Virus record (IMG/VR): IMGVR_UViG_3300046535_001869
Span: 32,001 to 96,000 of that record
Source of the DNA: a virus
Length of the DNA stretch: 64,000 nt
Strand: one strand, 5' to 3'
Shown: piece by piece, positions 1 to 64,000 of the stretch
How positions within the stretch are numbered: the stretch's first letter is position 1
Layout of the letters: every line of letters starts with the position of its first letter
Notes under the pieces: model-generated
Database searches by the model: none
The model's input: only the letters and a program-made list of their open reading frames with translations
Told to the model about the DNA's origin: nothing
Program-made: the position numbers and the translations under genes

Positions 1-216
1 GAGCAGACCGCGAAGATCTACACCGACCTGCCGCGCTGCGGCTCGTTGCCGGCGGTGGGTAAGCCGTTCTGCTCGGATCCGGCACTGGTCGCTAAGATGG
101 CCGACGCCGACAACAAGGCGTACGCCGCGGTCAAGGCGGCGCAGCGTAACGAGGCGCTCCTCGGCGCGGCGCTCGATGCCATCGCCGCCTACCAGTCACT
201 CACCCTAGGGAGGTGA
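1..216 (+). CDS. 3' part of a late-operon protein, truncated by the window start (possible lysis-cassette protein)
   Basis: Frame 1 is open from position 1 (EQTAKIYTDLPRCGS...FCSDP...) to TGA at 214-216; GGAGG RBS for the next gene lies at its end. Confidence 0.6.
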   Translation, partial: EQTAKIYTDLPRCGSLPAVGKPFCSDPALVAKMADADNKAYAAVKAAQRNEALLGAALDAIAAYQSLTLGR

Positions 217-219
217 TCC

Positions 220-447
220 ATGCCCGCAATCTCAGTCATTCTACCGATCGTCCTTCAACTCCTCGAGCTGGCCCCGCAGCTCGTCACCGGCGGCCAGGCC
301 TTCATCGCCGCGGCCCAATCCATCTGGGAGACCGCGACGTCGAACGTCGCCGCGACCGCCGACGAGCAGGCCCAGTACGACGCCGCGCTCGAAGCCAGCC
401 ACGCCGCGTTCCAGGCCTCGGCCAACCGTCAGGACCCGACCGCGTGA
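220..447 (+). CDS. small hypothetical protein with hydrophobic N-terminus
   Basis: GGGAGG RBS, ATG 220, GC3-rich codons. Confidence 0.7.
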   Translation: MPAISVILPIVLQLLELAPQLVTGGQAFIAAAQSIWETATSNVAATADEQAQYDAALEASHAAFQASANRQDPTA

Positions 448-641
448 AGTGGGTCATCCTCGGCCTCGCGGTGGTCGGGATCGCGCTTCTCGCGCTCGGC
501 TACCACATCAGTAACAGAGTGGACCACAGCACCGACGAGAACTTGGCGGCGGTGATCCCCTGGCTGATTGGGATCGTCGTCCTCGGGACCGACTTCGTGC
601 TGCTGATCGGCTTCGTGATCTACAAGGCATTTGCCTCGTGA
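444..641 (+). CDS. 2-TM membrane protein (holin-like candidate)
   Basis: GTGA coupling to the upstream stop; two hydrophobic stretches (VKWVILGLAVVGIALLALG and VIPWLIGIVVLGTDFVLLIGFVIY). Confidence 0.6.
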   Translation: MKWVILGLAVVGIALLALGYHISNRVDHSTDENLAAVIPWLIGIVVLGTDFVLLIGFVIYKAFAS

Positions 642-835
642 TCGATTGGCCCACCTTGCTGCGAACGCTAATGCACCGTCTGGGTTTCCACGGACCAAAC
701 TGGTATCCATTCTGGAACATGGGCGATATCTGGATCGAATGCATTGTTTGCGGCGCTCGTCGATTTCCGCCGTCTGAAGATATGAATGTTGTACCGCCGG
801 AGGAAATAGCGCCGCAATCGAGGTTTGCGCAATGA
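638..835 (+). CDS. hypothetical protein (CxxC)
   Basis: GTGA/ATGA coupling on both sides. Confidence 0.5.
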   Translation: MIDWPTLLRTLMHRLGFHGPNWYPFWNMGDIWIECIVCGARRFPPSEDMNVVPPEEIAPQSRFAQ

Positions 836-948
836 CCGACTGGTCCACCTCACTCAACTGGGATGGCCCGATGGCGCAGATCGGGCTGGCGATGATGGTG
901 GCGCTGCTGGTTATCGTGATTCTGATCGGGGTGGGGCAGCGCCGATGA
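832..948 (+). CDS. 38 aa single-TM protein (not in the ORF track)
   Basis: MTDWSTSLNWDGPMAQIGLAMMVALLVIVILIGVGQRR; ATGA overlaps at both ends. Confidence 0.55.
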   Translation: MTDWSTSLNWDGPMAQIGLAMMVALLVIVILIGVGQRR

Positions 949-1121
949 GCCGGACCCTCGTCGTCGCGTTATGCGCGGCTGTGCTTCTCGTTGTTGTCGG
1001 GGAGAGCGAGCTTCACCTCGGCGGCTCGGTCGTCTGGGGCGGGGTATCGGTCCTGATCGGCGGCCTCCTCCTCCTCGCCGAAATCGTTATGGCCGCGGCC
1101 TACAGCGATCGAACAGAGTAG
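945..1121 (+). CDS. 2-TM membrane protein
   Basis: ATGA-coupled start at 945; MSRTLVVALCAAVLLVVVG...GGVSVLIGGLLLLAEIV. Confidence 0.55.
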   Translation: MSRTLVVALCAAVLLVVVGESELHLGGSVVWGGVSVLIGGLLLLAEIVMAAAYSDRTE

Positions 1122-1141
1122 CTCCGAGGCTTCGCCCTCTC

Positions 1142-1176
1142 AACCCCGCGCCGGGAAACCAGCGCGGGGTTTTTCG
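1142..1176 (+). terminator. Rho-independent terminator between convergent arms
   Basis: AACCCCGCGC...GCGCGGGGTT stem running into a T tract, at the convergence of the + and - gene blocks. Confidence 0.8.
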
Positions 1177-1182
1177 TTTCTA

Positions 1183-2967
1183 CTACTTCCCGAGCTCCAT
1201 GTCCTCGTCGCGGATGTAGATCAGCGTCTCCTTGGCGCGCGTCGCGGCGACGTATTGAAGATTTTCTTCTTGACAAATTTGCCAATCTTGCCGCGCCGCC
1301 TTCGAGGGCATCAGCTCCGGGCGGAGGATCGCGACCTGCTGCCATTCTTTTCCCTTAGCTTTGTGACATGTGCAAAGCGTCAAGACCGTCTGCTTCTCGC
1401 CCTTCTTGTCGTCCTGGAACATCGAGCGGATCTTCTCGATCAGCGCCGGGATGGTCCGCTCGGTCTCCGCGAGGCCGCCGATCAGGACCAGCGCGCAGTC
1501 GACCCGATCGCCGACCGCCTCGGCCTGCCGCTCCTGGGCGCGGGCAATGAACTTCGCGACCTCGCGCTCCCGGAAGTGGTTGAGCTTCTCGACGAGCCGG
1601 TCGATCCCACGCGCCTTCTGGCGCTCGATCAGGTTGACGAGGCCCTCGCCGATCTCGCGCCCGAGGATCCGGCAGGGCCGCCCGCGGGCTATCAGACCGT
1701 ACGCGACGGTGACGAGCGGCGCGGTCTGGCGGCATAAAATGGCGTCGGTCGCCGTAAGGCGAGCGAGGGTATTTTGTAGGGATACGTTATTGAGAACCTC
1801 GCCCTCTGCTGCGCCTGGAGCCGACTCGATGTCCGGCACCCAGGTCTGGGCCATCTCGACGACGGCGCGCGAGCAGCGGTAGGAAACGGTCAGCGGCAGC
1901 TCGCGGGTGTTGAACTCGCGGGCGATCACGTCGAGCGCGTCCGTGGAGGCGCCGGTGAAGCCCATGATCGACTGGCGGTCGTCGCCGACCGCGAAGAGGC
2001 GACCACCGTCCTTCAGCGCCAGGTGGGTCATGGCGCGGCGAACGGGGTTCGTGTCCTGTGCCTCGTCCACGATCACGACGTCGTTCCGCCAGAGTCGGAG
2101 CTTCCAGAGGCAGACGAGGTAGAGCATGTCGGCGAAGTCGATCAGGCCCTGGCGCGCCGCCGCGTTCGACCGCGCGAGGAGCTCGCGGGCGATCTCGATG
2201 CCGGTGGCGGGGTTGGCCTCCTCGGAGTCGAGGTAGAGCCCGTAGTGGTCGACGATCGTCCACCACCGGTCCTCGGTGTCGGCGACCAGCGGGCCGATCC
2301 CTTCGCCCTTGGCCTTCTCCACGAGGTCACGCACGAACGCGGAGTAGAGGCCGAACGTCTCCTCGCCCTCGGGGGTGACGCACAGCCATTCGCGTAGGAG
2401 CTTCAGGCACTTGCCTGGGTCGACGACGATCTGGCTCTTCGGGAGGTTCAGGTGACGCAGGACCGCGGCCATCCCCACGGAGTGGAACGTCCCGGCGCGT
2501 ACATCGCGGAACGACCGGTCCGGGTACCGTGCGGCGAGCTCCTTGATCGCGTCGTCGAGCTGCGCGGCGGCCTCGGTCCCGAAGGCGAAGAGCTGGACGT
2601 GGGCACGCGGCGGGAGATAGACGACCATGTTCTTCATCGTGGTGGTCTTGCCGACGCCAGCGCGCGCCTTAACGATAACCGACCCACGGCCGTACTTGGC
2701 GTGCTCGAAGATCGCCGCCTGGTACGGCGAGGCGGTATGCCCCGACAGAAGCGTGTAGACGTCGTCGCTCGAGGCCGCTGGCGCGCGAACCACCGCGGCG
2801 CGTAGGCTTACCGCCCCGGCGCTCTCAGGTGCCCCAGCGGGCTCCTGCGAGGCGCAACCGGCGTGCCGCACGGCCCACCGGCCGTCGTTACCCTTATACG
2901 CCTCGCCCTCGCCGGCCTCGACGCGGGTGGAGCACTCGGTGCAGGTGCCGGGGTACTTGTTAATCAT
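1183..2967 (-). CDS. UvrD/Rep-family SF1 helicase with N-terminal Zn-ribbon
   Basis: Walker A ARAGVGKTT, IVDEAQD, AVGDDRQSI, SYRCS, TCHKAKGKEW, YVAATRAKE; start moved to ATG 2967 behind the CCGAGGAGAGACCTC leader. Confidence 0.9.
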   Translation of the reverse strand: MINKYPGTCTECSTRVEAGEGEAYKGNDGRWAVRHAGCASQEPAGAPESAGAVSLRAAVVRAPAASSDDVYTLLSGHTASPYQAAIFEHAKYGRGSVIVKARAGVGKTTTMKNMVVYLPPRAHVQLFAFGTEAAAQLDDAIKELAARYPDRSFRDVRAGTFHSVGMAAVLRHLNLPKSQIVVDPGKCLKLLREWLCVTPEGEETFGLYSAFVRDLVEKAKGEGIGPLVADTEDRWWTIVDHYGLYLDSEEANPATGIEIARELLARSNAAARQGLIDFADMLYLVCLWKLRLWRNDVVIVDEAQDTNPVRRAMTHLALKDGGRLFAVGDDRQSIMGFTGASTDALDVIAREFNTRELPLTVSYRCSRAVVEMAQTWVPDIESAPGAAEGEVLNNVSLQNTLARLTATDAILCRQTAPLVTVAYGLIARGRPCRILGREIGEGLVNLIERQKARGIDRLVEKLNHFREREVAKFIARAQERQAEAVGDRVDCALVLIGGLAETERTIPALIEKIRSMFQDDKKGEKQTVLTLCTCHKAKGKEWQQVAILRPELMPSKAARQDWQICQEENLQYVAATRAKETLIYIRDEDMELGK

Positions 2968-2993
2968 GAGGTCTCTCCTCGGTTGGTAAGGGT

Positions 2994-3022
2994 AGTATCG
3001 CGCCATTGCAGCGAAAAGTAAA
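2994..3022 (-). promoter_or_regulatory. phage early promoter, copy 1 (TTTACT-17-GATACT)
   Basis: Member of an 11-copy family with conserved TTTACTTT(T)C and sigma70-like spacing. Confidence 0.8.
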
Positions 3023-3147
3023 CCCCTAATTTGCCCTTAGCTGTGATAATTTCGAGGGGCAGGCCGGCTATTTTGCCTGCCCCTGTTCAGTGCGGACCAC
3101 CACGTTCGGGCTCGCGTAGCCCGCGGTGACCTCGCTTGCCAGGATAG

Positions 3148-3627
3148 TTATGACGAGCATTCGATCGCGTCCAGGTCGTCCTCGTCGAAGACGCCCTCGG
3201 CGACTGCGTAGGGCGGCCCGCGGAACCAGCCCGCGGCCTCGGCCTGCGCCTGGTCGAGCGCCTCCTCGACGCCGTCCCGGATCACCGTGACCTGATCTAT
3301 TCGGATCGCGATGACGGTCCGCGTCCCGACGTCGGTCACGCGGTAGGTGTGGTCACCCAGGGTGAACTCGTCGCCGATCCTCATCACCTCCCTCCTTACC
3401 GGAAACCACGCCTCAACGAACGCAACGGCCTGGTCGTAGTTGCCGGCGTTGGCGACGTTCTCGCGCAGCGCCTCGATCCGGTCCGTTGGGATCGCGAGCT
3501 GGCGAAGCATGGCGACGGCCGTACCGACGATGTAGAAGATGTTGGCGCCCGGCCCGCGCCCGTTGATGACAGTCGTGAAGACCGGGGTCGCAGCGTCGTC
3601 GGTCCAGTGGTGAATCTCGTAGGTCAC
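3148..3627 (-). CDS. hypothetical protein, apparently two fused small genes (internal start 3384)
   Basis: GTGA-coupled start at 3627; internal AAGGAGGGAGGTGATG RBS and start. Confidence 0.6.
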   Translation of the reverse strand: MTYEIHHWTDDAATPVFTTVINGRGPGANIFYIVGTAVAMLRQLAIPTDRIEALRENVANAGNYDQAVAFVEAWFPVRREVMRIGDEFTLGDHTYRVTDVGTRTVIAIRIDQVTVIRDGVEEALDQAQAEAAGWFRGPPYAVAEGVFDEDDLDAIECSS

Positions 3628-4073
3628 AGCGCAATCCTCCTCCCGAACGAGTTCTCCTCGATCCGGCCGTCGGGCCATACGACCGTCACCGGGATACCCT
3701 TTAGCCGAGCCCGACGGACCGTGAACCACGTGCCGGAGCGGCGCTGGGACGTATGCTCTTCCGGCGCGCGAGGCACGGCGATCAGGTACTCGGCAGCGTC
3801 GACGATCGCCTGGTTCCTGACCAGGTAGGGGAACGGGTCGGCCAGGGCGTCGCACGCGCAGAACGCACGCTTGCTCGGGTTCGACGGCGGATGGCCGTAC
3901 ATGAACCACAGCCGAACGCGGGCGACGGCGTGCGCCTCCGCGTCGGCCCCGACGCAGTCGCCGTGGTGGAACTCGCCGCGGCTGGCAACGAACCAATCGA
4001 TCACGTTGATGAATCCGCGATGCTGGGCATCGGTCATCCCGTGTTGGGTCCCGGTGAAGCCGAGGATGGTCAT
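3624..4073 (-). CDS. SLOG-superfamily (DprA/YspA-like) nucleotide-binding protein
   Basis: GFTGTQHG, HHGDCVGAD, YLVRNQAIVD, SGTWFTVRRA motifs. Confidence 0.7.
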   Translation of the reverse strand: MTILGFTGTQHGMTDAQHRGFINVIDWFVASRGEFHHGDCVGADAEAHAVARVRLWFMYGHPPSNPSKRAFCACDALADPFPYLVRNQAIVDAAEYLIAVPRAPEEHTSQRRSGTWFTVRRARLKGIPVTVVWPDGRIEENSFGRRIAL

Positions 4074-4282
4074 CGATCGTACGCCTGACCAAGAAACGGA
4101 GAATTTAGGATTTCTTTTCGCTCCTTACAGAACGAACATTCGCCAACGGCTTGTCGGCTATCTGGGGGTCCCATTTCGCTATAAGTCAGCGTCCAAAGAA
4201 TACCGTCTCGGCAAACCGTATCCCCGTAGGATTTATCAAGAGGACAAGGCGAACGCGCCGGCTTTCCCGGCGCTGGTCGCAT
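4070..4282 (-). CDS. hypothetical Cys-containing protein
   Basis: AAGGAGG RBS before ATG 4282; ATGA coupling to the next gene; downstream of promoter copy 2. Confidence 0.6.
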   Translation of the reverse strand: MRPAPGKPARSPCPLDKSYGDTVCRDGILWTLTYSEMGPPDSRQAVGECSFCKERKEILNSPFLGQAYDR

Positions 4283-4353
4283 GGTGGCCTCCTTTGGACT
4301 ATCTGGCACCGAAACAACTCCTCGGATACCTGCCGCTATGGCAGTACTTGGCT

Positions 4354-4382
4354 TATATACGCCGATCGGGGCGAAAAGTAAA
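4354..4382 (-). promoter_or_regulatory. phage early promoter, copy 2 (TTTACT-17-TATATA)
   Basis: Repeat-family match with 17 bp spacer. Confidence 0.75.
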
Positions 4383-4389
4383 CCGCTAT

Positions 4390-4806
4390 CTATTCCCCGT
4401 CCCTCGGCGAGCCGCAGAAGACGCATAACGGCCAGCGCGTGTTCGGCGGCCGGAGGTCCCAGACGCAGTGCACGACGAGCCGCGTGCCGAAGCACACCAT
4501 CGAGTCGCTGAACTGGAGGTCCTCGACCACGCACCCAACCGCCACGGCCACGGCGCTGCGATACTCCTGGGTGACCTTAGCTACCTTTGCCCTGGCTGCC
4601 TCCAGCTCGCGCCTAGCCGCGCTGATCGCTCGCTCCTTCTCGAATACCTTGTGGGCCAGGAGGATACGTCGGTCGCGGTCGGTCGTCGTGTCTATAGCCG
4701 AGGGCACCTTCAGGCGATTCGCCGAGCAGTCGTCTGGGTCGTGGTTGTGGTCGACCCGCATGTCGACCCCGCACCAGGGGCAGTCTACCGTGTGGTTGGC
4801 CATCAC
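4390..4806 (-). CDS. hypothetical protein with CxxC motifs
   Basis: Coupled to the upstream gene; CPWC and CVFC. Confidence 0.6.
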   Translation of the reverse strand: MMANHTVDCPWCGVDMRVDHNHDPDDCSANRLKVPSAIDTTTDRDRRILLAHKVFEKERAISAARRELEAARAKVAKVTQEYRSAVAVAVGCVVEDLQFSDSMVCFGTRLVVHCVWDLRPPNTRWPLCVFCGSPRDGE

Positions 4807-5345
4807 GCCGCCTCCCGCGCCGCGGCGAGCCGCGCGTTGAGATCCTCGATCCGCAGCGCCGGCAGCGCGACCGGAGCCAGCTCGTGGTGCGGGAAGTAGG
4901 CGTAGCCCTCGGGCCAGCCTTCGGCCAGCTTCTCGACGGTGGTGAAGGCCTGGAGCGTCCCCGTGATCTCGAGCTTCAACTGCTCACGCTCTTTCCTAAG
5001 CACCCCCTGGGCCACGGTGTGGTCGTCCCACAGCTTCCGCCAGTGCGTCGGTACTTTTGGGTAGCTGTGGGACGCCGGGAGGCGCACTGGGTCGGTCAGG
5101 GCGATGGTGTGGTTGTAATGCCGTTCAGCTTCGCTATATTTGAAGCTGATACGGCTAGCCAGTGGCAGCCACCCCTCGGGCAGCATCGCCATCTGCCGCA
5201 GCGCATCCTCGCCGTACAGCACGCGGAGCAGCCGCAGCCCGAGCGCGTGCTCCTGTTGCTTGAGGCGCAGTTCGCGCTCGGCGAACGTCGCGGCGAGGAG
5301 GCGCGTGGTGATCGCCTCGCGGTGGGACTTCAGCAGCTTGGTCAT
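4803..5345 (-). CDS. Nmad5-like (nucleotide modification associated domain 5) protein
   Basis: LPEGW and C-terminal TTVEKLAEGWPE...LPAL..LN pattern recalled for this family. Confidence 0.6.
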   Translation of the reverse strand: MTKLLKSHREAITTRLLAATFAERELRLKQQEHALGLRLLRVLYGEDALRQMAMLPEGWLPLASRISFKYSEAERHYNHTIALTDPVRLPASHSYPKVPTHWRKLWDDHTVAQGVLRKEREQLKLEITGTLQAFTTVEKLAEGWPEGYAYFPHHELAPVALPALRIEDLNARLAAAREAA

Positions 5346-5584
5346 CCCGTGTTCCTCCTGTATAGCTCCGCGAGGACCGCGGCGTCACCCCGGGCCTCCT
5401 CGTGCGTGACCCGGAGCCGTCGCGCCGTGACGGTAACCTTTCCACAGTCGCACCGCAGCTGGGCGCGATAGCCGTCCGTCTCGGGGTCGTGGACGACGTG
5501 CTCCTCGGGGATGTGGGGGCACGTTGCTGCCGTAGACCCGCGCGGGTAGCTGGCGCCTGGCGAGGCACGCGGGCGGTGGGTCAT
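5342..5584 (-). CDS. hypothetical protein
   Basis: ATGA coupling within the - strand chain. Confidence 0.55.
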   Translation of the reverse strand: MTHRPRASPGASYPRGSTAATCPHIPEEHVVHDPETDGYRAQLRCDCGKVTVTARRLRVTHEEARGDAAVLAELYRRNTG

Positions 5585-5877
5585 TGGTCCCCTCCTGGGT
5601 ATATCCCGGTCTTCCGGTACTCGCGGATTTTCAGCAGGCTCCGCTGGGACTGCCGCAGGCCCTCGCGGAAGGTCGGCAGGTCCATTAGCGCGAGGACCCG
5701 GCGCGCGGCCAGGCAGTTCGCGACGGCCATCCGGCGCAGCGCCGCGGCGTTCTGGGCCAGGGTCATCGCGGCGGTGACGCGGTCGAGTTCCTCATTTGCG
5801 CGCCGCAGTTCGGCGTCCTGCTCCGCCTCGGTCAGTGCCATCCAGCGGTCCCACTCCTCGTCGTCATTGTCGGTCAT
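5581..5877 (-). CDS. hypothetical protein
   Basis: Start re-set to ATG 5877 (ATGA overlap); MTDNDDEEWDRW... Confidence 0.6.
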   Translation of the reverse strand: MTDNDDEEWDRWMALTEAEQDAELRRANEELDRVTAAMTLAQNAAALRRMAVANCLAARRVLALMDLPTFREGLRQSQRSLLKIREYRKTGIYPGGDQ

Positions 5878-6107
5878 AGATTGATGTTCCACCCCTTCCG
5901 CACCAGGGCGACCAGCTCGCGCAGCAGGTCGTCGAGCGTATCGCCGTGACCGGTCGGATAGCCGTTGGCGATCATCCAATCGGCGACGACGGCCTTGGCG
6001 AAGTCGTCGAACTCCTTGGCTAGATCGACCAGGCTGCTGTAGTGGTTGGCCTGATCGTGCATGACACGACGCGCGGAACTCGTGGCTTTGTCGGTCGGGG
6101 CGCTCAT
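5874..6107 (-). CDS. hypothetical protein
   Basis: Start ATG 6107 with GAGGG RBS; YPTGHGDTLDDLL. Confidence 0.6.
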   Translation of the reverse strand: MSAPTDKATSSARRVMHDQANHYSSLVDLAKEFDDFAKAVVADWMIANGYPTGHGDTLDDLLRELVALVRKGWNINL

Positions 6108-6481
6108 GTTGTATCCCTCTCGCTGCGCTTCGGCTCGGTCGTCTCGCCGAGAATGTACTCGACGTCGATCACCAAGCCGTCGGTTAGCATGCTGTCGAAG
6201 AACCAATGTCCGCCGTGCTTGTTTACCTGCTCCTGTAGCCAGTAGTGCGCGTTCTGGTGCGTCCGGTCGTTCCAGTCGTACACGTCGGAGTGCGCCTTTT
6301 GGTCGGCCATACGCATTAGGATGACAATCGCCAGGCCGCCGCTAGGTGTCTCGACGCGGGTCGGGTACCCCGTTCGCCGCATATAGTATCGCTGCGCCTC
6401 GTTCTCGTCCTCGACGAGGATCGCCAGCGCCGGGACGAACGTGTTGCGGTCGCGGATCTCGACTATCCGGGTGATCATCAC
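6104..6481 (-). CDS. hypothetical phage protein
   Basis: Coupled ORF; EIRDRNTFVPALA...IDVEYILGE. Confidence 0.65.
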   Translation of the reverse strand: MMITRIVEIRDRNTFVPALAILVEDENEAQRYYMRRTGYPTRVETPSGGLAIVILMRMADQKAHSDVYDWNDRTHQNAHYWLQEQVNKHGGHWFFDSMLTDGLVIDVEYILGETTEPKRSERDTT

Positions 6482-7515
6482 TCGGCCTCGTTCACGAAGC
6501 GAACCAACCCGTCTAGTAGCGCGCCACGATCATCGTCCGAGACGCAGTCGTGCGCGCAGAGGATCTGACGCCCAAGGTTGTCTTGTATGTCGAACTCGTT
6601 GGCGATCCAGGGGCGCGGGAATCGATCGAATAGGGACGGCTCGACCGGCTGCGGCGCGGCGTAGGCCGCATAGTAGCGTTGAGCCGGCTCTGGCGCGTGG
6701 TTGCCGCGCCGTGCCATCACCGTGCGGAACGTGTCGGACGGGCTCCCGGCGTAGGAGAAGTCGAGGTCGTGCTCCCAGGCCGTCTCTGGAGAGGAGAGGA
6801 CCAGGTCGACCAGCCCCTCGTCATCGGACCGGGTGACGAACTCGGCGACGGCGGAGCGGATCAGGAACTCGTACTTCAGTGTCCGGTCCTCGGTCAGTTC
6901 GTGCTCGGTCTGGAGGTTCCACGTCACCTGCGCCGGCTTGCGCAGGTCGTAGGCGCGCATCCCGCGGTAGTAGACGTGCCGGCTCTCTCGCCGGGAGTAG
7001 TTGACCCGCGCGTCGCCGTCGTCCAGCTCGCTAAGGAAGATCTCGCCGCGCTGCTCGTGCGCCTCCAGCATCGCCGGGTGGTCCGTGGCGATTAGCGTAT
7101 GGTCGGCGATACCCTCGACCGGGTCCTCGGTCAGGTACGTCTCGCCGCGCTCGTCGCGCGTATTGGCCTCCAGCTCGCGGTACGCCTGCCACGCCTCCCA
7201 GGTCGCGCCGAGCTGGGTGGTGAACGGTAGCTCGTCGCTCTGGTTCGGCGCGAACTCGAAGCGTCGGTGGCGCATCTCGATCATGTCGAACGCCCCGCCG
7301 CGGAATTCAACCGGCCGCAGGTGGAACGAGCATGTTGCGTGGTGCCGATGGAGCACCGGCTCGGCGCCCAGACGGACCATCACGGCCAGCGCATACTTCA
7401 GCCCAGTGCCGAACATGCCGATCGGAGACGTCGAATTCGGCTTGGCCGACATCCCGAAGGTGGTCAGCGCGCGCAGGTCAAGCACGCCGGGCGTCTTGAA
7501 TACCAGGGTGGTCAT
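6478..7515 (-). CDS. GHKL (HSP90-like) ATPase-domain protein
   Basis: TFGMSAK...PIGMFGTGLKYA G-box; ELEANTRDE. Confidence 0.6.
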   Translation of the reverse strand: MTTLVFKTPGVLDLRALTTFGMSAKPNSTSPIGMFGTGLKYALAVMVRLGAEPVLHRHHATCSFHLRPVEFRGGAFDMIEMRHRRFEFAPNQSDELPFTTQLGATWEAWQAYRELEANTRDERGETYLTEDPVEGIADHTLIATDHPAMLEAHEQRGEIFLSELDDGDARVNYSRRESRHVYYRGMRAYDLRKPAQVTWNLQTEHELTEDRTLKYEFLIRSAVAEFVTRSDDEGLVDLVLSSPETAWEHDLDFSYAGSPSDTFRTVMARRGNHAPEPAQRYYAAYAAPQPVEPSLFDRFPRPWIANEFDIQDNLGRQILCAHDCVSDDDRGALLDGLVRFVNEAE

Positions 7516-7814
7516 AACGTAATCCTCAATACCTTAGACGACGCCGCAGCGACCAGGACGATCACCGCGATCGTCGCTACGAACATCATCGAGGCGGTCA
7601 TCCAGCCGCGCCACAGTCGCGGGCGCGGTCGAGCCTCCTCGCGCCAGGAGCACGGCAACCCGGACAGGGCCGCGGTCATGTGGAGCGCGACGCGTCCCGG
7701 GACCCAGGCGACGGGGCGGCCGATGCGACCACGAGGGGATCGACCGATCCGGTACAGCCTGGGGCCGACGAGGATGTAACGCCGCGAGTCGACGCGCTCG
7801 GGGAAGGGGATCAT
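7512..7814 (-). CDS. hypothetical protein with C-terminal TM helix
   Basis: ATGA-coupled start at 7814. Confidence 0.5.
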   Translation of the reverse strand: MIPFPERVDSRRYILVGPRLYRIGRSPRGRIGRPVAWVPGRVALHMTAALSGLPCSWREEARPRPRLWRGWMTASMMFVATIAVIVLVAAASSKVLRITL

Positions 7815-8863
7815 ATGTGATAATCCACGACGGTGACCCACTGGTCGGGACGGATGGTCGCGAGGATAGCGTCGAGCTGAGCCGGCCAGTCGCCCTTCTC
7901 GTCGGCAACCGACCCCCACCACCCGAGCTGCCCGCGCTCGGCCCATCGTCCGTCTTTGACGACGGCGAAGGCCGATAGTCCGGCCGCCGTCGCGACGTGG
8001 GCCTCGCGCGTATACGCGCCGCTGATCGAGTAGTCGCCGAACATGTCGTTGGCATGGCCGACGAGCTTGCGCAATCGGGTGGCCTCAGGGTCGGCCTCGA
8101 TGCGCTGGTACAGGGCCTGCCCGGATCTCGTATCAGCGCGAAGGGCCGCTAGTAGGTCATCGTAGTTGCGCAGTACCGATCCGAACGAGACGTCGTCGGT
8201 CGCCTTCTCCCTGTATTTCGCCTCCGCGCCGTCCCACTCCTCGGCCTTCTTCCGGCGCTCCTCGGCCAGCATCCCCTCCAGGTCGAGATCGCCCCAGCGG
8301 ATCTGGTCGTACCCGTCGCGACCGTGACCGTGGTCTGGCCCCCACTTACCTCCGGTACGCGAGTCCTCGTTGCGGTAGGCCGGAACCAGGTTGCGCGGCA
8401 TCAGGCGACCGCCGTAGCGCCCGCCGATTTGCCACCAGTCCCACTTCCGGTTGGGGTTGGTACGACGGCCGAACCGCCCGGGCTGGTCAGGAATCGCCGC
8501 GTAGCCCTCGCGGTCCGCCGCCTCGAACAGGTTCTCTCCGGCTGCGGCGCGGGTCATCTGGACCTCGACAGCGCCCGGGGGAACCGGGAGCGTCTCGTAC
8601 GACCGGTAGTTGTTGGCCTTCGTTGGCTCGACCTCCCTGTAGAACCGATCGTCGTAGGCGTCGACCAGTTCACCGTCGTGGAGACGAACGTACGCGCGCT
8701 CGGTCTCGTTGAACTCCTTGGTGAACTCGTCGGTATGGTCGACCCATTCCAGGTACCGCTCGATCCCGGTGCACTCGTACTCGTGCCACGGCAGGAGGAT
8801 CTCCTGGAGCTTCGCCTCACTCGGGCGGGTGTCGGTGATGACTAGAACGCTCGCGTGGCTCAT
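7811..8863 (-). CDS. conserved phage hypothetical protein
   Basis: Start ATG 8863; NPNRKWDWWQIGGRY, GQLGWWG and VVDYHI motifs. Confidence 0.7.
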   Translation of the reverse strand: MSHASVLVITDTRPSEAKLQEILLPWHEYECTGIERYLEWVDHTDEFTKEFNETERAYVRLHDGELVDAYDDRFYREVEPTKANNYRSYETLPVPPGAVEVQMTRAAAGENLFEAADREGYAAIPDQPGRFGRRTNPNRKWDWWQIGGRYGGRLMPRNLVPAYRNEDSRTGGKWGPDHGHGRDGYDQIRWGDLDLEGMLAEERRKKAEEWDGAEAKYREKATDDVSFGSVLRNYDDLLAALRADTRSGQALYQRIEADPEATRLRKLVGHANDMFGDYSISGAYTREAHVATAAGLSAFAVVKDGRWAERGQLGWWGSVADEKGDWPAQLDAILATIRPDQWVTVVDYHI

Positions 8864-9120
8864 GACTCTTTCTCCCCGTTCAATCCTAACGCCCTCAGTT
8901 CGAGGTCGCTCAACTTGGCCCTGGCGCTCTTCCGCAGCTGCTCGTCGATCGTCGCATTCATCGCGCGGAGCACCGGCTCGCTGAACGGCTGGACGTCGAC
9001 GTTCAGCCGGCAGCGCTGCCACTCGTAGGCGGGGTACTCCTTCGCGGCCGACGTCTCCATGAAGTAGACGTAGTCGCTGATCTGCTGGCACGAGTTCGCG
9101 AGCAGCGGGTCGTCTACCAT
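8860..9120 (-). CDS. hypothetical protein
   Basis: Coupled ORF, GC3-rich. Confidence 0.6.
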   Translation of the reverse strand: MVDDPLLANSCQQISDYVYFMETSAAKEYPAYEWQRCRLNVDVQPFSEPVLRAMNATIDEQLRKSARAKLSDLELRALGLNGEKES

Positions 9121-9368
9121 ACCGCCCTTCTCGATAAAGTTGTGGTAACACCATTCGCGCCCCCGGACCGGCGAGTGGTGCGGTGCGCGTAGATGATCCG
9201 AGCGAAAGTTTCATCGCCGACGTTCCGATCCAGTGCATCCTGCGCTATCGCTGCGGCCTCGCGACAGCGGTAGTCGCCCGACGCGAGATCCGGGCCGTTG
9301 TTGAGGTTCTCGATCGACCGCAGCGCTGCCTCGTAGGCGTCGAGCTTGTTCACAGCGTCACTCCCCAT
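9114..9368 (-). CDS. hypothetical protein
   Basis: Fills the - strand chain; start uncertain. Confidence 0.45.
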   Translation of the reverse strand: MGSDAVNKLDAYEAALRSIENLNNGPDLASGDYRCREAAAIAQDALDRNVGDETFARIIYAHRTTRRSGGANGVTTTLSRRAVW

Positions 9369-9607
9369 CTCTTGGCTAGCGCCCGGAGGTGCTCGACGAT
9401 GTCATCGCAGGCCTGCGCCCCTCCGGCGGTCGTCTCCTCGTGGTCCTTGTAGCGCAGCACCACCAGCGCCGCCTGGGTCAGGACTCGGTCAGCGGTCTCG
9501 TGGGAGAATAATATCCACGAGTCTGGCCCAAGATCGCGGCTCAGGTCGGGCACGGTTACCTCCACTTGACGAACTTGCGTTCGAATCCTAGCGCGTGGGC
9601 CACCCAC
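9350..9607 (-). CDS. hypothetical protein (true start probably near 9566)
   Basis: Fills the - strand chain. Confidence 0.45.
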   Translation of the reverse strand: MGGPRARIRTQVRQVEVTVPDLSRDLGPDSWILFSHETADRVLTQAALVVLRYKDHEETTAGGAQACDDIVEHLRALAKRWGVTL

Positions 9608-9867
9608 GTCACGGTCAGGTTCTGTGGCCGGCGCGTCTTACCGCTCAGCCAGTTGGCAATCGTCGAGTAACCCAGGTGGACCGTGTTGTGCGACGCGTCG
9701 AGCACGTCCTCGATGATGTCGCCGATCGACTTGCCCGAGTCGGTGATCATCCGGGTGATCTCGTCGAGCACCGGGTCACGGTCGACGAACCTATACCCGC
9801 GGTCGCGCTTCAGGTGACCCAGGTTACGGGCCTTTGGGCGAAGTTCCTGTACGTTTGATCTAGTCAT
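9556..9867 (-). CDS. XRE-like HTH DNA-binding protein
   Basis: LGYSTIANWLSGKTRRPQNLTVTWVAHALG. Confidence 0.7.
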   Translation of the reverse strand: MTRSNVQELRPKARNLGHLKRDRGYRFVDRDPVLDEITRMITDSGKSIGDIIEDVLDASHNTVHLGYSTIANWLSGKTRRPQNLTVTWVAHALGFERKFVKWR

Positions 9868-9883
9868 CGTCTGTTTTCCCTGT

Positions 9884-10225
9884 CTATCTGTTGTACTTCT
9901 TGGCCAACCCCGGGCTACCGTAGACGCCGCCTTCCAGGAGCGGGAAGAAGGCGTGCGGGTTGGCCAGATCGCGCTGGTACTGCGCGTTGAGGAAGTCCTG
10001 ACCGTCGCCGTAGTCGTCCAAGTCCTCGATCGCGCGGCGTGGACGCCGATCCGCGATTGGTCCGCGCCCGTATTCGTCGAGCGTTCTTGCTAGCGTCGAC
10101 GTCCTCTCGGATATTCGGCGTCGTTTTCGCAGGATCATTCGCAACGTGTTGCGAACATGCTCTTCGGTCATCTCGCCGACGGCGATGCGGCGCCCGTCGC
10201 GGGTCGTCCAGTACTCGTCGTCCAT
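9884..10225 (-). CDS. hypothetical protein
   Basis: WTTRDGRRIAVGEMTEEHVRNTLRMI phage-type motif. Confidence 0.65.
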   Translation of the reverse strand: MDDEYWTTRDGRRIAVGEMTEEHVRNTLRMILRKRRRISERTSTLARTLDEYGRGPIADRRPRRAIEDLDDYGDGQDFLNAQYQRDLANPHAFFPLLEGGVYGSPGLAKKYNR

Positions 10226-10226
10226 C

Positions 10227-10538
10227 TCAGCACCCTAGCGTGGCGAACAGCGTCTCGACGTTGCCGTCCCACGGACGCGCGACGCACCCCGGGTCGTGAC
10301 TCGCAGCAGCCAGGAATAGGCCCAGTGCGAAGGCGAAGGCGACCGCAGCGGGGACCACCATCGAGCACAGGGACGGGAACGCGCGGCCGAACGCTTCGAC
10401 CTCGCCGAGAGGGTCGGTGTAGCGCAGCGCCGCACGCTCCGCCGCCTCGATCCGGACGAACGACGGGTGCGCGTCCTCGGCGTTCTCGGCGCGCAGTGCC
10501 TCGATCCGGCGGAGCTTGGATTGGAGGTTAGGTGCCAT
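10227..10538 (-). CDS. hypothetical membrane protein
   Basis: Start ATG 10538 after GAGG; one TM helix. Confidence 0.55.
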   Translation of the reverse strand: MAPNLQSKLRRIEALRAENAEDAHPSFVRIEAAERAALRYTDPLGEVEAFGRAFPSLCSMVVPAAVAFAFALGLFLAAASHDPGCVARPWDGNVETLFATLGC

Positions 10539-10791
10539 GGTTGTCCGGATCCTCTTCCTTGCACCACTCGGCGATGCCGCGACTGGTATCGGAGAACGAG
10601 TGGTGGTGCGGCGGGCTGTAAGTGACAAGATTGACGATCCGTCGGAACTCCTCGTTGAGGGTAGCCGACCGGACGTCCTGGATGACGCAAGTGATCAGGG
10701 TCTCGTTCATCCCGGCGCGGCGCATCGTCCAGATCGCGTTGCGGCAGTTTAGGAGGAAGCTCTGGTCTGGGTAGGGCGGAGGCTCGGTCAT
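10528..10791 (-). CDS. hypothetical protein, paralog of 14729-14956
   Basis: GGAGGGAG RBS; CRNAIWTMRRAGMNET...VRSATLNEEF. Confidence 0.65.
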   Translation of the reverse strand: MTEPPPYPDQSFLLNCRNAIWTMRRAGMNETLITCVIQDVRSATLNEEFRRIVNLVTYSPPHHHSFSDTSRGIAEWCKEEDPDNHGT

Positions 10792-10979
10792 TTCTCCCTC
10801 CCAAGAATCTCCGATATGGAAGATCCGCAGTAGGGACAAAAGTAGATCGGCACGGTATACTCGCCGTCGTTCAAGTCCAAGACCATCTGCGGTGGTTCGC
10901 CACCAACCGACGGATGAACCCTGATCGGCGGGTGGTAAAACGGAGCCGACGAACAATTATGAGCGATCGGATCGGTCAA
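10788..10979 (-). CDS. small Zn-ribbon protein
   Basis: TTG start behind the CCGAGGAGAGATCTC leader; IYFCPYCG. Confidence 0.6.
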   Translation of the reverse strand: MTDPIAHNCSSAPFYHPPIRVHPSVGGEPPQMVLDLNDGEYTVPIYFCPYCGSSISEILGREK

Positions 10980-11007
10980 TGAGATCTCTCCTCGGTTGGT
11001 ATGACCA

Positions 11008-11036
11008 GTTATACGCGCGATCCTGCGAAAAGTAAA
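11008..11036 (-). promoter_or_regulatory. phage early promoter, copy 3 (TTTACT-17-TATAAC)
   Basis: Repeat-family match. Confidence 0.8.
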
Positions 11037-11039
11037 CTA

Positions 11040-11270
11040 CTAATTCTGGTCGCGCGCCTCGGCGATCGCCTCTGCGGCCTCGTCCAGGGTCCCGGCGATC
11101 AGGCGGTCGAGGCTATCCTGCCCGACCGGCGGCGGGCGCAGCTTGGCCCGCTTGCGCAGGCGGACGGCGTACCACGTCAGCGCCTCGCGCATAGGCCCGA
11201 GCATGTACGCCGGCAGGACCACGGTCACCGGGGTGTGGTCGCGGGTGTCGGTCACGGCAGTGGCATCCAT
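11040..11270 (-). CDS. hypothetical protein
   Basis: - strand chain ORF. Confidence 0.5.
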   Translation of the reverse strand: MDATAVTDTRDHTPVTVVLPAYMLGPMREALTWYAVRLRKRAKLRPPPVGQDSLDRLIAGTLDEAAEAIAEARDQN

Positions 11271-11632
11271 AGCATCGGCTCCTCTCCATCATCGGTGAAG
11301 TCGTCGTTCGAGTGGGTAATCCAGCGGTTCGCCTTGTACGTCGTTCCCCAACGACCGACGTGGGCGCGCAGCGGCGTTGTGGTGTATCCGCTCGGCCCGG
11401 CAAGGAGGACGAAGGTCCCGTCGCGCGGCGCGGTCTCGATTGAGAGCCAGTTTGCGCGGTTCAGCGCATCGATGATCATCTGCGGCGAGTCGGGATCGCC
11501 GCGCGTCGTCCAGGCGATGATGGCCGGATCGGTCCCGGACATCGGATCTTCGTGGTCCTCGATAGCCCTGGCGTCGCGCCATGGCTCGATCCTTGGGTTT
11601 CGGTCTCCCAGGCGATATCTCAGGTTAGACAT
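11252..11632 (-). CDS. DUF551-like phage protein
   Basis: WLSIETAPRDGT...PMLWMPLP; start ATG 11632 after GAGGAGG. Confidence 0.65.
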   Translation of the reverse strand: MSNLRYRLGDRNPRIEPWRDARAIEDHEDPMSGTDPAIIAWTTRGDPDSPQMIIDALNRANWLSIETAPRDGTFVLLAGPSGYTTTPLRAHVGRWGTTYKANRWITHSNDDFTDDGEEPMLWMPLP

Positions 11633-12551
11633 TAACGAACCTCCTCGCGTTGAGCATCCGGTAGCCACGGACCAGCTCCTCGATCCCGCGGTCGAGGTCC
11701 TCAATAAGAGCAAATCCAGCTTGGTATAGTCGTTCTCCAGAGACCGCATAGTCGCGCTTGTCCGGGTCCTGGCGCAGCTCAGCCTCGTGATAGATGAAAC
11801 CTGGAACGTGGGTCGCAATGATCTCAACGAGCTGTCGCTTCGTAACGTTACCACCAACGACGTTGAACGCCCGACTGCCCATCGCTCCATAATTCTCCGC
11901 TGCATGGATAAACGCCCGCGCCACGTCACGCACATGAACCACCGACCGCCGGTGGTGGGCCTCGAATAGCGTCACCGAACCGTCGGTCACGGCACGGTGG
12001 ACGAAGTCGTTTACGAGCAGATCAATTCTCATCTTTGGCGACATCCCGAAGACGGTCGCGAGCCGCAGTGATACGCCACCGAGCTCGAGAACCCGCTCCT
12101 CGGCCTCGCACTTCGTCGTGCCATAGAGCGAGACCGGCCGTAGCGGGGTATCCTCGTCGCACGGCTTGTTGGACCCGGACGCGCCATACCCAGAGTTTGT
12201 GTTCGGATATATGATACGCTGGTCCTTCGACAGGATCTTGGTAAGCCCGAGGATCGCGCCCAGGTTGACGTCGCGCGCGGCCCATGGGTCGGCAGCGCAC
12301 GCCGACGCACCGACGATAGCTGCCAGAGGCACGACTACGTCGACCTTGGCAACTAGCTCCGCGACCAGACGCAGATCACGCACGTCGCCGCGGACCGGGG
12401 TGAAGATCGGGTACTGGCAGCAAGCGGCCAGGGACGGGCTGGCGGCGCTGAACCTGTCCAGGACGGTGACCGCGTGCCCCGCGCGGAGGAGCTCCGGGAC
12501 GAGGATGGAGCCGATGTAGCCAGCGCCTCCGGTGATCAGATAGCGGGTCAT
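11625..12551 (-). CDS. NAD-dependent nucleotide-sugar epimerase/dehydratase/reductase (extended SDR)
   Basis: ITGGAGYIGS, YGTTK (YxxxK), LRLATVFG, VHVRDVARA. Confidence 0.9.
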   Translation of the reverse strand: MTRYLITGGAGYIGSILVPELLRAGHAVTVLDRFSAASPSLAACCQYPIFTPVRGDVRDLRLVAELVAKVDVVVPLAAIVGASACAADPWAARDVNLGAILGLTKILSKDQRIIYPNTNSGYGASGSNKPCDEDTPLRPVSLYGTTKCEAEERVLELGGVSLRLATVFGMSPKMRIDLLVNDFVHRAVTDGSVTLFEAHHRRSVVHVRDVARAFIHAAENYGAMGSRAFNVVGGNVTKRQLVEIIATHVPGFIYHEAELRQDPDKRDYAVSGERLYQAGFALIEDLDRGIEELVRGYRMLNARRFVNV

Positions 12552-12688
12552 TTAACAATCCTCCTTAGGGCAACGCCTATCGAAATAGCTAATGATATCA
12601 TAGCTAGTGGACAGAAATACAAAAAGCCATCACACCACCAAGGAAAATCCGGAAGACAACCATTCCATATCCAAATAATCCAATTCAT
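12548..12688 (-). CDS. 46 aa AT-rich membrane peptide (not in the ORF track)
   Basis: MNWIIWIWNGCLPDFPWWCDGFLYFCPLAMISLAISIGVALRRIVK; ATGA overlaps at both ends. Confidence 0.5.
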   Translation of the reverse strand: MNWIIWIWNGCLPDFPWWCDGFLYFCPLAMISLAISIGVALRRIVK

Positions 12689-12867
12689 TTTACCATCTGC
12701 CTTAACCTCCGCGCGGCCTCTCGCGCCTGGCTCGGCGGGCCGTACTGCGACCCGCGCGACGACTGGTTCGGGACCGGCTCGCGCGGCTGGGCTAGCCTGG
12801 CGCTGCGCGCTCGGCGGAACGACGCGCGGTGCTCGTTGCCGGGTCGGGGTTCTTGGGTTTGGGTCAT
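12685..12867 (-). CDS. small basic hypothetical protein
   Basis: GAGGGAG RBS. Confidence 0.5.
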   Translation of the reverse strand: MTQTQEPRPGNEHRASFRRARSARLAQPREPVPNQSSRGSQYGPPSQAREAARRLRQMVK

Positions 12868-12990
12868 CTATACTCCCTCAGTATGGCCAAGTTTTCGTAC
12901 GATATATACTGCGCGCAATGAAAAATCCGAGCGCGTAACCGAGCGTCATGCCACAGAATATCCCAATCAACAGCGCTTCCTCAGGTCCGA

Positions 12991-13611
12991 TCATAATCTA
13001 AGCTCCCGCCGCGCCCGCTCCAGCTCGGCTGGCGTGCCGATGTCGACGAAGTAGCCATCGAGCCGCACGTCGGCGAACCCGGACGGGTGGCCTGTGATGA
13101 ACTCCTCCAGCGAGAGGGTCTCTGCATCGACGTCGTCGATCACCGAGCGGCGCAGCACGTAGAGGCCGGCGGGGGTACCGTCCCGAAGGCGTGCCACGAG
13201 ACCGGCGACTGGTCCCTTCGGACAACTAAGCCACCCGTTCTTTACCATGTTGAAAAGCGGGCGCGGATCCACGTCGAAGAACGTGTCCCCATTGGCTAGG
13301 ATGAACGTCTCATCGAGGCGATGGCGGGCGTACCATAGCGCGCCGCCGGTCCCGGCGTCCGGGACCGGCTCGATAGCGACGTAGATCGGGACGCCGAGGC
13401 GTCGGTCCGCCTCGCGAGCGTACTCCACTACCTTCATCGCCTCGAAGCCGGCGAGCAGGAGGAAGCGGTCGCACCCGTGGTCGCGCAGGTGGGCGATGAC
13501 GTGGTCGAGGAACGGTACCCCGCCGACCTCGAGCAGAGGCTTCGGGGTGGAGGCGGTCAGCGCACCGAGGCGGGTGCCCCGGCCACCGACGAGGATCGCG
13601 GCCTGGGTCAT
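12991..13611 (-). CDS. sugar-1-phosphate nucleotidyltransferase (HddC-like)
   Basis: ILVGGRGTRLG, PKPLL, GTGGAL, ANGDT, FVDIGTP. Confidence 0.88.
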   Translation of the reverse strand: MTQAAILVGGRGTRLGALTASTPKPLLEVGGVPFLDHVIAHLRDHGCDRFLLLAGFEAMKVVEYAREADRRLGVPIYVAIEPVPDAGTGGALWYARHRLDETFILANGDTFFDVDPRPLFNMVKNGWLSCPKGPVAGLVARLRDGTPAGLYVLRRSVIDDVDAETLSLEEFITGHPSGFADVRLDGYFVDIGTPAELERARRELRL

Positions 13612-13783
13612 CTCCCATACTCCCCGAACGGCCCGCGCGGCTCCTCGGGGTCTGGGTGCATGGTCAACTCGGCGAACACGTCGCGGTAGTCGACGTCGTC
13701 GAACTCCGCGGCGCGCGGGTCGTACTCGACGATGTTCGGGATGACGTTCCCGAACGGGAAGGGGTGGGTCTTAGTCCGGCGCA

Positions 13784-13966
13784 TCATGGCTTCACCTGCG
13801 CCGCACGGATCTCATCCTTCAACTTACGCCAGCGTTTCGCCGCGCGCATATATCGCATCATCAGGTCATCTGGGACCTCTGCGTGATCGAACCCGCCGTA
13901 GCCGTCGTCGCTCTTGGACGCGACCGGCTCCATCTCGCCGTCTAGGTAGTCCCACTGTATCTTCAT
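13784..13966 (-). CDS. hypothetical protein
   Basis: CCGAGGAGAAACCTCATG leader. Confidence 0.65.
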   Translation of the reverse strand: MKIQWDYLDGEMEPVASKSDDGYGGFDHAEVPDDLMMRYMRAAKRWRKLKDEIRAAQVKP

Positions 13967-13982
13967 GAGGTTTCTCCTCGGG

Positions 13983-14327
13983 TTAATTCAGCTCTTGCGC
14001 TGATCCCAGAAATTCCGCCACCGTACGGCAACGGGACATGGAGGTAAAGTAATCTAGATGGCGTTCCATGCCATCTGGACCTGATCGGCTGACTCTAGCC
14101 ATTTCAATCTCGCCGTTGTCAGTGCGCGAGACCTCGGTACCGACGTATACTCCCAACCTTCTGTAGAAGTATTCTGCCTCGAGCGGAGTGCGCATACCTG
14201 CGGGAGCTGTTATAGTAAATTCGCAGGTTCGATTACCGTAACTTAACAGCACCCAGCTGCGGGCCTGGACGGTCGCGGTGGTTAAGACAAGAGCGGTCGC
14301 TGTAGCCGCAATGAGCTTGGTAAACAC
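13983..14327 (-). CDS. exported protein with signal peptide
   Basis: GTG behind the CCGAGGAGAGACCTCA leader; FTKLIAATATALVLTTATVQA signal peptide; lower GC. Confidence 0.65.
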   Translation of the reverse strand: MFTKLIAATATALVLTTATVQARSWVLLSYGNRTCEFTITAPAGMRTPLEAEYFYRRLGVYVGTEVSRTDNGEIEMARVSRSGPDGMERHLDYFTSMSRCRTVAEFLGSAQELN

Positions 14328-14372
14328 TGAGGTCTCTCCTCGGGTTTGGGGTTCAGCTATCTCCTCTGGGGA

Positions 14373-14732
14373 TTAAGTTAAACGTTCTTTGGCTGCCGGA
14401 TCATCCGGCTCGTTGCTGTCGTCGTAGTTGTACGGGGACGGCTCGGCGTCGTGGTACCTGGCGAACACCACCCGGTCGATCGCCGGGGCGATCTCGCGCG
14501 CGGCGCGCTGGTCCCAGACGTAATGAGTAACGTCGGGCTCGCCGAAGACGCGGACCGCGTTCTCCCACTGCTGGGGATCGCGAAATCCGACGAAGTGCGT
14601 CGCGGGGCGGACGCCGTCCATCAGCAGATCGAGCAGCGTGGCGCCGGTAGACTTGCAGCAGCGCCGGGCGCAGGCGCCGGCCGTCGCGCAATCGCTGGCG
14701 TCTATGGGGCAGATCGGGCTAGGTTTAGTCAT
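14373..14732 (-). CDS. hypothetical protein
   Basis: HFVGFR...AVRVFGEPD..H..WDQRA...YDDSN phage-type motif. Confidence 0.6.
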   Translation of the reverse strand: MTKPSPICPIDASDCATAGACARRCCKSTGATLLDLLMDGVRPATHFVGFRDPQQWENAVRVFGEPDVTHYVWDQRAAREIAPAIDRVVFARYHDAEPSPYNYDDSNEPDDPAAKERLT

Positions 14733-14956
14733 CCCTCGTACTTCCTAGCTATGTCCATCATCGCGCCGTGCGACAGGTGCGTCGGTGGATTCGTCCTCAC
14801 TAGCTCCTGGAGCCTGAAGAACTCCTGGCTGAGCGCGGCGGACCGGATCGTGGTCAGGACGACCGCGATCCGGGTCTCGTTCATGCCCTCCTCGCGCATC
14901 ATCTCGATCGCGGTCCGGCAGCGGGAGACGAAGATGGCGTCATCGGCGGTGATCAT
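14729..14956 (-). CDS. hypothetical protein, paralog of 10528-10791
   Basis: CRTAIEMMREEGMNET...IRSAALSQEF. Confidence 0.65.
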   Translation of the reverse strand: MITADDAIFVSRCRTAIEMMREEGMNETRIAVVLTTIRSAALSQEFFRLQELVRTNPPTHLSHGAMMDIARKYEG

Positions 14957-14961
14957 AACGA

Positions 14962-15357
14962 CTACCCACGATCCTCGAGATAGCCGATCAGGTCCGCGCA
15001 GAGGCGGTTCCAGCCGCGCTCGGCGTCCTCGGCGGGGATGGTGATGTCGGCCCTCGGGTCGATCGCGAGGACCGCCTGGGCGACGCGCTTCAGCGACAGG
15101 CGTAGGATGGCGAGCTCGTGGGCCGAGGTGCGGCCTATCAACTCGGCCGTCTTACGGTCTTTCCCGGCCGCCCACGCGGCGTGGGCCAGCGGGGCGCGGT
15201 TATACGGGGTCGCGCGACCACCGTGGTGATAGCCGCGCCGGTAGGCCGAGGTCAGCCCGGTACCCGCGGGGTTATCCAGCTCGGGGATCTCGGTCTTCGC
15301 GATATAGACCGCGTAGACCTTCTCCTGGCCGGGATAGGCGAAGGTTCGATTATTCAT
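14962..15357 (-). CDS. hypothetical protein
   Basis: Start ATG 15357 behind the CGAGGAGAGACCTC leader. Confidence 0.65.
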   Translation of the reverse strand: MNNRTFAYPGQEKVYAVYIAKTEIPELDNPAGTGLTSAYRRGYHHGGRATPYNRAPLAHAAWAAGKDRKTAELIGRTSAHELAILRLSLKRVAQAVLAIDPRADITIPAEDAERGWNRLCADLIGYLEDRG

Positions 15358-15569
15358 GAGGTCTCTCCTCGTATGCGCTCCCAGAGCCGGCGCAGCGCGC
15401 GGATCCACCGCGGATAGCGCAGCTCGCTCAGATCGTGGCAGTATTGGCGCAGGTGCGCTTCCTTGACGCCCGCGACGTTGCGCTGGTGGGCCGCATCGAC
15501 CGCGCGCCACTCGGCCGGGGTCCTCGGGTAGGAGCCGCCGTTGAGCTTCGCGTAGTATTCGGCGCTCAC
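15354..15569 (-). CDS. hypothetical protein
   Basis: GTGA-coupled start at 15569. Confidence 0.5.
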   Translation of the reverse strand: MSAEYYAKLNGGSYPRTPAEWRAVDAAHQRNVAGVKEAHLRQYCHDLSELRYPRWIRALRRLWERIRGETS

Positions 15570-15778
15570 GACCCGCGCTCCAGCTCGGCGAGCATCTCGA
15601 CGACGCGGTCGAGGACCACGTGGTACGGCGCGTCGATCACGACGCGATGGACCTGGGTCCCGGCGACGAAGCGCCGGCCCTCGTAGTGGGCCGCGGTGCG
15701 AACCGCGACGGCGATCCCGATCGGGGTGTCGCTCACGGTCGCGCGGTAGGCGGCGCTCGGGGAGAGGACGGTGGTCAT
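15566..15778 (-). CDS. hypothetical protein
   Basis: AGGGGA RBS. Confidence 0.55.
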   Translation of the reverse strand: MTTVLSPSAAYRATVSDTPIGIAVAVRTAAHYEGRRFVAGTQVHRVVIDAPYHVVLDRVVEMLAELERGS

Positions 15779-15789
15779 CGCCTGATCCC

Positions 15790-16008
15790 CTAATAGAAAC
15801 TATTGTAGATCGTCTTACAGCCGCCGCGTGGGCCGACAAAGACGCACTCATGATATTCGACCTTGAAGCCGGGTTGGCTGTAGGTACGGGTCACACTCAG
15901 CGTATCTGTACCGCCAACCCGGTCCACCTCGTAACTGCGAAGCTCGTAGTTACCACCGTACGGTACGAGCCTGAGGTTATGTACGATTTCGATTTGACGG
16001 TCGGTCAT
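15790..16008 (-). CDS. hypothetical protein
   Basis: Start ATG 16008 behind the conserved leader; FVGPRGG. Confidence 0.65.
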   Translation of the reverse strand: MTDRQIEIVHNLRLVPYGGNYELRSYEVDRVGGTDTLSVTRTYSQPGFKVEYHECVFVGPRGGCKTIYNSFY

Positions 16009-16034
16009 GAGGTATCTCCTCGGTTGGTAGGGGT

Positions 16035-16063
16035 AGTATCGCGCCATTGCAGCGAAAAGTAAA
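16035..16063 (-). promoter_or_regulatory. phage early promoter, copy 4 (TTTACT-17-GATACT)
   Basis: Near-identical over about 65 bp to 2965-3030. Confidence 0.8.
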
Positions 16064-16083
16064 CCCCTATTTTGCCCGAATTT

Positions 16084-16395
16084 TCAGTCGACCCGGGAGA
16101 CCTCAAACGAACCATCGGGCTGGACGACCGCGAGCCAAGAGCAGTCGTAGAACCGGATCACCTCGTCGCGCAGGCGCGTCTCGGCCAGGACCGCGAGCGG
16201 GTCATCGCCTGGGTACGACAGGCGACCGTCCGCGAGCATCTTGAACTTCGGTATCGGCCGCCATCCGCCGCCGTGGCGGTAGTTCTCGTCGATCTGTTCG
16301 CGCGCCGGGCGCGAGTCGCGTTCGTCGAGGAACGCGGGGACCAGACCGAGGAGGTCCATCGACGCGCTCGGGTGCCTCATGATCCATTTCATCAT
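16084..16395 (-). CDS. hypothetical phage protein
   Basis: AAGGA RBS; YRHGGGW...YPGDDP...DGSFEVSRVD. Confidence 0.7.
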   Translation of the reverse strand: MMKWIMRHPSASMDLLGLVPAFLDERDSRPAREQIDENYRHGGGWRPIPKFKMLADGRLSYPGDDPLAVLAETRLRDEVIRFYDCSWLAVVQPDGSFEVSRVD

Positions 16396-16450
16396 GGTTT
16401 TCCTTTTATTTGAGGTTCAAACCAAGGTTGGCCAGACCAGTTGTTGATTC

Positions 16451-16789
16451 TTAACGTTTTATGGGTGGCCGATCCTGCGCCCGGAACATGGCCGTCCAGA
16501 CGTCCGAGTAGGCGTCGTGGCGCCGGTGGTCGCGTGGCGCGACCGTATTCTTAAAGTTCGGATAGTCGATCTCGTTGATCCGATCGGCCATCTCGGCCCA
16601 GACCTCGTAACGCGGGACCAGCGCCCGGTAGCGATAGTCCTTCTGCGGGGTCGTCGAGACCCTCGCAGAGGGGAACACACGCCGGATGTCGCCCTTGAAG
16701 CGGGCGCGGACTAGGAGCTGGTCTCCGGTCAGGTCGTCGTCGGGCGCGACAATCGAGAACATCGCGTCGGAGAGGAAGATCCACATCAC
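16451..16789 (-). CDS. conserved hypothetical protein
   Basis: MWIF...FSIV...LLVRAR...DYRYRA...IDYPNFK. Confidence 0.7.
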   Translation of the reverse strand: MMWIFLSDAMFSIVAPDDDLTGDQLLVRARFKGDIRRVFPSARVSTTPQKDYRYRALVPRYEVWAEMADRINEIDYPNFKNTVAPRDHRRHDAYSDVWTAMFRAQDRPPIKR

Positions 16790-17106
16790 GGCACCCGCGC
16801 CGCGCGCAGCGCCGCCTCGTAGGCGTCGATCCCGCCCGCGTGCGCCTCGTCGAGGAGGCGCGCGACGGTGCGCTCCGTGAAGGGAATCGAGTCGCCAGCG
16901 CGGCCCATCGACGAGAAGCGCAGCGCGCCGTTCTTGCCGACGTAGACGCGATGGCGCAGCAGGTCCTCCTGCGGCTTGAGGAGGCTCCGCGTCTCGGCGG
17001 TCGGCCTGAAGACGACCTTCTTCGTCACGTGGGTCGCGGTGTCGACGACGTAGCCGCGCGCGAGGAGCGCGGTGGTCAGGAGCTGCTGGCGGGTGGGCTT
17101 GGGCAT
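16786..17106 (-). CDS. hypothetical protein
   Basis: Start ATG 17106 behind CCGAGGAGAGACCTC. Confidence 0.65.
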   Translation of the reverse strand: MPKPTRQQLLTTALLARGYVVDTATHVTKKVVFRPTAETRSLLKPQEDLLRHRVYVGKNGALRFSSMGRAGDSIPFTERTVARLLDEAHAGGIDAYEAALRAARVP

Positions 17107-17123
17107 GAGGTCTCTCCTCGGTT

Positions 17124-17300
17124 TCAAAGTCCAGCTTCGATGGCGCTGAGGATCTCGCGAGCCCAGCGCTTGACCTTCGGCTCGTACTCGCCGGTGATGA
17201 AGTGCTCGGTCAGATCGCGCGCGTGGCGCAGGGCCTCCTCCTGGCGGATCAACTTCTGACCGACGAGCTCGTCCTGGAGGTCGTGACGGGTGGTCTTCAT
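17124..17300 (-). CDS. hypothetical protein
   Basis: Start ATG 17300 behind CCGAGGAGATACCTC. Confidence 0.65.
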   Translation of the reverse strand: MKTTRHDLQDELVGQKLIRQEEALRHARDLTEHFITGEYEPKVKRWAREILSAIEAGL

Positions 17301-17327
17301 GAGGTATCTCCTCGGATTGGTAGGGGT

Positions 17328-17356
17328 AGTATCGCGCCGTTGCGGCGAAAAGTAAA
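17328..17356 (-). promoter_or_regulatory. phage early promoter, copy 5 (TTTACT-17-GATACT)
   Basis: Repeat-family match. Confidence 0.8.
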
Positions 17357-17505
17357 CCCCTAATTTCGCGATCTTGGAAGATTTCTGCGGAGCCCGAGCT
17401 CGAACCGCACAAGCGGCGCGTGCCACCACGGCAGCGGGCCAAACGTGCGCTGCCACGCGGCGCGGGTCTCGGCCTGCCGCCAGATCCGGCGCCAGTCGAG
17501 CCGGC

Positions 17506-18495
17506 TCACGTCGCCCACCCGTTTACGACGACCGTCGAGCCGGAGCGGGCGATACCCACCGGCACGAACACCGCGCTCGGGAGCGCGGCGCGGACCCGCG
17601 TGTGGTCCTCCGGGCACGCGAATAGCAAACAAAATCCCCCTCCGCCTGCTCCCAGCAGCTTCCCGCCGATCGCACCGGCCGCGCGGGCTCGCTCGTACAG
17701 CTCGCCGACTGTCGGGGTGGCTACCAGGGGTGAGAGGGCTTGCTTTAATCGCCAGGCCTCGTCCAGCAGCTCGCCTAGCGCCTCTATCGGCGTTGTCGAG
17801 GACAGCAGGATCGTCTCGGCCTCGTCGACCTGCTCGCGCATGCGGGCTAGGTACGGGGAGATCGGGGAGAGGTCGAGCGAGGCGGCGATCTGCGGCGCAT
17901 CTCTGACTTCTCCCGTAAACGCGAGTAGCAGATGATCGAGTAGCTCGCGCTGGCGGGCCTGGGGGACCATCGGGCGCCGGACTTCCCATCCGGACGGCCC
18001 GAAATCGACCCGGAGCAGATCGCCGTAGGCGGCGAAGATCTGGTCCTGTTCGCCGCCCAATTCCGCCATCACCGTGCGCTCCAGGTGGATCGCGCGGCGG
18101 GCGAGGAGGCCCGGGTGGTCGTGGCGGCCCGAGAGGGCATCGATCGCGGTGATCAGGCCACAGATGAAGGCTGACGATGATCCGAGGCCCGCGCGGGAGG
18201 GCAGGTCCGCCGAGTATGTGCACTCGATGTTAGTAGGGCGTCCCAGCTGGGTCAGGACGGCGCGGGCGGCCGGGTGGATCAGATCGTCGGCGTGCTCGGT
18301 CAGCTCGATCCTGGAATATACGAGCCTGACGTTGTGCTCGTGAAATGCGGGGAGCTCCCTCACAGTCAAGTAGACGTAGTGGTCGATGGCGAACCCGAGG
18401 ACCGCACCGCCGCGCGGGGACTCGTTGTAATAGGCCGGCGTGTCTGTGCCGCCGCCGAAGAGGCTCACCCTTAGTGGCGTTCGCGTGATGATCAC
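17506..18495 (-). CDS. GHMP sugar kinase (HddA-like, heptose-7-phosphate kinase family)
   Basis: RTPLRVSLFGGGTD, DLPSRAGLGSSS, GEQDQ, GGKLLGAGGGG. Confidence 0.9.
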   Translation of the reverse strand: MIITRTPLRVSLFGGGTDTPAYYNESPRGGAVLGFAIDHYVYLTVRELPAFHEHNVRLVYSRIELTEHADDLIHPAARAVLTQLGRPTNIECTYSADLPSRAGLGSSSAFICGLITAIDALSGRHDHPGLLARRAIHLERTVMAELGGEQDQIFAAYGDLLRVDFGPSGWEVRRPMVPQARQRELLDHLLLAFTGEVRDAPQIAASLDLSPISPYLARMREQVDEAETILLSSTTPIEALGELLDEAWRLKQALSPLVATPTVGELYERARAAGAIGGKLLGAGGGGFCLLFACPEDHTRVRAALPSAVFVPVGIARSGSTVVVNGWAT

Positions 18496-18878
18496 GGATC
18501 AATCCTCTCCACAACGAGCTCGTACCCGCTCGGACGCTCCTCGACGCGGACGATCGCGTTGCCGCTGCTCGTGTGCTGGTCTGGCGCGACCCAGACCGCG
18601 GTATCGGTCCGAGCGACGTAGCCGCCGCCCTTGTAGCCCACGAACACGCGCCCGATGGCGTCCGAAAGCAGGCCCGCCAGCGCGCCCGCGGTCTGGGGAC
18701 GGTCGCCGCGCTGGACGAACACCAGCGCCAGGTCCTCGTAGTAGCCGCGGTAGCTGACCAAGTGGTCCCAGCGGTAGCGGCCCGAGCCGACCCAGACCTT
18801 GGCCGAGCGTGGCAGGCGGGTGAGCGTGGCGAGGAGCGTCCCGACCGTCATCGCGCCGAGCGCGGCGCCGGGGCTCAC
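18492..18878 (-). CDS. hypothetical phage protein
   Basis: SYRGYYEDLA...FVGYKGG. Confidence 0.65.
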   Translation of the reverse strand: MSPGAALGAMTVGTLLATLTRLPRSAKVWVGSGRYRWDHLVSYRGYYEDLALVFVQRGDRPQTAGALAGLLSDAIGRVFVGYKGGGYVARTDTAVWVAPDQHTSSGNAIVRVEERPSGYELVVERIDP

Positions 18879-19108
18879 TGCTTCTCCCCATAGATCAGGC
18901 GCGTGACCCGCTCGCGCAGGCCCTCGCAGAACGCCTCGACGAGCTCGTCGGGCTGCTTGTTGTAGCGCACCGCGTTGAACGCGATCAAACCGGCGACCAT
19001 GCCCTCAACCGCGACCATCTCGGTCTCGAACTGACCGATCGCAGCCATCTTGGCGCCGAACTCCCGGATCAGGGAGGCGGTCAGGTCATTGATCTCATCC
19101 GTGGTCAC
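18875..19108 (-). CDS. hypothetical protein
   Basis: Coupled ORF. Confidence 0.6.
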   Translation of the reverse strand: MTTDEINDLTASLIREFGAKMAAIGQFETEMVAVEGMVAGLIAFNAVRYNKQPDELVEAFCEGLRERVTRLIYGEKQ

Positions 19109-19437
19109 TCGACCAACCCGCGGATCGTCGCGTCGTACAGGTCGAGGACGTCCTCTACGGTCCGCTCGGGCGCGTCGTTCCAGTCAGCGACGGGACAGGA
19201 GATGCCCCGGCCCACGAGTGTCTTCCTTAGTGCGTCGAAGGCGACCTGGCGGCGGACGGTATCCTCGTAGGTGCACATCCGGCCGCCGACCACCGCAAAG
19301 ATGCCCCCTACTGCGCAGGCTCGTCCGTTATCAATGGAGACATTCTGGCACCAGCCGTGGGTTACGATGTACTCGCGAGCGGCGCGGAGGTCCTCGACGA
19401 GGGTACTCGGGGCGAAGGTAGTGCTGTCTAGGGGCAT
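19105..19437 (-). CDS. DUF6197-like hypothetical protein
   Basis: GWCQ...CAVGGI...WNDAPERTVEDV. Confidence 0.6.
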   Translation of the reverse strand: MPLDSTTFAPSTLVEDLRAAREYIVTHGWCQNVSIDNGRACAVGGIFAVVGGRMCTYEDTVRRQVAFDALRKTLVGRGISCPVADWNDAPERTVEDVLDLYDATIRGLVE

Positions 19438-19446
19438 ATCGGACTC

Positions 19447-19746
19447 CTATGATTTAACCAGCTTGACGACCTTCTCGGCGGGTGGCTCGTCGACCCAGTC
19501 CAGGAAGGTGCGGACCGCGGCGAAGTCGGGGAAGATCTTGGCGCGGGCGTAGTCCTCGCCCGGCTGAAGCATCAGCAGGTGGAGGTCGACGAGGTACGAG
19601 CCGATCTTATTGGGCTCGCCGGTCTGTGGATTAAGGCACTCGACGAGATACATCGTCTTCGTGACCCGCTCGCGGAACCGAACCAGAGTCCAGTGCCCCT
19701 CGTCCGGGTCGTCGATCATGGCGAGGAGGTTGATCATGGCCACCAT
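19447..19746 (-). CDS. hypothetical protein
   Basis: - strand chain ORF. Confidence 0.55.
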   Translation of the reverse strand: MVAMINLLAMIDDPDEGHWTLVRFRERVTKTMYLVECLNPQTGEPNKIGSYLVDLHLLMLQPGEDYARAKIFPDFAAVRTFLDWVDEPPAEKVVKLVKS

Positions 19747-20057
19747 CCGTTATTGGTATGAACCTTTGTTGCCAGATAGCCTAGAATCGTGAGACGAGTA
19801 TCGATCCAGGGCGCGCCGCACGAGGAGCAGACGCAGACGTCGAACCTACTTGCTTCCTCTGGTATAGTCTGACCCATGGCGTAGTTATGGAACATTTTTG
19901 TAACGATCACGTCCCCCTCGGGTCCTGGGTCTTGGCCGGCCGGGACCCCAACGGGGGCCGGTCGTATGACTACCTTCGTCTCGCAGATCCGGTGTCCATT
20001 CTCGCAGGTTATCTCGGTCCCAGCCGGTAACGGCCCGGAGTAACCGTCGTAAGTCAC
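19734..20057 (-). CDS. hypothetical Zn-binding protein
   Basis: CENGH and CSSCG. Confidence 0.55.
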   Translation of the reverse strand: MTYDGYSGPLPAGTEITCENGHRICETKVVIRPAPVGVPAGQDPGPEGDVIVTKMFHNYAMGQTIPEEASRFDVCVCSSCGAPWIDTRLTILGYLATKVHTNNGWWP

Positions 20058-21568
20058 TTCGCCTCCTCCAACAGATCCCGTTTCAGCGTATACGACGTCA
20101 TCCTACGGATCTCCTCGACCGCCGCTTGGCCGAACTTGTCGCGGATCATCGCGAGGTAGCCCGGGTCGGTGAAGTAGCACGTGAAGGCGGTGTCGCGGAA
20201 GCGGAGGACCTCAGCGGCGGGGACGGTCTCGGTGTCTAGTGGACGAGATACGGAATTGTGCTGAGAATATCCGGCCCAGGACGATGGAGGCGTCCATCCC
20301 TCGGCGAGGGCCTGGTCGTATAGAGGCGAGCCGGGATAGGCCATCGCGCAGTAGAAATTGGCAAACTCGGTTCGGAGGGAGCGCGCGAGATCGAGGGTCT
20401 CTCCCATCGTCTCCATCGTATCGCCGCGCAGGCCAAAGATATAGTTCCCAATCACGTTGATCCCCGCGGCCTGGATCATCGCAACAACCCGGCGGATCTC
20501 GGCGTTATCGTCCTGGCCGGCGCGCAGGCGCTTGTTCGCCCCGGCGCGGACGTGGGCCGAGCCGGCCTCTATGCCGAGGGCTAACCATTTGATCCCAGCC
20601 TTGCGTAGAAGTGGTAAGTCGTCGTCGTGGACCGTGTCGGTACGAGAGTAGGCCCATATGTTCAGGTCGTCGGCGATCCCGGAGGCGATCAGCCGATGGC
20701 AGATCTCGCGAAAATGCCCGCGGTTCAAAACAAAGAGCTCGTCAGTTATCTTGAACGTTCGGATACCGTACTCGCGATAGAGCATCACGATCTCGTCGAC
20801 GACCTTGCGCGGATCGCGGCGCCGGTAAACGTTCGAGTGCTGGAATACGTTAATCATGCAGAAGTGGCACTTGAAGCTACACCCCAGGCTCGTGTGGATC
20901 GACGCGTAAGGCTGACGCCGCGTCGGGTCCTCCAGGCACTGCCAGTTGTGCGCCCGGTAGAGGTGCATCGGCAGCAGGTGCCACGCCGACGAGCCGTGGA
21001 GATCGCAGTCGAGGTCGAGGAGCGGTGCGCGGGGATTGGCGACCGCTCGCTCGTCCCCGCCGCAGGTCGGGTGGGACCACACCAGGCCTGGGATCTCCTG
21101 CGGGTACCAGACGCCACCGTGCTTGTGGATTTGCTCTAGGAGTCCCTCGATCGTCAGTGGTCCCTCGCCGTCGCAGACGAAGTCAACCGGCTCCTCGCGC
21201 AGCGTCCTTTCTGGTAGCGCCGAAGGGTGGTTACCGAGCATGAGGATCGGAGGGGGGAAGAGCAGGACGCGGATGGCCTGAGCTACGGCCCGCGCTCCCG
21301 TCATTTGCTGTGTACTCGCCGATGGTTGATGACCGTGGACGCATATCGCAACTAGACGCGGTCGATAGAAGGTAACCTTGATAGCAACCTGCTCCGGTGA
21401 AAGGTGTTCGGCCTCCTGGTCGATGATCGCGACGGTCTTCCCACGATCTAGAAAGTAGGAAGCGATAATTCGACACCACAGAGCCTGTTCGATAGCCGTG
21501 AGGGTGCCACCAAGCTCGCCGTAGATGCCGTGCACCGCGCCGGGATGGATCAGGACCAGGTCGATCAT
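20054..21568 (-). CDS. cobalamin-binding radical SAM enzyme
   Basis: N-terminal B12-binding-like domain (GNHPSALPE, DGEG), SLGCSFKCHFC (CxxxCxxC), YPGSPLY. Confidence 0.9.
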   Translation of the reverse strand: MIDLVLIHPGAVHGIYGELGGTLTAIEQALWCRIIASYFLDRGKTVAIIDQEAEHLSPEQVAIKVTFYRPRLVAICVHGHQPSASTQQMTGARAVAQAIRVLLFPPPILMLGNHPSALPERTLREEPVDFVCDGEGPLTIEGLLEQIHKHGGVWYPQEIPGLVWSHPTCGGDERAVANPRAPLLDLDCDLHGSSAWHLLPMHLYRAHNWQCLEDPTRRQPYASIHTSLGCSFKCHFCMINVFQHSNVYRRRDPRKVVDEIVMLYREYGIRTFKITDELFVLNRGHFREICHRLIASGIADDLNIWAYSRTDTVHDDDLPLLRKAGIKWLALGIEAGSAHVRAGANKRLRAGQDDNAEIRRVVAMIQAAGINVIGNYIFGLRGDTMETMGETLDLARSLRTEFANFYCAMAYPGSPLYDQALAEGWTPPSSWAGYSQHNSVSRPLDTETVPAAEVLRFRDTAFTCYFTDPGYLAMIRDKFGQAAVEEIRRMTSYTLKRDLLEEAK

Positions 21569-21777
21569 CAGAACTCCTTCATCAACGTGACGATGATCCG
21601 GCCGCGGCCGAACGCGTCGCGCTCAAACTTAAAACCAGACTGGAACGAGAGCCTGGACGCCTCCTCCCAGAGCTCCAGGACCGGCGCGAGCGCCTCCTCG
21701 ATCCGACGCTTCAGGTCGACGGCGACCTCGGCGTCGCTCCGGGTCGTCAGCAGGCGAACCGGCGGGTCGTCGTTCAC
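21568..21777 (-). CDS. hypothetical protein
   Basis: Coupled ORF. Confidence 0.55.
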   Translation of the reverse strand: MNDDPPVRLLTTRSDAEVAVDLKRRIEEALAPVLELWEEASRLSFQSGFKFERDAFGRGRIIVTLMKEF

Positions 21778-22022
21778 TTCACCCTCGTCAGCTTGAGCAC
21801 GTTCGGAACCCGCCCGATGCCCCTGGTCTCGGCCAGCACCGCGTCCAGCTGTCGGTTCAGCGCGTCACAGCGCGTGTAGAGAGTCGTCTTGGACACGCCG
21901 CCGTAGTCGCGCCAGATCCCTGCGACAACGTTCTTGGACACGCCGAAGCGTTCCGCGACCACGGACTGGATCTCGCCGTCGCCGAGGAGGTCGAGGATCG
22001 CGGTGCGGCGCTCTGGGGTCAT
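21774..22022 (-). CDS. GcrA-like N-terminal HTH protein
   Basis: VVAERFGVSKNVVAGIWR resembles the GcrA IA..LG.SRNAVIG helix. Confidence 0.5.
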   Translation of the reverse strand: MTPERRTAILDLLGDGEIQSVVAERFGVSKNVVAGIWRDYGGVSKTTLYTRCDALNRQLDAVLAETRGIGRVPNVLKLTRVK

Positions 22023-22453
22023 CCGGCAAACTTCTCGCGAGCCCTCATACTGAACCAGTGGTGGACGTTCAGGATAGCGGCTTGCGCGATCTCATCGATT
22101 TGCTTTGATGAACCATCGCTACCCTCGGTATCAGCGACGAGCTCCCCATTAAGATCGCCATCATTAAACGAGAATACGAGCTTCACACTGCCACGGTCCG
22201 CGAGAGCGGTTCGTATAGCCTCTAGGGCTGGTTCCTTGAAGCCGGAGACAGCAAGCTCAGTCGCGGCGCGAAATCGCATCCCCCGCTCGGCAGCAACGAT
22301 CGTTACTAGTTGATCTGCGGTTGCGTCCGGCAGCTTTCCGCGAACGTACTCGGTGGGATCAAGGTCCTCGTCCGTGAGATATGCCGTAACGCTCCGTTCG
22401 CTGAAGATCTCTCCTTCAGCTCCGACTCTAAACGTCAATTTTGCTAGATGCAT
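22019..22453 (-). CDS. hypothetical protein
   Basis: Start re-set to ATG 22453 after a purine-rich AAGGA RBS. Confidence 0.55.
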   Translation of the reverse strand: MHLAKLTFRVGAEGEIFSERSVTAYLTDEDLDPTEYVRGKLPDATADQLVTIVAAERGMRFRAATELAVSGFKEPALEAIRTALADRGSVKLVFSFNDGDLNGELVADTEGSDGSSKQIDEIAQAAILNVHHWFSMRAREKFAG

Positions 22454-22639
22454 GATGTCTTCCTTACGAAATAAGCCGCCCGCGCCGCGCGATACTCCTC
22501 GCGCGTCGGCCGCGGGGTCGGCGATGCGGGCCGGACGCGGATGAACTCTCGCATATCGGCCTCGTTGACGCAGCGTTAGGCGAGCCACTCGCGGCCGGCG
22601 TGGAGGAAGGTGTGGGTCATGATTCTTTATCATAGTCGT

Positions 22640-23812
22640 TCATAGTGTGTTCTTTAAAATTTTTACAGCTTTTTCAATAAGATCTGGGATTGGCCACGGC
22701 GCGCAGCCCAGGAACAGGCCAGTATCGTGGATCCGATCGGCGTTCGGCGTCGGGTTCGCCTCGCGCCAGGGCGCGCCGTAGGGATGACGGGTAAAGGACC
22801 CGCCGGTAGGTAAGCGTGCGTCGATCGAGGCTTCGCGCAGGGCCGCGACCAGGGCACGGCGGCGCTCGCGCGACTCGACCGTAAACGGCAGCCCGAACGG
22901 ACTGGGAGTCCCCTCGATCCTCGGGTGGACGATCGGTAGATCAGTCGTGAGGCTACGAAATAGGTCGGCGTTGGTGCGACGCGCGGCGATCATCTCGGGG
23001 AGCTTCCGTAGCTGCTCGCGGGCGACCGCGGCGTGGATCTCGACTGGCCGCAAATTGTACCCGAAAATGGTGAAATTGTAGTGCTCCTCAACCTCGGCGC
23101 TGCCCCACCCGGCGTTCCCGTGGTCGCGCAGGAGGCGCATCGTCCGGGCTAGGTCGTCGTCGTCGGTCAGCGCGGCGCCGCCTTCCCAAGCGCTAATCTG
23201 GTGGGAGTAGAAGAAACTAACGGTGGCGATGGCGCCGAACTCGATGGCGTCTACCCCAGGAGGCTTGCCCGCAAAGGCGCCGATCGACTCGCAGGCATCT
23301 ACTAGGAGCGGGATGTTGAGACGAGTAGCCAAGATCTGCCAGTCGACAAGATATGCCGGGTTGCCGAGGACCGGAACGGTGACGAGGAGCGACAACTTGT
23401 CCCACTCCATTTCGACGAGGTTTCCGGCGGGCGCATTCCACGTGTCGTCTACGTCGACAACTAGCGGCGCGAGGCCGTGCTGGATCGGGGGAGCATAGGT
23501 CGTGGCCCAGGCGATGGCCGGCGCGGCGAATCGGGAGATCTCCAGGGGAGGATCTCCCATCCACTGCTCGCCGTTCCGGATCCACCCATCCCCAGCGCGA
23601 TGCGCCAGCGCCACCACCGCGATGAGGTTAGCCGACGACCCGGAGTTGACCATCACCGCGTGGCGGCGGCCGTGGAATGCCGCGAGCTCGGCCTCCAGCG
23701 CCTCGGTCTCCGGCCCCATCGTCAGGCGGTCGGAGGCCAGCACGCGGGCGACGGCGGCGGCCTCTTCCGCTCCGTGCGCGCTGAAGGCTGTCGGAAAGTC
23801 CCACGTCGTCAT
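22640..23812 (-). CDS. DegT/DnrJ-fold PLP enzyme, ColD/RfbH-like NDP-4-keto-6-deoxysugar 3-dehydratase
   Basis: MVNSGSSANL, VDACESIG and GYNLRP; SFFYSHQISAWEGG has His at the Schiff-base Lys position, as in ColD/E1. Confidence 0.85.
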   Translation of the reverse strand: MTTWDFPTAFSAHGAEEAAAVARVLASDRLTMGPETEALEAELAAFHGRRHAVMVNSGSSANLIAVVALAHRAGDGWIRNGEQWMGDPPLEISRFAAPAIAWATTYAPPIQHGLAPLVVDVDDTWNAPAGNLVEMEWDKLSLLVTVPVLGNPAYLVDWQILATRLNIPLLVDACESIGAFAGKPPGVDAIEFGAIATVSFFYSHQISAWEGGAALTDDDDLARTMRLLRDHGNAGWGSAEVEEHYNFTIFGYNLRPVEIHAAVAREQLRKLPEMIAARRTNADLFRSLTTDLPIVHPRIEGTPSPFGLPFTVESRERRRALVAALREASIDARLPTGGSFTRHPYGAPWREANPTPNADRIHDTGLFLGCAPWPIPDLIEKAVKILKNTL

Positions 23813-24082
23813 TAGTATACTCCCAGACCGTGCGCTACGTCGTTCGCGAACAGTAGGACGACCATGAGCAGGACGACCGCACCGATCGCGTATGCTAGTG
23901 CTTCCATTACACCCTCACGTTCCAGATCCGGAGGCCTAGTCGACAGAGCTCGGTGAAGGCCAAACGACGCTTAATGTGAAACTCGTCTCCGGGGTTAATA
24001 GGGTAAGCTGGATTCTCAATGGCATCGCGGGTCCGCTGGTCGACATTCCGCATTAGGTCCTCGTAGCGGCGCTCCAGGTCGG

Positions 24083-24667
24083 TCATCCCTGGTCCTCCGT
24101 CTCGTATAGCTCCGCCCTCTCGACGAGGATCGTCGACGTCGGACGACGAAGGGCATCCATATAATAGGGGACGATCATGTACGGCTCGAATAGTTCTATC
24201 ACGTGGATAGTCCGCAGCATCGCGCGGAGCGCAGCGACGTAACCGGTGGGAACAAGGTCGACCTCGTCCGAGAGATAGTTGCCGCCCTCAGGGTCGACGT
24301 GCTGCGGACCTGGGTCGAGCGGGATCGGGGAGGCGATCGACGTACGGATGATGACCTTCGGGCGATAGTCGGAGTAGAGCGGGATCGCGTCGAGGTGGAG
24401 GACGAGCTGATTCATCGCCAGCAGAAGGAAGTTGATTCGCGGGTAGACCGCTACCGGGATCGCGCCGGTCAACGACAGCCCCGTGGCGATTCCCATCTGA
24501 GTATCTTCAAAGACAGGCGTCTCGATCATCCTCTCGCGCGGAACGTCGCGGAACGTCGCGGTCATCGCGGTGCCGCCGGCTACGATGGACTGGCCAAGAA
24601 ACATGACGCGAGGGTCCTCGGCGAGGAGGGTCATCGCCTCGGTCAGGCGATCACGATAGGTGGTCAA
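24083..24667 (-). CDS. TPP-dependent enzyme beta subunit (E1-beta/transketolase pyrimidine-binding domain only)
   Basis: FLGQSI, IETPVFEDTQMGIATGLS, YPRINFLLLAMNQL, GPQH. Confidence 0.85.
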   Translation of the reverse strand: MTTYRDRLTEAMTLLAEDPRVMFLGQSIVAGGTAMTATFRDVPRERMIETPVFEDTQMGIATGLSLTGAIPVAVYPRINFLLLAMNQLVLHLDAIPLYSDYRPKVIIRTSIASPIPLDPGPQHVDPEGGNYLSDEVDLVPTGYVAALRAMLRTIHVIELFEPYMIVPYYMDALRRPTSTILVERAELYETEDQG

Positions 24668-24685
24668 AACTCTTTCCTCGTGACG

Positions 24686-25387
24686 TTAGTCATCATCATG
24701 TAGTCGTAATTTCCCTGGAGCACCAAGGGCATGAATGCCCAACCGCGTAACCCAGTCTAGTATGTGGCACCATCGCCGATCGTCTTTCTCGAATCGGGGA
24801 ACCTTACCATCAGCGACATCAAGGCACACACAGGCGACGCAATTCAATTGCGCATCAGCCATTCCAATCTGCTCCATCAGTTCGATGTAGCGAAGATCAT
24901 CGGCGGTCGGTTCAATTGGCACCATGCCATGCGGGTCAGGCAGAGGTACAGGTTCGCCCAACTTAACGTAGGAGTTTGTAGTTTCCCAATGCCGTATCGT
25001 TTGCAAGCATCGCTCGTACCAACGCACCCATTTTTCTGGTTCCCACACGATGTTCGCATTCATCGAGCGTCCGAATCGCTTGTACCAGCGTATCTCGACG
25101 CCCTCGAACGAGAAATTCGGAGCGTCGGCTAGTTGCTGATCCCAGTCGGCATCTTCGGGCGAACCACCCCAATTATAATAGTGATTCCAAACAATCCCCT
25201 GCGGCAGTGGCGTTAGCCCCCCTTCGTCTGACCACATATCAAAATCGCGACCCGCTTCCCATTGTTTCTGCTGGGTATTCCAATATGCTCGATTCAGGTG
25301 CGCGCGTAACCCCTCTATCAGTGCATCAACGTAATCTGGCAGCGGTGCGCCGACAGGGTTGTTGTGAATTATTTGTCCTAATTCCAT
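24686..25387 (-). CDS. hypothetical protein (lower-GC insertion between the E1 subunit genes)
   Basis: 233 aa ORF; IRWYKRFGRSM. Confidence 0.65.
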   Translation of the reverse strand: MELGQIIHNNPVGAPLPDYVDALIEGLRAHLNRAYWNTQQKQWEAGRDFDMWSDEGGLTPLPQGIVWNHYYNWGGSPEDADWDQQLADAPNFSFEGVEIRWYKRFGRSMNANIVWEPEKWVRWYERCLQTIRHWETTNSYVKLGEPVPLPDPHGMVPIEPTADDLRYIELMEQIGMADAQLNCVACVCLDVADGKVPRFEKDDRRWCHILDWVTRLGIHALGAPGKLRLHDDD

Positions 25388-25441
25388 TTGTAAAACCAGC
25401 GTCCTTTAAGCGCGGTCACAGTCCGGCACGAAGGATTTTCG

Positions 25442-26032
25442 TCAGAAATCGACGCGGACACCCGCACCAGCGTGCGGGAACTTATTCTTATAGAAGTATC
25501 GATGCTCCTCTGCCGCCCCCGGGTGTGCGCCCCAAGCCTCCTGCGTATCGGTCATGACGGAGAGGCCGTTATCTTCGACGACGAACGAGATCGGCAGCGC
25601 CTGGCGCCGCGCGTAGGTCGTCGCCTCGTGATATGCTCCAGTCACTGCTGTCATGTCGCCACAAAATACATGAACCTTGGCGTCAGACCCCTGGCGTCTT
25701 AACCCCACCGCGATCCCCACGGCGATCGGCAGGATTCCGCCGACGATCGCCGACGAGACGACCCGGTGCTCGAGGAAGCACAACGTGATCGAGCGGCCGG
25801 CGAGGATCGCGGCGCGGACCTCGTCCGAGGGGACTTCGGCCAGGAGGCAGTGGTAGTGCATTCGCCATGACCCACAGACCCAGTCGCCGCGGGCCGCGTC
25901 GTGGTGCGCGGCGAAGTAGTCGATCAGCTGCTGCTCGTTGCCGCCCGAGAGGTGTACCGGGTGTGGGATCTCGGCGCGGTTGAACCGCTCGGCGATGTCC
26001 GCCTCGAAGGCTATCAGGTCGGCGGGGGTCAT
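25442..26032 (-). CDS. TPP-dependent enzyme alpha subunit (minimal E1-alpha)
   Basis: PVHLSGGNE, WRMHYH, SAIVGG, GD...EDN TPP motif; start ATG 26032 after GGAGG. Confidence 0.85.
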   Translation of the reverse strand: MTPADLIAFEADIAERFNRAEIPHPVHLSGGNEQQLIDYFAAHHDAARGDWVCGSWRMHYHCLLAEVPSDEVRAAILAGRSITLCFLEHRVVSSAIVGGILPIAVGIAVGLRRQGSDAKVHVFCGDMTAVTGAYHEATTYARRQALPISFVVEDNGLSVMTDTQEAWGAHPGAAEEHRYFYKNKFPHAGAGVRVDF

Positions 26033-26061
26033 CTTCGAGTCCTCCTTCGAGCAGGTTCCCG

Positions 26062-26090
26062 ACCATAGCGCACTAACAACGAAAAGTAAA
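26062..26090 (-). promoter_or_regulatory. phage promoter, copy 6 (TTTACT-17-TATGGT)
   Basis: Repeat-family match directly upstream of E1-alpha. Confidence 0.75.
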
Positions 26091-26510
26091 CTAAGGAAAT
26101 CGGAATCCACGCTCCTCCCAGAACGCGACGACGCGCGGGTCGGCCTCGCGCTCCAGGCGGAGGTACCACGGCCGACTGACGCCGAGGCTTTCGTACACGT
26201 CGACGAGGAGCTCGCCGGACCGGCGGCGCGCGGCGGCGCACAGCTCGGCCTGGGTGGGTACCAGACCCTCGATCGGTTCGGCAGCGGCGGCGACCTCCGC
26301 GGCTAAGACGCGAGCACCAAGGCCAGCCTCGATCGCACGATAGGAACTGTAGCTAACGCCGATCGTCGCGGCTGCCTCGGTCTGAGTCATCGCCGGCCCG
26401 GCCCGGCCGAAGGTCCTCCCGTTTCGGCTGAGCTGCCGACGGCGCCAGATCCACAGCCGCTCGGCGTCGGTCAGGTAGCCGAGGTCGTAGCGCGTCGATA
26501 CATCGTTCAT
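26091..26510 (-). CDS. tandem HTH DNA-binding protein
   Basis: MTQTEAAATIGVSYSSYRAIEAG and SLGVSRPWYLRLE. Confidence 0.7.
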   Translation of the reverse strand: MNDVSTRYDLGYLTDAERLWIWRRRQLSRNGRTFGRAGPAMTQTEAAATIGVSYSSYRAIEAGLGARVLAAEVAAAAEPIEGLVPTQAELCAAARRRSGELLVDVYESLGVSRPWYLRLEREADPRVVAFWEERGFRFP

Positions 26511-26905
26511 CTGAATCGCTTCGTTATGACGCGTCGTTCAATCGGCGCCAGGTGGCGGAGGATCTCCTTCAGCGGGAACGCGCCCTCGGCGCGGACCACC
26601 GGCGCGGGTTCGGCGTGCTCGTAGAGTAGACGCGTTCCCACGGCGTCATGGAGGAACCACGTCCGGTCGGCGTATAGCAGGACGTGGTAGAGACCGCCGG
26701 CCTTGACCCACCGCTCGCCGAACAGAACCTGGTCGAGCGTGATCGAGCCGATGGTCGCTTTCATTTCTAGCGTCCCGGTGACCCCGACGAGGCAGTACAC
26801 CGTGTCCGGGAACCCAAGCGAGACGCCGTTCTCGACGCGCTCTAGCACGCCGAACGGCGCGAGGTGGTCGCGCGTGGTGGACCAGGCGTGGGACTCAAGG
26901 GGCAT
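26507..26905 (-). CDS. PD-(D/E)xK nuclease (VRR-NUC/Holliday junction resolvase-like)
   Basis: RVEN...GFPD...LEMK...Q..F. Confidence 0.7.
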   Translation of the reverse strand: MPLESHAWSTTRDHLAPFGVLERVENGVSLGFPDTVYCLVGVTGTLEMKATIGSITLDQVLFGERWVKAGGLYHVLLYADRTWFLHDAVGTRLLYEHAEPAPVVRAEGAFPLKEILRHLAPIERRVITKRFR

Positions 26906-27090
26906 TAGATTTCAAGAGCCTTCTTCACAGCCGATTTTTCATCGCCCTTATAGGCTTTCTTTAGTCCTTCTTTATCAAATAAAGAGATGAATACCGGAAG
27001 CATCTTACTTGCCGCGAACCTGAAACCGACCCATATCATAAAAGCAGACCAGGCTAAGAAGCCTGCAAATAGAACTAAGGTCTCCATCAC
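26905..27090 (-). CDS. small membrane protein
   Basis: N-terminal TM helix; AT-rich. Confidence 0.55.
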   Translation of the reverse strand: MMETLVLFAGFLAWSAFMIWVGFRFAASKMLPVFISLFDKEGLKKAYKGDEKSAVKKALEI

Positions 27091-27464
27091 CTCACCCTCC
27101 CTCCCGGGTGCCTCTCCGCCGCGCGGTCCGCGGCGTCCACCACGACGGCCCGCTGTCTCGGGCTGACGAACCCGCGAGCGTAGTACTGCTCGCGGATCGA
27201 GTTGAGGACCCCGCGGAATTCACCGCTGGCGTTTCGCATAGCCAGGTCGAACGCGGCCTCGAGGTCGTCGTCCCCAGCCGGGGCAGACTCGACTTCTGCC
27301 ACGACCGAGATCACCCTCGACAGTGCCATCTCCCACGTGTAGCCGTTGCGCGCCAGGAGCGACGTCGCCTGACGTAGGCACGCCAGCGCCTCGTGATCGT
27401 TGTCCGACGTCGAGAGGGTCATCAGCTTCTTTAACTGACCGAAGTCCTTGAGGTTCATCCACAT
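27087..27464 (-). CDS. hypothetical protein (DUF2786-like N-terminus)
   Basis: LKKLMTLSTSDNDHEALA. Confidence 0.6.
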   Translation of the reverse strand: MWMNLKDFGQLKKLMTLSTSDNDHEALACLRQATSLLARNGYTWEMALSRVISVVAEVESAPAGDDDLEAAFDLAMRNASGEFRGVLNSIREQYYARGFVSPRQRAVVVDAADRAAERHPGGRVR

Positions 27465-30400
27465 CCCTCGTTATACGAGCACCGCGTACAAGTCCGGCAG
27501 GTCCCGGTCCTAACAAGCGACAGGTTGTGACAGTCTGGGCACTCGTCGAGCTCAGCCTTCCTGGCGACGTTTACCCACGCGGCCAGGGCGACCGGTGGTC
27601 GGCTCTCGACGAACTCCGAGATCTTCCGGTGGATCTCCTCGACCCCGACCGCAGCCTCGACCGCCGGGACGTTAGCCAGTTCCTCGCGCCCGAGGTAGTG
27701 GATAGCCACGTCGCGGAAGATCAAGTCGAACAGCGACTGTGCCAACCTGATCCGCTCGTGGCCCTCGACGATCCCCGCCGGCTCGAACTTTGTATGAACG
27801 AACGCGTCGACGAATTCGTCGAGCGGGACACCGTACTGAAGGCCGATCGAGATCGCCTTGGCGAACCCGTTGACCAGGGAGCGGACGGTCGACCCTTCCT
27901 TGCTCATCTCGGTGAAGATCTCGGCGAGCCGCCCGTCCGGGTACTCCCCGGTGTGGAGATAGACCGAGTGCCCGTCGAGCTTGAACTTTTGCCGATAGCC
28001 GCGAGCGCGTGGAGTTAGCGCCTCGCGTTCATTACGGGAGAAAACCGTATCCGCAACAACAGAATATCGACGCTTGGGATCGGTCAAGAAATCGGTTTCG
28101 CCGGAGGTCTGTGCGATTTTAGGTTTGGCAGCCGCGAGCGGCTGCGTCAGTTTCGACCCGTCGCGGTACAACGCGATGGCCTTGACGCCGAGCCGCCAAG
28201 CCTCGCGGTAGACGCCGGACACGTCCTCGACCGTCGCATCGTTCGGCAGGTTCACGGTCTTCGACGCCGCGCCCGAGAGATGCGGCTGGAGCGCGGCGAC
28301 CATCAACACATGGGCCATCGGGCGGAGGTCGGCGACGCAGTGGAAGACCCGTAGGGTCAGCGTCGGTGCACGATAAATACCGGGCCAACCATCTAGGGTA
28401 CCAGCCTCGCTGATCCAATTTATGGCGTCTCTGGTATCTCGTTCATCGAAACCGAGGCGTCCTAGAGCCATAGGAACCGCCTGGTTGACGATCACCATCG
28501 TCCCGCCGCCGGCCAGCTGCTTGTCCTTGACCAGCGCGTAGTCCGGCTCACACCCGGTGGTGTCGCAGTCCATCACGAACGAGATAGTCCCGGTCGGCGC
28601 GATCAGCGTCGTCTGGGCGTTGCGGAAGGATTTGGCCTCGAGGACATGCTCCCAGACATAGATGGATCGATCGACGATCCTTCCGGCCTGCCCCTCGCAG
28701 CTCACGAAGTCGACCGCCTCGCGGTGCTTGTGCATCACGCCGTAGAACGAGGCAACATTTGCCTCCCACCGAGGGAACGGCCCGAGCTCCTCGGCCAGCT
28801 CCGCCGAGGTCCGATAGGCGACGCCGGTCATCAACGCGGTCAGGGCAGCAGCGAGCGCGCGACCCTCGTCGGAATCGTACGGTAGCGCCAGACGCATCAG
28901 CAACCCACCGAGGTCAGCGTAGCCCAGGCCCAGGGTCCGGTAGTTGTACGCGCCCTCGGCGAACTCGCGCGCCGGGAACGAGGCCATCGAGACGCTGATG
29001 TCGAGCACCATCGTCCACAGCCGGCAAGCGTGCTCGTAGCGGTCAAGGTCGATCGAGCCGTCGTCGTTAAGGAAGGCGGTCAGGCGGAGGGAGGCGAGGT
29101 TGCACGCCGAGCCGTCATTTGAGTGAAATTCTGCGCACGGGTTCGTCGTCCTAATAGGACCGTCCGCGGCCGTAGTGTGCCAGGAGTTAATCGTATCGTG
29201 GAACAGTAGCCCAGGGTCCGCGCTGGCCCAGGCGGCACGACAGATCTCGTTCCAGACCTCACCGGCGTTAACGATCTTCGCCACCTCGCCGGTCGTGCGC
29301 GCTATCAAGTTCCACGGTTTATGTCCCTCGGCTGAACGCATGAACGCGTCGGTCACTCGGACCGAGTTGTTCGAGTTCTGCCCATCGATCGTCCGCATCG
29401 CCTCGGACTCCCAGGTCGCTGGGAGCGCTTCGGGCTCGAAGCCGTTCTCAAGTCGATCGATCATCGGCTGGGGGATATCGATGCCGATGGGAGCGAACCC
29501 CCCGTATTTTAATCGTAGCACCTGACTCCCGACGTCCATCGCCGCGGCCTTGCCCTCCTCGCGAACCTTCCAGCGAATGAACTCCAGGAGCTCCGGGTGG
29601 TCGTCGTCCAGGCAGACCATCTTGGCCGCGCGCCGGGTCGTCCCACCGGACTGGATCGCTCCGGCGGCTCTATCCCCGATCGCTAGCCAACTCATCACGC
29701 CGGAGGCTCGACCACCTCCGGATAACGGTTCGTGCAGCGCGCGCCAGGTGCTAGGATTTACCCCCGACCCGGACCCGTGCTTGAAGATCCGCGCCTCGCG
29801 GACCCACGTGTCCATGATCCCGCCCTCGTTGACGAGGTCGTCCCGGGTTGGCGTCAGGAAGCAGGCGTGCGGCTGGGGGTTCTCGTAGCTGTTGTAGACG
29901 CGATCGGCGATCGGCCAGCCGTCATCGGTGACCTTGTGCTCCTTCCCGACCCGCCACATCCCCGAGTCGGGTCCGGCGATGCCGTAGGCCCAGTGGAGGC
30001 CGGTGTTGAACCATTGCGGGGAGTTCGGCACCGCGATCTGCATCGCGAGCATGTAGTAGAGCTCGTCGTAGAACGCGCGGGCGTCCTCCTCTCCGATTTT
30101 ATCCGCGTCCGCACCGAGAACTTTGAAGTACCCCTCGCGCCAGCCCCAGTACGTCCACGCGCCGGCCATCCTGTTGAAGATCTGGCGCGCTGAGGTCTCG
30201 GGGCCATACGTTATAGTCCTGTTCGTGCCGCTGTGGGGTTCACGAGGCCTTAACCAAAATGGTAGGGAATGATCTATGTCCTTGACGCTATCAATCGTTT
30301 CGCTCGGCACCCCTGCCTTCCGCAGGTACTTGTCCGCGAGGATGTTCGCAGCGTTCTGGGACCAGCGCGCCGGTACCTCGACCCGCGGCACCTGGGCGAC

Positions 30401-30490
30401 CTTACCGGTGATGGCGACGTCGACGGTCTTCCATTCGATCTGGTCCTCGATGGGACGGTCAGTGGTCGTATATAGGCGGGTTATCTTCAC
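27455..30490 (-). CDS. nrdJ: class II (adenosylcobalamin-dependent) ribonucleotide reductase
   Basis: PNSPQWFNTG, QPHAC, TNPCAE, CNLASL, IAPTGTIS, YRDGSK, C-terminal TSCPD-like and Zn-ribbon domains; start uncertain (GTG 30490). Confidence 0.93.
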   Translation of the reverse strand: MKITRLYTTTDRPIEDQIEWKTVDVAITGKVAQVPRVEVPARWSQNAANILADKYLRKAGVPSETIDSVKDIDHSLPFWLRPREPHSGTNRTITYGPETSARQIFNRMAGAWTYWGWREGYFKVLGADADKIGEEDARAFYDELYYMLAMQIAVPNSPQWFNTGLHWAYGIAGPDSGMWRVGKEHKVTDDGWPIADRVYNSYENPQPHACFLTPTRDDLVNEGGIMDTWVREARIFKHGSGSGVNPSTWRALHEPLSGGGRASGVMSWLAIGDRAAGAIQSGGTTRRAAKMVCLDDDHPELLEFIRWKVREEGKAAAMDVGSQVLRLKYGGFAPIGIDIPQPMIDRLENGFEPEALPATWESEAMRTIDGQNSNNSVRVTDAFMRSAEGHKPWNLIARTTGEVAKIVNAGEVWNEICRAAWASADPGLLFHDTINSWHTTAADGPIRTTNPCAEFHSNDGSACNLASLRLTAFLNDDGSIDLDRYEHACRLWTMVLDISVSMASFPAREFAEGAYNYRTLGLGYADLGGLLMRLALPYDSDEGRALAAALTALMTGVAYRTSAELAEELGPFPRWEANVASFYGVMHKHREAVDFVSCEGQAGRIVDRSIYVWEHVLEAKSFRNAQTTLIAPTGTISFVMDCDTTGCEPDYALVKDKQLAGGGTMVIVNQAVPMALGRLGFDERDTRDAINWISEAGTLDGWPGIYRAPTLTLRVFHCVADLRPMAHVLMVAALQPHLSGAASKTVNLPNDATVEDVSGVYREAWRLGVKAIALYRDGSKLTQPLAAAKPKIAQTSGETDFLTDPKRRYSVVADTVFSRNEREALTPRARGYRQKFKLDGHSVYLHTGEYPDGRLAEIFTEMSKEGSTVRSLVNGFAKAISIGLQYGVPLDEFVDAFVHTKFEPAGIVEGHERIRLAQSLFDLIFRDVAIHYLGREELANVPAVEAAVGVEEIHRKISEFVESRPPVALAAWVNVARKAELDECPDCHNLSLVRTGTCRTCTRCSYNEGCG

Positions 30491-30512
30491 GCGTGTTCTC
30501 CTAACTTCAGTA

Positions 30513-30701
30513 TCACTCCACCCTCCCACCGGCGTACAGGCCGAGGTCGAGGAGCCCGCGGAGCGTCTCGCGTGCAGCGTCGTCTTCGACGATCCGGTAT
30601 CCGTTGAGCTTGATCGGCACCGCCCCGGCGGTCAGTCGGAAGATCACCGGGCCGACGTCGCGGACGGTTAGTTCTCGGCCGGTGGAGTAGATGAGCTTCA
30701 C
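30513..30701 (-). CDS. hypothetical protein
   Basis: GTGA-coupled start. Confidence 0.5.
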   Translation of the reverse strand: MKLIYSTGRELTVRDVGPVIFRLTAGAVPIKLNGYRIVEDDAARETLRGLLDLGLYAGGRVE

Positions 30702-30898
30702 TCGATGCCCCTCCGGTCCTTGCCTAACGGCCAAATCTTATCCTGGTAGATCTGGCCGTGACGTCGGAGCTGCGTTACACCATCGATCTTGTCCCACTCG
30801 GACAGCTCCGGCACCAGCTCGATGGCGCGGCGGCGGAGGACCGGGTCGACGCAGGCCTGGAAGAGGTGGACTAGGCAGGTCAGCTCGCGGATGGTCAC
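30698..30898 (-). CDS. hypothetical protein
   Basis: Coupled ORF. Confidence 0.5.
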   Translation of the reverse strand: MTIRELTCLVHLFQACVDPVLRRRAIELVPELSEWDKIDGVTQLRRHGQIYQDKIWPLGKDRRGIE

Positions 30899-31923
30899 TT
30901 GTCTCCCTCCCAGCCCTGCGGGCGCTCGAAGCCGCCCGCGCCGTGGTGCCCACCGCCCCCGTACAGCGCGCAGACCTTCGACACGTCAGCGCCCTCGGGG
31001 CGCGAGCGGAGGCTGAAGTTGCGCCGGCCATCGCGGTCGTAATAGGTGGCAGCAAAAGCCGCGGCCATCATAAATTCACCGCTAGTACCGGTCATAGATT
31101 GAGGCTCGGTTAACGCGTGCCCCACATCAGAAGCCAACCACGGCGGGCAGTTGCAGACTGGGACGCGAACGCCGCCAATAACCATCGTGCGGCGGGTGGT
31201 GCGAATGATGGTCTGAACGTCGAGGTCGTGCTTGCGGAGGATGCCGGTGCCCTCCTTGATAAGGTCAGCTCCGAACCAAGCACCTGAATCCGCTATATTT
31301 CCGTTGTCCTCGTATAGCCGATCCCACAGCGCGAAGGAGAGCGGGTAGGAGGTCACCGCGGCGTGGAACGGGCGCGAGCGGTCGTCGGTGAACTTCCAGA
31401 TGTCGTAGTCCTCAACTAGGTCGATGAACCAGGGGCGCGAGACGCCGGGGTTGAAGAAGTCCCAGGTAATGCCGGCGCCACTCCTCGACATATCGAATAA
31501 CACGCCGAGGTTTACTGGAGCGCCGGAAGAAATATATCTTACGGGTTCATCGGTCACATGATATGTCATACCTTGAATAGGAAGCGCTGGCCGACCAGCG
31601 AGTGTTTCGATCATATTGATTTCTAATGCCCAAGAGATAAAGTTTGAACGCGGAGAGGCTAATTCAGCCAGGTCCTCCGCTGCGGATTTATGGTGATCCA
31701 ACACGAGCACCGAGCGGGCGGTGCGGGCCATCGCCTCGAGGATCGGACGAGGGTAGGAGAAGTCGACGATCAGGACGTCGCGGTCCTTGACGTCCGGCGG
31801 ATCCTGGTTATACGACGCGTAGACGAATTCGACGTTGTTCTGGAGCGCGCGATGGACGACCCAGGAGGCAGCGAAGCCGTCGATGCAGGAGGAGCCGTGG
31901 GCGATGCAGAGGGTTTTGGTCAT
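30895..31923 (-). CDS. DHH/DHHA1 phosphoesterase
   Basis: HGSSCIDG, IVDFSY, LDHHKSA, FSLRS, GGGGH..AGGF; start ATG 31923. Confidence 0.85.
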   Translation of the reverse strand: MTKTLCIAHGSSCIDGFAASWVVHRALQNNVEFVYASYNQDPPDVKDRDVLIVDFSYPRPILEAMARTARSVLVLDHHKSAAEDLAELASPRSNFISWALEINMIETLAGRPALPIQGMTYHVTDEPVRYISSGAPVNLGVLFDMSRSGAGITWDFFNPGVSRPWFIDLVEDYDIWKFTDDRSRPFHAAVTSYPLSFALWDRLYEDNGNIADSGAWFGADLIKEGTGILRKHDLDVQTIIRTTRRTMVIGGVRVPVCNCPPWLASDVGHALTEPQSMTGTSGEFMMAAAFAATYYDRDGRRNFSLRSRPEGADVSKVCALYGGGGHHGAGGFERPQGWEGDK

Positions 31924-32219
31924 CGTCCAACTCCGACTAACACGTTGCGGTACCGCGGGACGAACGTCTTCTTGATCTTGACGCCCCTCCACCGCGTGCC
32001 ATAGCGACAGAGCGGGCTGGAGCGCCACGCCGACTGCTGAAGGAAGCGCGCCTCGCGCCGGTAGTAGCGCGCTAGGGCCTCCTCGTCGGCCGTGGTTCCC
32101 TCGGTCTGGCCGAAGAGTATCCTTGCCGGAACGTTCATAGCCTCGGAGATGCTCTCCATAAGATCATCGCGCGCCTCGGTGAACTCGGCTAAGGTAGGAA
32201 TTACGGTTACGATCTTCAC
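31920..32219 (-). CDS. small protein with a portal-like segment
   Basis: GTGA start at 32219; ISEAMNVPARILFGQTEG...ALARYY. Confidence 0.55.
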   Translation of the reverse strand: MKIVTVIPTLAEFTEARDDLMESISEAMNVPARILFGQTEGTTADEEALARYYRREARFLQQSAWRSSPLCRYGTRWRGVKIKKTFVPRYRNVLVGVGR

Positions 32220-32509
32220 AGCGTCATCTCGCGGTTCTGGTTGTATAGCTCCTCGGCGAGGTTCCCGAAGGCCAGGGCGCATGCCGCTTCCTCATCGTAG
32301 ACGTGCCCCGATGGCATGTCCGCGCGCAGGTCCTCGCGGACCTCGTGGCACTCGGCGCAGGTACAGTACTCGGTCGCGGTATTGTCCCAGATGCCGAACG
32401 AGTTCAGGTAGACTTCACCGGCCTCGATGGTGCGCCGGCACTCGCAGCATCGGTGGGGCTTGCGTGCCCGGCGAGGCTGCTCCTGGTAGAGGGTTGGGAT
32501 TTCACACAT
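32216..32509 (-). CDS. Zn-finger phage protein
   Basis: ARKPHRCCEC...I..GE.Y...CAEC. Confidence 0.7.
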   Translation of the reverse strand: MCEIPTLYQEQPRRARKPHRCCECRRTIEAGEVYLNSFGIWDNTATEYCTCAECHEVREDLRADMPSGHVYDEEAACALAFGNLAEELYNQNREMTL

Positions 32510-32821
32510 TCAGCGTCTTCCCCTCGGTTGATTGTAACCGTCGATGTAGTTCGACCGATCCTCGAAGCACCCCGGGTGCGGCACGCAGCGGACCTCGGCG
32601 TTCTCGATCGGCGGGTAGCCGTTCGGGTGGAAGGCGTCGCGTTCTGGTTTCCAGCGCCCCTCGCGTGCCACGGCGCACGGGTCGGGCATCCCGCGCAGCG
32701 GGGCCTTGGCGCAGGCACGGACCTCGCTCCCATCGGGCCAAGTGACGATCAGCTCGCGGTCGTCGGCCGAGGCGAGGACGACGAGGGCGGTGGCGAAGAG
32801 GAGGGGGTGGAGGGTGATCAT
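32510..32821 (-). CDS. hypothetical exported protein
   Basis: Hydrophobic N-terminus; four Cys. Confidence 0.5.
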   Translation of the reverse strand: MITLHPLLFATALVVLASADDRELIVTWPDGSEVRACAKAPLRGMPDPCAVAREGRWKPERDAFHPNGYPPIENAEVRCVPHPGCFEDRSNYIDGYNQPRGRR

Positions 32822-33111
32822 CCTTCAAGCCTCGCGCGCTCGTCCTCGGTCAGCAGATGCCACAGGCGGAAGCGAACGACGCGCCAATCGTTGATCAGTC
32901 GATCGGATTTCGACCGTTCAACCAGCTGGTTCCAGTACCACCGCGCCGACTCCAGACTGTGCTCGGGCGACTTGTCGCGCCGAAGGTACTTCAGGACGTT
33001 CCCAGCGGCGAACGCGGGACCCCAGTCGGTCTTCTCGACTATAGTATCCCAGACCTGGCGGCCCTCGCCGTAGTGGGTCTGGCGGACGGTCTCGTCGACG
33101 CGGGCGGTCAT
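32818..33111 (-). CDS. DUF3310-like protein
   Basis: HY...FAAGNVLKYLRR..K...LESARWY. Confidence 0.7.
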   Translation of the reverse strand: MTARVDETVRQTHYGEGRQVWDTIVEKTDWGPAFAAGNVLKYLRRDKSPEHSLESARWYWNQLVERSKSDRLINDWRVVRFRLWHLLTEDERARLEG

Positions 33112-33449
33112 CGTTCGGCCTCCAGTTGCGCGATCCGCTCGCGCGCCTTGAAGTGCGAGCGACCTATGACCCCGACGACGTCGAAGCCGGCGCAGCGGAC
33201 TAGGAGCGTCCAGTACGCGAAAACGTCGGACAATTCGTCCTTGAGCAGCTCACGGTCGATCTTGTCGCCGCGCCACTGCTTCTTGATGAAGTTCGCGACC
33301 TCACCCGCCTCGCCTGCGAGAGCCAGCGCGAGGAATCGCTCGTCCTCGATCGAGCCAGCGACGTTCCCGGACCGCGCGATGAACCGGTGGTGAAGGTCCC
33401 ACAGGTCACGATCGACGTCGTTGATCAGGTCCTTACCGTCCGATGGCAT
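33108..33449 (-). CDS. MazG-like NTP pyrophosphohydrolase
   Basis: LAGEAGEVANFIKK...DELSDVFAY. Confidence 0.8.
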   Translation of the reverse strand: MPSDGKDLINDVDRDLWDLHHRFIARSGNVAGSIEDERFLALALAGEAGEVANFIKKQWRGDKIDRELLKDELSDVFAYWTLLVRCAGFDVVGVIGRSHFKARERIAQLEAER

Positions 33450-33705
33450 CGGCGTACTCCCAGTTGTATCGCTTCGACTTCTTCGGCGGCCAGCCGTCCT
33501 CCCCGGCGAGCGCGAGCGCGACGACCGGGGACGGCGCGCGGACGCTCAGCGAGTCGTCGATCTCCTCGGGCTCGATCCGATAGACCGGGTCGCCAGGACC
33601 CCAGAACCAGCGGTGGGCGTCGTAGCCCGCGGCATCGAGCCGGACGCGACGCATGATCCAGCCATCGGGCAGGCGCGCGATTCCGTGGTGGAAGACGCGG
33701 GTCAT
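33433..33705 (-). CDS. hypothetical protein
   Basis: Coupled ORF. Confidence 0.5.
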   Translation of the reverse strand: MTRVFHHGIARLPDGWIMRRVRLDAAGYDAHRWFWGPGDPVYRIEPEEIDDSLSVRAPSPVVALALAGEDGWPPKKSKRYNWEYADAIGR

Positions 33706-34526
33706 ACCTTCAGATACCTCGGCGCGAAGCCGCCAGCCTCGGTCCGCTCCAGGTCACCGAACAGCGCGGGCTCAGCTGCGAGCATCAGCTCGGCGATCCG
33801 TGAGAAGACGTGGAAGATCTCCTCCTCGGCCGCCGGCTCGGTCCGGAGCGCGATGACGTGGCGGAGCGCGCGGACGTTCCCGGTCCAGACGCCGCCGGTC
33901 GCGACGCCCAGCGGAACGATCCGGCTCAAGCACGACGTCACTCGCTTCTTGTAGTCGAAGTTCTTGTCGCCCTCGTCCATCTCCCAGATCTTCAGCAGCT
34001 CGGCGTAGTAGTGCTCGACCGTCTCGAACGTCGCGTCGAAGACCGCGCGGCTCGCCGCCTTGCGGTCGGCCAGGTCCGGATCATCGGACGCGCGCTCGGT
34101 CAGCGACGTCGGGATCCAGTACGGGATGTCCCTGTCGAACCTGATGAACCTGAGGGACCCCTCGCTGATCGCCCAGCCGGCGCGGTGGCGGTTCATCTCG
34201 GCGGTGAAGACGCGCGATACGCCCTCGATCGCGAACGTATAGACCGCGTGCTCCAGGACCGAGCCGTGGCCGGACGCCAGGATGTTGTCCAGGTACGCGA
34301 CGAGGTCCGAGCGGACCCGCGTCACGTTCGGATTCAGGCCCGGCTCGAACGACATATAGCAGCGCTTCGCGGCGAGCGCGATCAGCAGCGCCGGATCGGT
34401 CGCGACATCCGGTCCCGGAACTTCGTACCCGTCCGCCCCGACGTGGTCGAGCCAGCGACGGACCTCAGCGCGGTCGACGACCGTTCGGCCAACGTTGAAG
34501 ATTTCGATAGAGACGTGCTTAGGCAC
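33702..34526 (-). CDS. thyX: FAD-dependent thymidylate synthase
   Basis: GHGSVLEH, SRVFTAEMNRHR...SEGSLRF, NVRALRH; likely start GTG 34526. Confidence 0.9.
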   Translation of the reverse strand: MPKHVSIEIFNVGRTVVDRAEVRRWLDHVGADGYEVPGPDVATDPALLIALAAKRCYMSFEPGLNPNVTRVRSDLVAYLDNILASGHGSVLEHAVYTFAIEGVSRVFTAEMNRHRAGWAISEGSLRFIRFDRDIPYWIPTSLTERASDDPDLADRKAASRAVFDATFETVEHYYAELLKIWEMDEGDKNFDYKKRVTSCLSRIVPLGVATGGVWTGNVRALRHVIALRTEPAAEEEIFHVFSRIAELMLAAEPALFGDLERTEAGGFAPRYLKV

Positions 34527-34683
34527 GTTCCGCCTCGATCCGCCCATCGTGCTGGGTGAAGTAGCGGGTGTGCGGATCAACGGCCCGCAGCGCTGCAACG
34601 ACCTCCTGTCGCGTTAGAGGGGGGAGGCTATTTACCGCCTCCAGGAGGTTCTCCAGGGTCACTCGTCCGGTCGGTCGGCGCAC
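34519..34683 (-). CDS. 54 aa hypothetical protein (not in the ORF track)
   Basis: GAGGGGAG RBS, GTG 34683, stop overlaps the thyX start. Confidence 0.5.
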   Translation of the reverse strand: MRRPTGRVTLENLLEAVNSLPPLTRQEVVAALRAVDPHTRYFTQHDGRIEAERA

Positions 34684-34712
34684 TGGTTCTCTCCCCTCAG
34701 CTCAGAAAGCAG

Positions 34713-34742
34713 ATAATACCATGGTAATGATAGAAAAGTAAA
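34713..34742 (-). promoter_or_regulatory. phage promoter, copy 7 (TTTACT-18-TATTAT)
   Basis: TTTACTTTTC core; 18 bp spacer. Confidence 0.65.
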
Positions 34743-34751
34743 GTGTGGTCT

Positions 34752-35165
34752 TTACCGTTCCACTAACCAAACATTGTGAACCCGGTCTTTGGTATACGGG
34801 TGCGTGGCGCCTGGCGCGCCGTGTGGTGTCCAGGAATCGTAGACTCGACCGTCCTTGATAATCACGACATGCTGCGGGACCGCCAACATGAGGACCCGAC
34901 CTGGGTAGAGTTCGACGCTGCGCTTGGCCCAGGTCGCGACGGTGCCGAGCTTTGCATGTTTGTATGGTCGTACCTTGTAACCAAGTTCGACCAGGGTGGC
35001 GCGGGCCGCTGCCATCGTGCTTGCTGTGACAACACCGGTGAGCGTGTCGTTGCGTGCGTGACGGTTCAGCGCGGGGTGGATTACCGAGGCAAAGTCTGCC
35101 CCGGTAATCGCGACCAGGGCGCTTGGTACGCACCATAGGCCTGGGGGAATTGGGTGGAGGTCCAT
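34752..35165 (-). CDS. hypothetical protein (possible papain-like Cys/His/Asp fold)
   Basis: WCVPSAL...HVVIIKDGRVYDSW. Confidence 0.6.
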   Translation of the reverse strand: MDLHPIPPGLWCVPSALVAITGADFASVIHPALNRHARNDTLTGVVTASTMAAARATLVELGYKVRPYKHAKLGTVATWAKRSVELYPGRVLMLAVPQHVVIIKDGRVYDSWTPHGAPGATHPYTKDRVHNVWLVER

Positions 35166-35166
35166 G

Positions 35167-36159
35167 CTACTTCAACAGCTTGCGTTTGCTCGAGCCGACC
35201 TGCGAGTCGAGGCCAATGTTATCGCCAGCGCTGCGGCCGGCTTGGTACGATGCGGAGTTCACCTTTTCGTGGTGCTTCGAATCTGCGTGCGTCCAGTTCT
35301 GCGAGCGACCGCGTCCGCCCCCGCTATTGCGACGGTTGCTGCGCTTGCGCCACGAATCGGCGTAGGTCTTGGCCTCCTCGACCCCGTAACCGTATGACTG
35401 ATAGAACGCCTCGGTGGCCTCGACCCCGGCTGCAACCAGCGCCTCCTCTTTGGCGCGGCGTTCCATTTCCTTGGCTTGGCCCTGTGCGCGACGGGTCGCC
35501 GTGGTACCAGCGGGAAACCCGTTCAGCGCATCGTTGTTCAGGTCGGCCTCGCTGCCGTACACGTCAGTGAGAACCAGCTCGCGCCCGGTACCGTTGCCGG
35601 TGGGTGCTGCCTTGCGAGAGGCCAACTCGGCCTCGCGACGGCGCTGCACCAGGCGTTCGATGACGCGCGAGGTGGCACCCTCGAGGAAAAACGTAAGTTC
35701 CCGCGTACTGCGGTTATCGATGCCGGCCTCGGTCGACAAGCGACGCATGGTAGAATCGAGATAGTCGTACATCTGCTCGGTGGCCTGGACATTAATGAAC
35801 CGGCCGACCAGCACGTGGCACCTCGAGGTCTTACCGCGGCCACCGGAATAGAGCGGCTTGACGTTTTGGACCTTAATGATCTGATGCAGGCAGAAGTTGT
35901 TGTTGGCCAGCGCGGCCATCAGGTTCCGCTGGTATTCGTACATCGCACGGCGGTCCGTGGTGCGCTTCTCGCGCTTGCCACCAACATCGCTAGCATCACC
36001 CCCGGCCTGCTCGACCTGGGCCATGGTCAGACCGTTCTCTTGCAGCAGCCGCTGGACGTGCTCGGCCGCCAGTGAGGCCTCGGCCTCGGTGGCGCCGCTG
36101 TTCTGCGACAGCGCAAGCAGCTTGGCGATACGTGCGAGGACTGGGTTCGAATCGGACAT
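35167..36159 (-). CDS. DUF2786-domain protein
   Basis: RIAKLLALS...TEAEASLA...LLQENGL; C-terminal YQAGRSAG. Confidence 0.75.
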   Translation of the reverse strand: MSDSNPVLARIAKLLALSQNSGATEAEASLAAEHVQRLLQENGLTMAQVEQAGGDASDVGGKREKRTTDRRAMYEYQRNLMAALANNNFCLHQIIKVQNVKPLYSGGRGKTSRCHVLVGRFINVQATEQMYDYLDSTMRRLSTEAGIDNRSTRELTFFLEGATSRVIERLVQRRREAELASRKAAPTGNGTGRELVLTDVYGSEADLNNDALNGFPAGTTATRRAQGQAKEMERRAKEEALVAAGVEATEAFYQSYGYGVEEAKTYADSWRKRSNRRNSGGGRGRSQNWTHADSKHHEKVNSASYQAGRSAGDNIGLDSQVGSSKRKLLK

Positions 36160-36200
36160 GGTGTACTCCCGTTTGAAGTTGTGGCGTTTGCGGCGCCTAG

Positions 36201-36374
36201 TTAGACCGGCTGGACGTCGTCTGAATAGTCATCGTCCATGTATGCCGTATACGGCGTAAAATCGTTTGTCACATCCACGAAGTGATTAATGTACTCTTGT
36301 AGACTTTCGTGTTCCTCTTTCGTAAACTTGCACGCATCGATAACAATTACGTATGCTTCTTTATAATAAGCCAT
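36201..36374 (-). CDS. 57 aa acidic protein (not in the ORF track)
   Basis: CGGGAG RBS; MAYYKEAYVIVIDACKFTKEEHESLQEYINHFVDVTNDFTPYTAYMDDDYSDDVQPV. Confidence 0.6.
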   Translation of the reverse strand: MAYYKEAYVIVIDACKFTKEEHESLQEYINHFVDVTNDFTPYTAYMDDDYSDDVQPV

Positions 36375-36428
36375 GTTGGTTCTCCCGTTTGAAGTCGGGG
36401 ACGTTTGTAGCGCCCCCGGGACCTCAGA

Positions 36429-37157
36429 TTAGATCCAGTATTTCTTATCGGCGTTCTGGATCTTGTGGCCCTTTTTTACCAGGGCAACGAGCTGGACCCC
36501 AATAGTTACCCGCATCCCACCTTCGGCGGTCGCGCGGTCAGGGAACTGTTCGGCGAGCGCGGCATACAGCTCTGCACGGGTCCGCGGGGTACCGTCGGCC
36601 AGCAGCGCGACCAGGGCGCCAATAATGCCAGGCTTAGTCTTCGGTGCGTTGGCCTGAACGTGCGCCTGCTCGAGGATCTGCTGCGGCGTCCGCATAGTCT
36701 TCGCGACCTTGGCCGCCTTGGGAGCTTTGGGCGTCGGGAGCGTAAAGCCGCCGGTGGCATCGCTCAGGCCATCAGCGGCCTCGTCGATGTGGTCGAGCAC
36801 CTCGTTAACCGCGTCCTCAAACTCCTGGTCCTCCAAGTCCAGGTCGAGGTTTTCCAGCTCCTCGTTGGCCGACCGGATGGTCTCGGCAGCGTTTTCCAGT
36901 GTGTCAATGGCCTCCTGCGCCTCGCCCGCGCGCTCGCCGTTTTGGAGCGATTCCGGCATACCGTCGAGGTATTCCTGCTCCTCATCACGAAGGGTGTCGA
37001 CCTCGTCGGCGATGGTGTCGAAGCTGCCGATTTCGTCATATGCCGTTTTGCGCTCGGTCACTTGCAGGTCGTTGTTAATTAGAGCCTCGACCGCGTCCCG
37101 TACCTTGGCCAGCTCTTGGCCCTGGATTGCGATGTCTTTGCGCCGTTGCTTGTTCAT
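36429..37157 (-). CDS. acidic coiled-coil domain fused to a KAP linker and a winged-helix-like domain
   Basis: MNKQRRK...EEQEYLDGMPESLQ; C-terminal domain nearly identical to that of 37223-37798. Confidence 0.75.
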   Translation of the reverse strand: MNKQRRKDIAIQGQELAKVRDAVEALINNDLQVTERKTAYDEIGSFDTIADEVDTLRDEEQEYLDGMPESLQNGERAGEAQEAIDTLENAAETIRSANEELENLDLDLEDQEFEDAVNEVLDHIDEAADGLSDATGGFTLPTPKAPKAAKVAKTMRTPQQILEQAHVQANAPKTKPGIIGALVALLADGTPRTRAELYAALAEQFPDRATAEGGMRVTIGVQLVALVKKGHKIQNADKKYWI

Positions 37158-37222
37158 GGTGTCTAAACTCCCGCTTGAAGGTTGGGTGGACCGGGGGCGT
37201 TGTGCGCCCCCGGGACCTCCGG

Positions 37223-37798
37223 TTAGATCCAATAGCGCTTATCGGCGCTCTGGATCCTGTGGCCCTTTTTCACCAGCGCCACGAGCTGGACCCCGATGGT
37301 TACCCGCATGCCACCCGCCTCGCTGGCCCGGTCGGGGAACATCGCAACCAGGGCATCGTAGAGCTCCGCCCGGGTGCGCTTGGTACCGTCGCTGAGCAGG
37401 GCGACCAGCGACCCGATCACGCCACCGGCCTTCGGGGCCTTGGCGGCGACCGTGGCGGCCTTCGGGGCCTTGGCGGCGATCGGGGCCTTCGGGGCCTTCG
37501 GGGCCTTCGGGGCCTTCGGGGCCTTCGGGGCCGCGGCGACCTTGACCTCGGCGACGTGCGCAACTTCGCGCTGCGCGGCCATCTGCAACAGCATGTTATC
37601 GAGCTCAGTGGCCTCGGCGTGGACACGGCCCTGCTCGGGGCAGTTAATGTCGCCGATGGTCTTGCGGCTGAACGGCCTCAGTACGGTCAGGTCGCAGACC
37701 ACCACGTGACCAAACTCCTCGGTAACGGTCAAGTCAGCGGCCTCGATAACGGCCTTTTGGGCGGCGGTAACGCGGACGGTCGGGTCGATGTGGGCCAT
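37223..37798 (-). CDS. Lys/Ala/Pro-repeat plus winged-helix-like DNA-binding protein
   Basis: Tandem KAP tract followed by GVIGSLVALLSDG...RAELYDAL...FPDR...GMRVTIGVQL. Confidence 0.75.
   Translation of the reverse strand: MAHIDPTVRVTAAQKAVIEAADLTVTEEFGHVVVCDLTVLRPFSRKTIGDINCPEQGRVHAEATELDNMLLQMAAQREVAHVAEVKVAAAPKAPKAPKAPKAPKAPIAAKAPKAATVAAKAPKAGGVIGSLVALLSDGTKRTRAELYDALVAMFPDRASEAGGMRVTIGVQLVALVKKGHRIQSADKRYWI
37481..37532. repeat. 9-bp tandem repeat (CGGGGCCTT) x5+, encoding KAP
   Basis: Read directly from the sequence. Confidence 0.9.
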
Positions 37799-37844
37799 AA
37801 ACCAAACTCCCTAAAACCGTGCCCCAACGGCACCGGTGATCACC

Positions 37845-37990
37845 ATAGTGACCGATCCCGTGATCATGGTCAAGCTAAAAATCGCACCGACCGTGATTTT
37901 TTATTTACCAATAAAATCAAGCACTTAGGTGATCCCGTCGCCCCGGACGGTCCAAAATTTCTTGACCTTGGCGCTACCTTGCCTCAGTAT
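37845..37990. promoter_or_regulatory. divergent promoter pair (TTGACC-17-CACTAT on -, TTGACC-17-CAGTAT on +)
   Basis: Intergenic gap between divergent genes with an AT-rich core. Confidence 0.5.
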
Positions 37991-38044
37991 CACGTTACCC
38001 ACCGAGCACCCGCGGTGGGGCACCGGCAAGGGGGTTTAGGTCAA

Positions 38045-38311
38045 ATGCAGTACATCTACATCGTTCGTTGGTCCTACGCCGAGCACTGTGCGGCATTTGC
38101 CACCCTCGAGGCGGCCCAGCAGTGTGCGTGCGATGGCGACCATGCACTTACATGGTCAAACTTTGATACCGACATGCGGGACGTCGAAATGTGGGAGTCC
38201 AGTTCGTACACCCTACACGGCGACCTCGTTGGCACGTACAGCGGCAAAGGTCACGTTACCATTACCAAGTACCCTCTCGGATTCACCCCAATGGAATTGG
38301 CGGGATTTTGA
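38045..38311 (+). CDS. hypothetical protein
   Basis: ATG 38045 downstream of the + promoter. Confidence 0.55.
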   Translation: MQYIYIVRWSYAEHCAAFATLEAAQQCACDGDHALTWSNFDTDMRDVEMWESSSYTLHGDLVGTYSGKGHVTITKYPLGFTPMELAGF

Positions 38312-38314
38312 AAC

Positions 38315-38491
38315 ATGCACCTACATCTGTGGGACGAATCTTTAGCAGATCAGCCAGAGGCCTATGTAACTACCATGGTCGAATGCGATCTTAGACCTAA
38401 CGAAATTTATGTGGGCGACCATATCCAGTGGATTGGTGAGATCGTAATTAATGGTAAAACATACCACGTTGAGCTGCGACAACACGTCTAA
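38315..38491 (+). CDS. 58 aa hypothetical protein (not in the ORF track)
   Basis: MHLHLWDESLADQPEAYV...ELRQHV; its stop overlaps the polymerase stop. Confidence 0.5.
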   Translation: MHLHLWDESLADQPEAYVTTMVECDLRPNEIYVGDHIQWIGEIVINGKTYHVELRQHV

Positions 38492-40542
38492 ACCGTCTCA
38501 CCCCAGTTCGCCCCGCGTTCCCAGTCGACCTTCATTGGGACGGTAAGCTTTACTGTGGTCTCCATAATGTGCCGGGCCTCGACCGCCGCTTTATCCGCGG
38601 CGGCCGACCTGGGCACGGAGTAGTCAAGTTCATCATGGATTGTTAGGAGCGGTGCTCCCAGCACGCTACAAACACCGCTTTTCCAGATATCTAGCATCGC
38701 CTTCTTTAGGATATCAGCGGCCGATCCCTGTAGAATCCGGTTTAGCCCAGCGTGGCAGAACGCACGGCGAATATTGTTCCCATAGGTCTCGGTCGCCCGT
38801 TCTTTGAGCATCATACGCGATTTGCGGTCGGCTTTGCTCTCGCCGCGTTGTTGTCGCAGGTTGGGTTCCCAGAGTGTGAATCGCTGGCGGCGACCCAAGA
38901 GAGTCCTTACGTGACCCCGGTCCTCGGCTGTCTGCATGGCGATAATACCGAGCTGGCGCACGAACGGTAGCTTCGCGTCGTATTTTCGGGAGAATGACCG
39001 GGCTTCCTCAAGCGAAATCCCAGCGGTTGCCGCAATTTTGTCATCCCCTCCCATGTAGACTCGACAAAAATTAACATTCTTGACCCGTTTGCGGAGAAAC
39101 TTGTCGTGAGGATCTATACCAATCATTTCAGCCGTCATATTATGAAAATCAGTTGACGGATCATCAATGTAGGCCTGTCGTGCGTCCTCCGCCCCTGCAA
39201 GAATGTTCTGGGTACCGGGATATTTGGTTAAGGATGCAAAATGAGTTAAAACTCTATATTCGATCTGCGACTCGTCATGTCTTTCAAAGATCTCGCCAAC
39301 TTCCGGTTCGAAGATTGATCGTGTTAGCGGACCCAATTCTTCATCCCGCGCTGGCTGGTTCTGGAGGTTGGGGCGACTGGAGGCGAAACGGGCCATCGTC
39401 CCACCCGACTCACCCTTTAGTTGCGGGAACTCGGCATAGATTCGGCCCCTAACATTGTGCTTCAAGATGTTTCCGGTGTAGGTATTGATAATCTTGTCGA
39501 CCCGACGACCGGCCTGGATCGCATCGACCAACGCATCTTTACCTTGGAATAAAGCAAGCCAGGGCTTAGTGACGGAGAGCTTGCCCTTCTTGGAGGTCCT
39601 GGGAACCTGAAGACCACGGTCCAGTAGCGCCTGGGCAAAGCTGTCCGGGGCCATAAGTTCCGCGGCCTTGTTATTGGAGAGGCGGCGGACCTCGCCCAGC
39701 CAGCGGTCGCGCTGTTTGATCATCTCCTGGTTAACGGTCTCAGCGCGCTCGACATTAACTGGGACACCACGAAGCCGCATTGCCAACATTAATGGCAGTA
39801 GGCCACGCTCGAGATCGTAGACCTCCCGTAAACCTTCCGCATCGATGATTGCTAGTTGTTTCTCTAGAATCCGTAAGGGCAAGTCAACGTCACCCTCACC
39901 ATATTCACCAACAAATCGTGCTGGTGCCCGCCAGAGGTTGCCCTTAATTTGCTTCTCTGTTGTCCACCCGTTCGCCGCACCCCAGGAGTAGAGCATCTCG
40001 TGGCGCTTGCTTTCGCCGAGATGATACTCAGCGACATCATCCATCGAATAACCGTGCGGGCGCCATTCATCAACTAATGGTTCGGCTAACAGGATATCGT
40101 GAAATCCTTTGGCATTGCGGAATGTGACGTCCCACTCCGGCATCGCCATGAACTCGAGGTCGTAGAGCAGATGGGCGCCGACGACTTCCCCGTCGAAGGC
40201 GTTTAGTTCGTCGTACGCCCAGGCATGCACTGCACCAGCATCCATATTCCCACCGCCCTCGTGGCGGACAGGGAAATACCAGCGCTGTCCATCATCGGTT
40301 CCAACCGCCAGGCCGACCACGTAGGAGCCGCGGCGTGTGCCAGGCCCTAGAGACAGGAGGTCGTCGTCCCGTGTCTCCACGTCAAACGATATACGCTTAA
40401 TACCGCGGTTGCGTAGCGTGGGGAGCCCTGTCGGGGCTGTCCAGCTGCATTCCGGTAGGGCGCGCGGGCCGTATGTTACTGGGACCCGTTGTTTTGGCTG
40501 GACCTGCCAAAACATACCGACGTCGTCATCGAAGGCAGACAT
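38488..40542 (-). CDS. family A DNA polymerase with 3'-5' exonuclease
   Basis: Exo FDVET and YGEGD; motif A DESQIEYR; motif B RKRVKNVNF...Y; motif C IHDEL. Confidence 0.93.
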   Translation of the reverse strand: MSAFDDDVGMFWQVQPKQRVPVTYGPRALPECSWTAPTGLPTLRNRGIKRISFDVETRDDDLLSLGPGTRRGSYVVGLAVGTDDGQRWYFPVRHEGGGNMDAGAVHAWAYDELNAFDGEVVGAHLLYDLEFMAMPEWDVTFRNAKGFHDILLAEPLVDEWRPHGYSMDDVAEYHLGESKRHEMLYSWGAANGWTTEKQIKGNLWRAPARFVGEYGEGDVDLPLRILEKQLAIIDAEGLREVYDLERGLLPLMLAMRLRGVPVNVERAETVNQEMIKQRDRWLGEVRRLSNNKAAELMAPDSFAQALLDRGLQVPRTSKKGKLSVTKPWLALFQGKDALVDAIQAGRRVDKIINTYTGNILKHNVRGRIYAEFPQLKGESGGTMARFASSRPNLQNQPARDEELGPLTRSIFEPEVGEIFERHDESQIEYRVLTHFASLTKYPGTQNILAGAEDARQAYIDDPSTDFHNMTAEMIGIDPHDKFLRKRVKNVNFCRVYMGGDDKIAATAGISLEEARSFSRKYDAKLPFVRQLGIIAMQTAEDRGHVRTLLGRRQRFTLWEPNLRQQRGESKADRKSRMMLKERATETYGNNIRRAFCHAGLNRILQGSAADILKKAMLDIWKSGVCSVLGAPLLTIHDELDYSVPRSAAADKAAVEARHIMETTVKLTVPMKVDWERGANWGETV

Positions 40543-41247
40543 TTATGGTACGCCCCAAATTTTGTGCATTTGCATTCCGGCAATATAACCGTGTCTCATT
40601 GCCATGCGCACCACTTCTCGTTCGTTCGCCTTAGTCAGAACGGTATCCAACTCATCGCACGGGCTGAGGTAGACCGGTGCACCTGGGCGTGGACGGGCGA
40701 TAGTTGACCGTTGGCCTTGGCGCTGGGTCGACATGACAGGTAATCCGTCGTTCTCGGCGTTTTGACCCTGACGGATGATGTATTTGAATGCCGCTGCATG
40801 TAGATATATCTTTGAATTGATTTTTGGCGTCTTTGGTGAGACAACGATGGAGACATCATCGTGTAATAAGATATCTTGCCAGATGGTTCCGGCTGTTTCA
40901 AATTGAATACGGGTGCGGCCGTTGCCAAGCTTGAATAGTGCGGGGACCAGGAGGCTCATATCTTGGCGCAGCGGTTCGCCGCCGGTGATGACGTAGAGAC
41001 GACAGGTGTCAGTTTGGACTTGTCGTACTTTATTGATAATTTCATCGACGGACAGGTAAGGGTCGGTCTCGTCTCCCCACTCAGTATCGCAGAAGGCGCA
41101 CTTCAGATTGCATCCAGTTAAACGTATGAATACCGCGGGCCAACCAGCGTAAATTGATTCTCCTTGCAGTGTCATAAAAATTTCCCGCACCTGGAGCTTA
41201 CTGTCGTCTCGATATTCTCTATGACGTATCGGGTTCTGTCCGAGCAC
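40543..41247 (-). CDS. queE: 7-carboxy-7-deazaguanine synthase (radical SAM)
   Basis: EIFMTLQGE, FIRLTGCNLKCAFCDT, ITGGEP, VSPK, QMHK. Confidence 0.92.
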   Translation of the reverse strand: MLGQNPIRHREYRDDSKLQVREIFMTLQGESIYAGWPAVFIRLTGCNLKCAFCDTEWGDETDPYLSVDEIINKVRQVQTDTCRLYVITGGEPLRQDMSLLVPALFKLGNGRTRIQFETAGTIWQDILLHDDVSIVVSPKTPKINSKIYLHAAAFKYIIRQGQNAENDGLPVMSTQRQGQRSTIARPRPGAPVYLSPCDELDTVLTKANEREVVRMAMRHGYIAGMQMHKIWGVP

Positions 41248-42207
41248 CTAGCGCCTCCCAATAATAAACCCGCGCAGCCCAGGTGCGGCGAACGCCGTTG
41301 GATTCGGGTACTTGTCCGGCTCCCAGTGTGTTGCGTTCTTAATCACCGCATCGAGAAATTGTGAGGCCCATAAGGACCGCTCCTCCACCGGCACCGGGGT
41401 CAACGGTATCTCGTGCTCGACCTCGCTTGCATCGCGATGTCCAACAAGCTTGGTTGCATGGACTTCAACGACACTCTCGGTCATCTCCGACACAAATTCA
41501 TATGCCTCGCGCCATTCATTCGTAATAGCCCACTCGGGTTTCTTGTAATTCTCGAAGAGCTTTAGACCAGTCGTGGGGAACTCATCATTAATGAGTTGGG
41601 TCCGCATCCACGAATTATCGTCCCACTTGAAGGCCGCATAGTTTGGATAAAGCTGCCATCCAATGAGGTTGCCGTCCTTGCGGGATAAGAGATAGTCGAC
41701 GGCCCAGCAAGGTAAGAGATGCCCAGCACCGTCGAGGCTTGGACAATCGACCTGGGCCAGGCTGACGTTTGTCGTCGCAACAAACGAATCACGACCGATG
41801 CAGGCACAGAGCGCCCAGGGGTGAATCGCGTTGTCGGAGATAAATGGACGAATCAATGCGAGTGCAGTCAAGAAGTTTGGCGGTAGGGGATTCCAGGTGT
41901 CACCCGGCTGGGCATATTCGACATCGTTTGCCGGTAGAGTCTTGATTGTACCGTGCATACGCCGGGAGCGCAGCGTAATGCTACCGTCGCCGATTTGCAC
42001 TGACTCGATAGAGGGGAGCCGATTGATAAGCCGCTCGAACTCACGACCCGGGACCGCGAATGTCCCGTCGCACGGAATAGGCGCGCAGGCCGTATATCGG
42101 CCGTCACCCGCGGTAATGGTGCCATCGCGTACAAGGTATTGTGTCATTGAGGCTACAATATCCTGGCGCGATAGGGCCTTACGGACTTTGTCGAGCGATT
42201 CTTTCAT
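41248..42207 (-). CDS. DNA polymerase sliding-clamp (beta)-like protein
   Basis: AGDG, FAVPGREF and PFISDNA..PWA; lies next to the polymerase module. Confidence 0.6.
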   Translation of the reverse strand: MKESLDKVRKALSRQDIVASMTQYLVRDGTITAGDGRYTACAPIPCDGTFAVPGREFERLINRLPSIESVQIGDGSITLRSRRMHGTIKTLPANDVEYAQPGDTWNPLPPNFLTALALIRPFISDNAIHPWALCACIGRDSFVATTNVSLAQVDCPSLDGAGHLLPCWAVDYLLSRKDGNLIGWQLYPNYAAFKWDDNSWMRTQLINDEFPTTGLKLFENYKKPEWAITNEWREAYEFVSEMTESVVEVHATKLVGHRDASEVEHEIPLTPVPVEERSLWASQFLDAVIKNATHWEPDKYPNPTAFAAPGLRGFIIGRR

Positions 42208-43166
42208 TATGCGACCAGGAGCGGCTGGACTTCGGTGAACCGGTCGACACCGAGGTCCTCGAGACCTTGGTAGGTTGCAGCATTTACGACGTCACGAAAC
42301 GTGTAATGAGTCGCGAGCTGTTCAGCGGTAACACCAAACTCCCCGAGCCACTGATCAACAACACATCGCGACTCTAGAGGAAGGGTTCGATAATGCCAAC
42401 CATTGAAACTACGGGCCTGTGGCGACTCCTCGGAAAAAACTACCTTGCGGAGCTTGTTATTAACGCGAAATAAACAGGCGCCGAAGATTCCTGTCATAAG
42501 CCAGGAGGATGAGTCTACAGAGTGCCAGGGGTACCGGAACATGAGCTGCATGTCCGTTAAACCGAATCCATGGGTTCGGACTTTTGGTGACCCATTTTGG
42601 TTGGTAAGATACTTCATCCAGAGCCAGTCAAGCCGTTGCATTAGCCATTTCGTAGTCTCGGGTACCATTCCTCCTATGAAGATATAATCTTCACCGTCGT
42701 CAATATACTTCTGAAGCCATTCGTCTGGCTCGCGTACATGGAAGACCGGTTTGACCGGGGCGCCTAGTTTAAGAAGGGTCTGGTAATTAGCGTATGTGGC
42801 GCTGGCTGATTCCTCACCGGAACCAATAGCATCGAGCGCGGAATAGACTGTAAAGATCTGGCGTGGTAGGCAACGGCGAATGTACCGGGCATACTCCTCA
42901 ATCGGTATCTCATTGCCTTTGGTAAAGGCCGTGAAAGCTCCGGAATCTAGAAATAAATCCCAACCGAAATCAATCGAGTCTCCTATCGCAGCGCTGAGAC
43001 CGTTGGGGAGTTTTTCGAAGTTTGAGCCGGAAAAACCGTGGTAGAAGAAACTGAACAGGCGGCGCTTAACATACTTGGTCCAGACGCCTGCGGCCGTGTC
43101 TCCACCACTGAGGCGAGATATGGCGGTGGCGGTGGCGGCGCGTTCGCCGGCCAGGTAGATCTTCAT
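42207..43166 (-). CDS. dpdA: DpdA-like DNA 7-deazaguanine transglycosylase (TGT fold)
   Basis: FLDSGAF, LD.IG, PVFH, IGGMV, HGFG, SVDSSSW; embedded among the que genes; start ATG 43166. Confidence 0.8.
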   Translation of the reverse strand: MKIYLAGERAATATAISRLSGGDTAAGVWTKYVKRRLFSFFYHGFSGSNFEKLPNGLSAAIGDSIDFGWDLFLDSGAFTAFTKGNEIPIEEYARYIRRCLPRQIFTVYSALDAIGSGEESASATYANYQTLLKLGAPVKPVFHVREPDEWLQKYIDDGEDYIFIGGMVPETTKWLMQRLDWLWMKYLTNQNGSPKVRTHGFGLTDMQLMFRYPWHSVDSSSWLMTGIFGACLFRVNNKLRKVVFSEESPQARSFNGWHYRTLPLESRCVVDQWLGEFGVTAEQLATHYTFRDVVNAATYQGLEDLGVDRFTEVQPLLVA

Positions 43167-43552
43167 CGTTTGATAAACTCGCAGGCAGCCTCGAGCGAGT
43201 CGAAGAACTTCCAAGTGTGACAGACGAGCCAGGGAGAGCGCGGTGCACCGCTGACGTCAATGGTGTAAACCGGTATTTGAAGTTCCACCGAGGCCATACG
43301 AATTTCCATTGCAGAGCCTACGCTCGGCCTGTCGAAATAGGCCAAGAGGGCCGAGGAATTACGGATATCTTCCTCATCCGCTGACACGATTTGGCCGGCC
43401 ATCCCCGGTTCCTGCTCGCGTCCGCGGTAGTCACGCCGAATGGGGTCGAGGACCGGGATGGGCGCGAGGAGCTGGGCTGCGCGCTGGCGCCACTCGACAC
43501 AGTCTTGGTCGGAGCGGCCCTGGATTGGGCCGCAAAGGTACACCGGCCTCAT
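43163..43552 (-). CDS. nucleoside 2-deoxyribosyltransferase / nucleotide N-glycosidase-like protein
   Basis: VYLCGPI...WR...LDP...D..DI...SVGSAME. Confidence 0.75.
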   Translation of the reverse strand: MRPVYLCGPIQGRSDQDCVEWRQRAAQLLAPIPVLDPIRRDYRGREQEPGMAGQIVSADEEDIRNSSALLAYFDRPSVGSAMEIRMASVELQIPVYTIDVSGAPRSPWLVCHTWKFFDSLEAACEFIKR

Positions 43553-44421
43553 TTGCGGAGCGCCATGAATTCGGCCCTCGCCCGTGCGTCGTCATAGAGT
43601 GCACCGCGCAAGGCGCTGGTCGTCGTCGGAGTGTTTGGTGCATGGACACCGCGTGATTCCATACACATATGACGGCATTCGATGATGACACCAACGCCGA
43701 CCGGTGTCAGATGTTCCATTAGCGCGTCGGCAATTTCATTTGTCAAACGCTCCTGTACCTGTAGTCGCTTAGCGAATACGTTGGTCAAACGGACCAGCTT
43801 GGATAGGCCGATGATTTTCCCATCTGGGATATAACCAATGGTCGCGGTTCCAAAGAAAGGAATAAGATGGTGTTCGCACGTTGAGTAAACTGGGATACCG
43901 CGCATAACGACGAGCTCGTTAACCCGGTCGGCTCCGTCCTCAAATGTCTTGAGGACGTCTGCTGGCGACTGGCCGTAACCGCTACATGCCTCAGCCCAGG
44001 CCTTTACCACACGCGTCGGTGTTTGTCGCAGGCCTTCACGCGTCGGATCCTCTCCGATAAACTGGAGGAGGCGTACCACGGCGTCCTCGGCCGAGGCGTC
44101 GTGTTCCTCGGTGGTTTCCCACGGCATGACAAGCCACTGTCCGGCGTACTCGGGTGTGCGTTTGTCGAAAAGGACGCCGAATCGAATTCCTTCGTACCTC
44201 GCGGCAGTGCGCCCACTATCCCAGATATCGTCGACGACCACGTCGGCCGCACTGAGGCTGTCGACGAGCTCGGCACCGGTAAGGGCGCCGATGGCCAAGG
44301 CGACCGGTACCCCGCCACGTGGCACGCCCCAGATACGCGTCCTACTGCCAATCTGGAGACGGTCGGCGAGTTGGCGTGCCGCTGCCAAGACCTCGGCCGG
44401 AGTAATGAGACGTTGGGTCAT
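43549..44421 (-). CDS. folE: purine phosphoribosyltransferase-like domain fused to GTP cyclohydrolase I
   Basis: N-terminal GVPRGG, VVDDIWDSGRT, WLVMPWE; C-terminal REGLRQTP.RV, CEHHLIPF, GLSKL.R, LQVQERLT, HMCM..RG. Confidence 0.9.
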   Translation of the reverse strand: MTQRLITPAEVLAAARQLADRLQIGSRTRIWGVPRGGVPVALAIGALTGAELVDSLSAADVVVDDIWDSGRTAARYEGIRFGVLFDKRTPEYAGQWLVMPWETTEEHDASAEDAVVRLLQFIGEDPTREGLRQTPTRVVKAWAEACSGYGQSPADVLKTFEDGADRVNELVVMRGIPVYSTCEHHLIPFFGTATIGYIPDGKIIGLSKLVRLTNVFAKRLQVQERLTNEIADALMEHLTPVGVGVIIECRHMCMESRGVHAPNTPTTTSALRGALYDDARARAEFMALRK

Positions 44422-44993
44422 TGTGCAGCCTGCTGCCAAGTTAGATTATGAATAATATTATAAATAGTACTTTCGTGAACATTATATCGATTCGCGAGTG
44501 CTCGAACTCCATTCTTTCTTGACCATGGAGTACAATTGTCTCTTATGAACTCAATTTCTATTTGAGTTAATTTTCCGGACTTAACAAATTCGCCGTAAGT
44601 TGTCCGTCTACCGTTGCGTACTGCATCTTGAATATTTTCTTTCTGGGTTCCCCAGATAAGATTATCTAGACGATTATTCTCAACATTATCATCTATATGA
44701 CGGGCTTTGTTTCGCCGATCGTCAGGAGGTGGTCCGACAAAGGTGAATAGGATTAGACGCGCTGCTGAAATTTTTGCCGCTCGTCCACTATCATGCAATG
44801 ATATAAATGTACGCCTATAAGGTGGAGGCAAAGACGGTGAAAAGTTCTCCGACGCAGTCTTAGAGGAATAGTATTGTACGTTCACAACCAAATCGTGTGC
44901 CGGACGATTAGAGCACGCAAGTTTACGGAAATGGCCTAAATTACTAGCCTCGTGGTTTGGCCAGTCGGGTATTTGTCTCCACTCCTCTGTCAT
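44418..44993 (-). CDS. NUMOD4-HNH homing endonuclease
   Basis: EEWRQIPDWPNHEASNLG, RHIDDNVENNRLDNLIWGTQKEN, C-terminal HTH; AT-rich. Confidence 0.85.
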   Translation of the reverse strand: MTEEWRQIPDWPNHEASNLGHFRKLACSNRPAHDLVVNVQYYSSKTASENFSPSLPPPYRRTFISLHDSGRAAKISAARLILFTFVGPPPDDRRNKARHIDDNVENNRLDNLIWGTQKENIQDAVRNGRRTTYGEFVKSGKLTQIEIEFIRDNCTPWSRKNGVRALANRYNVHESTIYNIIHNLTWQQAAQ

Positions 44994-45676
44994 TTTGCGT
45001 ACTCGGTTGGATCGTTTACTCCTGCACGAATAAATGCCTCTCGACGCGCACGGCATGTCGGACACACGCCACAATGCAGATCGCCACCGGCATAACAGGA
45101 CCATGTCATATGGTAAGGAGTTCCGAGCTCTGCACCCATCTTAATAATTTGATCTTTTGTCATAAACTGCCAAGGGACATTCAGCTGAACGCGATGGTAT
45201 GTCCCAACATCAATGGCATTGGCCATCGCACCAGTGAATTGAAATGTGCAGTCTGGGTATGCGCTCCGCTCCGCGTCCTCGGCATGCGCTCCAAAGTAGA
45301 TAATCGCATTGACGCCGTCGATTAGCGTTCCCTGGATATGGGAGGCCAGGACCGAGAGCATAAGACCATTTCGAAATGGAACATAGGTCGGACTGATCCC
45401 ATGGGGGAGGTCCGCGTACGATACGGACGGGATTTCGCGTGAGGAGTCGGTTAGCATTGTCTTGGGAACAATCGAATCGAGTGTAATGACCGAGTGCGGA
45501 CGACCATAGAAGTTCGCCACCCGTTGGGCGTGCTCGATCTCCTTACTGTGGCGCTGACCATAGTTGATACTTATAGTCCGAACGGCCTGCTGGCCAAGGT
45601 TTCGGACCGCCAGCGACACGGCAGTTGAGGAGTCGATGCCGCCGGATAAAAGAACGTAGCCCAGGGTGATGGTCAT
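44990..45676 (-). CDS. queC: 7-cyano-7-deazaguanine (preQ0) synthase
   Basis: LSGGIDS, YGQRH..E, TYVPFRN, YPDC, TWSCY...CGVCPTC. Confidence 0.95.
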   Translation of the reverse strand: MTITLGYVLLSGGIDSSTAVSLAVRNLGQQAVRTISINYGQRHSKEIEHAQRVANFYGRPHSVITLDSIVPKTMLTDSSREIPSVSYADLPHGISPTYVPFRNGLMLSVLASHIQGTLIDGVNAIIYFGAHAEDAERSAYPDCTFQFTGAMANAIDVGTYHRVQLNVPWQFMTKDQIIKMGAELGTPYHMTWSCYAGGDLHCGVCPTCRARREAFIRAGVNDPTEYAK

Positions 45677-45772
45677 GATGCTCCCTTTTCGCTAAGGTAG
45701 ACGCCGGCCTTTCTTCCCACTGTGGCCGGCAACAGTGCGTCAAAGATAGAAGTGGAGGGAGTAGAACCACCG

Positions 45773-46213
45773 CTACCCGGAAGCTGGATAGTCTGACCAA
45801 CAATTAACGGTTTCGTAGACACGTAGCCGGGCGAGCGAGGCCAGGCCTTTACTCCGGCGCTCCACCTCGGGTGCTAATTGATTAAACCAGAGACGCGCCA
45901 AGTTCTCGGCGGTTGGAATACTCGGGATAATCTGGAGCTTCCCGCAGCACTCGCGAAACTGCGAAAGTAATGGGTCGTCCGACCAAACGATCATTGCATG
46001 ATCAAATGGTTCGTCTATTACAGACATCATCTCATCTTTGAGAAAACCAAAATCAAGGACCATCCCGGCCTGGCTGCCCTCCTCTTGTAAGGCGCCGACA
46101 CAGGTGGCCTGAATCGTATACCGATGACCGTGGACGTTACAGCATTTTGATTCGTGATCGGGAACACGGTGTGCTGCATCGATACTAATTTCACGGGTAA
46201 TATGATGGAGCAC
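45773..46213 (-). CDS. queD: 6-carboxytetrahydropterin synthase
   Basis: AAHR..HESKC.NVHGHRY, GMVLDF, FDH, PTAEN, ET; start GTG 46213. Confidence 0.92.
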   Translation of the reverse strand: MLHHITREISIDAAHRVPDHESKCCNVHGHRYTIQATCVGALQEEGSQAGMVLDFGFLKDEMMSVIDEPFDHAMIVWSDDPLLSQFRECCGKLQIIPSIPTAENLARLWFNQLAPEVERRSKGLASLARLRVYETVNCWSDYPASG

Positions 46214-46249
46214 GGTAGGTCTCCCTGGATAACATATTGACGAAACACA

Positions 46250-46278
46250 ATAGTACCGGTAAATAGACGAAAAGTAAA
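46250..46278 (-). promoter_or_regulatory. phage promoter, copy 8 (TTTACT-17-TACTAT), driving the que/dpdA/pol operon
   Basis: Repeat-family match. Confidence 0.8.
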
Positions 46279-46300
46279 GGCCCCTGGTGGGGCCTTTACT
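46269..46300 (-). terminator. intrinsic terminator overlapping the -35 of promoter copy 8
   Basis: AGTAAAGGCCCC-ACCA-GGGGCCTTTACT followed by TTT. Confidence 0.65.
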
Positions 46301-46327
46301 CATTGTTGTGCTCGATGTCGTGTGGGG

Positions 46328-47020
46328 CTACTCGACGGCCGATCCGGTGTACACAAGGCCGCGGCCTTCGACCTTCTCCTTGTGGATATTCAGCTTGCCG
46401 GTCTTGGCCAGACGCACGAGCTGGACGCGGATAGTCGTGCCCATACCGCCCTTGGAGCCTTCGCCGGCGCGGTCGGGGAAGACGCTCGCGAGATGCTGGT
46501 AGAGCTCCTCGACCGTCCCGCCGCCGTTCTTGAGCATGTCGACAAGAGTTGAAATGACACCCGGCGCCTTTGGCTCGGCTGGCGCCTTCTCGGCCTTTGG
46601 TGCACGGGTCTTCTTGGCCTTGACTTCGGTTCCGGTGACTTCGGTGTTCTCGCCTTCCATTGACTTAGTCCTTTGGGTTTGAGGGATAATGCTAGGCACG
46701 GCGGCCTGGGCCTTGTCGATGAGCTTTAGAGCGATACGGCGGAATGCGGTGTCCCGGTCGTGGAAGCTCTTGACCCGGTCCTTTTCAGAGACCATGGCGT
46801 TATAGATCTCAGCGAGTTTGGCCTGGGTTGTGAACCCGCGAATGATCCAAGCGGATTCAATCTCCTCCTGTAGTGGGTGCGCAGTATCGAAGATGAACGC
46901 AGTCCGATTCGAGGGGAGGTGCTCGGTCCAGTTCTTGATCTGGGCCAAACTGACATCATCCTCAAACCGCCGAATACGAACATCCTCGAGCCACTCACGC
47001 CAATCCAAAACGATACGCAT
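46328..47020 (-). CDS. protein with C-terminal KAP linker and winged-helix-like domain (third paralog)
   Basis: KAPGVISTLVDML...ELY..L...FPDRA...GGM.TTI.VQL; possible internal start at MEGENT. Confidence 0.7.
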   Translation of the reverse strand: MRIVLDWREWLEDVRIRRFEDDVSLAQIKNWTEHLPSNRTAFIFDTAHPLQEEIESAWIIRGFTTQAKLAEIYNAMVSEKDRVKSFHDRDTAFRRIALKLIDKAQAAVPSIIPQTQRTKSMEGENTEVTGTEVKAKKTRAPKAEKAPAEPKAPGVISTLVDMLKNGGGTVEELYQHLASVFPDRAGEGSKGGMGTTIRVQLVRLAKTGKLNIHKEKVEGRGLVYTGSAVE

Positions 47021-47157
47021 GTGCCTAAACTCCCTCGGTTAGAGCCGGGTTTTGACGACCCAGCGTGGACCAAGATTGTCCCGAAACTCGACGGTAAAAG
47101 TCAAGACTTCATTACGTCAAATTTCGGGATCTGACAGTCGAAAACGATGGTTGACTT

Positions 47158-48030
47158 TTAGAATGGTACCTCATCCGAGGAGGCGCGTTGGGTGTCGGTG
47201 CCGCCCTCAGCCGAGGCCTGGAAGTTGGCGCGGGCCTGACCCGAACGGACCAGCTCGGAGAAGGACTTGGCCGTCGCATAGAGCGGCTCGTTCTGGCGGA
47301 TCAGCGACTCGCGGGCGGTCGGGGCGGCCAGCTCGAACTGGAAGTTGTAGAACGGCTGGCCCTGGCTATTCTTCTGGCCAACCGAGGTCAGCCGCCAGCG
47401 GTGCGCCCAGATCGGCGGGGTCACGACCCGGCCGTTGACCGGGTACTTCAGGGAGCCGATCCGGGTGAATAGCTTCTTGTAAACCCCGATCTTGGTGCTG
47501 GTGAACGCGATGACGACCTGCTCGGCCGAGGTCTCGTCGAGCGGAGGGGGTGCGACGAGCGCGAAGAGGTTGAACTGCTCGACGAGCTCTGTCCCCTCGC
47601 CGGTGTCGAGCGGCTTGAAGCGGCCCTGCTGGCGGATCAGGCGCTGGACGCGCTCGTCGTCCGGGCCGACGACGCCGCGGAACCCGCCGCCCTGGGTGCG
47701 CGGGACCCACTCGCCGTAGAGGTAGTCGCGCGCGACCGGGACCACGTCGAGGCCGGTGTGGCCGTCGTAGAGCTGGCCGGTCATCGTGTTGACGAACATG
47801 CCGGGCTTAGCAGCCTCGTTATAGACCGGTCCCGAGGGGTCGGCGACCTGCGGGCTAAGGGCCTGGATCAGGCCAAGGAACGGTGTCAGCAGCTCCTCGG
47901 AACGGGCGCCCTCCATCCCAGCGCCGGCATCGTCGCCGAAGTCGACTATTTCGAGATCGGTGCCCGGCCCCAGATTGGCCGGGGTCAGCGGTGGCTTCTC
48001 GTCCTGTTGCTTGCGTCTCGCGTCGCTCAT
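47158..48030 (-). CDS. putative single-stranded DNA-binding protein
   Basis: PFLGLIQALSPQV, EWVPR..GGGF; acidic C-terminus SSDEVPF; located in the replication module. Confidence 0.65.
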   Translation of the reverse strand: MSDARRKQQDEKPPLTPANLGPGTDLEIVDFGDDAGAGMEGARSEELLTPFLGLIQALSPQVADPSGPVYNEAAKPGMFVNTMTGQLYDGHTGLDVVPVARDYLYGEWVPRTQGGGFRGVVGPDDERVQRLIRQQGRFKPLDTGEGTELVEQFNLFALVAPPPLDETSAEQVVIAFTSTKIGVYKKLFTRIGSLKYPVNGRVVTPPIWAHRWRLTSVGQKNSQGQPFYNFQFELAAPTARESLIRQNEPLYATAKSFSELVRSGQARANFQASAEGGTDTQRASSDEVPF

Positions 48031-48242
48031 GGTTCGTCCTTCCTCTGGGTTAACATCGATTCGATCGCCGCGGCCTGAGCTAGTGCCAGGTCTACGAAGG
48101 CGATCGGATTATGGGGGTACGCGGTAGTCCACTCGGGCCAACGCTCGCGGTGGGCGGCGGCCGGTCCCCAGGCGAGGTCGCGGCGGGCCTCGTGGAGGAG
48201 CTTGGCTACGGGCCAGAGGCGGCGCATCTGGTCTAGGGTCAT
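48027..48242 (-). CDS. hypothetical protein
   Basis: Coupled ORF. Confidence 0.55.
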   Translation of the reverse strand: MTLDQMRRLWPVAKLLHEARRDLAWGPAAAHRERWPEWTTAYPHNPIAFVDLALAQAAAIESMLTQRKDEP

Positions 48243-48511
48243 CGCTCGCGAGTCCCGGTGATCGGGTCACGAGGGGCGTTGCACGCCGCCTCGATATTTC
48301 GCTTCAGGCCATAGATGTCAGGTGGACCGCCATCATGATTTGAGTGAAATCTTAGGGTGGTACTTCCTCCGCCGACGTAGTGGAGTACCAACGTTCCGTC
48401 GCGTCCATCCGTGACTTCTACGGCGGCGAGATGGTCTAGGTCGAAGCTAAGGCCACCAGGCGACGCGATCTGCATCCCAGGAGGGCAGAACTTCGTGATG
48501 CGAGTCATCAT
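48239..48511 (-). CDS. hypothetical protein
   Basis: Coupled ORF. Confidence 0.55.
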   Translation of the reverse strand: MMTRITKFCPPGMQIASPGGLSFDLDHLAAVEVTDGRDGTLVLHYVGGGSTTLRFHSNHDGGPPDIYGLKRNIEAACNAPRDPITGTRER

Positions 48512-49104
48512 CGGCGGGCAAGTCCCTTCAGCTCGACGGTCCTCGGGCGAGAGCCAACGACCGCGGTCGTCGAGCGGTAGACGCCGAGTAGCTCCAAGGG
48601 GGGATCGTCGCCGCGCAGGACTAGCTCTCGCACGAAGGCGCCGATGGTCGGCGCAGCAATTTGTTCTCTGAGGTCGAGCTTTTTGAAGCGGTTCGACAGG
48701 CGGTGAGCGCGAAGCTCAGCGAGGAGCGTACGTGCCTCCTCGAGGTCACCGCGGTCCAGCTCGATCTCAATCGTGGTCTTGATTAACGGCGCTCCATCGT
48801 GCTCCTCAACCCAGAGGAGGCCGTCGGCAGCGGTCAACTTGTTCCCGATGAACTTGTCCTCGATCTTAACCGGGGTGCCGTCGGTCAGGGTAAAGCCCGA
48901 CATGCCTACGGCGCGGAGAGCCTCGGGGAGGTCGACCTCCTTAGTCTGACGCAGCGCGGTCAGGGCCTGCTGGAGGAGGGACGTGAGGCGCACGGCCTCG
49001 GCCTCCTCCTGGCGCTGGCGCTCGGCTAGCGTCGCGACGCGGCTTAGGTCAGCGTCGGTCGGGGGAGGGGCGGGCTCTACGTCGGCGGGGGACAGGTCGT
49101 TCAT
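48508..49104 (-). CDS. conserved phage replication-module protein
   Basis: Coiled coil, then LPEAL..VGMSGFTLTDG. Confidence 0.65.
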   Translation of the reverse strand: MNDLSPADVEPAPPPTDADLSRVATLAERQRQEEAEAVRLTSLLQQALTALRQTKEVDLPEALRAVGMSGFTLTDGTPVKIEDKFIGNKLTAADGLLWVEEHDGAPLIKTTIEIELDRGDLEEARTLLAELRAHRLSNRFKKLDLREQIAAPTIGAFVRELVLRGDDPPLELLGVYRSTTAVVGSRPRTVELKGLARR

Positions 49105-49140
49105 GGTGTCTTAGGCTCGTCAGTTAATTACACGGGAGGT

Positions 49141-49169
49141 CTTATACGCTACTTTAGACGAAAAGTAAA
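49141..49169 (-). promoter_or_regulatory. phage promoter, copy 9 (TTTACT-17-TATAAG)
   Basis: Repeat-family match. Confidence 0.8.
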
Positions 49170-49176
49170 CACCTAA

Positions 49177-49374
49177 TCACCGTTCGTACTGCGCTACTCG
49201 AACGCCAGTAAGGACGCTGGTTAGAATCACAGTTCCGCTGGAGATTATGAGAGACGCGGTCGGCGCGGGCGGCAGACCGCCTTCCCCAAGATGAGATAAG
49301 ACTTCGAGTAAGAGCACCGCGTTCGCGAAACCAGAGACCCAGGTGATTATCACTAGACTTTTCATCACAACCAC
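49177..49374 (-). CDS. small 2-TM membrane protein
   Basis: Two hydrophobic stretches. Confidence 0.5.
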   Translation of the reverse strand: MVVMKSLVIITWVSGFANAVLLLEVLSHLGEGGLPPAPTASLIISSGTVILTSVLTGVRVAQYER

Positions 49375-50945
49375 CTCGATGGGGGATCGCCGACGATCAG
49401 CTCGGCGATAGAGCGTTTTGCGCGGAGGGCCTCGATCACGTCGAGGTCGCGGGTTCCCTCGGCGACGAGGTCGACGACGTCGGTCCAGGCGTCCTGGTCC
49501 ATCGACTCGGTCCGATCCTCGGTCTGGCGTCTTTCACGGAGGGAAAATTCGTTACTGTAGTAAATGGACAGGCGAGCGCGGGAGCAGTCGTGGCCGCGGC
49601 CCAGGCCGGACTTCTCGGTGGCGATCAGGCCGTCGAGTTGGCCGTCTTTGAAGGCGTGGTAGTAGCCCTCCCTCGTGTCGCGCGGCATCGAACCGTCGTA
49701 ACGGCCGACCTTGAACTGGGCCTTGGTGAGGGCTACCGTGACGTCGGTTACGTCCTGGCGAAAGCGGCACCAGACGAGGAACGGCTTGCGGGTACGCTCG
49801 ACCTCGCTGACGAGTGTCTCAAGCGCTGGGTTATGGGTATCGATCCGCTGGAGCTCGGTCTGCGCGACGGTCATGCCCAGGCCGTCGCACTGGGGACACT
49901 CGGTGCCATCGTCGAGGAAGCCAGCGGTCTCGCAGTTGGTGCACGGGGTACCGGTGCGTTCGGGCGGGAAATATCCGCGGGCTACCATTTGTAATCGGGT
50001 CATGCGAGTCAAGACGTTGGCCACCGGGACGTCGCCGTCGCCGAGTTCGGCGACGTACTGGTCGCGCAGGCCGTCGTAGACCTTCTGCTGTTTCGGGGTC
50101 ATCGTGAAGTAGCGGGTGGCGTACTCCTTGTTTGAGCCCTCGCGGCGGACGCGGTCGCTGAACGTGGACAGGCGTGCGAACAGCTCCTCTAGGTTCTGAT
50201 AACCGATCTTAACGTCGAAGTGGGTGTTGGTCCTGCGGTTGTAGCCCTTCTTGCGGGTGAACACGCCGGGGGCGATCTCCTCCTCCTCGTACTTGGTGTA
50301 GCGAGCGCGGAAGGCGGTAGCGGTGGTGAAGCCCAGGGCGCCGGGGCGGAGGAAATTCGTGGGGAAGTATAGATTGTCCGGCCCCTCGTCGGCCGGGGTA
50401 CCGGTCAGGAGACGACGCATCTTGACGTTCGGGGCGCGACCAAGGCGCAGAAGCATCTTGGTACGGGCGGACCATCTAGTCGCCCAGTCCTCGTCGACGA
50501 CGAGCATTGTCTTGCGGTTGCGGAGGATCGCTCGTAGAGCATACTCGCCGTCGTTGGTAGTAATCGCCTCGCAGTTCATCGTCAAGATCGCAGGGCCGGG
50601 GTGGATGGCCAGGGCGTCGATCGCGGCGCGGGCGGCCTTGGTTCCCATACGGCCGGGGCGCCAAGTCAGGAGGTTGGTCTTCTCGAGGAACTCCGGAGGA
50701 AGATCCTTCGGGGCCTCGTCGCGCCACACGAGGTGGACGTCGGAGGGGTAGGCGATCACCACGAGGGTGGTGACTCGGCCGAGATCGTAGTTGTAGCGGA
50801 ACTGGTCGAAGATGGTTTTTGATTTACCAACGCGCGGGTCCCAGAAGTGAGCGTGGTACTCCGTGTCCTTGGCTCGCTCGAAGGCGGCGAGTTGAGCTGG
50901 ACGTGGGGGGCGGTGGAAGGTGAAGGCGGATTTCTGGGGCGACAT
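49365..50945 (-). CDS. SNF2-like SF2 helicase with Zn-finger insertion
   Basis: PRVGKSK, VVDED, LLTGTP, RLQ, VWCRF, GLGRG, QTEDR. Confidence 0.8.
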   Translation of the reverse strand: MSPQKSAFTFHRPPRPAQLAAFERAKDTEYHAHFWDPRVGKSKTIFDQFRYNYDLGRVTTLVVIAYPSDVHLVWRDEAPKDLPPEFLEKTNLLTWRPGRMGTKAARAAIDALAIHPGPAILTMNCEAITTNDGEYALRAILRNRKTMLVVDEDWATRWSARTKMLLRLGRAPNVKMRRLLTGTPADEGPDNLYFPTNFLRPGALGFTTATAFRARYTKYEEEEIAPGVFTRKKGYNRRTNTHFDVKIGYQNLEELFARLSTFSDRVRREGSNKEYATRYFTMTPKQQKVYDGLRDQYVAELGDGDVPVANVLTRMTRLQMVARGYFPPERTGTPCTNCETAGFLDDGTECPQCDGLGMTVAQTELQRIDTHNPALETLVSEVERTRKPFLVWCRFRQDVTDVTVALTKAQFKVGRYDGSMPRDTREGYYHAFKDGQLDGLIATEKSGLGRGHDCSRARLSIYYSNEFSLRERRQTEDRTESMDQDAWTDVVDLVAEGTRDLDVIEALRAKRSIAELIVGDPPSRWL

Positions 50946-50946
50946 G

Positions 50947-51312
50947 TTAGTGGATCTCTTGCGGTCTCTTCGGACAGCTCCATCGGTTCTTATGCTTAAC
51001 TGCCAGCCCTTCTCGACTTAAAGTCCAGAGCGTTCCTCGGACACTATTGGGTTTAAAGCCGGTCGCTTTAACTATCTCGTCCAACGTTAATCCCACGTTC
51101 GTCTCAACGATCATCTGCCTAATCGCCGGCTTAACACTACCAGATTTTGCACGACCGGATGACTCTTCATTAGGGTTTAGCGGAGTCAAGTCAGCGAGCT
51201 TCGTTTTCATTTCTGCTACTGCTGCATCATAGCCAAGTTCAAATGCCTTTTCAATCAAAGGTCTTAGAGTCTCTGACGAGGCTGAAATAATTTTATCCAA
51301 GTCTGCGCGCAT
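50947..51312 (-). CDS. winged-HTH DNA-binding protein
   Basis: GLTLDEIVKATGFKPNSVRGTLWTLSREG; start ATG 51312. Confidence 0.7.
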   Translation of the reverse strand: MRADLDKIISASSETLRPLIEKAFELGYDAAVAEMKTKLADLTPLNPNEESSGRAKSGSVKPAIRQMIVETNVGLTLDEIVKATGFKPNSVRGTLWTLSREGLAVKHKNRWSCPKRPQEIH

Positions 51313-51343
51313 GATATATCTCCCAGGAGCATTTGACGACAAC

Positions 51344-51372
51344 AATATATACGAAATGTGGCGAAAAGTAAA
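51344..51372 (-). promoter_or_regulatory. phage promoter, copy 10 (TTTACT-17-TATATT)
   Basis: Repeat-family match. Confidence 0.75.
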
Positions 51373-51381
51373 GTGTGGGGC

Positions 51382-53625
51382 TTAGAACGGGGTCTCGTCG
51401 TGATCGTTTTGTAAGTGGTTCGCGGTTGGAGCATCGTTATACGATACTTCAACTGTTCCGTCGATCGGATCACGGTAGACGTAGATATCTTTATGGCGAT
51501 CCTCCCAGGTATCGCCTTTGACAAAACACCGGGATGGTGGTCCTTTACCGGTGGCAATTCTTTGAACAACTCGCTCCCAGCCCAGCTCCAACATGGCCTC
51601 GGTCAGCCGTCCATTATCCGGGCTACCACGTTGATGTTCTGGTTTGTTAATAATTTTCCAAACGTCGTTAGATGTGATGCATCCGCATGGCGTGTCAAAG
51701 AGTTTCGGCAGTAGTATATCTGTCCATGGATCGCCTTGGCGGACCGCATCTTGCACGACGGCCGCCTCATCCCACAGTGTCGGGTCGAGGCGAATCGAAG
51801 TGCCTAGAGATTCTAGGTACGCTGCCTCAGCCCACAAGGCCTCTCGCGCCGCACGTAGCGCGGCGATATCAAAACGGAGGACGTAGATCGGCCAGAATCG
51901 CCTATTGGTGCGGTCGCGTAGGAAAGCGGTCGAATTTGTGGTTCCGAAGAAAACACATTGGCGCGGGGCGTTGGTTGGATGATGACCATAGGCGAGGCGC
52001 GCCCGATCTACCTGCCGGCTTAGAATTGATTTGATGGTCTCGACATCAGACTGATGAATACCTTGGAGCTCTGCACATTCGACGATCCAGCGGCCGGAGA
52101 GTTGCTCGATAGTTTTCTTCTCGTCGGCTTTGAGGGGAAAGCTGTCGGTAAACCAATCCTCATTCACCGCCAGGGTACTGAGCGCGAGTGACTTCTCCGT
52201 CCCTTGGATAGGGCTAATTAAAACCATCATTTCATCAAACTTACAACCAGGGTTGCGGACGCGGCGGACAGCAGCCAGGAGTATAAGGCGGGACGTGGCC
52301 CTAATAAACGGGGTATCCTTAGCCCCAGCAAAGCGAATAAGCCATTCCTCGGTTAAATTCTGGGTAGTGCTGGGGTCGTGTAGGGGAAGGGCGTTAAAAT
52401 AGTCTAGGACTGGATGGTAGGCCGCCTGACGGGCGATGGTTGATGTAGTGATGTTTAAGATATCGCGGGTTGGCAGAAATCCGAATCTTTCATACGTATT
52501 CACCCGGATCTCGGCCTCTGTTGGATCATCGAGACAACGTGCCGGGCCTACGCCGTTAACATAGGAGCGGTCCTGGAAAACGTTGTGACTTAATTTGATT
52601 CCCATATCGTTGAGCGCCTTGCGAACGTTCTTGGGCGATAGTGGGTCGATACTACCGTGCGATGTCCTTTCCCAGTCGATTGCAACTACATGGCGGGCGC
52701 GCTCTACTTGGCGGCGGGCGACCGCTGTTGGATTTGGTTGAGATAGGCAATGTGCTGCAATCCCACACGATGGATCAATTAGGATGGGGATGATATCGCC
52801 ATCAGGCCAACCACGTCGTATCAGCGCTGTTACTACGGCGAACACTAGACGGGAACGGTCATCATTGTAGTCAGATGCATCACCAGTTTTTATGGCCTTC
52901 TGAAGTTTTACGGGAAGGCTACCAACCGATGGGTGCACCTTTTCATCATCGGCCGTATGCGCACCCTCGGGAAGATGGGGGACTGGATCACTCTCGTATG
53001 ACCATGTTCGGTCCCAATTTGTTTCAACGATAGCCGCTAATGCCGGAACACGGCCGCGGGCCAGCTTGGCGCTGGAGGGAAGATTGATGGTACCGGGAAG
53101 CCTCATCAGCCGGTTGATGTTCTGGACCGCATCCGAACCCAGGTCCCGTGCGATCGCCTTTCCTGAGGCCTCGATACGCTCGAGGTTATTATCCTCGTGA
53201 GCAATTAGCGGACCGGCGAATCGCCAAAACGCCTGGTAACCACCGCCAGAGAATATAATAGCGGTCGGTGGTGGCTCGAGGAGCTTTAACCGCGATAGGA
53301 GACGTGTGAAGTTTTCCTCGGTTGGCAGAGAGAAAGGTCCGGACTTTGGTAAGTCCAGGTCGACATAGATTGCCCAAATAGCTTTGATCTGATCTTTGGT
53401 TGGTGTAGTTCTTGGCGCGCCCTCGATGATGTTTGGGACAAAATACAGGTTGACGATACCGTTTCGGTCGTCAAGATATTCTTGTAGCGGCTGTTCTTCA
53501 GTGAATCGACGGGCTGGTACTAGAGGGTTCTCGACGGAGGGATCGATCTCGACTACGAGCCAGGGGCCACTAGGACCGTGCCAGGCCTTTAGCCATTTGA
53601 CGGCTGTCTGGGTGTCTGGTGCCAT
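51382..53625 (-). CDS. primase-helicase (RepB-like AEP primase plus VirE-family helicase)
   Basis: YVDLD, FSGGGYQAFW, RLMRLPGTIN; PGCKFD, QGTEKS, WIVECAEL, GTTN...RRFWP. Confidence 0.85.
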   Translation of the reverse strand: MAPDTQTAVKWLKAWHGPSGPWLVVEIDPSVENPLVPARRFTEEQPLQEYLDDRNGIVNLYFVPNIIEGAPRTTPTKDQIKAIWAIYVDLDLPKSGPFSLPTEENFTRLLSRLKLLEPPPTAIIFSGGGYQAFWRFAGPLIAHEDNNLERIEASGKAIARDLGSDAVQNINRLMRLPGTINLPSSAKLARGRVPALAAIVETNWDRTWSYESDPVPHLPEGAHTADDEKVHPSVGSLPVKLQKAIKTGDASDYNDDRSRLVFAVVTALIRRGWPDGDIIPILIDPSCGIAAHCLSQPNPTAVARRQVERARHVVAIDWERTSHGSIDPLSPKNVRKALNDMGIKLSHNVFQDRSYVNGVGPARCLDDPTEAEIRVNTYERFGFLPTRDILNITTSTIARQAAYHPVLDYFNALPLHDPSTTQNLTEEWLIRFAGAKDTPFIRATSRLILLAAVRRVRNPGCKFDEMMVLISPIQGTEKSLALSTLAVNEDWFTDSFPLKADEKKTIEQLSGRWIVECAELQGIHQSDVETIKSILSRQVDRARLAYGHHPTNAPRQCVFFGTTNSTAFLRDRTNRRFWPIYVLRFDIAALRAAREALWAEAAYLESLGTSIRLDPTLWDEAAVVQDAVRQGDPWTDILLPKLFDTPCGCITSNDVWKIINKPEHQRGSPDNGRLTEAMLELGWERVVQRIATGKGPPSRCFVKGDTWEDRHKDIYVYRDPIDGTVEVSYNDAPTANHLQNDHDETPF

Positions 53626-53643
53626 TTGCGGATTTCTTTCGCA

Positions 53644-53973
53644 TTAACTGTTGACTATCTCCATCTCCTCTGGTGGTTGCGCGGGTTGCGCCGGTACTGG
53701 TAGCAGGCGCCACCGCCGGCCAAAACGTGAAAATCTGTAAATGTCGTAAGTTTTGTCTTCTTTCTGCGACAAAATAAACCGGTTTTCGTTCTTTGATAAC
53801 CAGACCGCGAGAGCATCCGGATGCGGGTGTTCTCGCTCCATGTCCACGACTGTGATAATAGTTGATAGAAAGTCTGGGCGATGATCGATACCGTAATCAA
53901 GAACGGTACGGGGGCTTACCGGCGTTTGACCAAACGCCTCAATCCAGGTTTTAATAAAGATTTCTTCCAGCAT
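53644..53973 (-). CDS. hypothetical protein (possible winged-helix origin-binding protein)
   Basis: AGGGGAG RBS, ATG 53973; adjacent to the repeat region. Confidence 0.6.
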   Translation of the reverse strand: MLEEIFIKTWIEAFGQTPVSPRTVLDYGIDHRPDFLSTIITVVDMEREHPHPDALAVWLSKNENRFILSQKEDKTYDIYRFSRFGRRWRLLPVPAQPAQPPEEMEIVNS

Positions 53974-54074
53974 TTTTTTGAATCTCCCCTGGTTTGACAA
54001 AAGGTACGGTTGTGTACAATACACCACCCAAATTAAAGATTACTAGAGAAAAATTATTTTGTTTTTGTTGGTTC

Positions 54075-54360
54075 GACTAGTGTAACAGGTGTAACATGTC
54101 CGAAAATAAAATTTAAAATGTTACACCTGTTACGGTGGAATGGGCGCTAAGTTATTGAAATCATATGTTACACTGGGGGTGTTACGGTGGGTACCCCCTA
54201 CTGGTACACCCTTATTTTTTTTACATACTTTGGGGCTAACATTGCCTCGGTTGTATTGGTTTTGCTGTAACAGGTGTAACATCATAAAAATAACATAGTA
54301 ATAATAATAGGTTAAGTCTTGTTACATGGGGTTTTGTGACTAGTGTAACAGGTGTAACAA
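54075..54360. repeat. TGTAACAGGTGTAACA iteron-like repeats in an AT-rich intergenic region (putative replication origin)
   Basis: Direct copies at 54081, 54266 and 54344; inverted copy at 54119; partial TGTTAC at 54166, 54180 and 54320. Confidence 0.8.
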
Positions 54361-54441
54361 TCATAAAATTTATGAAATAGAGTGTCGGTCGTTTTGTTTC
54401 CACTTGACAGCACCGCTCTGGGTGAATGAGACTCTCGCTTC

Positions 54442-55050
54442 ATGATAGATCTTGATCTACCGTGGCGCGCTCTTGGTATTCAGCCCAGATCCGAGATTGC
54501 TGTATCGGGATTCATTAGTGATCTCGATTTTATTTGTTATTGTCCGAGTTATAAGATGGTCATGGTTCACCGTGGTAAGAAACGCGAAACAGTTGTTCCG
54601 TTTATTCATTCTTATATTTTTGTCAGATTTGGCTTTGATGCTATAACGTGGCATCAGATGATGAATATTGTTGGGGTCAATCGGATACTTCTTGGTCGAG
54701 TTGCTGAGGAGGAAATTTTGCAGTTGCGTCATCAGGTTGGTGATGGAACTGGGGTGCTCAGTTATGAGGTGAGAAAGATTTTTCGGAGGATTAATGTCGG
54801 CGATCGAATAACCCTGTGCAATGGGGTATTCGCAGGAACAGATGGCGTTGTCGAAACTGTCGATGATGAGCTCCAGGTCGGGGGTATAAATATCTCTTTA
54901 CTTGGTCGAGAGATCGTGGTAAACCAACCTCTGGCTTGGTGTGAGAAGAGTGCTCCGGCCACTGATGGTGGACCTGGAACCCGCTCCCGTAAGCGCCATA
55001 GGAATGGTCGTTTACGAAGTCCTTATGTGAATCTTGGTTCACAGGCTTAA
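54442..55050 (+). CDS. NusG/RfaH-family transcription antiterminator
   Basis: NGN PFIHSYIFVRF; KOW VGDRITLCNGVFAGTDGVV...LLGRE; first gene of the late arm. Confidence 0.8.
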   Translation: MIDLDLPWRALGIQPRSEIAVSGFISDLDFICYCPSYKMVMVHRGKKRETVVPFIHSYIFVRFGFDAITWHQMMNIVGVNRILLGRVAEEEILQLRHQVGDGTGVLSYEVRKIFRRINVGDRITLCNGVFAGTDGVVETVDDELQVGGINISLLGREIVVNQPLAWCEKSAPATDGGPGTRSRKRHRNGRLRSPYVNLGSQA

Positions 55051-55059
55051 CATCACCTC

Positions 55060-55965
55060 ATGGCAAAGTTTCCGGACCCTCGGCGGAAGTATAAGCGGGC
55101 TTTCCGACCGCCATCGGCTCCCAGCCCGCGACCATATCGACCGCCGCTCACGCCGCAGCATCTTCGATTCGTCGATGAGTATACGCTGAGCCATGACCTT
55201 GCGATCGCAAGTAAAGCGTCCGGGGTTGATTTCGAGACTGGTAAGTCGCTATTTGCTAAACCGATAATCCAAGCGGCGATTCAGATCGCAAAGCAGCGGT
55301 CGATGCGCCGAACCGAGATCTACACTGATGAGGTCCTCCGTCGCTGGTGGCTCCTCGCTACGGCTGATGCGCGTGAGTTTACGCAGATTCGTCGAGTCAA
55401 CTGTCGCCGCTGTTGGGGTCGAAATCATCAGTATCAGTTCCGCGATAACGAATTAATCGAGGCTGAACTGGAGCATGAGCATACTCAAATTCAACTTGAC
55501 GAAAAACAACGCTATGAATTCAACGATTTAGGTGGTGGAGGTTTTGATGGATTCAAAGATCCTTGCCGAGGTCCGAAGGCGGTATCGCGTCTTTTAAGTC
55601 TCGGTGTTGATGTTGAAGCAACATCTGAGCATGATTGCCCAGCATGCGACGGCCTTGGCGAAGTCACAGTGTGGGTCAATGATTCGCGTAATTATTCGCC
55701 GGGTGCTGTGCTGCTTTACGATGGAGTGAAGGTTTCAAAAGAAGGTTCAGTCGAGATCAAGCATCGCGACCGCGATGAGGCGATGAAGATGGTAGCCCAG
55801 CACCTTGGGATGCTCGTGACCCGCAACGTCAACCTCGAACTGGACCCGACGAAGCTCACCGATGAACAGCTCGATCAGGTCCTTGAACGGTTCGGCCACC
55901 TCGCGGGACGCGAAGATGGCCCTCTTCTTGAGCATGCTCCAGCGGGAGAAGACGCGGCGGGTTGA
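55060..55965 (+). CDS. terS: terminase small subunit (Zn-finger insertion type)
   Basis: LTPQHLRFVDEY HTH; RRVNCRRCWG...CPACDGLG; LAQHLGM-like segment; lies upstream of terL. Confidence 0.8.
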   Translation: MAKFPDPRRKYKRAFRPPSAPSPRPYRPPLTPQHLRFVDEYTLSHDLAIASKASGVDFETGKSLFAKPIIQAAIQIAKQRSMRRTEIYTDEVLRRWWLLATADAREFTQIRRVNCRRCWGRNHQYQFRDNELIEAELEHEHTQIQLDEKQRYEFNDLGGGGFDGFKDPCRGPKAVSRLLSLGVDVEATSEHDCPACDGLGEVTVWVNDSRNYSPGAVLLYDGVKVSKEGSVEIKHRDRDEAMKMVAQHLGMLVTRNVNLELDPTKLTDEQLDQVLERFGHLAGREDGPLLEHAPAGEDAAG

Positions 55966-57451
55966 GGGGAGGCCGCTGCCGAATCTAGACCAAAATTGGG
56001 CTAGATCCTACGCCGGCCGCGCATCAGACTTCATCGGGGAGTTGATAGGCCCGCCCTGGCTAACCGATGACTGGTTGGCCTGGCGAGCTTTTATTAAGAC
56101 GTTATTTGGCGAATACTTGTACGATGAAGAACTGCAAGTATACCGCAAATGTACGGGCCTAGATGGTCCACCCCTTGGGCGCCAGCGCGAGGCGTGGCTG
56201 CCGGTCGGGCGTCGCGGCGGGAAGAGCCGGATGCTCGCTGCTATAGCGGTTCATCTCGGTTGCTGCTATGATTGGACACAGTATCTCTCCCCCGGAGAGA
56301 TGGGCCACGTGTTTATCGTTGCGGATCAATTGAAGCATACAACGCCGATTCTCCACTACGTCAAGGGCTTCCTGTTCAGCCACCCGAAACTCACGAAGCT
56401 AGTCGCGAAGCCTCTTGTCGAGTCTGTTGAGCTAATAGGCCAGATTAAGATCGAGGGTGTGGCAGCCTCGATCGAGGCAGTGCGGTCGAAAACAGTCGTC
56501 GCGGCGCTTCTTGATGAGATCGCGTTCTGGCAGCCGGATGAGACGCAGGCCAACCCGGACGTCGAGGTCATAAATGCCCTCCGTCCGGCGATGCTGACGA
56601 TCCCGAACGCTACCCAGCTCGCCGCCTCCTCGCGCTACGCGCGCAAGGGTGCGCTGTGGAACGCCTTCCGTGATTACCACGGCCGTGCCGAAGGTCCGCT
56701 GGTCTGGTCGGCCGACACCGTGACGATGCACCCGAGCGTTGACCAGGATTTCATCGCGGCGGAGTACGAGAAGGACCCGCTGGCCGCCGCGGCCGAGTAC
56801 GGCTTGGAGTGGCGCTCCGACGTCGCAGCGTTCGTCACGAGGGAGATCGTCGAGGCGACGGTCCCAGTTGGCGTCTTCGAGCGTGTGCCCCAGCCCGGCG
56901 TCGTCTACAAGGCGTTCACCGATCCTTCTGGTGGGTCGGCCGATTCGTTCACGCTGGCCATCGGCCACAAGGACTGGGCGACGGGCCGGGGGATACTAGA
57001 CGTGGTGCGCGAGGTAAGGCCTCCGTTCGGCCCCGAGTCGGTCGTGGGGGAGTTTGCGGAGCTGCTACGGTCGTACCGGATCGGCGAGGTGATGGGAGAT
57101 CACTATGCGGGTGAATGGCCTCGAGAGCAGTTCCGCAAGGTCGGGATCAATTACAACCTCTCCGAGGACGCAAAGTCCAGGATCTACCAGGGGTGGCTAC
57201 CCCTACTCAATAGCGGTAAAGTTGAGCTCCTCGACCTTCCACGTCTCGTGCTACAGGCCTGCGGTCTCGAACGAAGGACGAGCCGCGTCGGTAAGGATAC
57301 GATCGATCACGCCCCCGGCGGCCACGACGACGTGGTCAACGCCGTGGCCGGTGTGCTACGGCTTGTGACGGACATCGCTCAGCCGATCGTCGTCTCGAAC
57401 GAGGCGCTGATGATGAGCCGGGCGCGGGCGGCTGGGGGGATGAGGCGTTAG
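55916..57451 (+). CDS. terL: terminase large subunit
   Basis: GRRGGKS Walker A, LLDEIAFW Walker B, TDPSGG and HDD nuclease motifs; start uncertain (55862, 55916 or 55934). Confidence 0.88.
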   Translation: MALFLSMLQREKTRRVEGRPLPNLDQNWARSYAGRASDFIGELIGPPWLTDDWLAWRAFIKTLFGEYLYDEELQVYRKCTGLDGPPLGRQREAWLPVGRRGGKSRMLAAIAVHLGCCYDWTQYLSPGEMGHVFIVADQLKHTTPILHYVKGFLFSHPKLTKLVAKPLVESVELIGQIKIEGVAASIEAVRSKTVVAALLDEIAFWQPDETQANPDVEVINALRPAMLTIPNATQLAASSRYARKGALWNAFRDYHGRAEGPLVWSADTVTMHPSVDQDFIAAEYEKDPLAAAAEYGLEWRSDVAAFVTREIVEATVPVGVFERVPQPGVVYKAFTDPSGGSADSFTLAIGHKDWATGRGILDVVREVRPPFGPESVVGEFAELLRSYRIGEVMGDHYAGEWPREQFRKVGINYNLSEDAKSRIYQGWLPLLNSGKVELLDLPRLVLQACGLERRTSRVGKDTIDHAPGGHDDVVNAVAGVLRLVTDIAQPIVVSNEALMMSRARAAGGMRR

Positions 57452-57658
57452 CTACGACGCTCTGTACCGAGCTGGATCCTTCCAGTCGGCGGCGTCGGCG
57501 CAACCCGCGAGGTATTCCTGCGCAGCGTCATCGGCTGAGGTATCAGTCTCGATGCCTGGATTATCGATGACGAAGCGAGCAGCCTCGGTCAGAGGATTAG
57601 GTAGACCGGCCTCCGAGAGGTAGGTCGCTAGGCGAAGAATGAAATTGTCGGTGGTCAT
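57452..57658 (-). CDS. hypothetical acidic protein (antisense cassette, gene 2)
   Basis: ATGA-coupled start at 57658. Confidence 0.6.
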   Translation of the reverse strand: MTTDNFILRLATYLSEAGLPNPLTEAARFVIDNPGIETDTSADDAAQEYLAGCADAADWKDPARYRAS

Positions 57659-57897
57659 TTCCGCAACTGAGGGTAATAACCGCGCCAATCGTCGGCGCAC
57701 AGCTTAGCGGTCGAGAGAGCCGACTGCCAGTATTCATCCGAGTACCATTCGCCGCCAGTTTCGTTCATCGTGTCCCCGGCGTTGGTCTCGGCGCTGCATT
57801 CGATGTGCCAACGCAGATCACCGTAGTTGTCGCGACCGGCGATTGAGGTATCGATCGCTGCGATGAAGTTCTGGTAGGCTCGTTCTGCGTTGGTCAT
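57655..57897 (-). CDS. hypothetical protein (antisense cassette, gene 1)
   Basis: CCGAGGAACTGCCTCATG leader. Confidence 0.65.
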   Translation of the reverse strand: MTNAERAYQNFIAAIDTSIAGRDNYGDLRWHIECSAETNAGDTMNETGGEWYSDEYWQSALSTAKLCADDWRGYYPQLRK

Positions 57898-57924
57898 GAG
57901 GCAGTTCCTCGGTTAGTAAGGACG

Positions 57925-57953
57925 ATTATCGCCCGTCCGCGCACGAAAGTAAA
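57925..57953 (-). promoter_or_regulatory. phage promoter, copy 11 (TTTACT-17-GATAAT), antisense within the late arm
   Basis: Repeat-family match. Confidence 0.75.
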
Positions 57954-57981
57954 CTACTTTTTCTCCAAATCGCGCAGAAAA

Positions 57982-58716
57982 ATGGAGACAGCGACGCCCC
58001 TTTTAGACACCCTCCGCCGCGACGGCATCGCCCGCGTCTACCCGCCCCTCGGCGCCGGCCCGGCGGCCGAGCTCGCCGCGTACCTGCGCGCCGCGCCGTG
58101 CTACCCGGGCCACGTGCGCGTGTACGGCGACGGGGTCGCGCGGTCGTGGGATGTTACCTCGGAGATATGTGACGTCTGGTGCCATTCCTTGGAGACGATC
58201 GTCCTGGCGCCCCATCTCTGGGACCTGGCGATTGGCCTCCTCCCGGCCGCCGCGCGGTACCTCGACGCCCCACCACGGCTCTATTCGATGAATGCCTTCT
58301 GGTCGCGCGCGTCCGCTACCGAGCCGATGCTTGACCTCCAGACCTGGCATCGCGACCGCGACGACGATAAGTTCCTCGCGCTGTTCGTCTACGGGACCGA
58401 CGTGCTATGCGAGGAGGACGGACCGCACCGGTTTATGATCGGGACCCACGACCCGAAGTGCGTGATGGCGAACTACGGACCTCCGGTCTTCGGCCCTGCC
58501 GGCACGACCTTTCTCGCCGACACGCGCGGCCTTCACATGGGGGTGAAACCAACGAGCCGCGAGCCACGCCTAATCGTCTGGGCGCGTTACGGCATCTCCG
58601 AGCGCCCGTGGGCCTACGGGCAGGATCAACTGGCGCCGGTCGCGGCAGCGCGACTCGGGGATCGCTATCCACCGGACGCGGCGACGCGGAAGATGGTGGA
58701 GCTCGTCGCGGCGTGA
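57982..58716 (+). CDS. Fe(II)/2-oxoglutarate dioxygenase (PhyH-like)
   Basis: WHRD (HxD), DGPH..GTH, GPAGT.FLADT.GLH, distal R. Confidence 0.75.
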   Translation: METATPLLDTLRRDGIARVYPPLGAGPAAELAAYLRAAPCYPGHVRVYGDGVARSWDVTSEICDVWCHSLETIVLAPHLWDLAIGLLPAAARYLDAPPRLYSMNAFWSRASATEPMLDLQTWHRDRDDDKFLALFVYGTDVLCEEDGPHRFMIGTHDPKCVMANYGPPVFGPAGTTFLADTRGLHMGVKPTSREPRLIVWARYGISERPWAYGQDQLAPVAAARLGDRYPPDAATRKMVELVAA

Positions 58717-61421
58717 AGTCCGCCACCGTAACCCGACTCCCCGGGACCCGGCGCCAGCGCGCCGCGAAGGCAGCTCCGTCGATCTCGCAGCAGGCGGTCG
58801 ATACCTCAGCCCAGCGGCGCCAGCGGCGCGTCGACCCGTTCGCGATGCCCCACCATCCGCCCGGCGTGATCCCCGCGGGCGAGGGTGGTTCGAAGATCGC
58901 CCAAGATTCCGCGATAGACGAGGCTTGGGTCTGGGCGCAGCAGTCGTTCATCAACAGCGCGGTCGCCGAGGGCACGACGTTCCTCGGCTACGCCGCGCTC
59001 TCGATCTTGGCCCAGCGCGCCGAGTACCGCGTCATCTCCGAGGAGATCGCCTCCGAGATGGTCCGCGAGTGGATAGAGCTGAAGGCGGTCGGAGACGAGG
59101 ACAAGACCGAGCGGATCGCTCAGCTCAACGCTGAGATGGAGCGGCTCGATGTCCGCGCGGCGTTCGAGCGCGGCGGCGCGGTCTACGACGGACTCTTCGG
59201 CCGCGGCCACGTCTACCTGGATACAGGTGACTCGGACGATCGCGACGAGCTGAAGACCCCGATCGGCGACGGGTGGAACTTGATGAGCCGGTCGAAGATT
59301 GGGCTCGAGGGCCACAATGGCAGGACTGAGACTAAAAAGATCCTCGCCCTGCGCCCGGTCGAACCCGTCTGGTGCTATCCGACGACGTACGATTCCAACG
59401 ACCCGCTGAAGCCAGACTGGTATTGCCCGACGACGTGGCACGTTATGGGGAAGGAGGTCCACGTCTCGCGCCTGCTGACGTTCATCGGTCGTGAGGTTCC
59501 TGACCTGTTGAAGCCCGCCTACTCCTTCGGCGGCCTCTCGATGTCCCAGATGGCCAAGCCGTACATCGACAACTGGCTGCGCACGCGCCAGTCGGTCAGC
59601 GACAAGGTGGCCTCGTTCAGCGTCCGCGGGATCAAGACCCCTGGCCTGGCGGCCTCGCTCAGCGCCGGGGGCGACCTAATCTACAAGCGCGCCGAGATCT
59701 TCAACAACATGGTCCAGAACTCCGGGCTGATGCTGCTCGACAGCACCAACGAGGAGTTTTTCGAGGTCGCGACGCCGCTCGGCGGGCTCCATGAGCTCCA
59801 AGCGCAAGCGCAGGAGCACATGGCTTCTGTGAGCAGAATACCTCTTGTCAAGCTCCTGGGCATCACCCCGTCCGGCCTGAACACCTCGACCGAGGGCGAG
59901 ATCCGCTCGTTCTACGACTGGATTGCTAGCTTCCAGGAGCACCTGTTTCGCAAGAACCTCCACGCGGTCATCGGGTTCCTCATGCTCGGGCTGTGGGGAG
60001 AGGTGGACCACGGGATCAAGTTTGAGTTCAAATCCTTGTGGCAATTGGACGAGGCGGCCCAGGTCGCGGTTGAGAAGACCAAGACAGACATCGACGACGC
60101 GAATGTCGCGATGGGTTCGGTCAGTCCCGAGGAAGTTCGCAAACGGATCGCTCAGGATCCATCCTCGACCTATGCCGGCCTCGACCTCGACCCGGACGAG
60201 CTCCCCGAGCCGCCCGGCGGCGAGATGGAGATGGGCGAGCCAGGATCGGAACTGATGGGCCATAATGGCGGCCCAGAGCTGAACGACGAGGGTGAGGTTC
60301 GCTCCCCACCGTCGCCTGGTGCCCCAAAGGGCGCGATCCCCGGCGCACGCAACCCGCGTGATAACTCGCTGTCCGTTACCTCGCGCGCCGGCAACCTCGC
60401 CTCCCCGACCGGTGGGTTCGGCGGTGATTCTTTAGCTGAGGAGGTTCATGTCTATCTTGAGGCTGTAAACGACTCCCGTCACGCTAATGACAAGTGGAAT
60501 GAGAGCGACCATCCTCGAGGCAATCCCGAGAACTCCGGCGAATTTACCTCAGGAGGCGGTGGCGGTAAAACAAGTCATCTTCATCCATCAGAAGGCAGCG
60601 GAAAAGAACGCACCGCGGTTGGTGGTGGGGGCCTTCCAGAACATATCGTTAGTCTGGCGATACCCCCTGCATGGACTGACGTGAAATACAGTTCGGATCC
60701 AAAAGCCGACCTTCTGGCGGTTGGTCGTGATGCAAAAGGCCGCGAACAGCGAATATACTCGGATGCATACCACGCGGCCCAGGCTGAGGCTAAGTTTCGA
60801 CGAATCTCCGAACTGAGTGACAAGTTCAAAGATATCAAAGCGCAGAACGAGGAGCTGCGGAAATCGCCCGATAAACGTGTCCGTGATTCTGCTGACTGCA
60901 CAGCCCTAATCATGTCGATGGGTATCCGTCCTGGCGGGGAATCGGATACTGGCGCCGATAAGTACGCTTATGGTGCGACGACGCTCAAAGGCGAGCACGT
61001 GGTTACCGAATCTGATGGTTCGGTGCGCTTGAAATTTGTTGGCAAGAAGGGCGTTGATCTCGATCTACCGGTCGAGGATCGAGGTCTCGCGCATATGCTG
61101 GTATCCCGGGCACGCAGGGCCGGCGCGAGTGGGCAGATCTTCCCCAGTACGAGCGCCGGTGCACTCCTTGGGCATGTTCACACGTTGGACGGTGGTGGGT
61201 TCAAAACAAAGGATTTTCGGACCCTGCATGGCACCAGAACAGCGATCAAAGAAGTTGCCCGCCAACCGGTACCGAGGTCGGCCTCGGCCTATAAGAAAGC
61301 CGTGCGATCAGTCGCGGCAGCGGTTGCAAGAACATTAGGCAATACCCCGACAGTCGCGCTACAATCATACATCAACCCCGTTGTTTTTGCCCGATGGAGA
61401 TTGGCAAGTGGCGCAGCATGA
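58713..61421 (+). CDS. DUF1073-type portal protein fused to a type IB DNA topoisomerase domain
   Basis: Portal: FLGY..LS.LAQRAEYR, VHVSRL, YSFGGLSMSQ, RIPLVKLLGITPSGLN. TopIB: AIPPAW, GRDAKGR.Q..Y, IRPG, FVGKKG, KDFRT, LGNT, SYINP. No stop between the two; GTGA start at 58713. Confidence 0.88.
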   Translation: MKSATVTRLPGTRRQRAAKAAPSISQQAVDTSAQRRQRRVDPFAMPHHPPGVIPAGEGGSKIAQDSAIDEAWVWAQQSFINSAVAEGTTFLGYAALSILAQRAEYRVISEEIASEMVREWIELKAVGDEDKTERIAQLNAEMERLDVRAAFERGGAVYDGLFGRGHVYLDTGDSDDRDELKTPIGDGWNLMSRSKIGLEGHNGRTETKKILALRPVEPVWCYPTTYDSNDPLKPDWYCPTTWHVMGKEVHVSRLLTFIGREVPDLLKPAYSFGGLSMSQMAKPYIDNWLRTRQSVSDKVASFSVRGIKTPGLAASLSAGGDLIYKRAEIFNNMVQNSGLMLLDSTNEEFFEVATPLGGLHELQAQAQEHMASVSRIPLVKLLGITPSGLNTSTEGEIRSFYDWIASFQEHLFRKNLHAVIGFLMLGLWGEVDHGIKFEFKSLWQLDEAAQVAVEKTKTDIDDANVAMGSVSPEEVRKRIAQDPSSTYAGLDLDPDELPEPPGGEMEMGEPGSELMGHNGGPELNDEGEVRSPPSPGAPKGAIPGARNPRDNSLSVTSRAGNLASPTGGFGGDSLAEEVHVYLEAVNDSRHANDKWNESDHPRGNPENSGEFTSGGGGGKTSHLHPSEGSGKERTAVGGGGLPEHIVSLAIPPAWTDVKYSSDPKADLLAVGRDAKGREQRIYSDAYHAAQAEAKFRRISELSDKFKDIKAQNEELRKSPDKRVRDSADCTALIMSMGIRPGGESDTGADKYAYGATTLKGEHVVTESDGSVRLKFVGKKGVDLDLPVEDRGLAHMLVSRARRAGASGQIFPSTSAGALLGHVHTLDGGGFKTKDFRTLHGTRTAIKEVARQPVPRSASAYKKAVRSVAAAVARTLGNTPTVALQSYINPVVFARWRLASGAA

Positions 61422-61620
61422 AGAAGATCAAGATCAGTTACCGGAAATTCATTTCGGCACCGCAACTGCTAAGCCGACCGTGAACTGGCGGGATGAGGAG
61501 TTCGACGATCCGGATCCTGATGATGACGAGGAACTAGCCGAAACCCCGGCCGATGTGATTAGCATGCTGGGATTTGATCCCCTGGACGACGAGCCGGATG
61601 AGTCTTCACGTTCACTTTAG
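61408..61620 (+). CDS. small highly acidic protein
   Basis: GGAGA RBS, GTG 61408; DDPDPDDDEELAETPADVISMLGFDP. Confidence 0.65.
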   Translation: MAQHEEDQDQLPEIHFGTATAKPTVNWRDEEFDDPDPDDDEELAETPADVISMLGFDPLDDEPDESSRSL

Positions 61621-63046
61621 AAGCTCGATCGATCCTGGCCGAGCTCGCCGGTTCGCTGGTCTACTTCAAAACCATGTCGGAGTCTTAGAGGAAGGCAAAT
61701 ATCTCCGTGATCCCGCCGGCACGCTATGGCGGGTGCGTGAGGTCCGCCGGGTTGTGGCGCTGGCACACGACGGCCTGGCAATGGATGAGATCTCCTGGAA
61801 AGAGGAGGAGCATCCCAGGGCGAAGAACGGCGAGTTCGCTAAGTCCTCCGAAGTTAGCCAGCACATAAAGGGCACACTCAAGACTGCCGGATATACTCCT
61901 TCCAAGTTCGGCGGGTATTATCATTCATCTGGTCACCATGTAAGAATTATGTCCCCCGAGGGCGGGCAGAAACTGTCCTCAATCTGGGAGCACCGGCATG
62001 GGGGGACAAACAAGTTTGCCCACGGTTTCGGTTCGCCGAGTTTGTTGGCATATTTAGACAAAATCAAAAAACAGCCCGAGGCGAAGACTGAGACTCCAAA
62101 GGTCGAGCCAAAGGTCGAGGCTGAGATCTCGAAGACCGCGATAAAGCTTCCAAAGAAGCCTGGCCCCATCACCTCGCCCTCGAATGCGCATAATCAGAAG
62201 CATCTCGATACGTTAGAGGCACTGGCCCTCGCAGGGAAGTGGGACGCGCTCCTCGCGTACAAGAACAAGCTGAAGGGGAGTAATGGCTACGCAAGAATGA
62301 TCCAGAAGTACGGCGACGAGTTGCTTGCTGCCCGGTCGCAGACCGGGGAGGTCACGAAGAACGAACTGAAAACCACGCAATCGTACGAAGATGGATTAGA
62401 GTTCCACGCGACAGATACTGTTAGTGAACTCTTTCAATCTCGTGTGAAAACTACGTGGAGTATGTTACCCGAAAGCGTGAAGAGTGCGGTCGTAAAAAAC
62501 GGCACGCAGGTTCGCATGGGATTTTCTACAACGGAGGTAATGCCACATCTTAAAGATATGGCACCAAGAGGTTGGCCCAAGGGGAGCACCTGGGACATGG
62601 CGGAGGGACTTTATAGTCCATCTATAAACTCCGTAGTAGTGTCTGAAAATCTCTATGATAGAAGTCTCCGGGAATTTATTCCAACGCCTCGCGCCAAGGC
62701 GGTATTACGGCACGAAATAGGTCATGCATACGATCGTGCTTTGGCGAATAGTACAGATCCAGGGGTCGAGTATTCTCAGTCGCAGAAGTTCCGCGAAGAC
62801 TATAATGATGATTACAACGCAATGGATTTGAAGGCTGGTAGATATTCTGGAATAGGTTATTATCTGCAAGAGGGCAATGCTGGACCGTCCGAGACATTCG
62901 CTGAGATAACTGCCCAAGTTATGGCAGAAGTGGGAAGCGAAGGGGTCCTTGGGACCGGTGGCTCTAGTCTAGTGTTTTTAAAGGACTGGTTTCCAAAGAC
63001 ATATGCACACATAAAAACCCTAATCATTGGAGAGACCGAGGCGTGA
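61598..63046 (+). CDS. putative virion-associated protein with C-terminal anthrax-lethal-factor-like zinc metallopeptidase domain
   Basis: WKEEEHPRAKNGEF tag; GLY...LRHEIGHAYD...SQKF...Y...SETFAE. Confidence 0.75.
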   Translation: MSLHVHFRSSIDPGRARRFAGLLQNHVGVLEEGKYLRDPAGTLWRVREVRRVVALAHDGLAMDEISWKEEEHPRAKNGEFAKSSEVSQHIKGTLKTAGYTPSKFGGYYHSSGHHVRIMSPEGGQKLSSIWEHRHGGTNKFAHGFGSPSLLAYLDKIKKQPEAKTETPKVEPKVEAEISKTAIKLPKKPGPITSPSNAHNQKHLDTLEALALAGKWDALLAYKNKLKGSNGYARMIQKYGDELLAARSQTGEVTKNELKTTQSYEDGLEFHATDTVSELFQSRVKTTWSMLPESVKSAVVKNGTQVRMGFSTTEVMPHLKDMAPRGWPKGSTWDMAEGLYSPSINSVVVSENLYDRSLREFIPTPRAKAVLRHEIGHAYDRALANSTDPGVEYSQSQKFREDYNDDYNAMDLKAGRYSGIGYYLQEGNAGPSETFAEITAQVMAEVGSEGVLGTGGSSLVFLKDWFPKTYAHIKTLIIGETEA

Positions 63047-63252
63047 AATTGTTTTTCATTACTAGCGAGAACGAGATTACCGTTGAAGGTTACATGAAGG
63101 GTGACGACGGTACGGTCGCTCAATACCATGATGTCATCAAGCCCAAAGGTAATGTCTTCGATGTTCCTTATGAGGAACTATCGGTTCACAAGGCCGGCGA
63201 GATCGAAGTTAACGACGACGGCTATATAATTCATGCGTACACTGATGCTTGA
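63043..63252 (+). CDS. small acidic hypothetical protein
   Basis: GTGA coupling to the peptidase gene. Confidence 0.6.
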   Translation: MKLFFITSENEITVEGYMKGDDGTVAQYHDVIKPKGNVFDVPYEELSVHKAGEIEVNDDGYIIHAYTDA

Positions 63253-63787
63253 TTCCATCCTCAACCACCCCCGCTACGCCCCTTACCACGGCTGGCACGA
63301 CGATCACCGCGCCGCCGATGGCACCCCGGCCTATCTCCCAGCGATGCAGCAGGTCCGCGAGGAGTTCATCGAGTTCCTGCGCGTCGTCCCCGAGCGTGGC
63401 TCGTGCCTACAGCTCGGCCTGGGCGAGTGCGACGCCTCCCACGCCGTTTGGTGCAGCCTGTTCGCCCACGTCGTGACGATTGACTGGCGCGCGTGCTTGG
63501 TTAACGAGGATAGCTACCCAGGCGCCGATACACGATCGCGTGAGGCAATCACCCTGGCCGTACGCTACGCGCCGTATGACCTAGTCTTCATCGACGCTGG
63601 TCACTCGTTCGTCGACGTCCAGCACGACTACCTCCACTACCGCGAGATGCTGCGCCCCGGCGGGATCGTCGCGCTTCACGACGCGCTGCCGCGCCCGACC
63701 TACCCCGAGGTCGAGGTCCATAAGCTCATCGCGATGCTGCCCGGCGTCAAGATTATCGGAAATGAGGTGGGGATAGCCTGGTTATGA
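63245..63787 (+). CDS. class I SAM-dependent methyltransferase (Methyltransf_24-like)
   Basis: LQLG, VTID, DLVFIDAGHS...D...LRPGGIVALHD. Confidence 0.8.
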   Translation: MLDSILNHPRYAPYHGWHDDHRAADGTPAYLPAMQQVREEFIEFLRVVPERGSCLQLGLGECDASHAVWCSLFAHVVTIDWRACLVNEDSYPGADTRSREAITLAVRYAPYDLVFIDAGHSFVDVQHDYLHYREMLRPGGIVALHDALPRPTYPEVEVHKLIAMLPGVKIIGNEVGIAWL

Positions 63788-63945
63788 TCATCGAGATCCT
63801 GTTTGTCGTTACCATGTTCCTGTGGTTCCTGACGAGGGTGCCGCATCCGTCGATCGCTCAGTTCGAGCCAGCTGGTGGCTACCTCGCGTTCGTCGCGGTC
63901 CTCCTCCTGGGCATCGCGGTCTATATGCCAGGACTGGGTCGCTGA
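63784..63945 (+). CDS. 53 aa 2-TM membrane protein (not in the ORF track)
   Basis: MIIEILFVVTMFLWFL...GGYLAFVAVLLLGIAVYM; ATGA coupling. Confidence 0.6.
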   Translation: MIIEILFVVTMFLWFLTRVPHPSIAQFEPAGGYLAFVAVLLLGIAVYMPGLGR

Positions 63946-64000
63946 TCCGCCTCGTCTCCCTCGGCGGCACCGGCGACGCGTACCTCATCTGCGCGCTGGC

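Follow-up and report, generated by a model that had tools for sequence, protein, structure and literature searches.

The portal protein of an uncultured soil phage with a complete 109-kb genome carries at its C-terminal end a type IB DNA topoisomerase (TopIB), which was acquired recently, as sequence comparison indicates, and is probably delivered as a capsid cargo. Both parts lie in a single open frame of the window, i.e. the whole 64,000-nucleotide stretch of DNA that was analysed (Table 1), and matches to Pfam and PHROGs families confirmed the uninterrupted 902-aa portal and TopIB frame described in an earlier note on this DNA. The GTG start at position 58713 overlaps the stop codon of the upstream ORF (GTGA) and is supported by an 82%-identical homologue, the short portal P0002, whose first residue falls at the same start; the stop codon of the frame occupies positions 61419-61421. 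The gene follows TerS, TerL and a 244-aa ORF, so that its location downstream of terL agrees with the Pfam and PHROGs assignments, and further downstream there are genes for MuF, a DUF2213 protease, a protein in the scaffold position, a cement protein and the capsid protein.

Table 1. Features of the portal-TopIB region, in positions of the window
Feature	Position	Strand	Characteristics
Portal-TopIB gene	58713..61421	+	single open frame, 902 codons plus stop
Portal proper, residues 1-575	58713..60437	+	Phage_portal_3 on residues 94-461 (58992-60095); homology to E217 gp19
Portal tail, residues 491-575	60183-60437	+	Gly/Pro/Glu-rich; ends with conserved portal end motif RAGNLASPTGGFGG
Module leader, residues 576-593 (EEVHVYLEAV...)	60438..60491	+	ends with putative prohead-protease site A591-N-D593
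Junction tag, residues 594-611	60492..60545	+	KWNESDHPRGNPENSGEF; consensus [FW]xExxHPR(x3-9)GxF
Gly-rich spacer between tag and enzyme, residues 612-622	60546..60578	+	pLDDT low to middling
TopIB N-terminal beta-sheet domain, approximately residues 623-683	60579..60761	+	Top1B_N_bact, AlphaFold2 strands, Foldseek
TopIB catalytic domain, residues 684-902	60762..61418	+	Pfam, alignment, AlphaFold2, Foldseek
Catalytic codon R739	60927-60929	+	
Catalytic codon K778	61044-61046	+	
Catalytic codon R836	61218-61220	+	
Catalytic codon N877	61341-61343	+	
Catalytic codon Y886	61368-61370	+	
Small acidic partner gene	61408..61620	+	70 codons, 24 Asp/Glu against 3 Lys/Arg
Next head-module gene	61598..63046	+	about 482 codons from ATG 61598; second tagged cargo protein

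Residues 1-575, as judged by profile matches, homology to solved portals and the place of the gene after the terminase, are a portal of the DUF1073/TIGR01555/E217 type. Pfam Phage_portal_3 (PF06381) matched this part with E 4e-73 and the PHROGs portal family phrog_146 with E 4e-91, while E217-type gp19 portals were found among solved structures (9b41, E 2e-28; 8fvh, E 5e-26), the alignment to E217 gp19 extending through query residue 550. Of the 765 residues of the E217 portal, 97-528 are ordered in the virion, where its C-terminal barrel projects into the head (PMC10329688). By analogy with this one virion structure, the phage portal would form a dodecameric ring at one capsid vertex and have its C-terminus inside the head. 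The composition of its tail corresponds to the acidic, Gly/Pro-rich linker that had been described.

The enzyme half matched Pfam Top1B_N_bact (PF21338) at residues 645-673 (E 8.5e-10, 38.7 bits with a cut-off of 27) and Topoisom_I (PF01028) at residues 690-882 (E 1.5e-19, 70.7 bits with a cut-off of 23.7); in a six-frame search of the phage's own genome PF01028 was registered at 74.4 bits. The best sequence match among solved structures was TopIB of Deinococcus radiodurans (2f4q, E 3.5e-23). Residues R739, K778, R836, N877 and Y886 align with the catalytic residues R137, K174, R239, N280 and Y289 of this protein, and all five positions claimed earlier from the sequence are therefore in place. 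The pentad is unchanged in 64 of 64 portal-fused TopIB domains, only about 40-60% identical, where some 70 more positions are conserved by at least 90%, and the same R, K, R, N and Y are unchanged in an alignment of 61 TopIB proteins on other carriers. For residues 576-902 AlphaFold2 gave a model (pLDDT 90.8) with strands at model residues 48-107 (pLDDT >90), assigned to the N-terminal domain of TopIB, in which the motif IPPAWTDV is also situated. Foldseek aligned this model with DNA-bound variola TopIB (2h7f, TMq 0.69, 290 columns) and with the D. radiodurans enzyme (3m4a and 2f4q, E about 3e-13), and the predicted fold is a two-domain C-shaped clamp. Judging from these comparisons, the TopIB is complete, its active site is intact and conserved, and the enzyme is apparently active.

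Sequence evidence identifies the TopIB as a recently acquired cassette, because near-identical portals end at its border, GC3 drops there and the nearest TopIB resides on a Nudix protein. The short portals P0002 and P0003, with a core 93% identical, stop a few residues past GGFGG, exactly where the module begins. At the border GC3 falls from 0.842 to 0.523, and overall GC content drops as well, from 0.647 (portal part) to 0.555 (module), as expected from the higher AT content already noticed in the TopIB half. The nearest TopIB (67% identity) belongs to a 475-aa Nudix-tag-TopIB protein rather than to a portal. On the portal tree the distribution of TopIB requires at least 15 changes, at least 6 of them on well-supported branches, and this, together with the end point of P0002 and the GC3 step, bears out the suggestion that the module is a swappable cargo.

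By the same kind of comparison, the module is not portal-specific. Its clade occurs on several portal families, on MuF, in prohead-protease polyproteins and in short stand-alone head-module genes. Co-domains in 61 other TopIB proteins comprise NUDIX (11), ART (5), MuF (5), Portal_Mu (4), InPase (3) and DUF2213 (3), as well as HK97 and lambda portals, 2H, Acb1, zeta toxin and RelA/SpoT, four portal families being represented among them. In IMG/VR loci TopIB is either fused to the portal or encoded by a separate tagged head-module gene, and in three loci (L014, L020, L026) it is placed between MuF and the DUF2213 protease. The proposed survey of C-terminal extensions on homologous portals, performed with the portal core only, revealed that TopIB recurs: on the 120 nearest portals it is the commonest recognised cargo (7 cases), accompanied by ART (5), zeta toxin (1) and GNAT (1). 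The TopIB cassette is common in uncultured phages, and phage isolate genomes yielded only one match to this TopIB, weak and stand-alone.

A conserved peptide, namely [AG]-x-D and then [FW]xExxHPR...GxF, usually stands ahead of TopIB. The tag precedes cargo modules in nearly all long portals and is absent from the short ones. In the logo built from 207 instances F or W occupies position -5 in 92% and E position -3 in 91%, HPR being conserved in at least 97%. Five copies of the tag were found in the phage genome, all of them in frame and all in head-module genes, and stand-alone tagged TopIB genes start with comparable short hydrophobic leaders ending in D. The tag is also found with portals of Mu, HK97 and lambda type, which may rely on different proteases.

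The triplet A591-N-D593 at the end of the leader is a putative cleavage site of the prohead protease. An [AG]xD motif lies no more than 7 residues before 57% of 189 tags with a background of 5.7%, i.e. it is tenfold enriched, while 43% of tags lack it in the preceding 7 residues. In the major capsid protein A-M-D occurs once, at residues 45-47, and is retained in three of four homologues and replaced by A-V-D in the fourth (five sequences, about 60% alike, were compared), and A-Q-D directly precedes the protease domain in this phage and in two polyprotein homologues. The argument for cleavage is built on a three-residue motif and a few capsid homologues. DUF2213 (E 2e-40) is the C-terminal part of a polyprotein of 1191 aa encoded just before the scaffold-position gene; its His, Ser and His are invariant. 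The best PDB matches of its model (pLDDT 77), to T4 gp21 and to proteases of herpesviruses, were weak (E 3e-3 to 1e-2) and below the usual significance threshold; DUF2213 can be regarded as a candidate assemblin/gp21-like prohead protease. In the fetched loci, many of which are truncated, DUF2213 is only moderately associated with the tag, being present in 15 of the 27 loci that have a tag and in 6 of the 19 that have none.

The small acidic gene begins with a GTG codon, the choice of which is ours, and shares its first 14 nt with the TopIB gene. Its product contains the conserved motifs HFG, DWR, DDDEEL and MLGFDP and matched no family of Pfam or the atlas. An acidic ORF with the xLGFDP motif directly follows TopIB in 37 of 46 loci, and in L014, L015 and L025 the acidic peptide forms one protein with the next tagged module or with the protease.

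The junction has partial support from reads. One contig of Logan, probably from the source run, covers the entire stretch with zero differences. Identical contigs from an independent rhizosphere run end at position 60401 and restart at 60443, leaving the junction without independent bridging, and a relative from another metagenome diverges at 60421. This break exactly at the junction, the dependence of the bridge on one contig and the foreign composition of the module could all be expected if the fusion were a functionless accident, whether through faulty assembly or sequencing or as a recent read-through awaiting removal by selection. Yet the order of portal, tag and TopIB is common to more than 60 independently assembled, diverged proteins (37-56% identical), which excludes a missed stop as a general explanation. 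Conservation of the pentad and of its numerous companion positions also speaks against such an accident, there is no in-frame start codon at the portal/module border from which a separate product could originate, and the break of contigs is better explained by strain variation at the module border. All this makes the accident highly improbable.

Of the two mechanisms offered in the earlier note, clipping of the domain in the prohead followed by injection fits the data better than up to twelve topoisomerases acting at the DNA channel; it is preferred because the module has non-portal and stand-alone carriers, the junction contains a protease-like [AG]-x-D site and a candidate assemblin/gp21-like protease is encoded nearby. 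Based on these sequence features one can assume, with a fair degree of confidence, that TopIB is a capsid-loaded cargo, carried on the inward C-terminus of the portal, freed by the DUF2213 protease and ejected with DNA. The cassette would then consist, in this order, of the leader, the [AG]-x-D site, the tag, a TopIB of bacterial/poxvirus type and the translationally coupled acidic partner gene. If the portal is a dodecamer like the solved one of E217, it would bring up to twelve copies of TopIB inside the prohead, where the candidate assemblin/gp21-like DUF2213 protease may cut at A591-N-D593 and release a tagged TopIB of about 33 kDa. The acidic partner may keep TopIB away from DNA, be it inside the producer cell, the head or both. 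Leaving the head with the genome, TopIB would relax incoming or host DNA before phage genes are expressed, and the model for this step is the encapsidated TopIB of poxviruses, which relaxes supercoils for early transcription. A point against such a route is that the 33-kDa enzyme, folded as a clamp, would have to pass the tail channel either unfolded or by squeezing.

If TopIB instead remained on the portal ring, releasing DNA twist just inside the portal at packaging or at the start of ejection, twelve copies on flexible tails of about 130 residues would be conveniently located beside the DNA entry, behind the inward-facing barrel. Its leading position among cargoes of the nearest portals is in line with such a role, as is the fact that TopIB is the sole topoisomerase family found among those searched for in the complete phage genome. 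But near-identical portals manage without TopIB, the junction resembles a processing site, and the occurrence of the same clade, tag and partner on MuF, protease polyproteins, Nudix/ART proteins and stand-alone genes is left unexplained. Moreover, the twist of linear DNA can be dissipated by rotation as long as one end is free, and the DNA in the head would probably do the same. A role at the channel is therefore considered unlikely. No greater credit is given to a toxin-immunity pair, in which the delivered TopIB damages or shuts down the DNA of a recipient and the acidic protein protects the producer; it overlaps the cargo reading as to packaging and differs in target and purpose. TopIB religates efficiently and is not known to act as a toxin, and bacterial chromosomes encode its homologues. 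The phage genome does not avoid CCCTT, the site that poxvirus and bacterial TopIB prefer (observed/expected 0.92 in a third-order model), and the above-mentioned fusions of the acidic peptide suggest that it is packaged rather than left behind. Such a pair could nevertheless account for the small conserved gene so often found directly after the enzyme and translationally coupled to it here, and ART, zeta toxin, RelA/SpoT, Acb1 and 2H, which co-occur with TopIB, are classic conflict effectors. Toxin-immunity modules typically have this order of an enzyme and then a small gene (Zhang et al. 2012, PMC3482391; Jamet et al. 2017, PMC5576092).

Returning to delivery as cargo, several known systems can be compared. 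Poxvirus TopIB (vaccinia, variola) is carried inside the virion and is available before viral gene expression. Being small and ATP-independent, it has the same two-domain clamp fold, though its identity to the phage enzyme is about 20%, the fourth catalytic residue is His there and Asn in the phage, and it exists as a free protein of the core, unattached to any structural protein, with neither tag nor acidic partner. The D. radiodurans enzyme shares the R-K-R-N-Y pentad and the Top1B_N_bact domain with the phage TopIB (about 28-30% identity), but is a stand-alone chromosomal protein, the first 38 or so residues of which are replaced in the phage by leader, tag and Gly spacer. Internal proteins of T4 and Alt enter the head by means of an N-terminal capsid-targeting sequence and are trimmed by gp21, the prohead protease; internal enzymes of T4 type are ejected with DNA, and head proteins of the giant phages phiKZ and SPN3US are cut at [S/A/G]-x-E. 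If the phage cargo is processed as proposed, it would have in common with these systems a short leader, a cut after an acidic residue with small P3 and a protease of assemblin/gp21 fold (a candidate here). Their sites are x-x-E and the proposed one is A-x-D; the tag of about 18 residues, C-terminal to the cut, would stay on the phage cargo, unlike in those systems, and the cargo can also be loaded while covalently joined to the portal, to MuF or to the protease.

Effectors fused to portals or MuF are already known as a class, in which a TopIB cargo is a new variation; no paper on a portal-TopIB cassette was found in the literature. The phage-type polyvalent proteins, including the portal-InPase fusion BcepF1.124 (Iyer, Burroughs, Anand, de Souza, Aravind 2017, PMC5512222), are likewise head proteins of terminase-portal phages with enzymatic domains predicted to be packaged and injected, and their signature domains ART, NUDIX, InPase, 2H, MuF and RelA/SpoT share polypeptides with this TopIB. 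Here, too, a head protein and an effector form one polypeptide among late structural genes, and the effector is shuffled among carriers. In that paper a topoisomerase appears only in a reference title and TopIB is not listed as a cargo domain; the HPR tag and the acidic partner gene are absent from its passages retrieved by term, and the processing enzyme it proposes is an MPTase zincin, in contrast to the prohead serine protease suggested here. Stand-alone TopIB of jumbo phages (Achromobacter phage Motura, Pseudomonas phage PaBG, Lu11 and phiRSL1; Iyer et al. 2021, PMC7824862) has the same fold (BFVD matches with E 6e-11 and 1e-10), but its identity is about 18%, its length is 541-562 aa, it was described among replication/recombination genes and not reported as a portal fusion; tblastn with this TopIB did not recover it.

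A broader idea, tentative and rather doubtful, is that leader, [AG]-x-D and tag represent a widespread undescribed system of cargo loading and release, that TopIB with its acidic plug is among its commonest payloads and that the injected TopIB is needed early in infection. The role of the system would then resemble that of the T4 capsid-targeting sequence or of cargo-loading peptides of encapsulins. In the first minutes of infection an injected topoisomerase would set the topology of the incoming genome or collapse host supercoiling, and many uncultured phages would, like poxviruses, carry DNA relaxation as a function of the virion.

The junction tag, as far as this finding goes, the acidic partner gene and the known class of portal-fused effectors (PMC5512222) had escaped the earlier note. 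Behind the partner, the second tagged protein has a similar leader (MSLHVHF), an A-M-D site, the HPR tag (H at about 61811) and then an HExxH zincin-like region, for which the match to Pfam ATLF was weak and below the cut-off (E 7e-4); GC3 of this ORF as first listed (61574-63046) is 0.564.

The uninterrupted ORF of 902 amino acids described in the earlier note, in which a DUF1073-type portal is followed by a type IB topoisomerase (TopIB), was reproduced in the present analysis, and its description proved accurate throughout. Residues 94–461 match Pfam model Phage_portal_3 (E = 4e-73), residues 645–673 Top1B_N_bact and residues 690–882 Topoisom_I (E = 1.5e-19), all above curated cut-offs; the portal also matches phrog_146 in PHROGs (E = 4e-91). 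Among solved structures the N-terminal half finds the portal gp19 of Pseudomonas phage E217 type (E = 2e-28), and the C-terminal part finds TopIB of Deinococcus radiodurans (E = 3.5e-23). The gene starts with GTG, which overlaps the stop codon of the preceding ORF (GTGA), and its homologue P0002 (82% identical) begins at exactly the same residue; ATG 58407, which opens a longer ORF listing, was discarded as the gene start in favor of this matched GTG. The preceding ORF, located between TerL and the portal and coupled to the portal start via the same overlap, has no match in Pfam or PHROGs.

Features of the head module discussed in the text (window positions unless prefixed)
Feature	Position	Strand	Remarks
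NusG-like gene	54442-55050	+	PF02357, E = 8e-10; PHROG 'transcription antiterminator'
ORF preceding the portal	57982-58716	+	244 codons
Portal-TopIB gene	58713-61421	+	one open frame, 902 codons and stop
GAGGAGG stretch	60438-60446		resembles a ribosome-binding site
Acidic partner gene	61408-61620	+	70 codons; 24 Asp/Glu versus 3 Lys/Arg; GC3 0.535, like the module
Tagged gene with HExxH	61598-63046	+	MSLHVHF leader, A-M-D site, HPR tag before HExxH region
Small ORF after the tagged gene	63043-63252	+	69 codons, mildly acidic
ORF with NUMOD3 motif (locus L002, outside the window)	L002:5997-6704	-	E = 6e-4, just below cut-off
Polyprotein (outside the window)	G000:C1:100289-103864 (L002:7290-10865)	+	1191 aa; Nudix, DUF2213 at the C-terminal end

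All five catalytic positions listed in the earlier note were found in place: R739, K778, R836, N877 and Y886 align with the catalytic Arg, Lys, Arg, Asn and Tyr of D. radiodurans TopIB. They are invariant in 64 of 64 portal-fused TopIB domains taken from the best 120 homologues, where about 70 further TopIB positions are conserved to at least 90%, while whole proteins of this kind are only 37–56% identical to the query. The AlphaFold2 model of residues 576–902, built from 50 homologues, has a mean pLDDT of 90.8; according to Foldseek it resembles variola TopIB covalently bound to DNA (TMq 0.69 over 290 columns) and D. radiodurans TopIB (E = 3e-13), and the alignment extends over the N-terminal beta-sheet domain as well as the catalytic one. 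Conservation and the model thus speak for a complete TopIB that is under selection, and relaxation activity is predicted for it. Separate translation of TopIB from the module border was considered and rejected, since there is no in-frame ATG, GTG or TTG; the only ATG near the GAGGAGG stretch is out of frame and its ORF stops after 6 codons. Avoidance of CCCTT, the site which TopIB of poxviruses and bacteria prefers, was also rejected for the phage genome: a mononucleotide model hinted at twofold depletion, but the third-order Markov ratio is 0.92 (rank 178 of 1024), which gives no signal of depletion.

The higher AT-content ascribed earlier to the TopIB half is real (GC 0.555 versus 0.647 in the portal, GC3 0.523 versus 0.842), and at the portal/module border GC3 drops from 0.84 to 0.52. 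In the FastTree phylogeny of 116 portal cores, which deserves moderate trust, the window's portal nests inside a clade of short portals, i.e. those lacking an added cargo module. Two of them, P0002 and P0003, share 93% identity with it over the columns kept for the tree and stop a few residues after GGFGG, the exact point where the extra 327 residues of the window's protein begin. Presence of TopIB changed at least 15 times on this tree, at least 6 of the changes being forced by well-supported branches, and the nearest relative of the window's TopIB (67% identity) belongs not to a portal, but to a 475-aa Nudix-tag-TopIB protein. These comparisons indicate that TopIB is a mobile module recently acquired in this phage. 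The short portal P0019 (555 aa, core 77% identical) ends in ...AAEVHVYLEAAT, the peptide that opens the window's cargo leader; the leader may belong to the own C-terminus of some portals, or P0019 may be cut at a contig end.

For the read support across the junction, a check suggested in the earlier note, contigs from four metagenome runs were placed on positions 58400–61700, and the outcome was mixed: the probable source run bridges the junction, while none of the other three does. Identical contigs of an independent rhizosphere metagenome end at 60401 and restart at 60443, and in the third run, obtained from soil, a 95%-similar relative departs from the window at 60421. The breaks at 60401–60443 look like strain variation at the module border, and natural populations seem to differ exactly where portal and cargo meet. 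That the fusion is an artefact, to which the three non-bridging runs might be thought to point, is very unlikely in our estimation. Runs X3 and X4 contributed small shares, which come from relatives and provide no basis for a habitat claim.

The TopIB module is not tied to portals. Compared alone with 1.84 billion cluster representatives, it matched 1,064 clusters (50% identity) with E below 1e-30, and in the best 150 of them it was mostly a C-terminal domain of proteins 260–2,365 aa long. Pfam domains sharing the polypeptide with it in 61 proteins were NUDIX (11), ADP-ribosyltransferases (6), MuF (5), Portal_Mu (4), InPase (3) and DUF2213 (3), as well as HK97- and lambda-type portals, 2H phosphoesterase, Acb1, zeta toxin, RelA/SpoT and GNAT. 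This repertoire is that of phage-type "polyvalent proteins" and of portal- or MuF-fused effectors described by Iyer et al. 2017 (PMC5512222). In 46 IMG/VR loci TopIB forms part of the portal gene or has a gene of its own in the head module; in L014, L020 and L026 it lies between MuF and the putative DUF2213 protease. The survey of extensions on homologous portals was made with the portal core only, so that it was unbiased for cargo: the 120 nearest portals include 7 with TopIB, 5 with ADP-ribosyltransferase, one with zeta toxin and one with GNAT, about 10 are long with unrecognized extensions, and the remainder are short. In some DUF1073 portals (P0034, P0060, P0073) the core itself is interrupted by Hint/intein domains (PF13403, PF07591).

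Cargo modules are usually preceded by a junction peptide, [FW]xExxHPR...GxF, hereafter the HPR tag. Among the homologues it stands before each added module in nearly all long portals and in none of the short ones. The pattern HPR/HDP...GxF occurs 5 times in the six-frame translation of the phage genome, each time in frame and only in three head-module genes. The logo of 207 non-redundant instances has F or W at position -5 (92%), E at -3 (91%) and HPR in at least 97%, followed by a Gly-rich spacer. Neither a Pfam model at E up to 1 nor a PDB profile matched the tag, so that solved chains, including E217 gp19, are without it. Many proteins scored as untagged by the search pattern have QPRDxxGRW and GSGNFGHxGRPG variants in its place; before TopIB such replacing peptides take the form [FY][DN]PxQPRDxxG[RK]W or GSGNFGHxGRPGxxGGS (for instance, in the homologues L027, L033, L042, P0130 and P0198) and may represent one signal in several forms or separate signals, each for another capsid system. 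DUF2213 was present in 15 of 27 tagged versus 6 of 19 untagged fetched loci, a weak link, with many of the loci truncated. In stand-alone tagged TopIB genes the tag lies 15–40 residues from the N-terminus after a short hydrophobic leader ending in Asp. The window's module has a leader of the same kind (EEVHVYLEAV...AND) and, judged by this similarity, seems to be an entire cargo gene joined to the portal. The gene at 61598, whose Pfam match to ATLF is weak (E = 7e-4, below cut-off), and the small ORF behind it give the impression of a second pair, tagged cargo protein plus small partner.

The leader's terminal Asp belongs to a recurrent candidate release site. The triplet [AG]-x-D was found within 7 residues before the aromatic residue of the tag in 57% of 189 tags versus 5.7% of random heptamers from the same proteins. 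The only A-x-D of the major capsid protein is A-M-D at residues 45–47, which, allowing for 17 extra residues, coincides with the onset of order in the E217 capsid protein; it is kept in three of four alignable homologues and replaced by A-V-D in the fourth. The scaffold-position protein has eleven sites of A-x-D type, and A-Q-D directly precedes the DUF2213 domain in the phage's polyprotein and two of its homologues. In DUF2213 itself His, Ser and His are invariant, and the best PDB matches of its model (pLDDT 77) are T4 gp21 and herpesvirus proteases, although weak (E = 3e-3 to 1e-2). Cleavage sites x-x-E are known for T4 and giant phages; a cut by a gp21-like protease behind an acidic residue, with Ala in position P3, would be similar. 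Sites in the capsid protein, in the polyprotein and next to the tags are consistent with cleavage at the predicted release site. Tags of the HPR and HDPKTGQF variants occur at least three times in the polyprotein, which probably acts as a prohead protease on itself and brings along further cargo; the scaffold-position gene begins 2 nt past the polyprotein's stop.

The first 14 nt of the acidic partner gene, whose GTG start is preceded by GGAG, are shared with the end of the TopIB gene. Homologues with HFG, DWR, DDDEEL and MLGFDP follow TopIB in 37 of 46 loci having enough DNA, and the motif xLGFDP is almost restricted to this position. In L014, L015 and L025 the partner and either the next tagged module or the protease form one continuous reading frame, which hints that the partner is packaged too. 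No Pfam match at E up to 1 was obtained for it, and ESM Atlas scores (at most 0.80) were uninformative. We read this protein as a putative inhibitor or chaperone of TopIB, perhaps a DNA mimic.

The IMG/VR record of 109,299 bp, of which the window takes up bases 32001–96000, has direct terminal repeats of 127 bp and is rated complete. The phage encodes family A DNA polymerase, VapE-type primase-helicase, class II ribonucleotide reductase and UvrD- and SNF2-like helicases; neither type IA nor type II topoisomerase families were found in the complete genome, and the portal-borne TopIB is its sole Topoisom_I match. In the head module the NusG-like protein, TerS, TerL and the 244-aa protein without an assigned family are followed by the portal-TopIB and acidic genes, the tagged HExxH protein of about 482 aa, methyltransferase, MuF, the polyprotein, the scaffold-position protein, E217 gp24-like cement protein and the major capsid protein. 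By this order and content the head is of E217/PB1 type. The NusG-like gene opens the late operon, standing directly before TerS, and across it GC climbs sharply from about 0.37–0.44 to about 0.57. The minus-strand ORF with NUMOD3 motif, situated between MuF and the polyprotein, is a possible homing endonuclease within the head module.

Of the 765 residues of portal gp19 in the E217 virion only 97–528 are ordered, and its C-terminal barrel points to the head interior (PMC10329688); by homology, the C-terminus of the window's portal should also be inside. The earlier note offered two options, topoisomerases working at the portal channel or a domain clipped off in the prohead and injected. Considering the sequences and models together, packaged cargo appears to be the most economical reading, and we regard it as rather probable. 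The portal would then carry up to twelve TopIB copies into the prohead, the prohead protease would free them at A-N-D593, the acidic partner would keep them inactive, and TopIB expelled with DNA would remove supercoils as soon as infection begins. As to the DNA acted on, we hold either candidate, the entering phage genome or the host chromosome, to be much less certain than packaging itself. An enzyme working while tethered at the channel leaves the non-portal carriers of TopIB unexplained, and we consider it unlikely. To a toxin-immunity pair, which has the packaging step in common with the cargo reading and differs in purpose, we likewise give a low probability.

To our knowledge, poxviruses with their encapsidated TopIB are the only precedent for a virion-borne topoisomerase among viruses. 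No paper joining portal or capsid with TopIB and no description of the junction tag were found in the literature covered, from which subscription journals were mostly absent, so that this is no proof of novelty. Portal- and MuF-fused effectors as such were already known, as Iyer et al. 2017 (PMC5512222) attest, and so were stand-alone TopIB genes of a few jumbo phages (Iyer et al. 2021, PMC7824862). None of 50,697 phage isolate genomes has a record covering at least 80% of the fusion protein, which explains why it has been left unstudied; TopIB alone gave no tblastn match there at E below 1e-5, the sole weak one (2e-4) being a stand-alone gene of a Bacteroides phage. If the enzyme is indeed packaged, a large fraction of tailed phages, as yet uncultured, would supply the infected cell with an ATP-independent topoisomerase of their own, opening the question of which DNA topology is needed by the incoming phage genome, or what is the effect of relaxing the host nucleoid. 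The junction tag could mark proteins loaded into phage heads or help to engineer them, and the acidic partner may be a natural inhibitor of TopIB. As for the host, the profile search of genome contigs with the module alignment, using one pattern, found 8 loci; these lie without exception in metagenome-assembled genomes from scattered phyla, and hence no host is assigned. The sequence is contained in soil and rhizosphere metagenome runs, and the nearest named portals belong to Rhizobium and Mesorhizobium prophages, among which a cultivable example might be looked for.

Follow-up and report, generated by a model that had tools for sequence, protein, structure and literature searches.

Taken as a whole, the locus described here is best explained as a capsid-cargo section made up of header-tagged enzymes with cognate acidic partners, and we lean toward this reading. 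The source genome is that of a complete tailed phage of approximately 109 kb, and the locus, found in a stretch of 64,000 nucleotides (the window), would be the cargo section of its head module. The header is conserved, widespread, and apparently undescribed; literature searches with motif strings and for portal–topoisomerase fusions and phage Pro-Pro endopeptidases found no description. Judged from sequence and placement, this tag probably marks proteins that are carried inside the capsid. The features of the window are as follows.

58713-60419, plus strand: portal proper (PF06381/DUF1073 type) and a Pro/Gly/acidic linker, the 5' part of the portal–topoisomerase ORF
58899-58907, plus strand: A-Q-D near the portal N-terminus, read from the translation; a candidate protease site at which cleavage may occur
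60483-60545, plus strand: tag copy 1, A-N-D, then KWNESDHPRGNPENSGEF, then a Gly run
60645-61421, plus strand: type IB topoisomerase (TopIB) cargo domain (PF21338, E 1e-9; PF01028, E 1.8e-19)
61408-61620, plus strand: small acidic partner 1, 70 aa, pI 4.05, following TopIB
61598-63046, plus strand: tagged peptidase gene, with its start at ATG 61598 or GTG 61733
61775-61837, plus strand: tag copy 2, L-A-M-D, then EISWKEEEHPRAKNGEF
62345-63043, plus strand: M34 zincin domain, close to Pro-Pro endopeptidases by profile and predicted fold
63043-63252, plus strand: small acidic partner 2, 69 aa, pI 4.39, directly after the peptidase gene

The original prediction had noticed a common pattern in two head-module proteins that carry different enzymes, and the coordinates and sequences it gave for the tags, the HEXXH, and the small ORFs were confirmed on re-reading. 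Positions 60486-60545 encode NDKWNESDHPRGNPENSGEF, which lies between the portal domain (PF06381) and TopIB (PF21338 and PF01028) in a single ORF, and 61778-61837 encode AMDEISWKEEEHPRAKNGEF. The sharing is real and not due to chance: in a six-frame search of the 109-kb genome, the strict motif [FW]-x-E-x-x-H-P-R-x(2-9)-G-x-F has three copies, compared with 0.01 expected from residue shuffles. Two of them are in the window, at the portal–TopIB junction and at the start of the peptidase; the third lies beyond it, at the N-terminal end of L001:4289-7864, a single protein consisting of the tag, a NUDIX domain, and a DUF2213 head protease. Thus, this phage has TopIB fused to its portal, NUDIX fused to its head protease, and an M34 peptidase that is encoded alone. 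The header is laid out as [A/G]-x-D, one to three residues, [FW]-x-E-x-x-H-P-R, either GQPxNxGQF or DxxGKF, and a Gly-rich stretch. The predicted core, from A-x-D through W-x-E-x-x-HPR to GEF, stands, and A-x-D belongs to it, being present upstream in 62% of 105 tags versus 4.8% of random 9-mers. An "HVx" element had also been proposed as part of the pattern, but HV occurs upstream of 3 of 66 tags, the same as in a control window, and can be attributed to chance.

As had been anticipated, the tag is enriched in the head module, ahead of unrelated enzymes. Among 120 portal homologs, 59 have it at the matching position, and every one of these 59 has C-terminal cargo; none of the plain, cargo-free portals of 500-600 aa in the same set carries it, and portals with several cargos have one tag at each junction. 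No portal–cargo junction in these relatives lacks the motif. All 31 strict tags found in 1.12 Mb of portal loci are on the same strand as the portal, with none on the opposite strand, and 30 of the 31 belong to a portal extension or lie no more than 9 kb downstream. The H, P, R, Glu, and aromatic residues are 99-100% conserved in GC-rich and AT-rich phages alike, in proteins whose identity is otherwise less than 50%. In AlphaFold2 models, the tag has a pLDDT of 55-65 and adjoins a disordered linker, as would be expected of a short linear motif. It is missing from many cargo proteins, and just 11 of 149 peptidase homologs carry it. A tblastn search of GenBank phages with the 42-aa tag gave marginal matches only, one of which led to the tagged portal of Xanthomonas phage PhiXhv-5. 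In PhiXhv-5/-7, the portal reads AED-AQWEENKHPRADNGQF, and the capsid protein has Y-A-N-D followed by AISLAPTL.

The enzymes behind the two tags in the window can be assigned to families. The portal part of the first gene, whose recorded product is 902 aa, matches Pfam PF06381 (E 5.5e-73) and phrog_146 (E 5e-91). Its cargo domain scores above the cut-offs for both PF21338 and PF01028 and has the complete TopIB catalytic pentad, R (IRPG), K (GKKG), R (KDFRT), N (LGNT), and Y (SYI), which is invariant in alignments A1, A6, and A9. In the second gene, the predicted combination of a tag and an HEXXH...ETFAE peptidase held up: translation gives HEIGH at 62711-62725, then the Tyr and Glu of Y..Q....SETFAE. 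The proposed start at MSLHVHF is less certain, as the recorded product begins at GTG 61733, which would exclude it, and GC3 did not decide between this codon and ATG 61598. Profile and predicted fold place the peptidase among the M34 zincins, nearest to the Pro-Pro endopeptidases. Its profile matches PPEP-2 (6fpc) with E 1.7e-14, and its domain model (AlphaFold2 pLDDT 90.2) has as its top Foldseek matches PPEP-2 (6fpc; E 1.4e-8, TM 0.72 on target), PPEP-3 (9g0j), PPEP-1, and then anthrax lethal factor. Since Pfam ATLF (PF07737) scored 19.8 bits against a gathering cut-off of 27.4, M34 membership rests on the profile match to the PDB entry and on the fold. An exhaustive HMMER search found 993 cluster representatives at E<=1e-3, and a word-indexed search returned the self match only. 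HExxH is kept in all 149 homologs inspected, and Y172 and E183 (catalytic Tyr and third zinc-ligand Glu) are invariant in alignment A3, where they align with the PPEP-2 and PPEP-1 residues. In a crude secretion test, 7 of 80 bacterial homologs had a hydrophobic N-terminus. Neither peptidase nor TopIB homologs were found in 50,697 GenBank phage records.

Each of these genes had been said to be followed by an overlapping gene for a small acidic protein, and both turn out to be conserved cognate partners. The ORF at 63043-63252 overlaps the stop of the peptidase gene and has a GGAGA-like ribosome-binding site. Its family motif is R.EGDG.IGD...PG....TYEEL; the copy in the window has A-Q in place of the family's G-D. 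Of 40 phage loci, 26 have this partner directly behind the peptidase gene; in bacterial genomes, the count is 6 of 80 loci. Modeling the pair, as the original prediction had suggested, placed the partner in the catalytic cleft with a score of 0.88, compared with 0.00 for the best control; for reference, 58 of the 80 solved complexes reached this mark, as did 2 of the 110 mismatched pairs. At least 84% of contacts are shared between runs, and the partner pLDDT is at least 79. Residues 15-30 of the partner occupy the cleft, residues 23-26 pair with edge strand 85-93 over the zinc site, and the modeled interface takes in this strand together with H123, H127, Y172, and E183. Partner 2 is thus predicted to plug the active site of the peptidase.

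Partner 1 (61408-61620) likewise overlaps the stop of its upstream gene, that of TopIB, behind a GGAGA-like ribosome-binding site, and has 24 D+E against 3 K+R. A single-sequence locus search with it gave no matches; loci were found with a two-sequence alignment as the query, and a homolog begins -15 to +72 nt from the TopIB stop in 52 of 77 IMG/VR TopIB loci. The family motif, from alignment A7, is HFG..KP..W..DDPDPDD...TP.DV..MLGFDP (alignment A8 was discarded, with free acidic proteins mis-placed in it). Neither partner family has a match in Pfam or the PDB, and the ESM Atlas likewise gave nothing usable.

It is possible, though we consider it the less probable account, that the small acidic proteins are co-packaged accessory modules, such as chaperones, adaptors, or charge spacers, a reading that concerns the TopIB partner in particular. 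In L242, L288, and L248, this partner is joined in cis to the end of TopIB; in L127/L213 and L235, it is fused to the N-terminus of the DUF2213 protease; and in L065 and L248, it precedes the next tag or cargo module. L049, in which the TopIB core is deleted, still has it. In the AlphaFold2 model of a natural fusion, TopIB folds well and the acidic module has a pLDDT below 50 except for a short C-terminal helix. These fused states and the predicted disorder suit a co-packaged module at least as well as a DNA mimic. In L088 and L113, a cis fusion likewise places the peptidase partner behind its enzyme. Partners fused to the peptidase, the protease, or the next cargo would be packaged too, rather than left behind. 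However, the peptidase partner is modeled squarely over the zinc site, and its being common beside phage peptidases and rare beside their chromosomal homologs fits a need to silence a cytoplasmic enzyme.

The A-x-D element may be where the cargo is cut. Near the portal N-terminus, the predicted A-Q-D proved to be real and conserved, with D invariant and A at least 90% conserved in 28 homologs. In 38 of 40 homologs, the motif [LI]-A-[FLM]-D adjoins the N-terminal edge of the DUF2213 head-protease domain. The major capsid protein has a near-invariant L-A-M-D-A-Q-P in its N-terminal region (43 homologs), and the L-A-M-D of tag copy 2 fits the pattern of the capsid protein and the protease boundary. 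Because A-x-D recurs at these places in the capsid protein, protease, and portal, it is a plausible head-protease cut site. For comparison, gp245 of phage SPN3US cleaves after A-X-E (PMC10052503). In phage E217, gp25 has A62-M63-D64, and cryo-EM sees only residues 66-382 (PMC10329688). The E217 motif ends two residues ahead of the first ordered residue, data that fit a disordered, uncut N-terminus equally well.

A-x-D and the tag are coupled, and the tag may therefore serve only as a recognition element for processing, an exosite that steers the head protease or another peptidase to A-x-D, with no role in loading or ejection. Cargo would then enter the head via portal or protease fusion, or via other leaders. 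An enzyme fused to the portal can do without a loading signal, and the role of the tag may thus be confined to processing; here, fusion to the portal or protease already anchors two of the three tagged proteins, and in some stand-alone tagged proteins the tag is preceded by an N-terminal leader of its own, 18-70 aa long. On the other hand, stand-alone cargo genes may open directly at the tag (e.g., L004:9497-10096 and the TopIB of L127) and have nothing to remove; their N-terminus is where an A-x-D cut would put it. H-P-R and G-x-F are also more conserved than the A-x-D of the same tag. We consider a purely processing role doubtful.

It also seems unlikely that the peptidase, rather than being an anti-host effector that may attack host defence proteins, as the original prediction had proposed, cuts the Pro-rich linkers of the phage's own cargo polyproteins after delivery, a role suggested for the zincin domains of polyvalent proteins by Iyer et al. 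(PMC5512222). The closest solved relatives of the peptidase cleave Pro-Pro bonds, the portal linker here holds EPPG and SPPSPG, and the peptidase and TopIB recur together in L090 (as one ORF), L119, and L122. However, most phages with tagged cargo lack the peptidase, most phage copies of the peptidase lack the tag, and Pro-Pro specificity is not readable from the sequence. Finally, the tag always lies at module boundaries, is Gly-rich and predicted to be disordered, and accompanies cassettes of 45-56% G+C in a genome of 62%, as for swapped modules, but we find it highly improbable that it is a neutral junction left from module shuffling, because a functionless linker would drift and the key residues of the tag have stayed nearly fixed across divergent phages.

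Returning to the capsid-cargo reading, we infer cleavage, packaging, injection, and inhibition; the basis in hand is the conservation and placement of the motif, the domain identities, the synteny of the partners, and the predicted peptidase–partner interface. Enzymes would travel inside the capsid fused to the portal, fused to the head protease, or as stand-alone proteins, and each cargo module would open with the same disordered header. The Asp of A-x-D would be the residue behind which the DUF2213 head protease cuts, just as cleavage by T4 gp21 and SPN3US gp245 follows A/L-x-E, and this would free each module and leave the H-P-R header as its new N-terminus. The header may be a common handle that brings cargo into the procapsid or holds it there, and it possibly guides exit. 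Partner 2 would act as a pseudo-substrate plug of the catalytic cleft, so that the peptidase is silent in the producing cell, and partner 1, acidic and disordered, would regulate TopIB or accompany it. More tentatively, and with rather less confidence, we suggest that the header is a portable cargo signal that spans lineages, docks on the procapsid core (protease-scaffold or portal), and is kept after the A-x-D cut as the N-terminus of the enzyme. Phages could then exchange entire header–enzyme–inhibitor cassettes, including those of a virion-borne TopIB and a Pro-Pro-endopeptidase-like protease, with each enzyme kept silent until injection by a small acidic protein of its own.

Some elements of this arrangement have counterparts in known systems. 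The internal proteins and Alt of T4 have a capsid-targeting sequence and are processed by gp21 (Mullaney and Black 1996, as summarized in PMC9958956), and the ejection proteins of SPN3US/phiKZ are cut by gp245 after A-X-E (PMC10052503). In common with these, a short peptide is shared by unrelated proteins of the capsid interior (as predicted here from sequence), and the candidate prohead-protease site, a small residue, any residue, and an acidic one, is found on the protease, portal, capsid protein, and cargo. However, the tag has no sequence similarity to either system, it also occurs at internal junctions of portal- and protease-fused polyproteins, and the protease is of the DUF2213 type, for which P1 would be Asp. 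The T4 targeting sequence is removed, whereas the tag comes after the candidate A-x-D cut and would thus be retained by the mature cargo. Phage-type polyvalent proteins (PMC5512222) resemble the present ones in having NUDIX, ART, and zincin domains in the head module that are portal-fused and predicted to be injected; here, the portal and TopIB share one protein, and the tag, NUDIX, and DUF2213 protease share another. That report lists no TopIB cargo ("topoisomerase" appears once, in a reference) and does not mention an H-P-R header, and in contrast to its systems, one cargo here is unfused and bears the header alone.

Of the MuF toxins studied by Jamet et al. 2017 (PMC5576092), 20% were metallopeptidases, and 89% were followed by a small ORF. 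As in these polymorphic toxins, a variable enzyme domain on a head protein is followed by a small ORF, which overlaps the enzyme gene and is predicted by modeling to bind its product. Unlike in MuF toxins, the peptidase protein lacks a MuF domain (MuF is a separate gene, L001:2049-2849), and the partner family lacks a known domain and is fused in cis in some phages. The peptidase resembles PPEP-1/Zmp1, PPEP-2, PPEP-3, and the catalytic domain of anthrax lethal factor in its fold and PRGW loop, and, like them, it has HExxH with the Tyr and the Glu ligand farther downstream. It differs from them in being only 16-22% identical, in lacking a signal peptide, and in being encoded among head genes and paired with a small partner. 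The TopIB has the full catalytic pentad of the poxvirus and bacterial enzymes, its Asn being of the bacterial type. Vaccinia virions also contain a packaged TopIB. In contrast to these enzymes, phage TopIB is either portal-fused behind a tag or stand-alone with one, and has a small acidic partner.

Proteins injected with phage DNA are the first to act in infection. Outside T4, P1, N4, and the giant phages, we know of no rule for the choice of proteins that are packaged and injected. A conserved header would supply such a rule, together with a candidate protease site that is common to the capsid protein and the protease. It would let cargo proteins be spotted in metagenomic phages from sequence alone, and it could be used as a handle by which foreign proteins are loaded into capsids. 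The two enzyme–partner pairs, TopIB with its disordered acidic module and the M34 peptidase with its predicted pseudo-substrate plug, are purifiable biochemical systems.

The window is bases 32001-96000 of one 109,299-bp contig whose first 100 bases are repeated 127 bp from its end; the assembly is therefore circularly closed and is a complete phage genome. Its head module is arranged as follows:

55060-57451, + strand: small and large terminase
58713-61421, + strand: portal ORF, 3' of the terminases and 5' of the tagged peptidase gene
beyond the window, + strand, in this order: MuF, a 1191-aa DUF2213-ending protein, scaffold, cement protein, major capsid protein

All of the sequences cited in the original prediction were found where it had placed them. 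The portal ORF runs from PF06381 (E 5.5e-73) through a Pro/Gly/acidic linker, the tag and a Gly run into a bacterial-type type IB topoisomerase (TopIB; PF21338 and PF01028) with five of five catalytic residues present, and a second tag lies in the next large ORF, which has a HEIGH...SETFAE domain at its C-terminus. When all six frames of the complete genome were scanned for [FWY]-x-[ED]-x-x-HPR-x(2-9)-G-x-[FWY], as had been proposed originally for the rest of the genome, three matches were found vs 0.01 expected from shuffles. The third, beyond the window, is the extreme N-terminus (...ATARDVFEESAHPRGQPDNPGQF) of the 1191-aa NUDIX-plus-protease protein, which ends in a DUF2213 head-maturation protease; weaker copies (KHDPKTGQF, twice) recur inside the same protein, at junctions further along. 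The "HVx" once counted as part of the tag fared worse, occurring upstream of 3 of 66 homolog tags, equal to a control window; since the peptidase product on record starts at GTG 61733, "HVx" may lie outside the translated protein of that ORF.

Several other features of this region were noted (L-numbers denote retrieved related loci, L001 and L291 being from the window's own genome). Neither Pfam nor PHROG matches the 244-aa ORF (57982-58716) that lies between large terminase and portal. The overlap of this ORF with the 5' extension of the portal's long reading frame makes GTG 58713 the most likely portal start. A Methyltransf_24 (SAM-dependent methyltransferase) gene at 63233-63787, within the head module, shares its first 20 nt with the end of the peptidase partner gene; L043 has a homolog (56% identity) close to its portal. 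Between MuF and the NUDIX-protease gene, outside the window and on the opposite strand, is a gene for a homing endonuclease (L291:5997-6704, - strand, genome 98996-99703; phrog_655 E 1e-25, NUMOD3). The NUDIX-protease protein also contains a conserved motif, ATDPPVSE.QRRAM.AA..GHSTLGI (phrog_16759, 58 aa; L001:5100-5230), found again at the N-terminus of a relative's protease (L004:10180-10290). Across 60600-63252, G+C is 56% in TopIB, 54% in its acidic partner, 50% in the peptidase and 45% in the peptidase partner, below the genome's ~62%, which suggests that the cargo cassettes were acquired as mobile modules.

The tag occurs in 59 of the best 120 portal homologs, and all 59 have a C-terminal extension (TopIB, ADP-ribosyltransferase, zeta-toxin-like kinase, acetyltransferase, Hint or InPase); it is found in none of the plain 500-600-aa portals among them. 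Multi-cargo portals have one tag at each junction. The strict form was also counted in 80 portal loci of IMG/VR (1.12 Mb): 31 copies are on the portal strand and 0 on the opposite strand, and 30 of the 31 lie either within the portal extension or in ORFs a few kb 3' of it. Some stand-alone cargo genes open right at the tag; L004 has such an ART-like gene, and L127 such a free TopIB. Conservation over 105 distinct copies is 100% for H, P and R and 99% for Glu; the aromatic is always F or W, and G-x-F mostly follows after 3 or 6 residues. When a tagged TopIB was modelled with AlphaFold2, the tag had a pLDDT of 55-65 and was followed by ~45 disordered residues, a predicted disorder with the profile of a short linear motif. 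Judged by its distribution in these sequences, the tag is a widespread junction header, and its sharing by head-module proteins with different enzymes, as originally proposed, extends to the portal extensions and downstream ORFs of relatives. Our literature search found no paper that mentions it. Elsewhere, the AT-rich phage L119 (5056-10916) has a different repeated header, GGPGSGNFGHVGRPG..GGSG, before its peptidase, its TopIB and three or more further modules, which looks like a second cargo-header type. In L129/L130:3955-5586, an N-terminal helical leader (RLD..LA..D.M..RVDALCA.R.D, ending at A-x-D) is common to a tagged, free TopIB and to the gene that follows the acidic partner of this TopIB; the leader may be a separate targeting helix.

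A-x-D lies within nine residues before the tag aromatic in 62% of tags vs 4.8% of random 9-mers ([AG]-x-D, 75% vs 7.9%). The motif recurs in the head proteins, at places where a head protease would be expected to act. At its N-terminal edge, the DUF2213 domain is adjoined by [LI]-A-[FLM]-D in 38 of 40 homologs, and A-Q-D often stands a few residues ahead (VAQD-MALATD-KRTYD in this genome); L-A-M-D-A-Q-P is near-invariant ~45 residues into the capsid protein (43 homologs; here I-A-M-D47|A48); and A-x-D is conserved at the portal N-terminus. The capsid protein aligns with gp25 of Pseudomonas phage E217 (27% identity) starting exactly at the I-A-M-D site, and gp25 carries A62-M63-D64; cryo-EM of E217 shows gp25 residues 66-382 (PMC10329688). 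The substrates of gp245, a giant-phage protease that cuts after A-X-E, include the portal, the capsid protein, the ejection proteins and gp245 itself (PMC10052503). Given this precedent and the recurrence of A-x-D at tags, DUF2213 edge, capsid and portal, cleavage by the head protease after the Asp is a reasonable inference. Such a cut would leave a mature cargo N-terminus 1-3 residues ahead of the tag aromatic, which is where the stand-alone tagged genes start. The portal of E217, a cultured phage, is gp19 (L294:125-2422); it has a V-A-M-D motif near residue 70 and no H-P-R tag, and its C-terminal extension of ~240 aa is left out of the cryo-EM model, which covers residues 97-528 of 765.

A word-index homolog search with the peptidase matched only itself; exhaustive HMMER gave 993 cluster representatives (E<=1e-3), with matches spanning only residues ~270-445. 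HExxH is kept in 149 of 149 homologs inspected, 11 of which have an upstream tag. A 41-sequence profile matches PPEP-2 (Pro-Pro endopeptidase, 6fpc, E 1.7e-14), PPEP-1/Zmp1 and PPEP-3, and more weakly anthrax lethal factor; Foldseek with the AlphaFold2 model (pLDDT 90.2, pTM 0.89) gave the same ranking, and the Pfam ATLF score falls short of its cut-off. By profile and predicted fold, the domain is an M34 zincin.

The small gene after the peptidase, originally proposed as its partner, proved conserved: an HMM of its family matches directly 3' of the peptidase ORF in 26 of 40 IMG/VR loci, is fused in cis just after the peptidase domain in two more (L088 and L113), and follows the peptidase in 6 of 80 bacterial-genome loci, mostly as weak matches. 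Members have 56-90 aa, a pI mostly of 4.2-5.8 and the motif R.EGDG.IGD...PG....TYEEL, and had no match in Pfam, PDB or Atlas. Structural modeling, also proposed originally, scored the peptidase with the 69-aa protein at 0.88 vs 0.00 for the best of three controls; of 80 solved complexes, 58 attained the mark used, as did 2 of 110 mismatched pairs, counts that are only rough because own alignments were used. Runs agreed in at least 84% of contacts, with partner pLDDT of at least 79. The modelled interface comprises both His of HExxH, Y172, E183, the PRGWP loop and edge strand 85-93. This model supports binding of the peptidase by the 69-aa protein, and the substrate-like course of partner residues 23-26 along the edge strand fits a pseudo-substrate plug. 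MuF toxins likewise combine a head-protein toxin with a small downstream ORF, and 20% are metallopeptidases (PMC5576092); their carrier is MuF, whereas that of the peptidase here is the tag. After some phage peptidase genes comes another kind of small protein (~75 aa, C..C...C(K/R)AFPDGIP...G.(F/W)DH), which may be an alternative zinc-binding partner family:

L084:6594-6824, ~75-aa protein
L089:4556-4780, the same
L106:7245-7433, the same
L109:1803-2024, the same
L110:6594-6824, the same

Peptidase and TopIB co-occur repeatedly (L090:4455-6908, L122, L119). In L090 they are fused in one ORF followed by the peptidase partner, and L122 has the order peptidase, partner, TopIB, acidic partner.

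The acidic gene after TopIB was likewise predicted to be a partner. An HMM of its product matches at -15 to +72 nt from the TopIB stop in 52 of 77 independent IMG/VR TopIB loci; another 3 loci have an in-frame fusion, and in 5 the match lies at some other place in the locus, as in L004, where a GIY-YIG homing-endonuclease gene is inserted between the two. The pairing is kept with portal-fused or free TopIB and in GC-rich or AT-rich phages. The acidic module is also fused to the DUF2213 protease N-terminus (L127/L213, L235), placed ahead of the next tag (L065, L248), and kept in L049, where the TopIB core is deleted. Given this linkage, joint travel and fusion, the 70-aa protein is a genuine TopIB-linked module. 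In the deletion derivative (L049:5550-7616; also L125, L126), the portal keeps the tag and a TopIB N-terminal stub to which the acidic partner is joined in frame, the catalytic core being lost. AlphaFold2 predicts the acidic module of a natural fusion to be disordered save for a short helix at an LGFDP-like motif; the module may act as an inhibitor or as a DNA mimic, or be a co-packaged accessory.

The original interpretation of tag and partners as a capsid-cargo effector system is thus partly supported: the tag on head-module enzymes and the conserved partner pairs stand, and the "HVx" element does not. The nearest known capsid-cargo systems are the T4 capsid-targeting sequence with gp21, polyvalent proteins and MuF-toxin proteins. 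Neither the header nor either of the partner families appears to have been described before. The original observation itself is confirmed, and the analysis extends it by a third protein with the tag, by the conservation of two partner families, and by a candidate protease-site motif common to the tag, the capsid protein and the protease.
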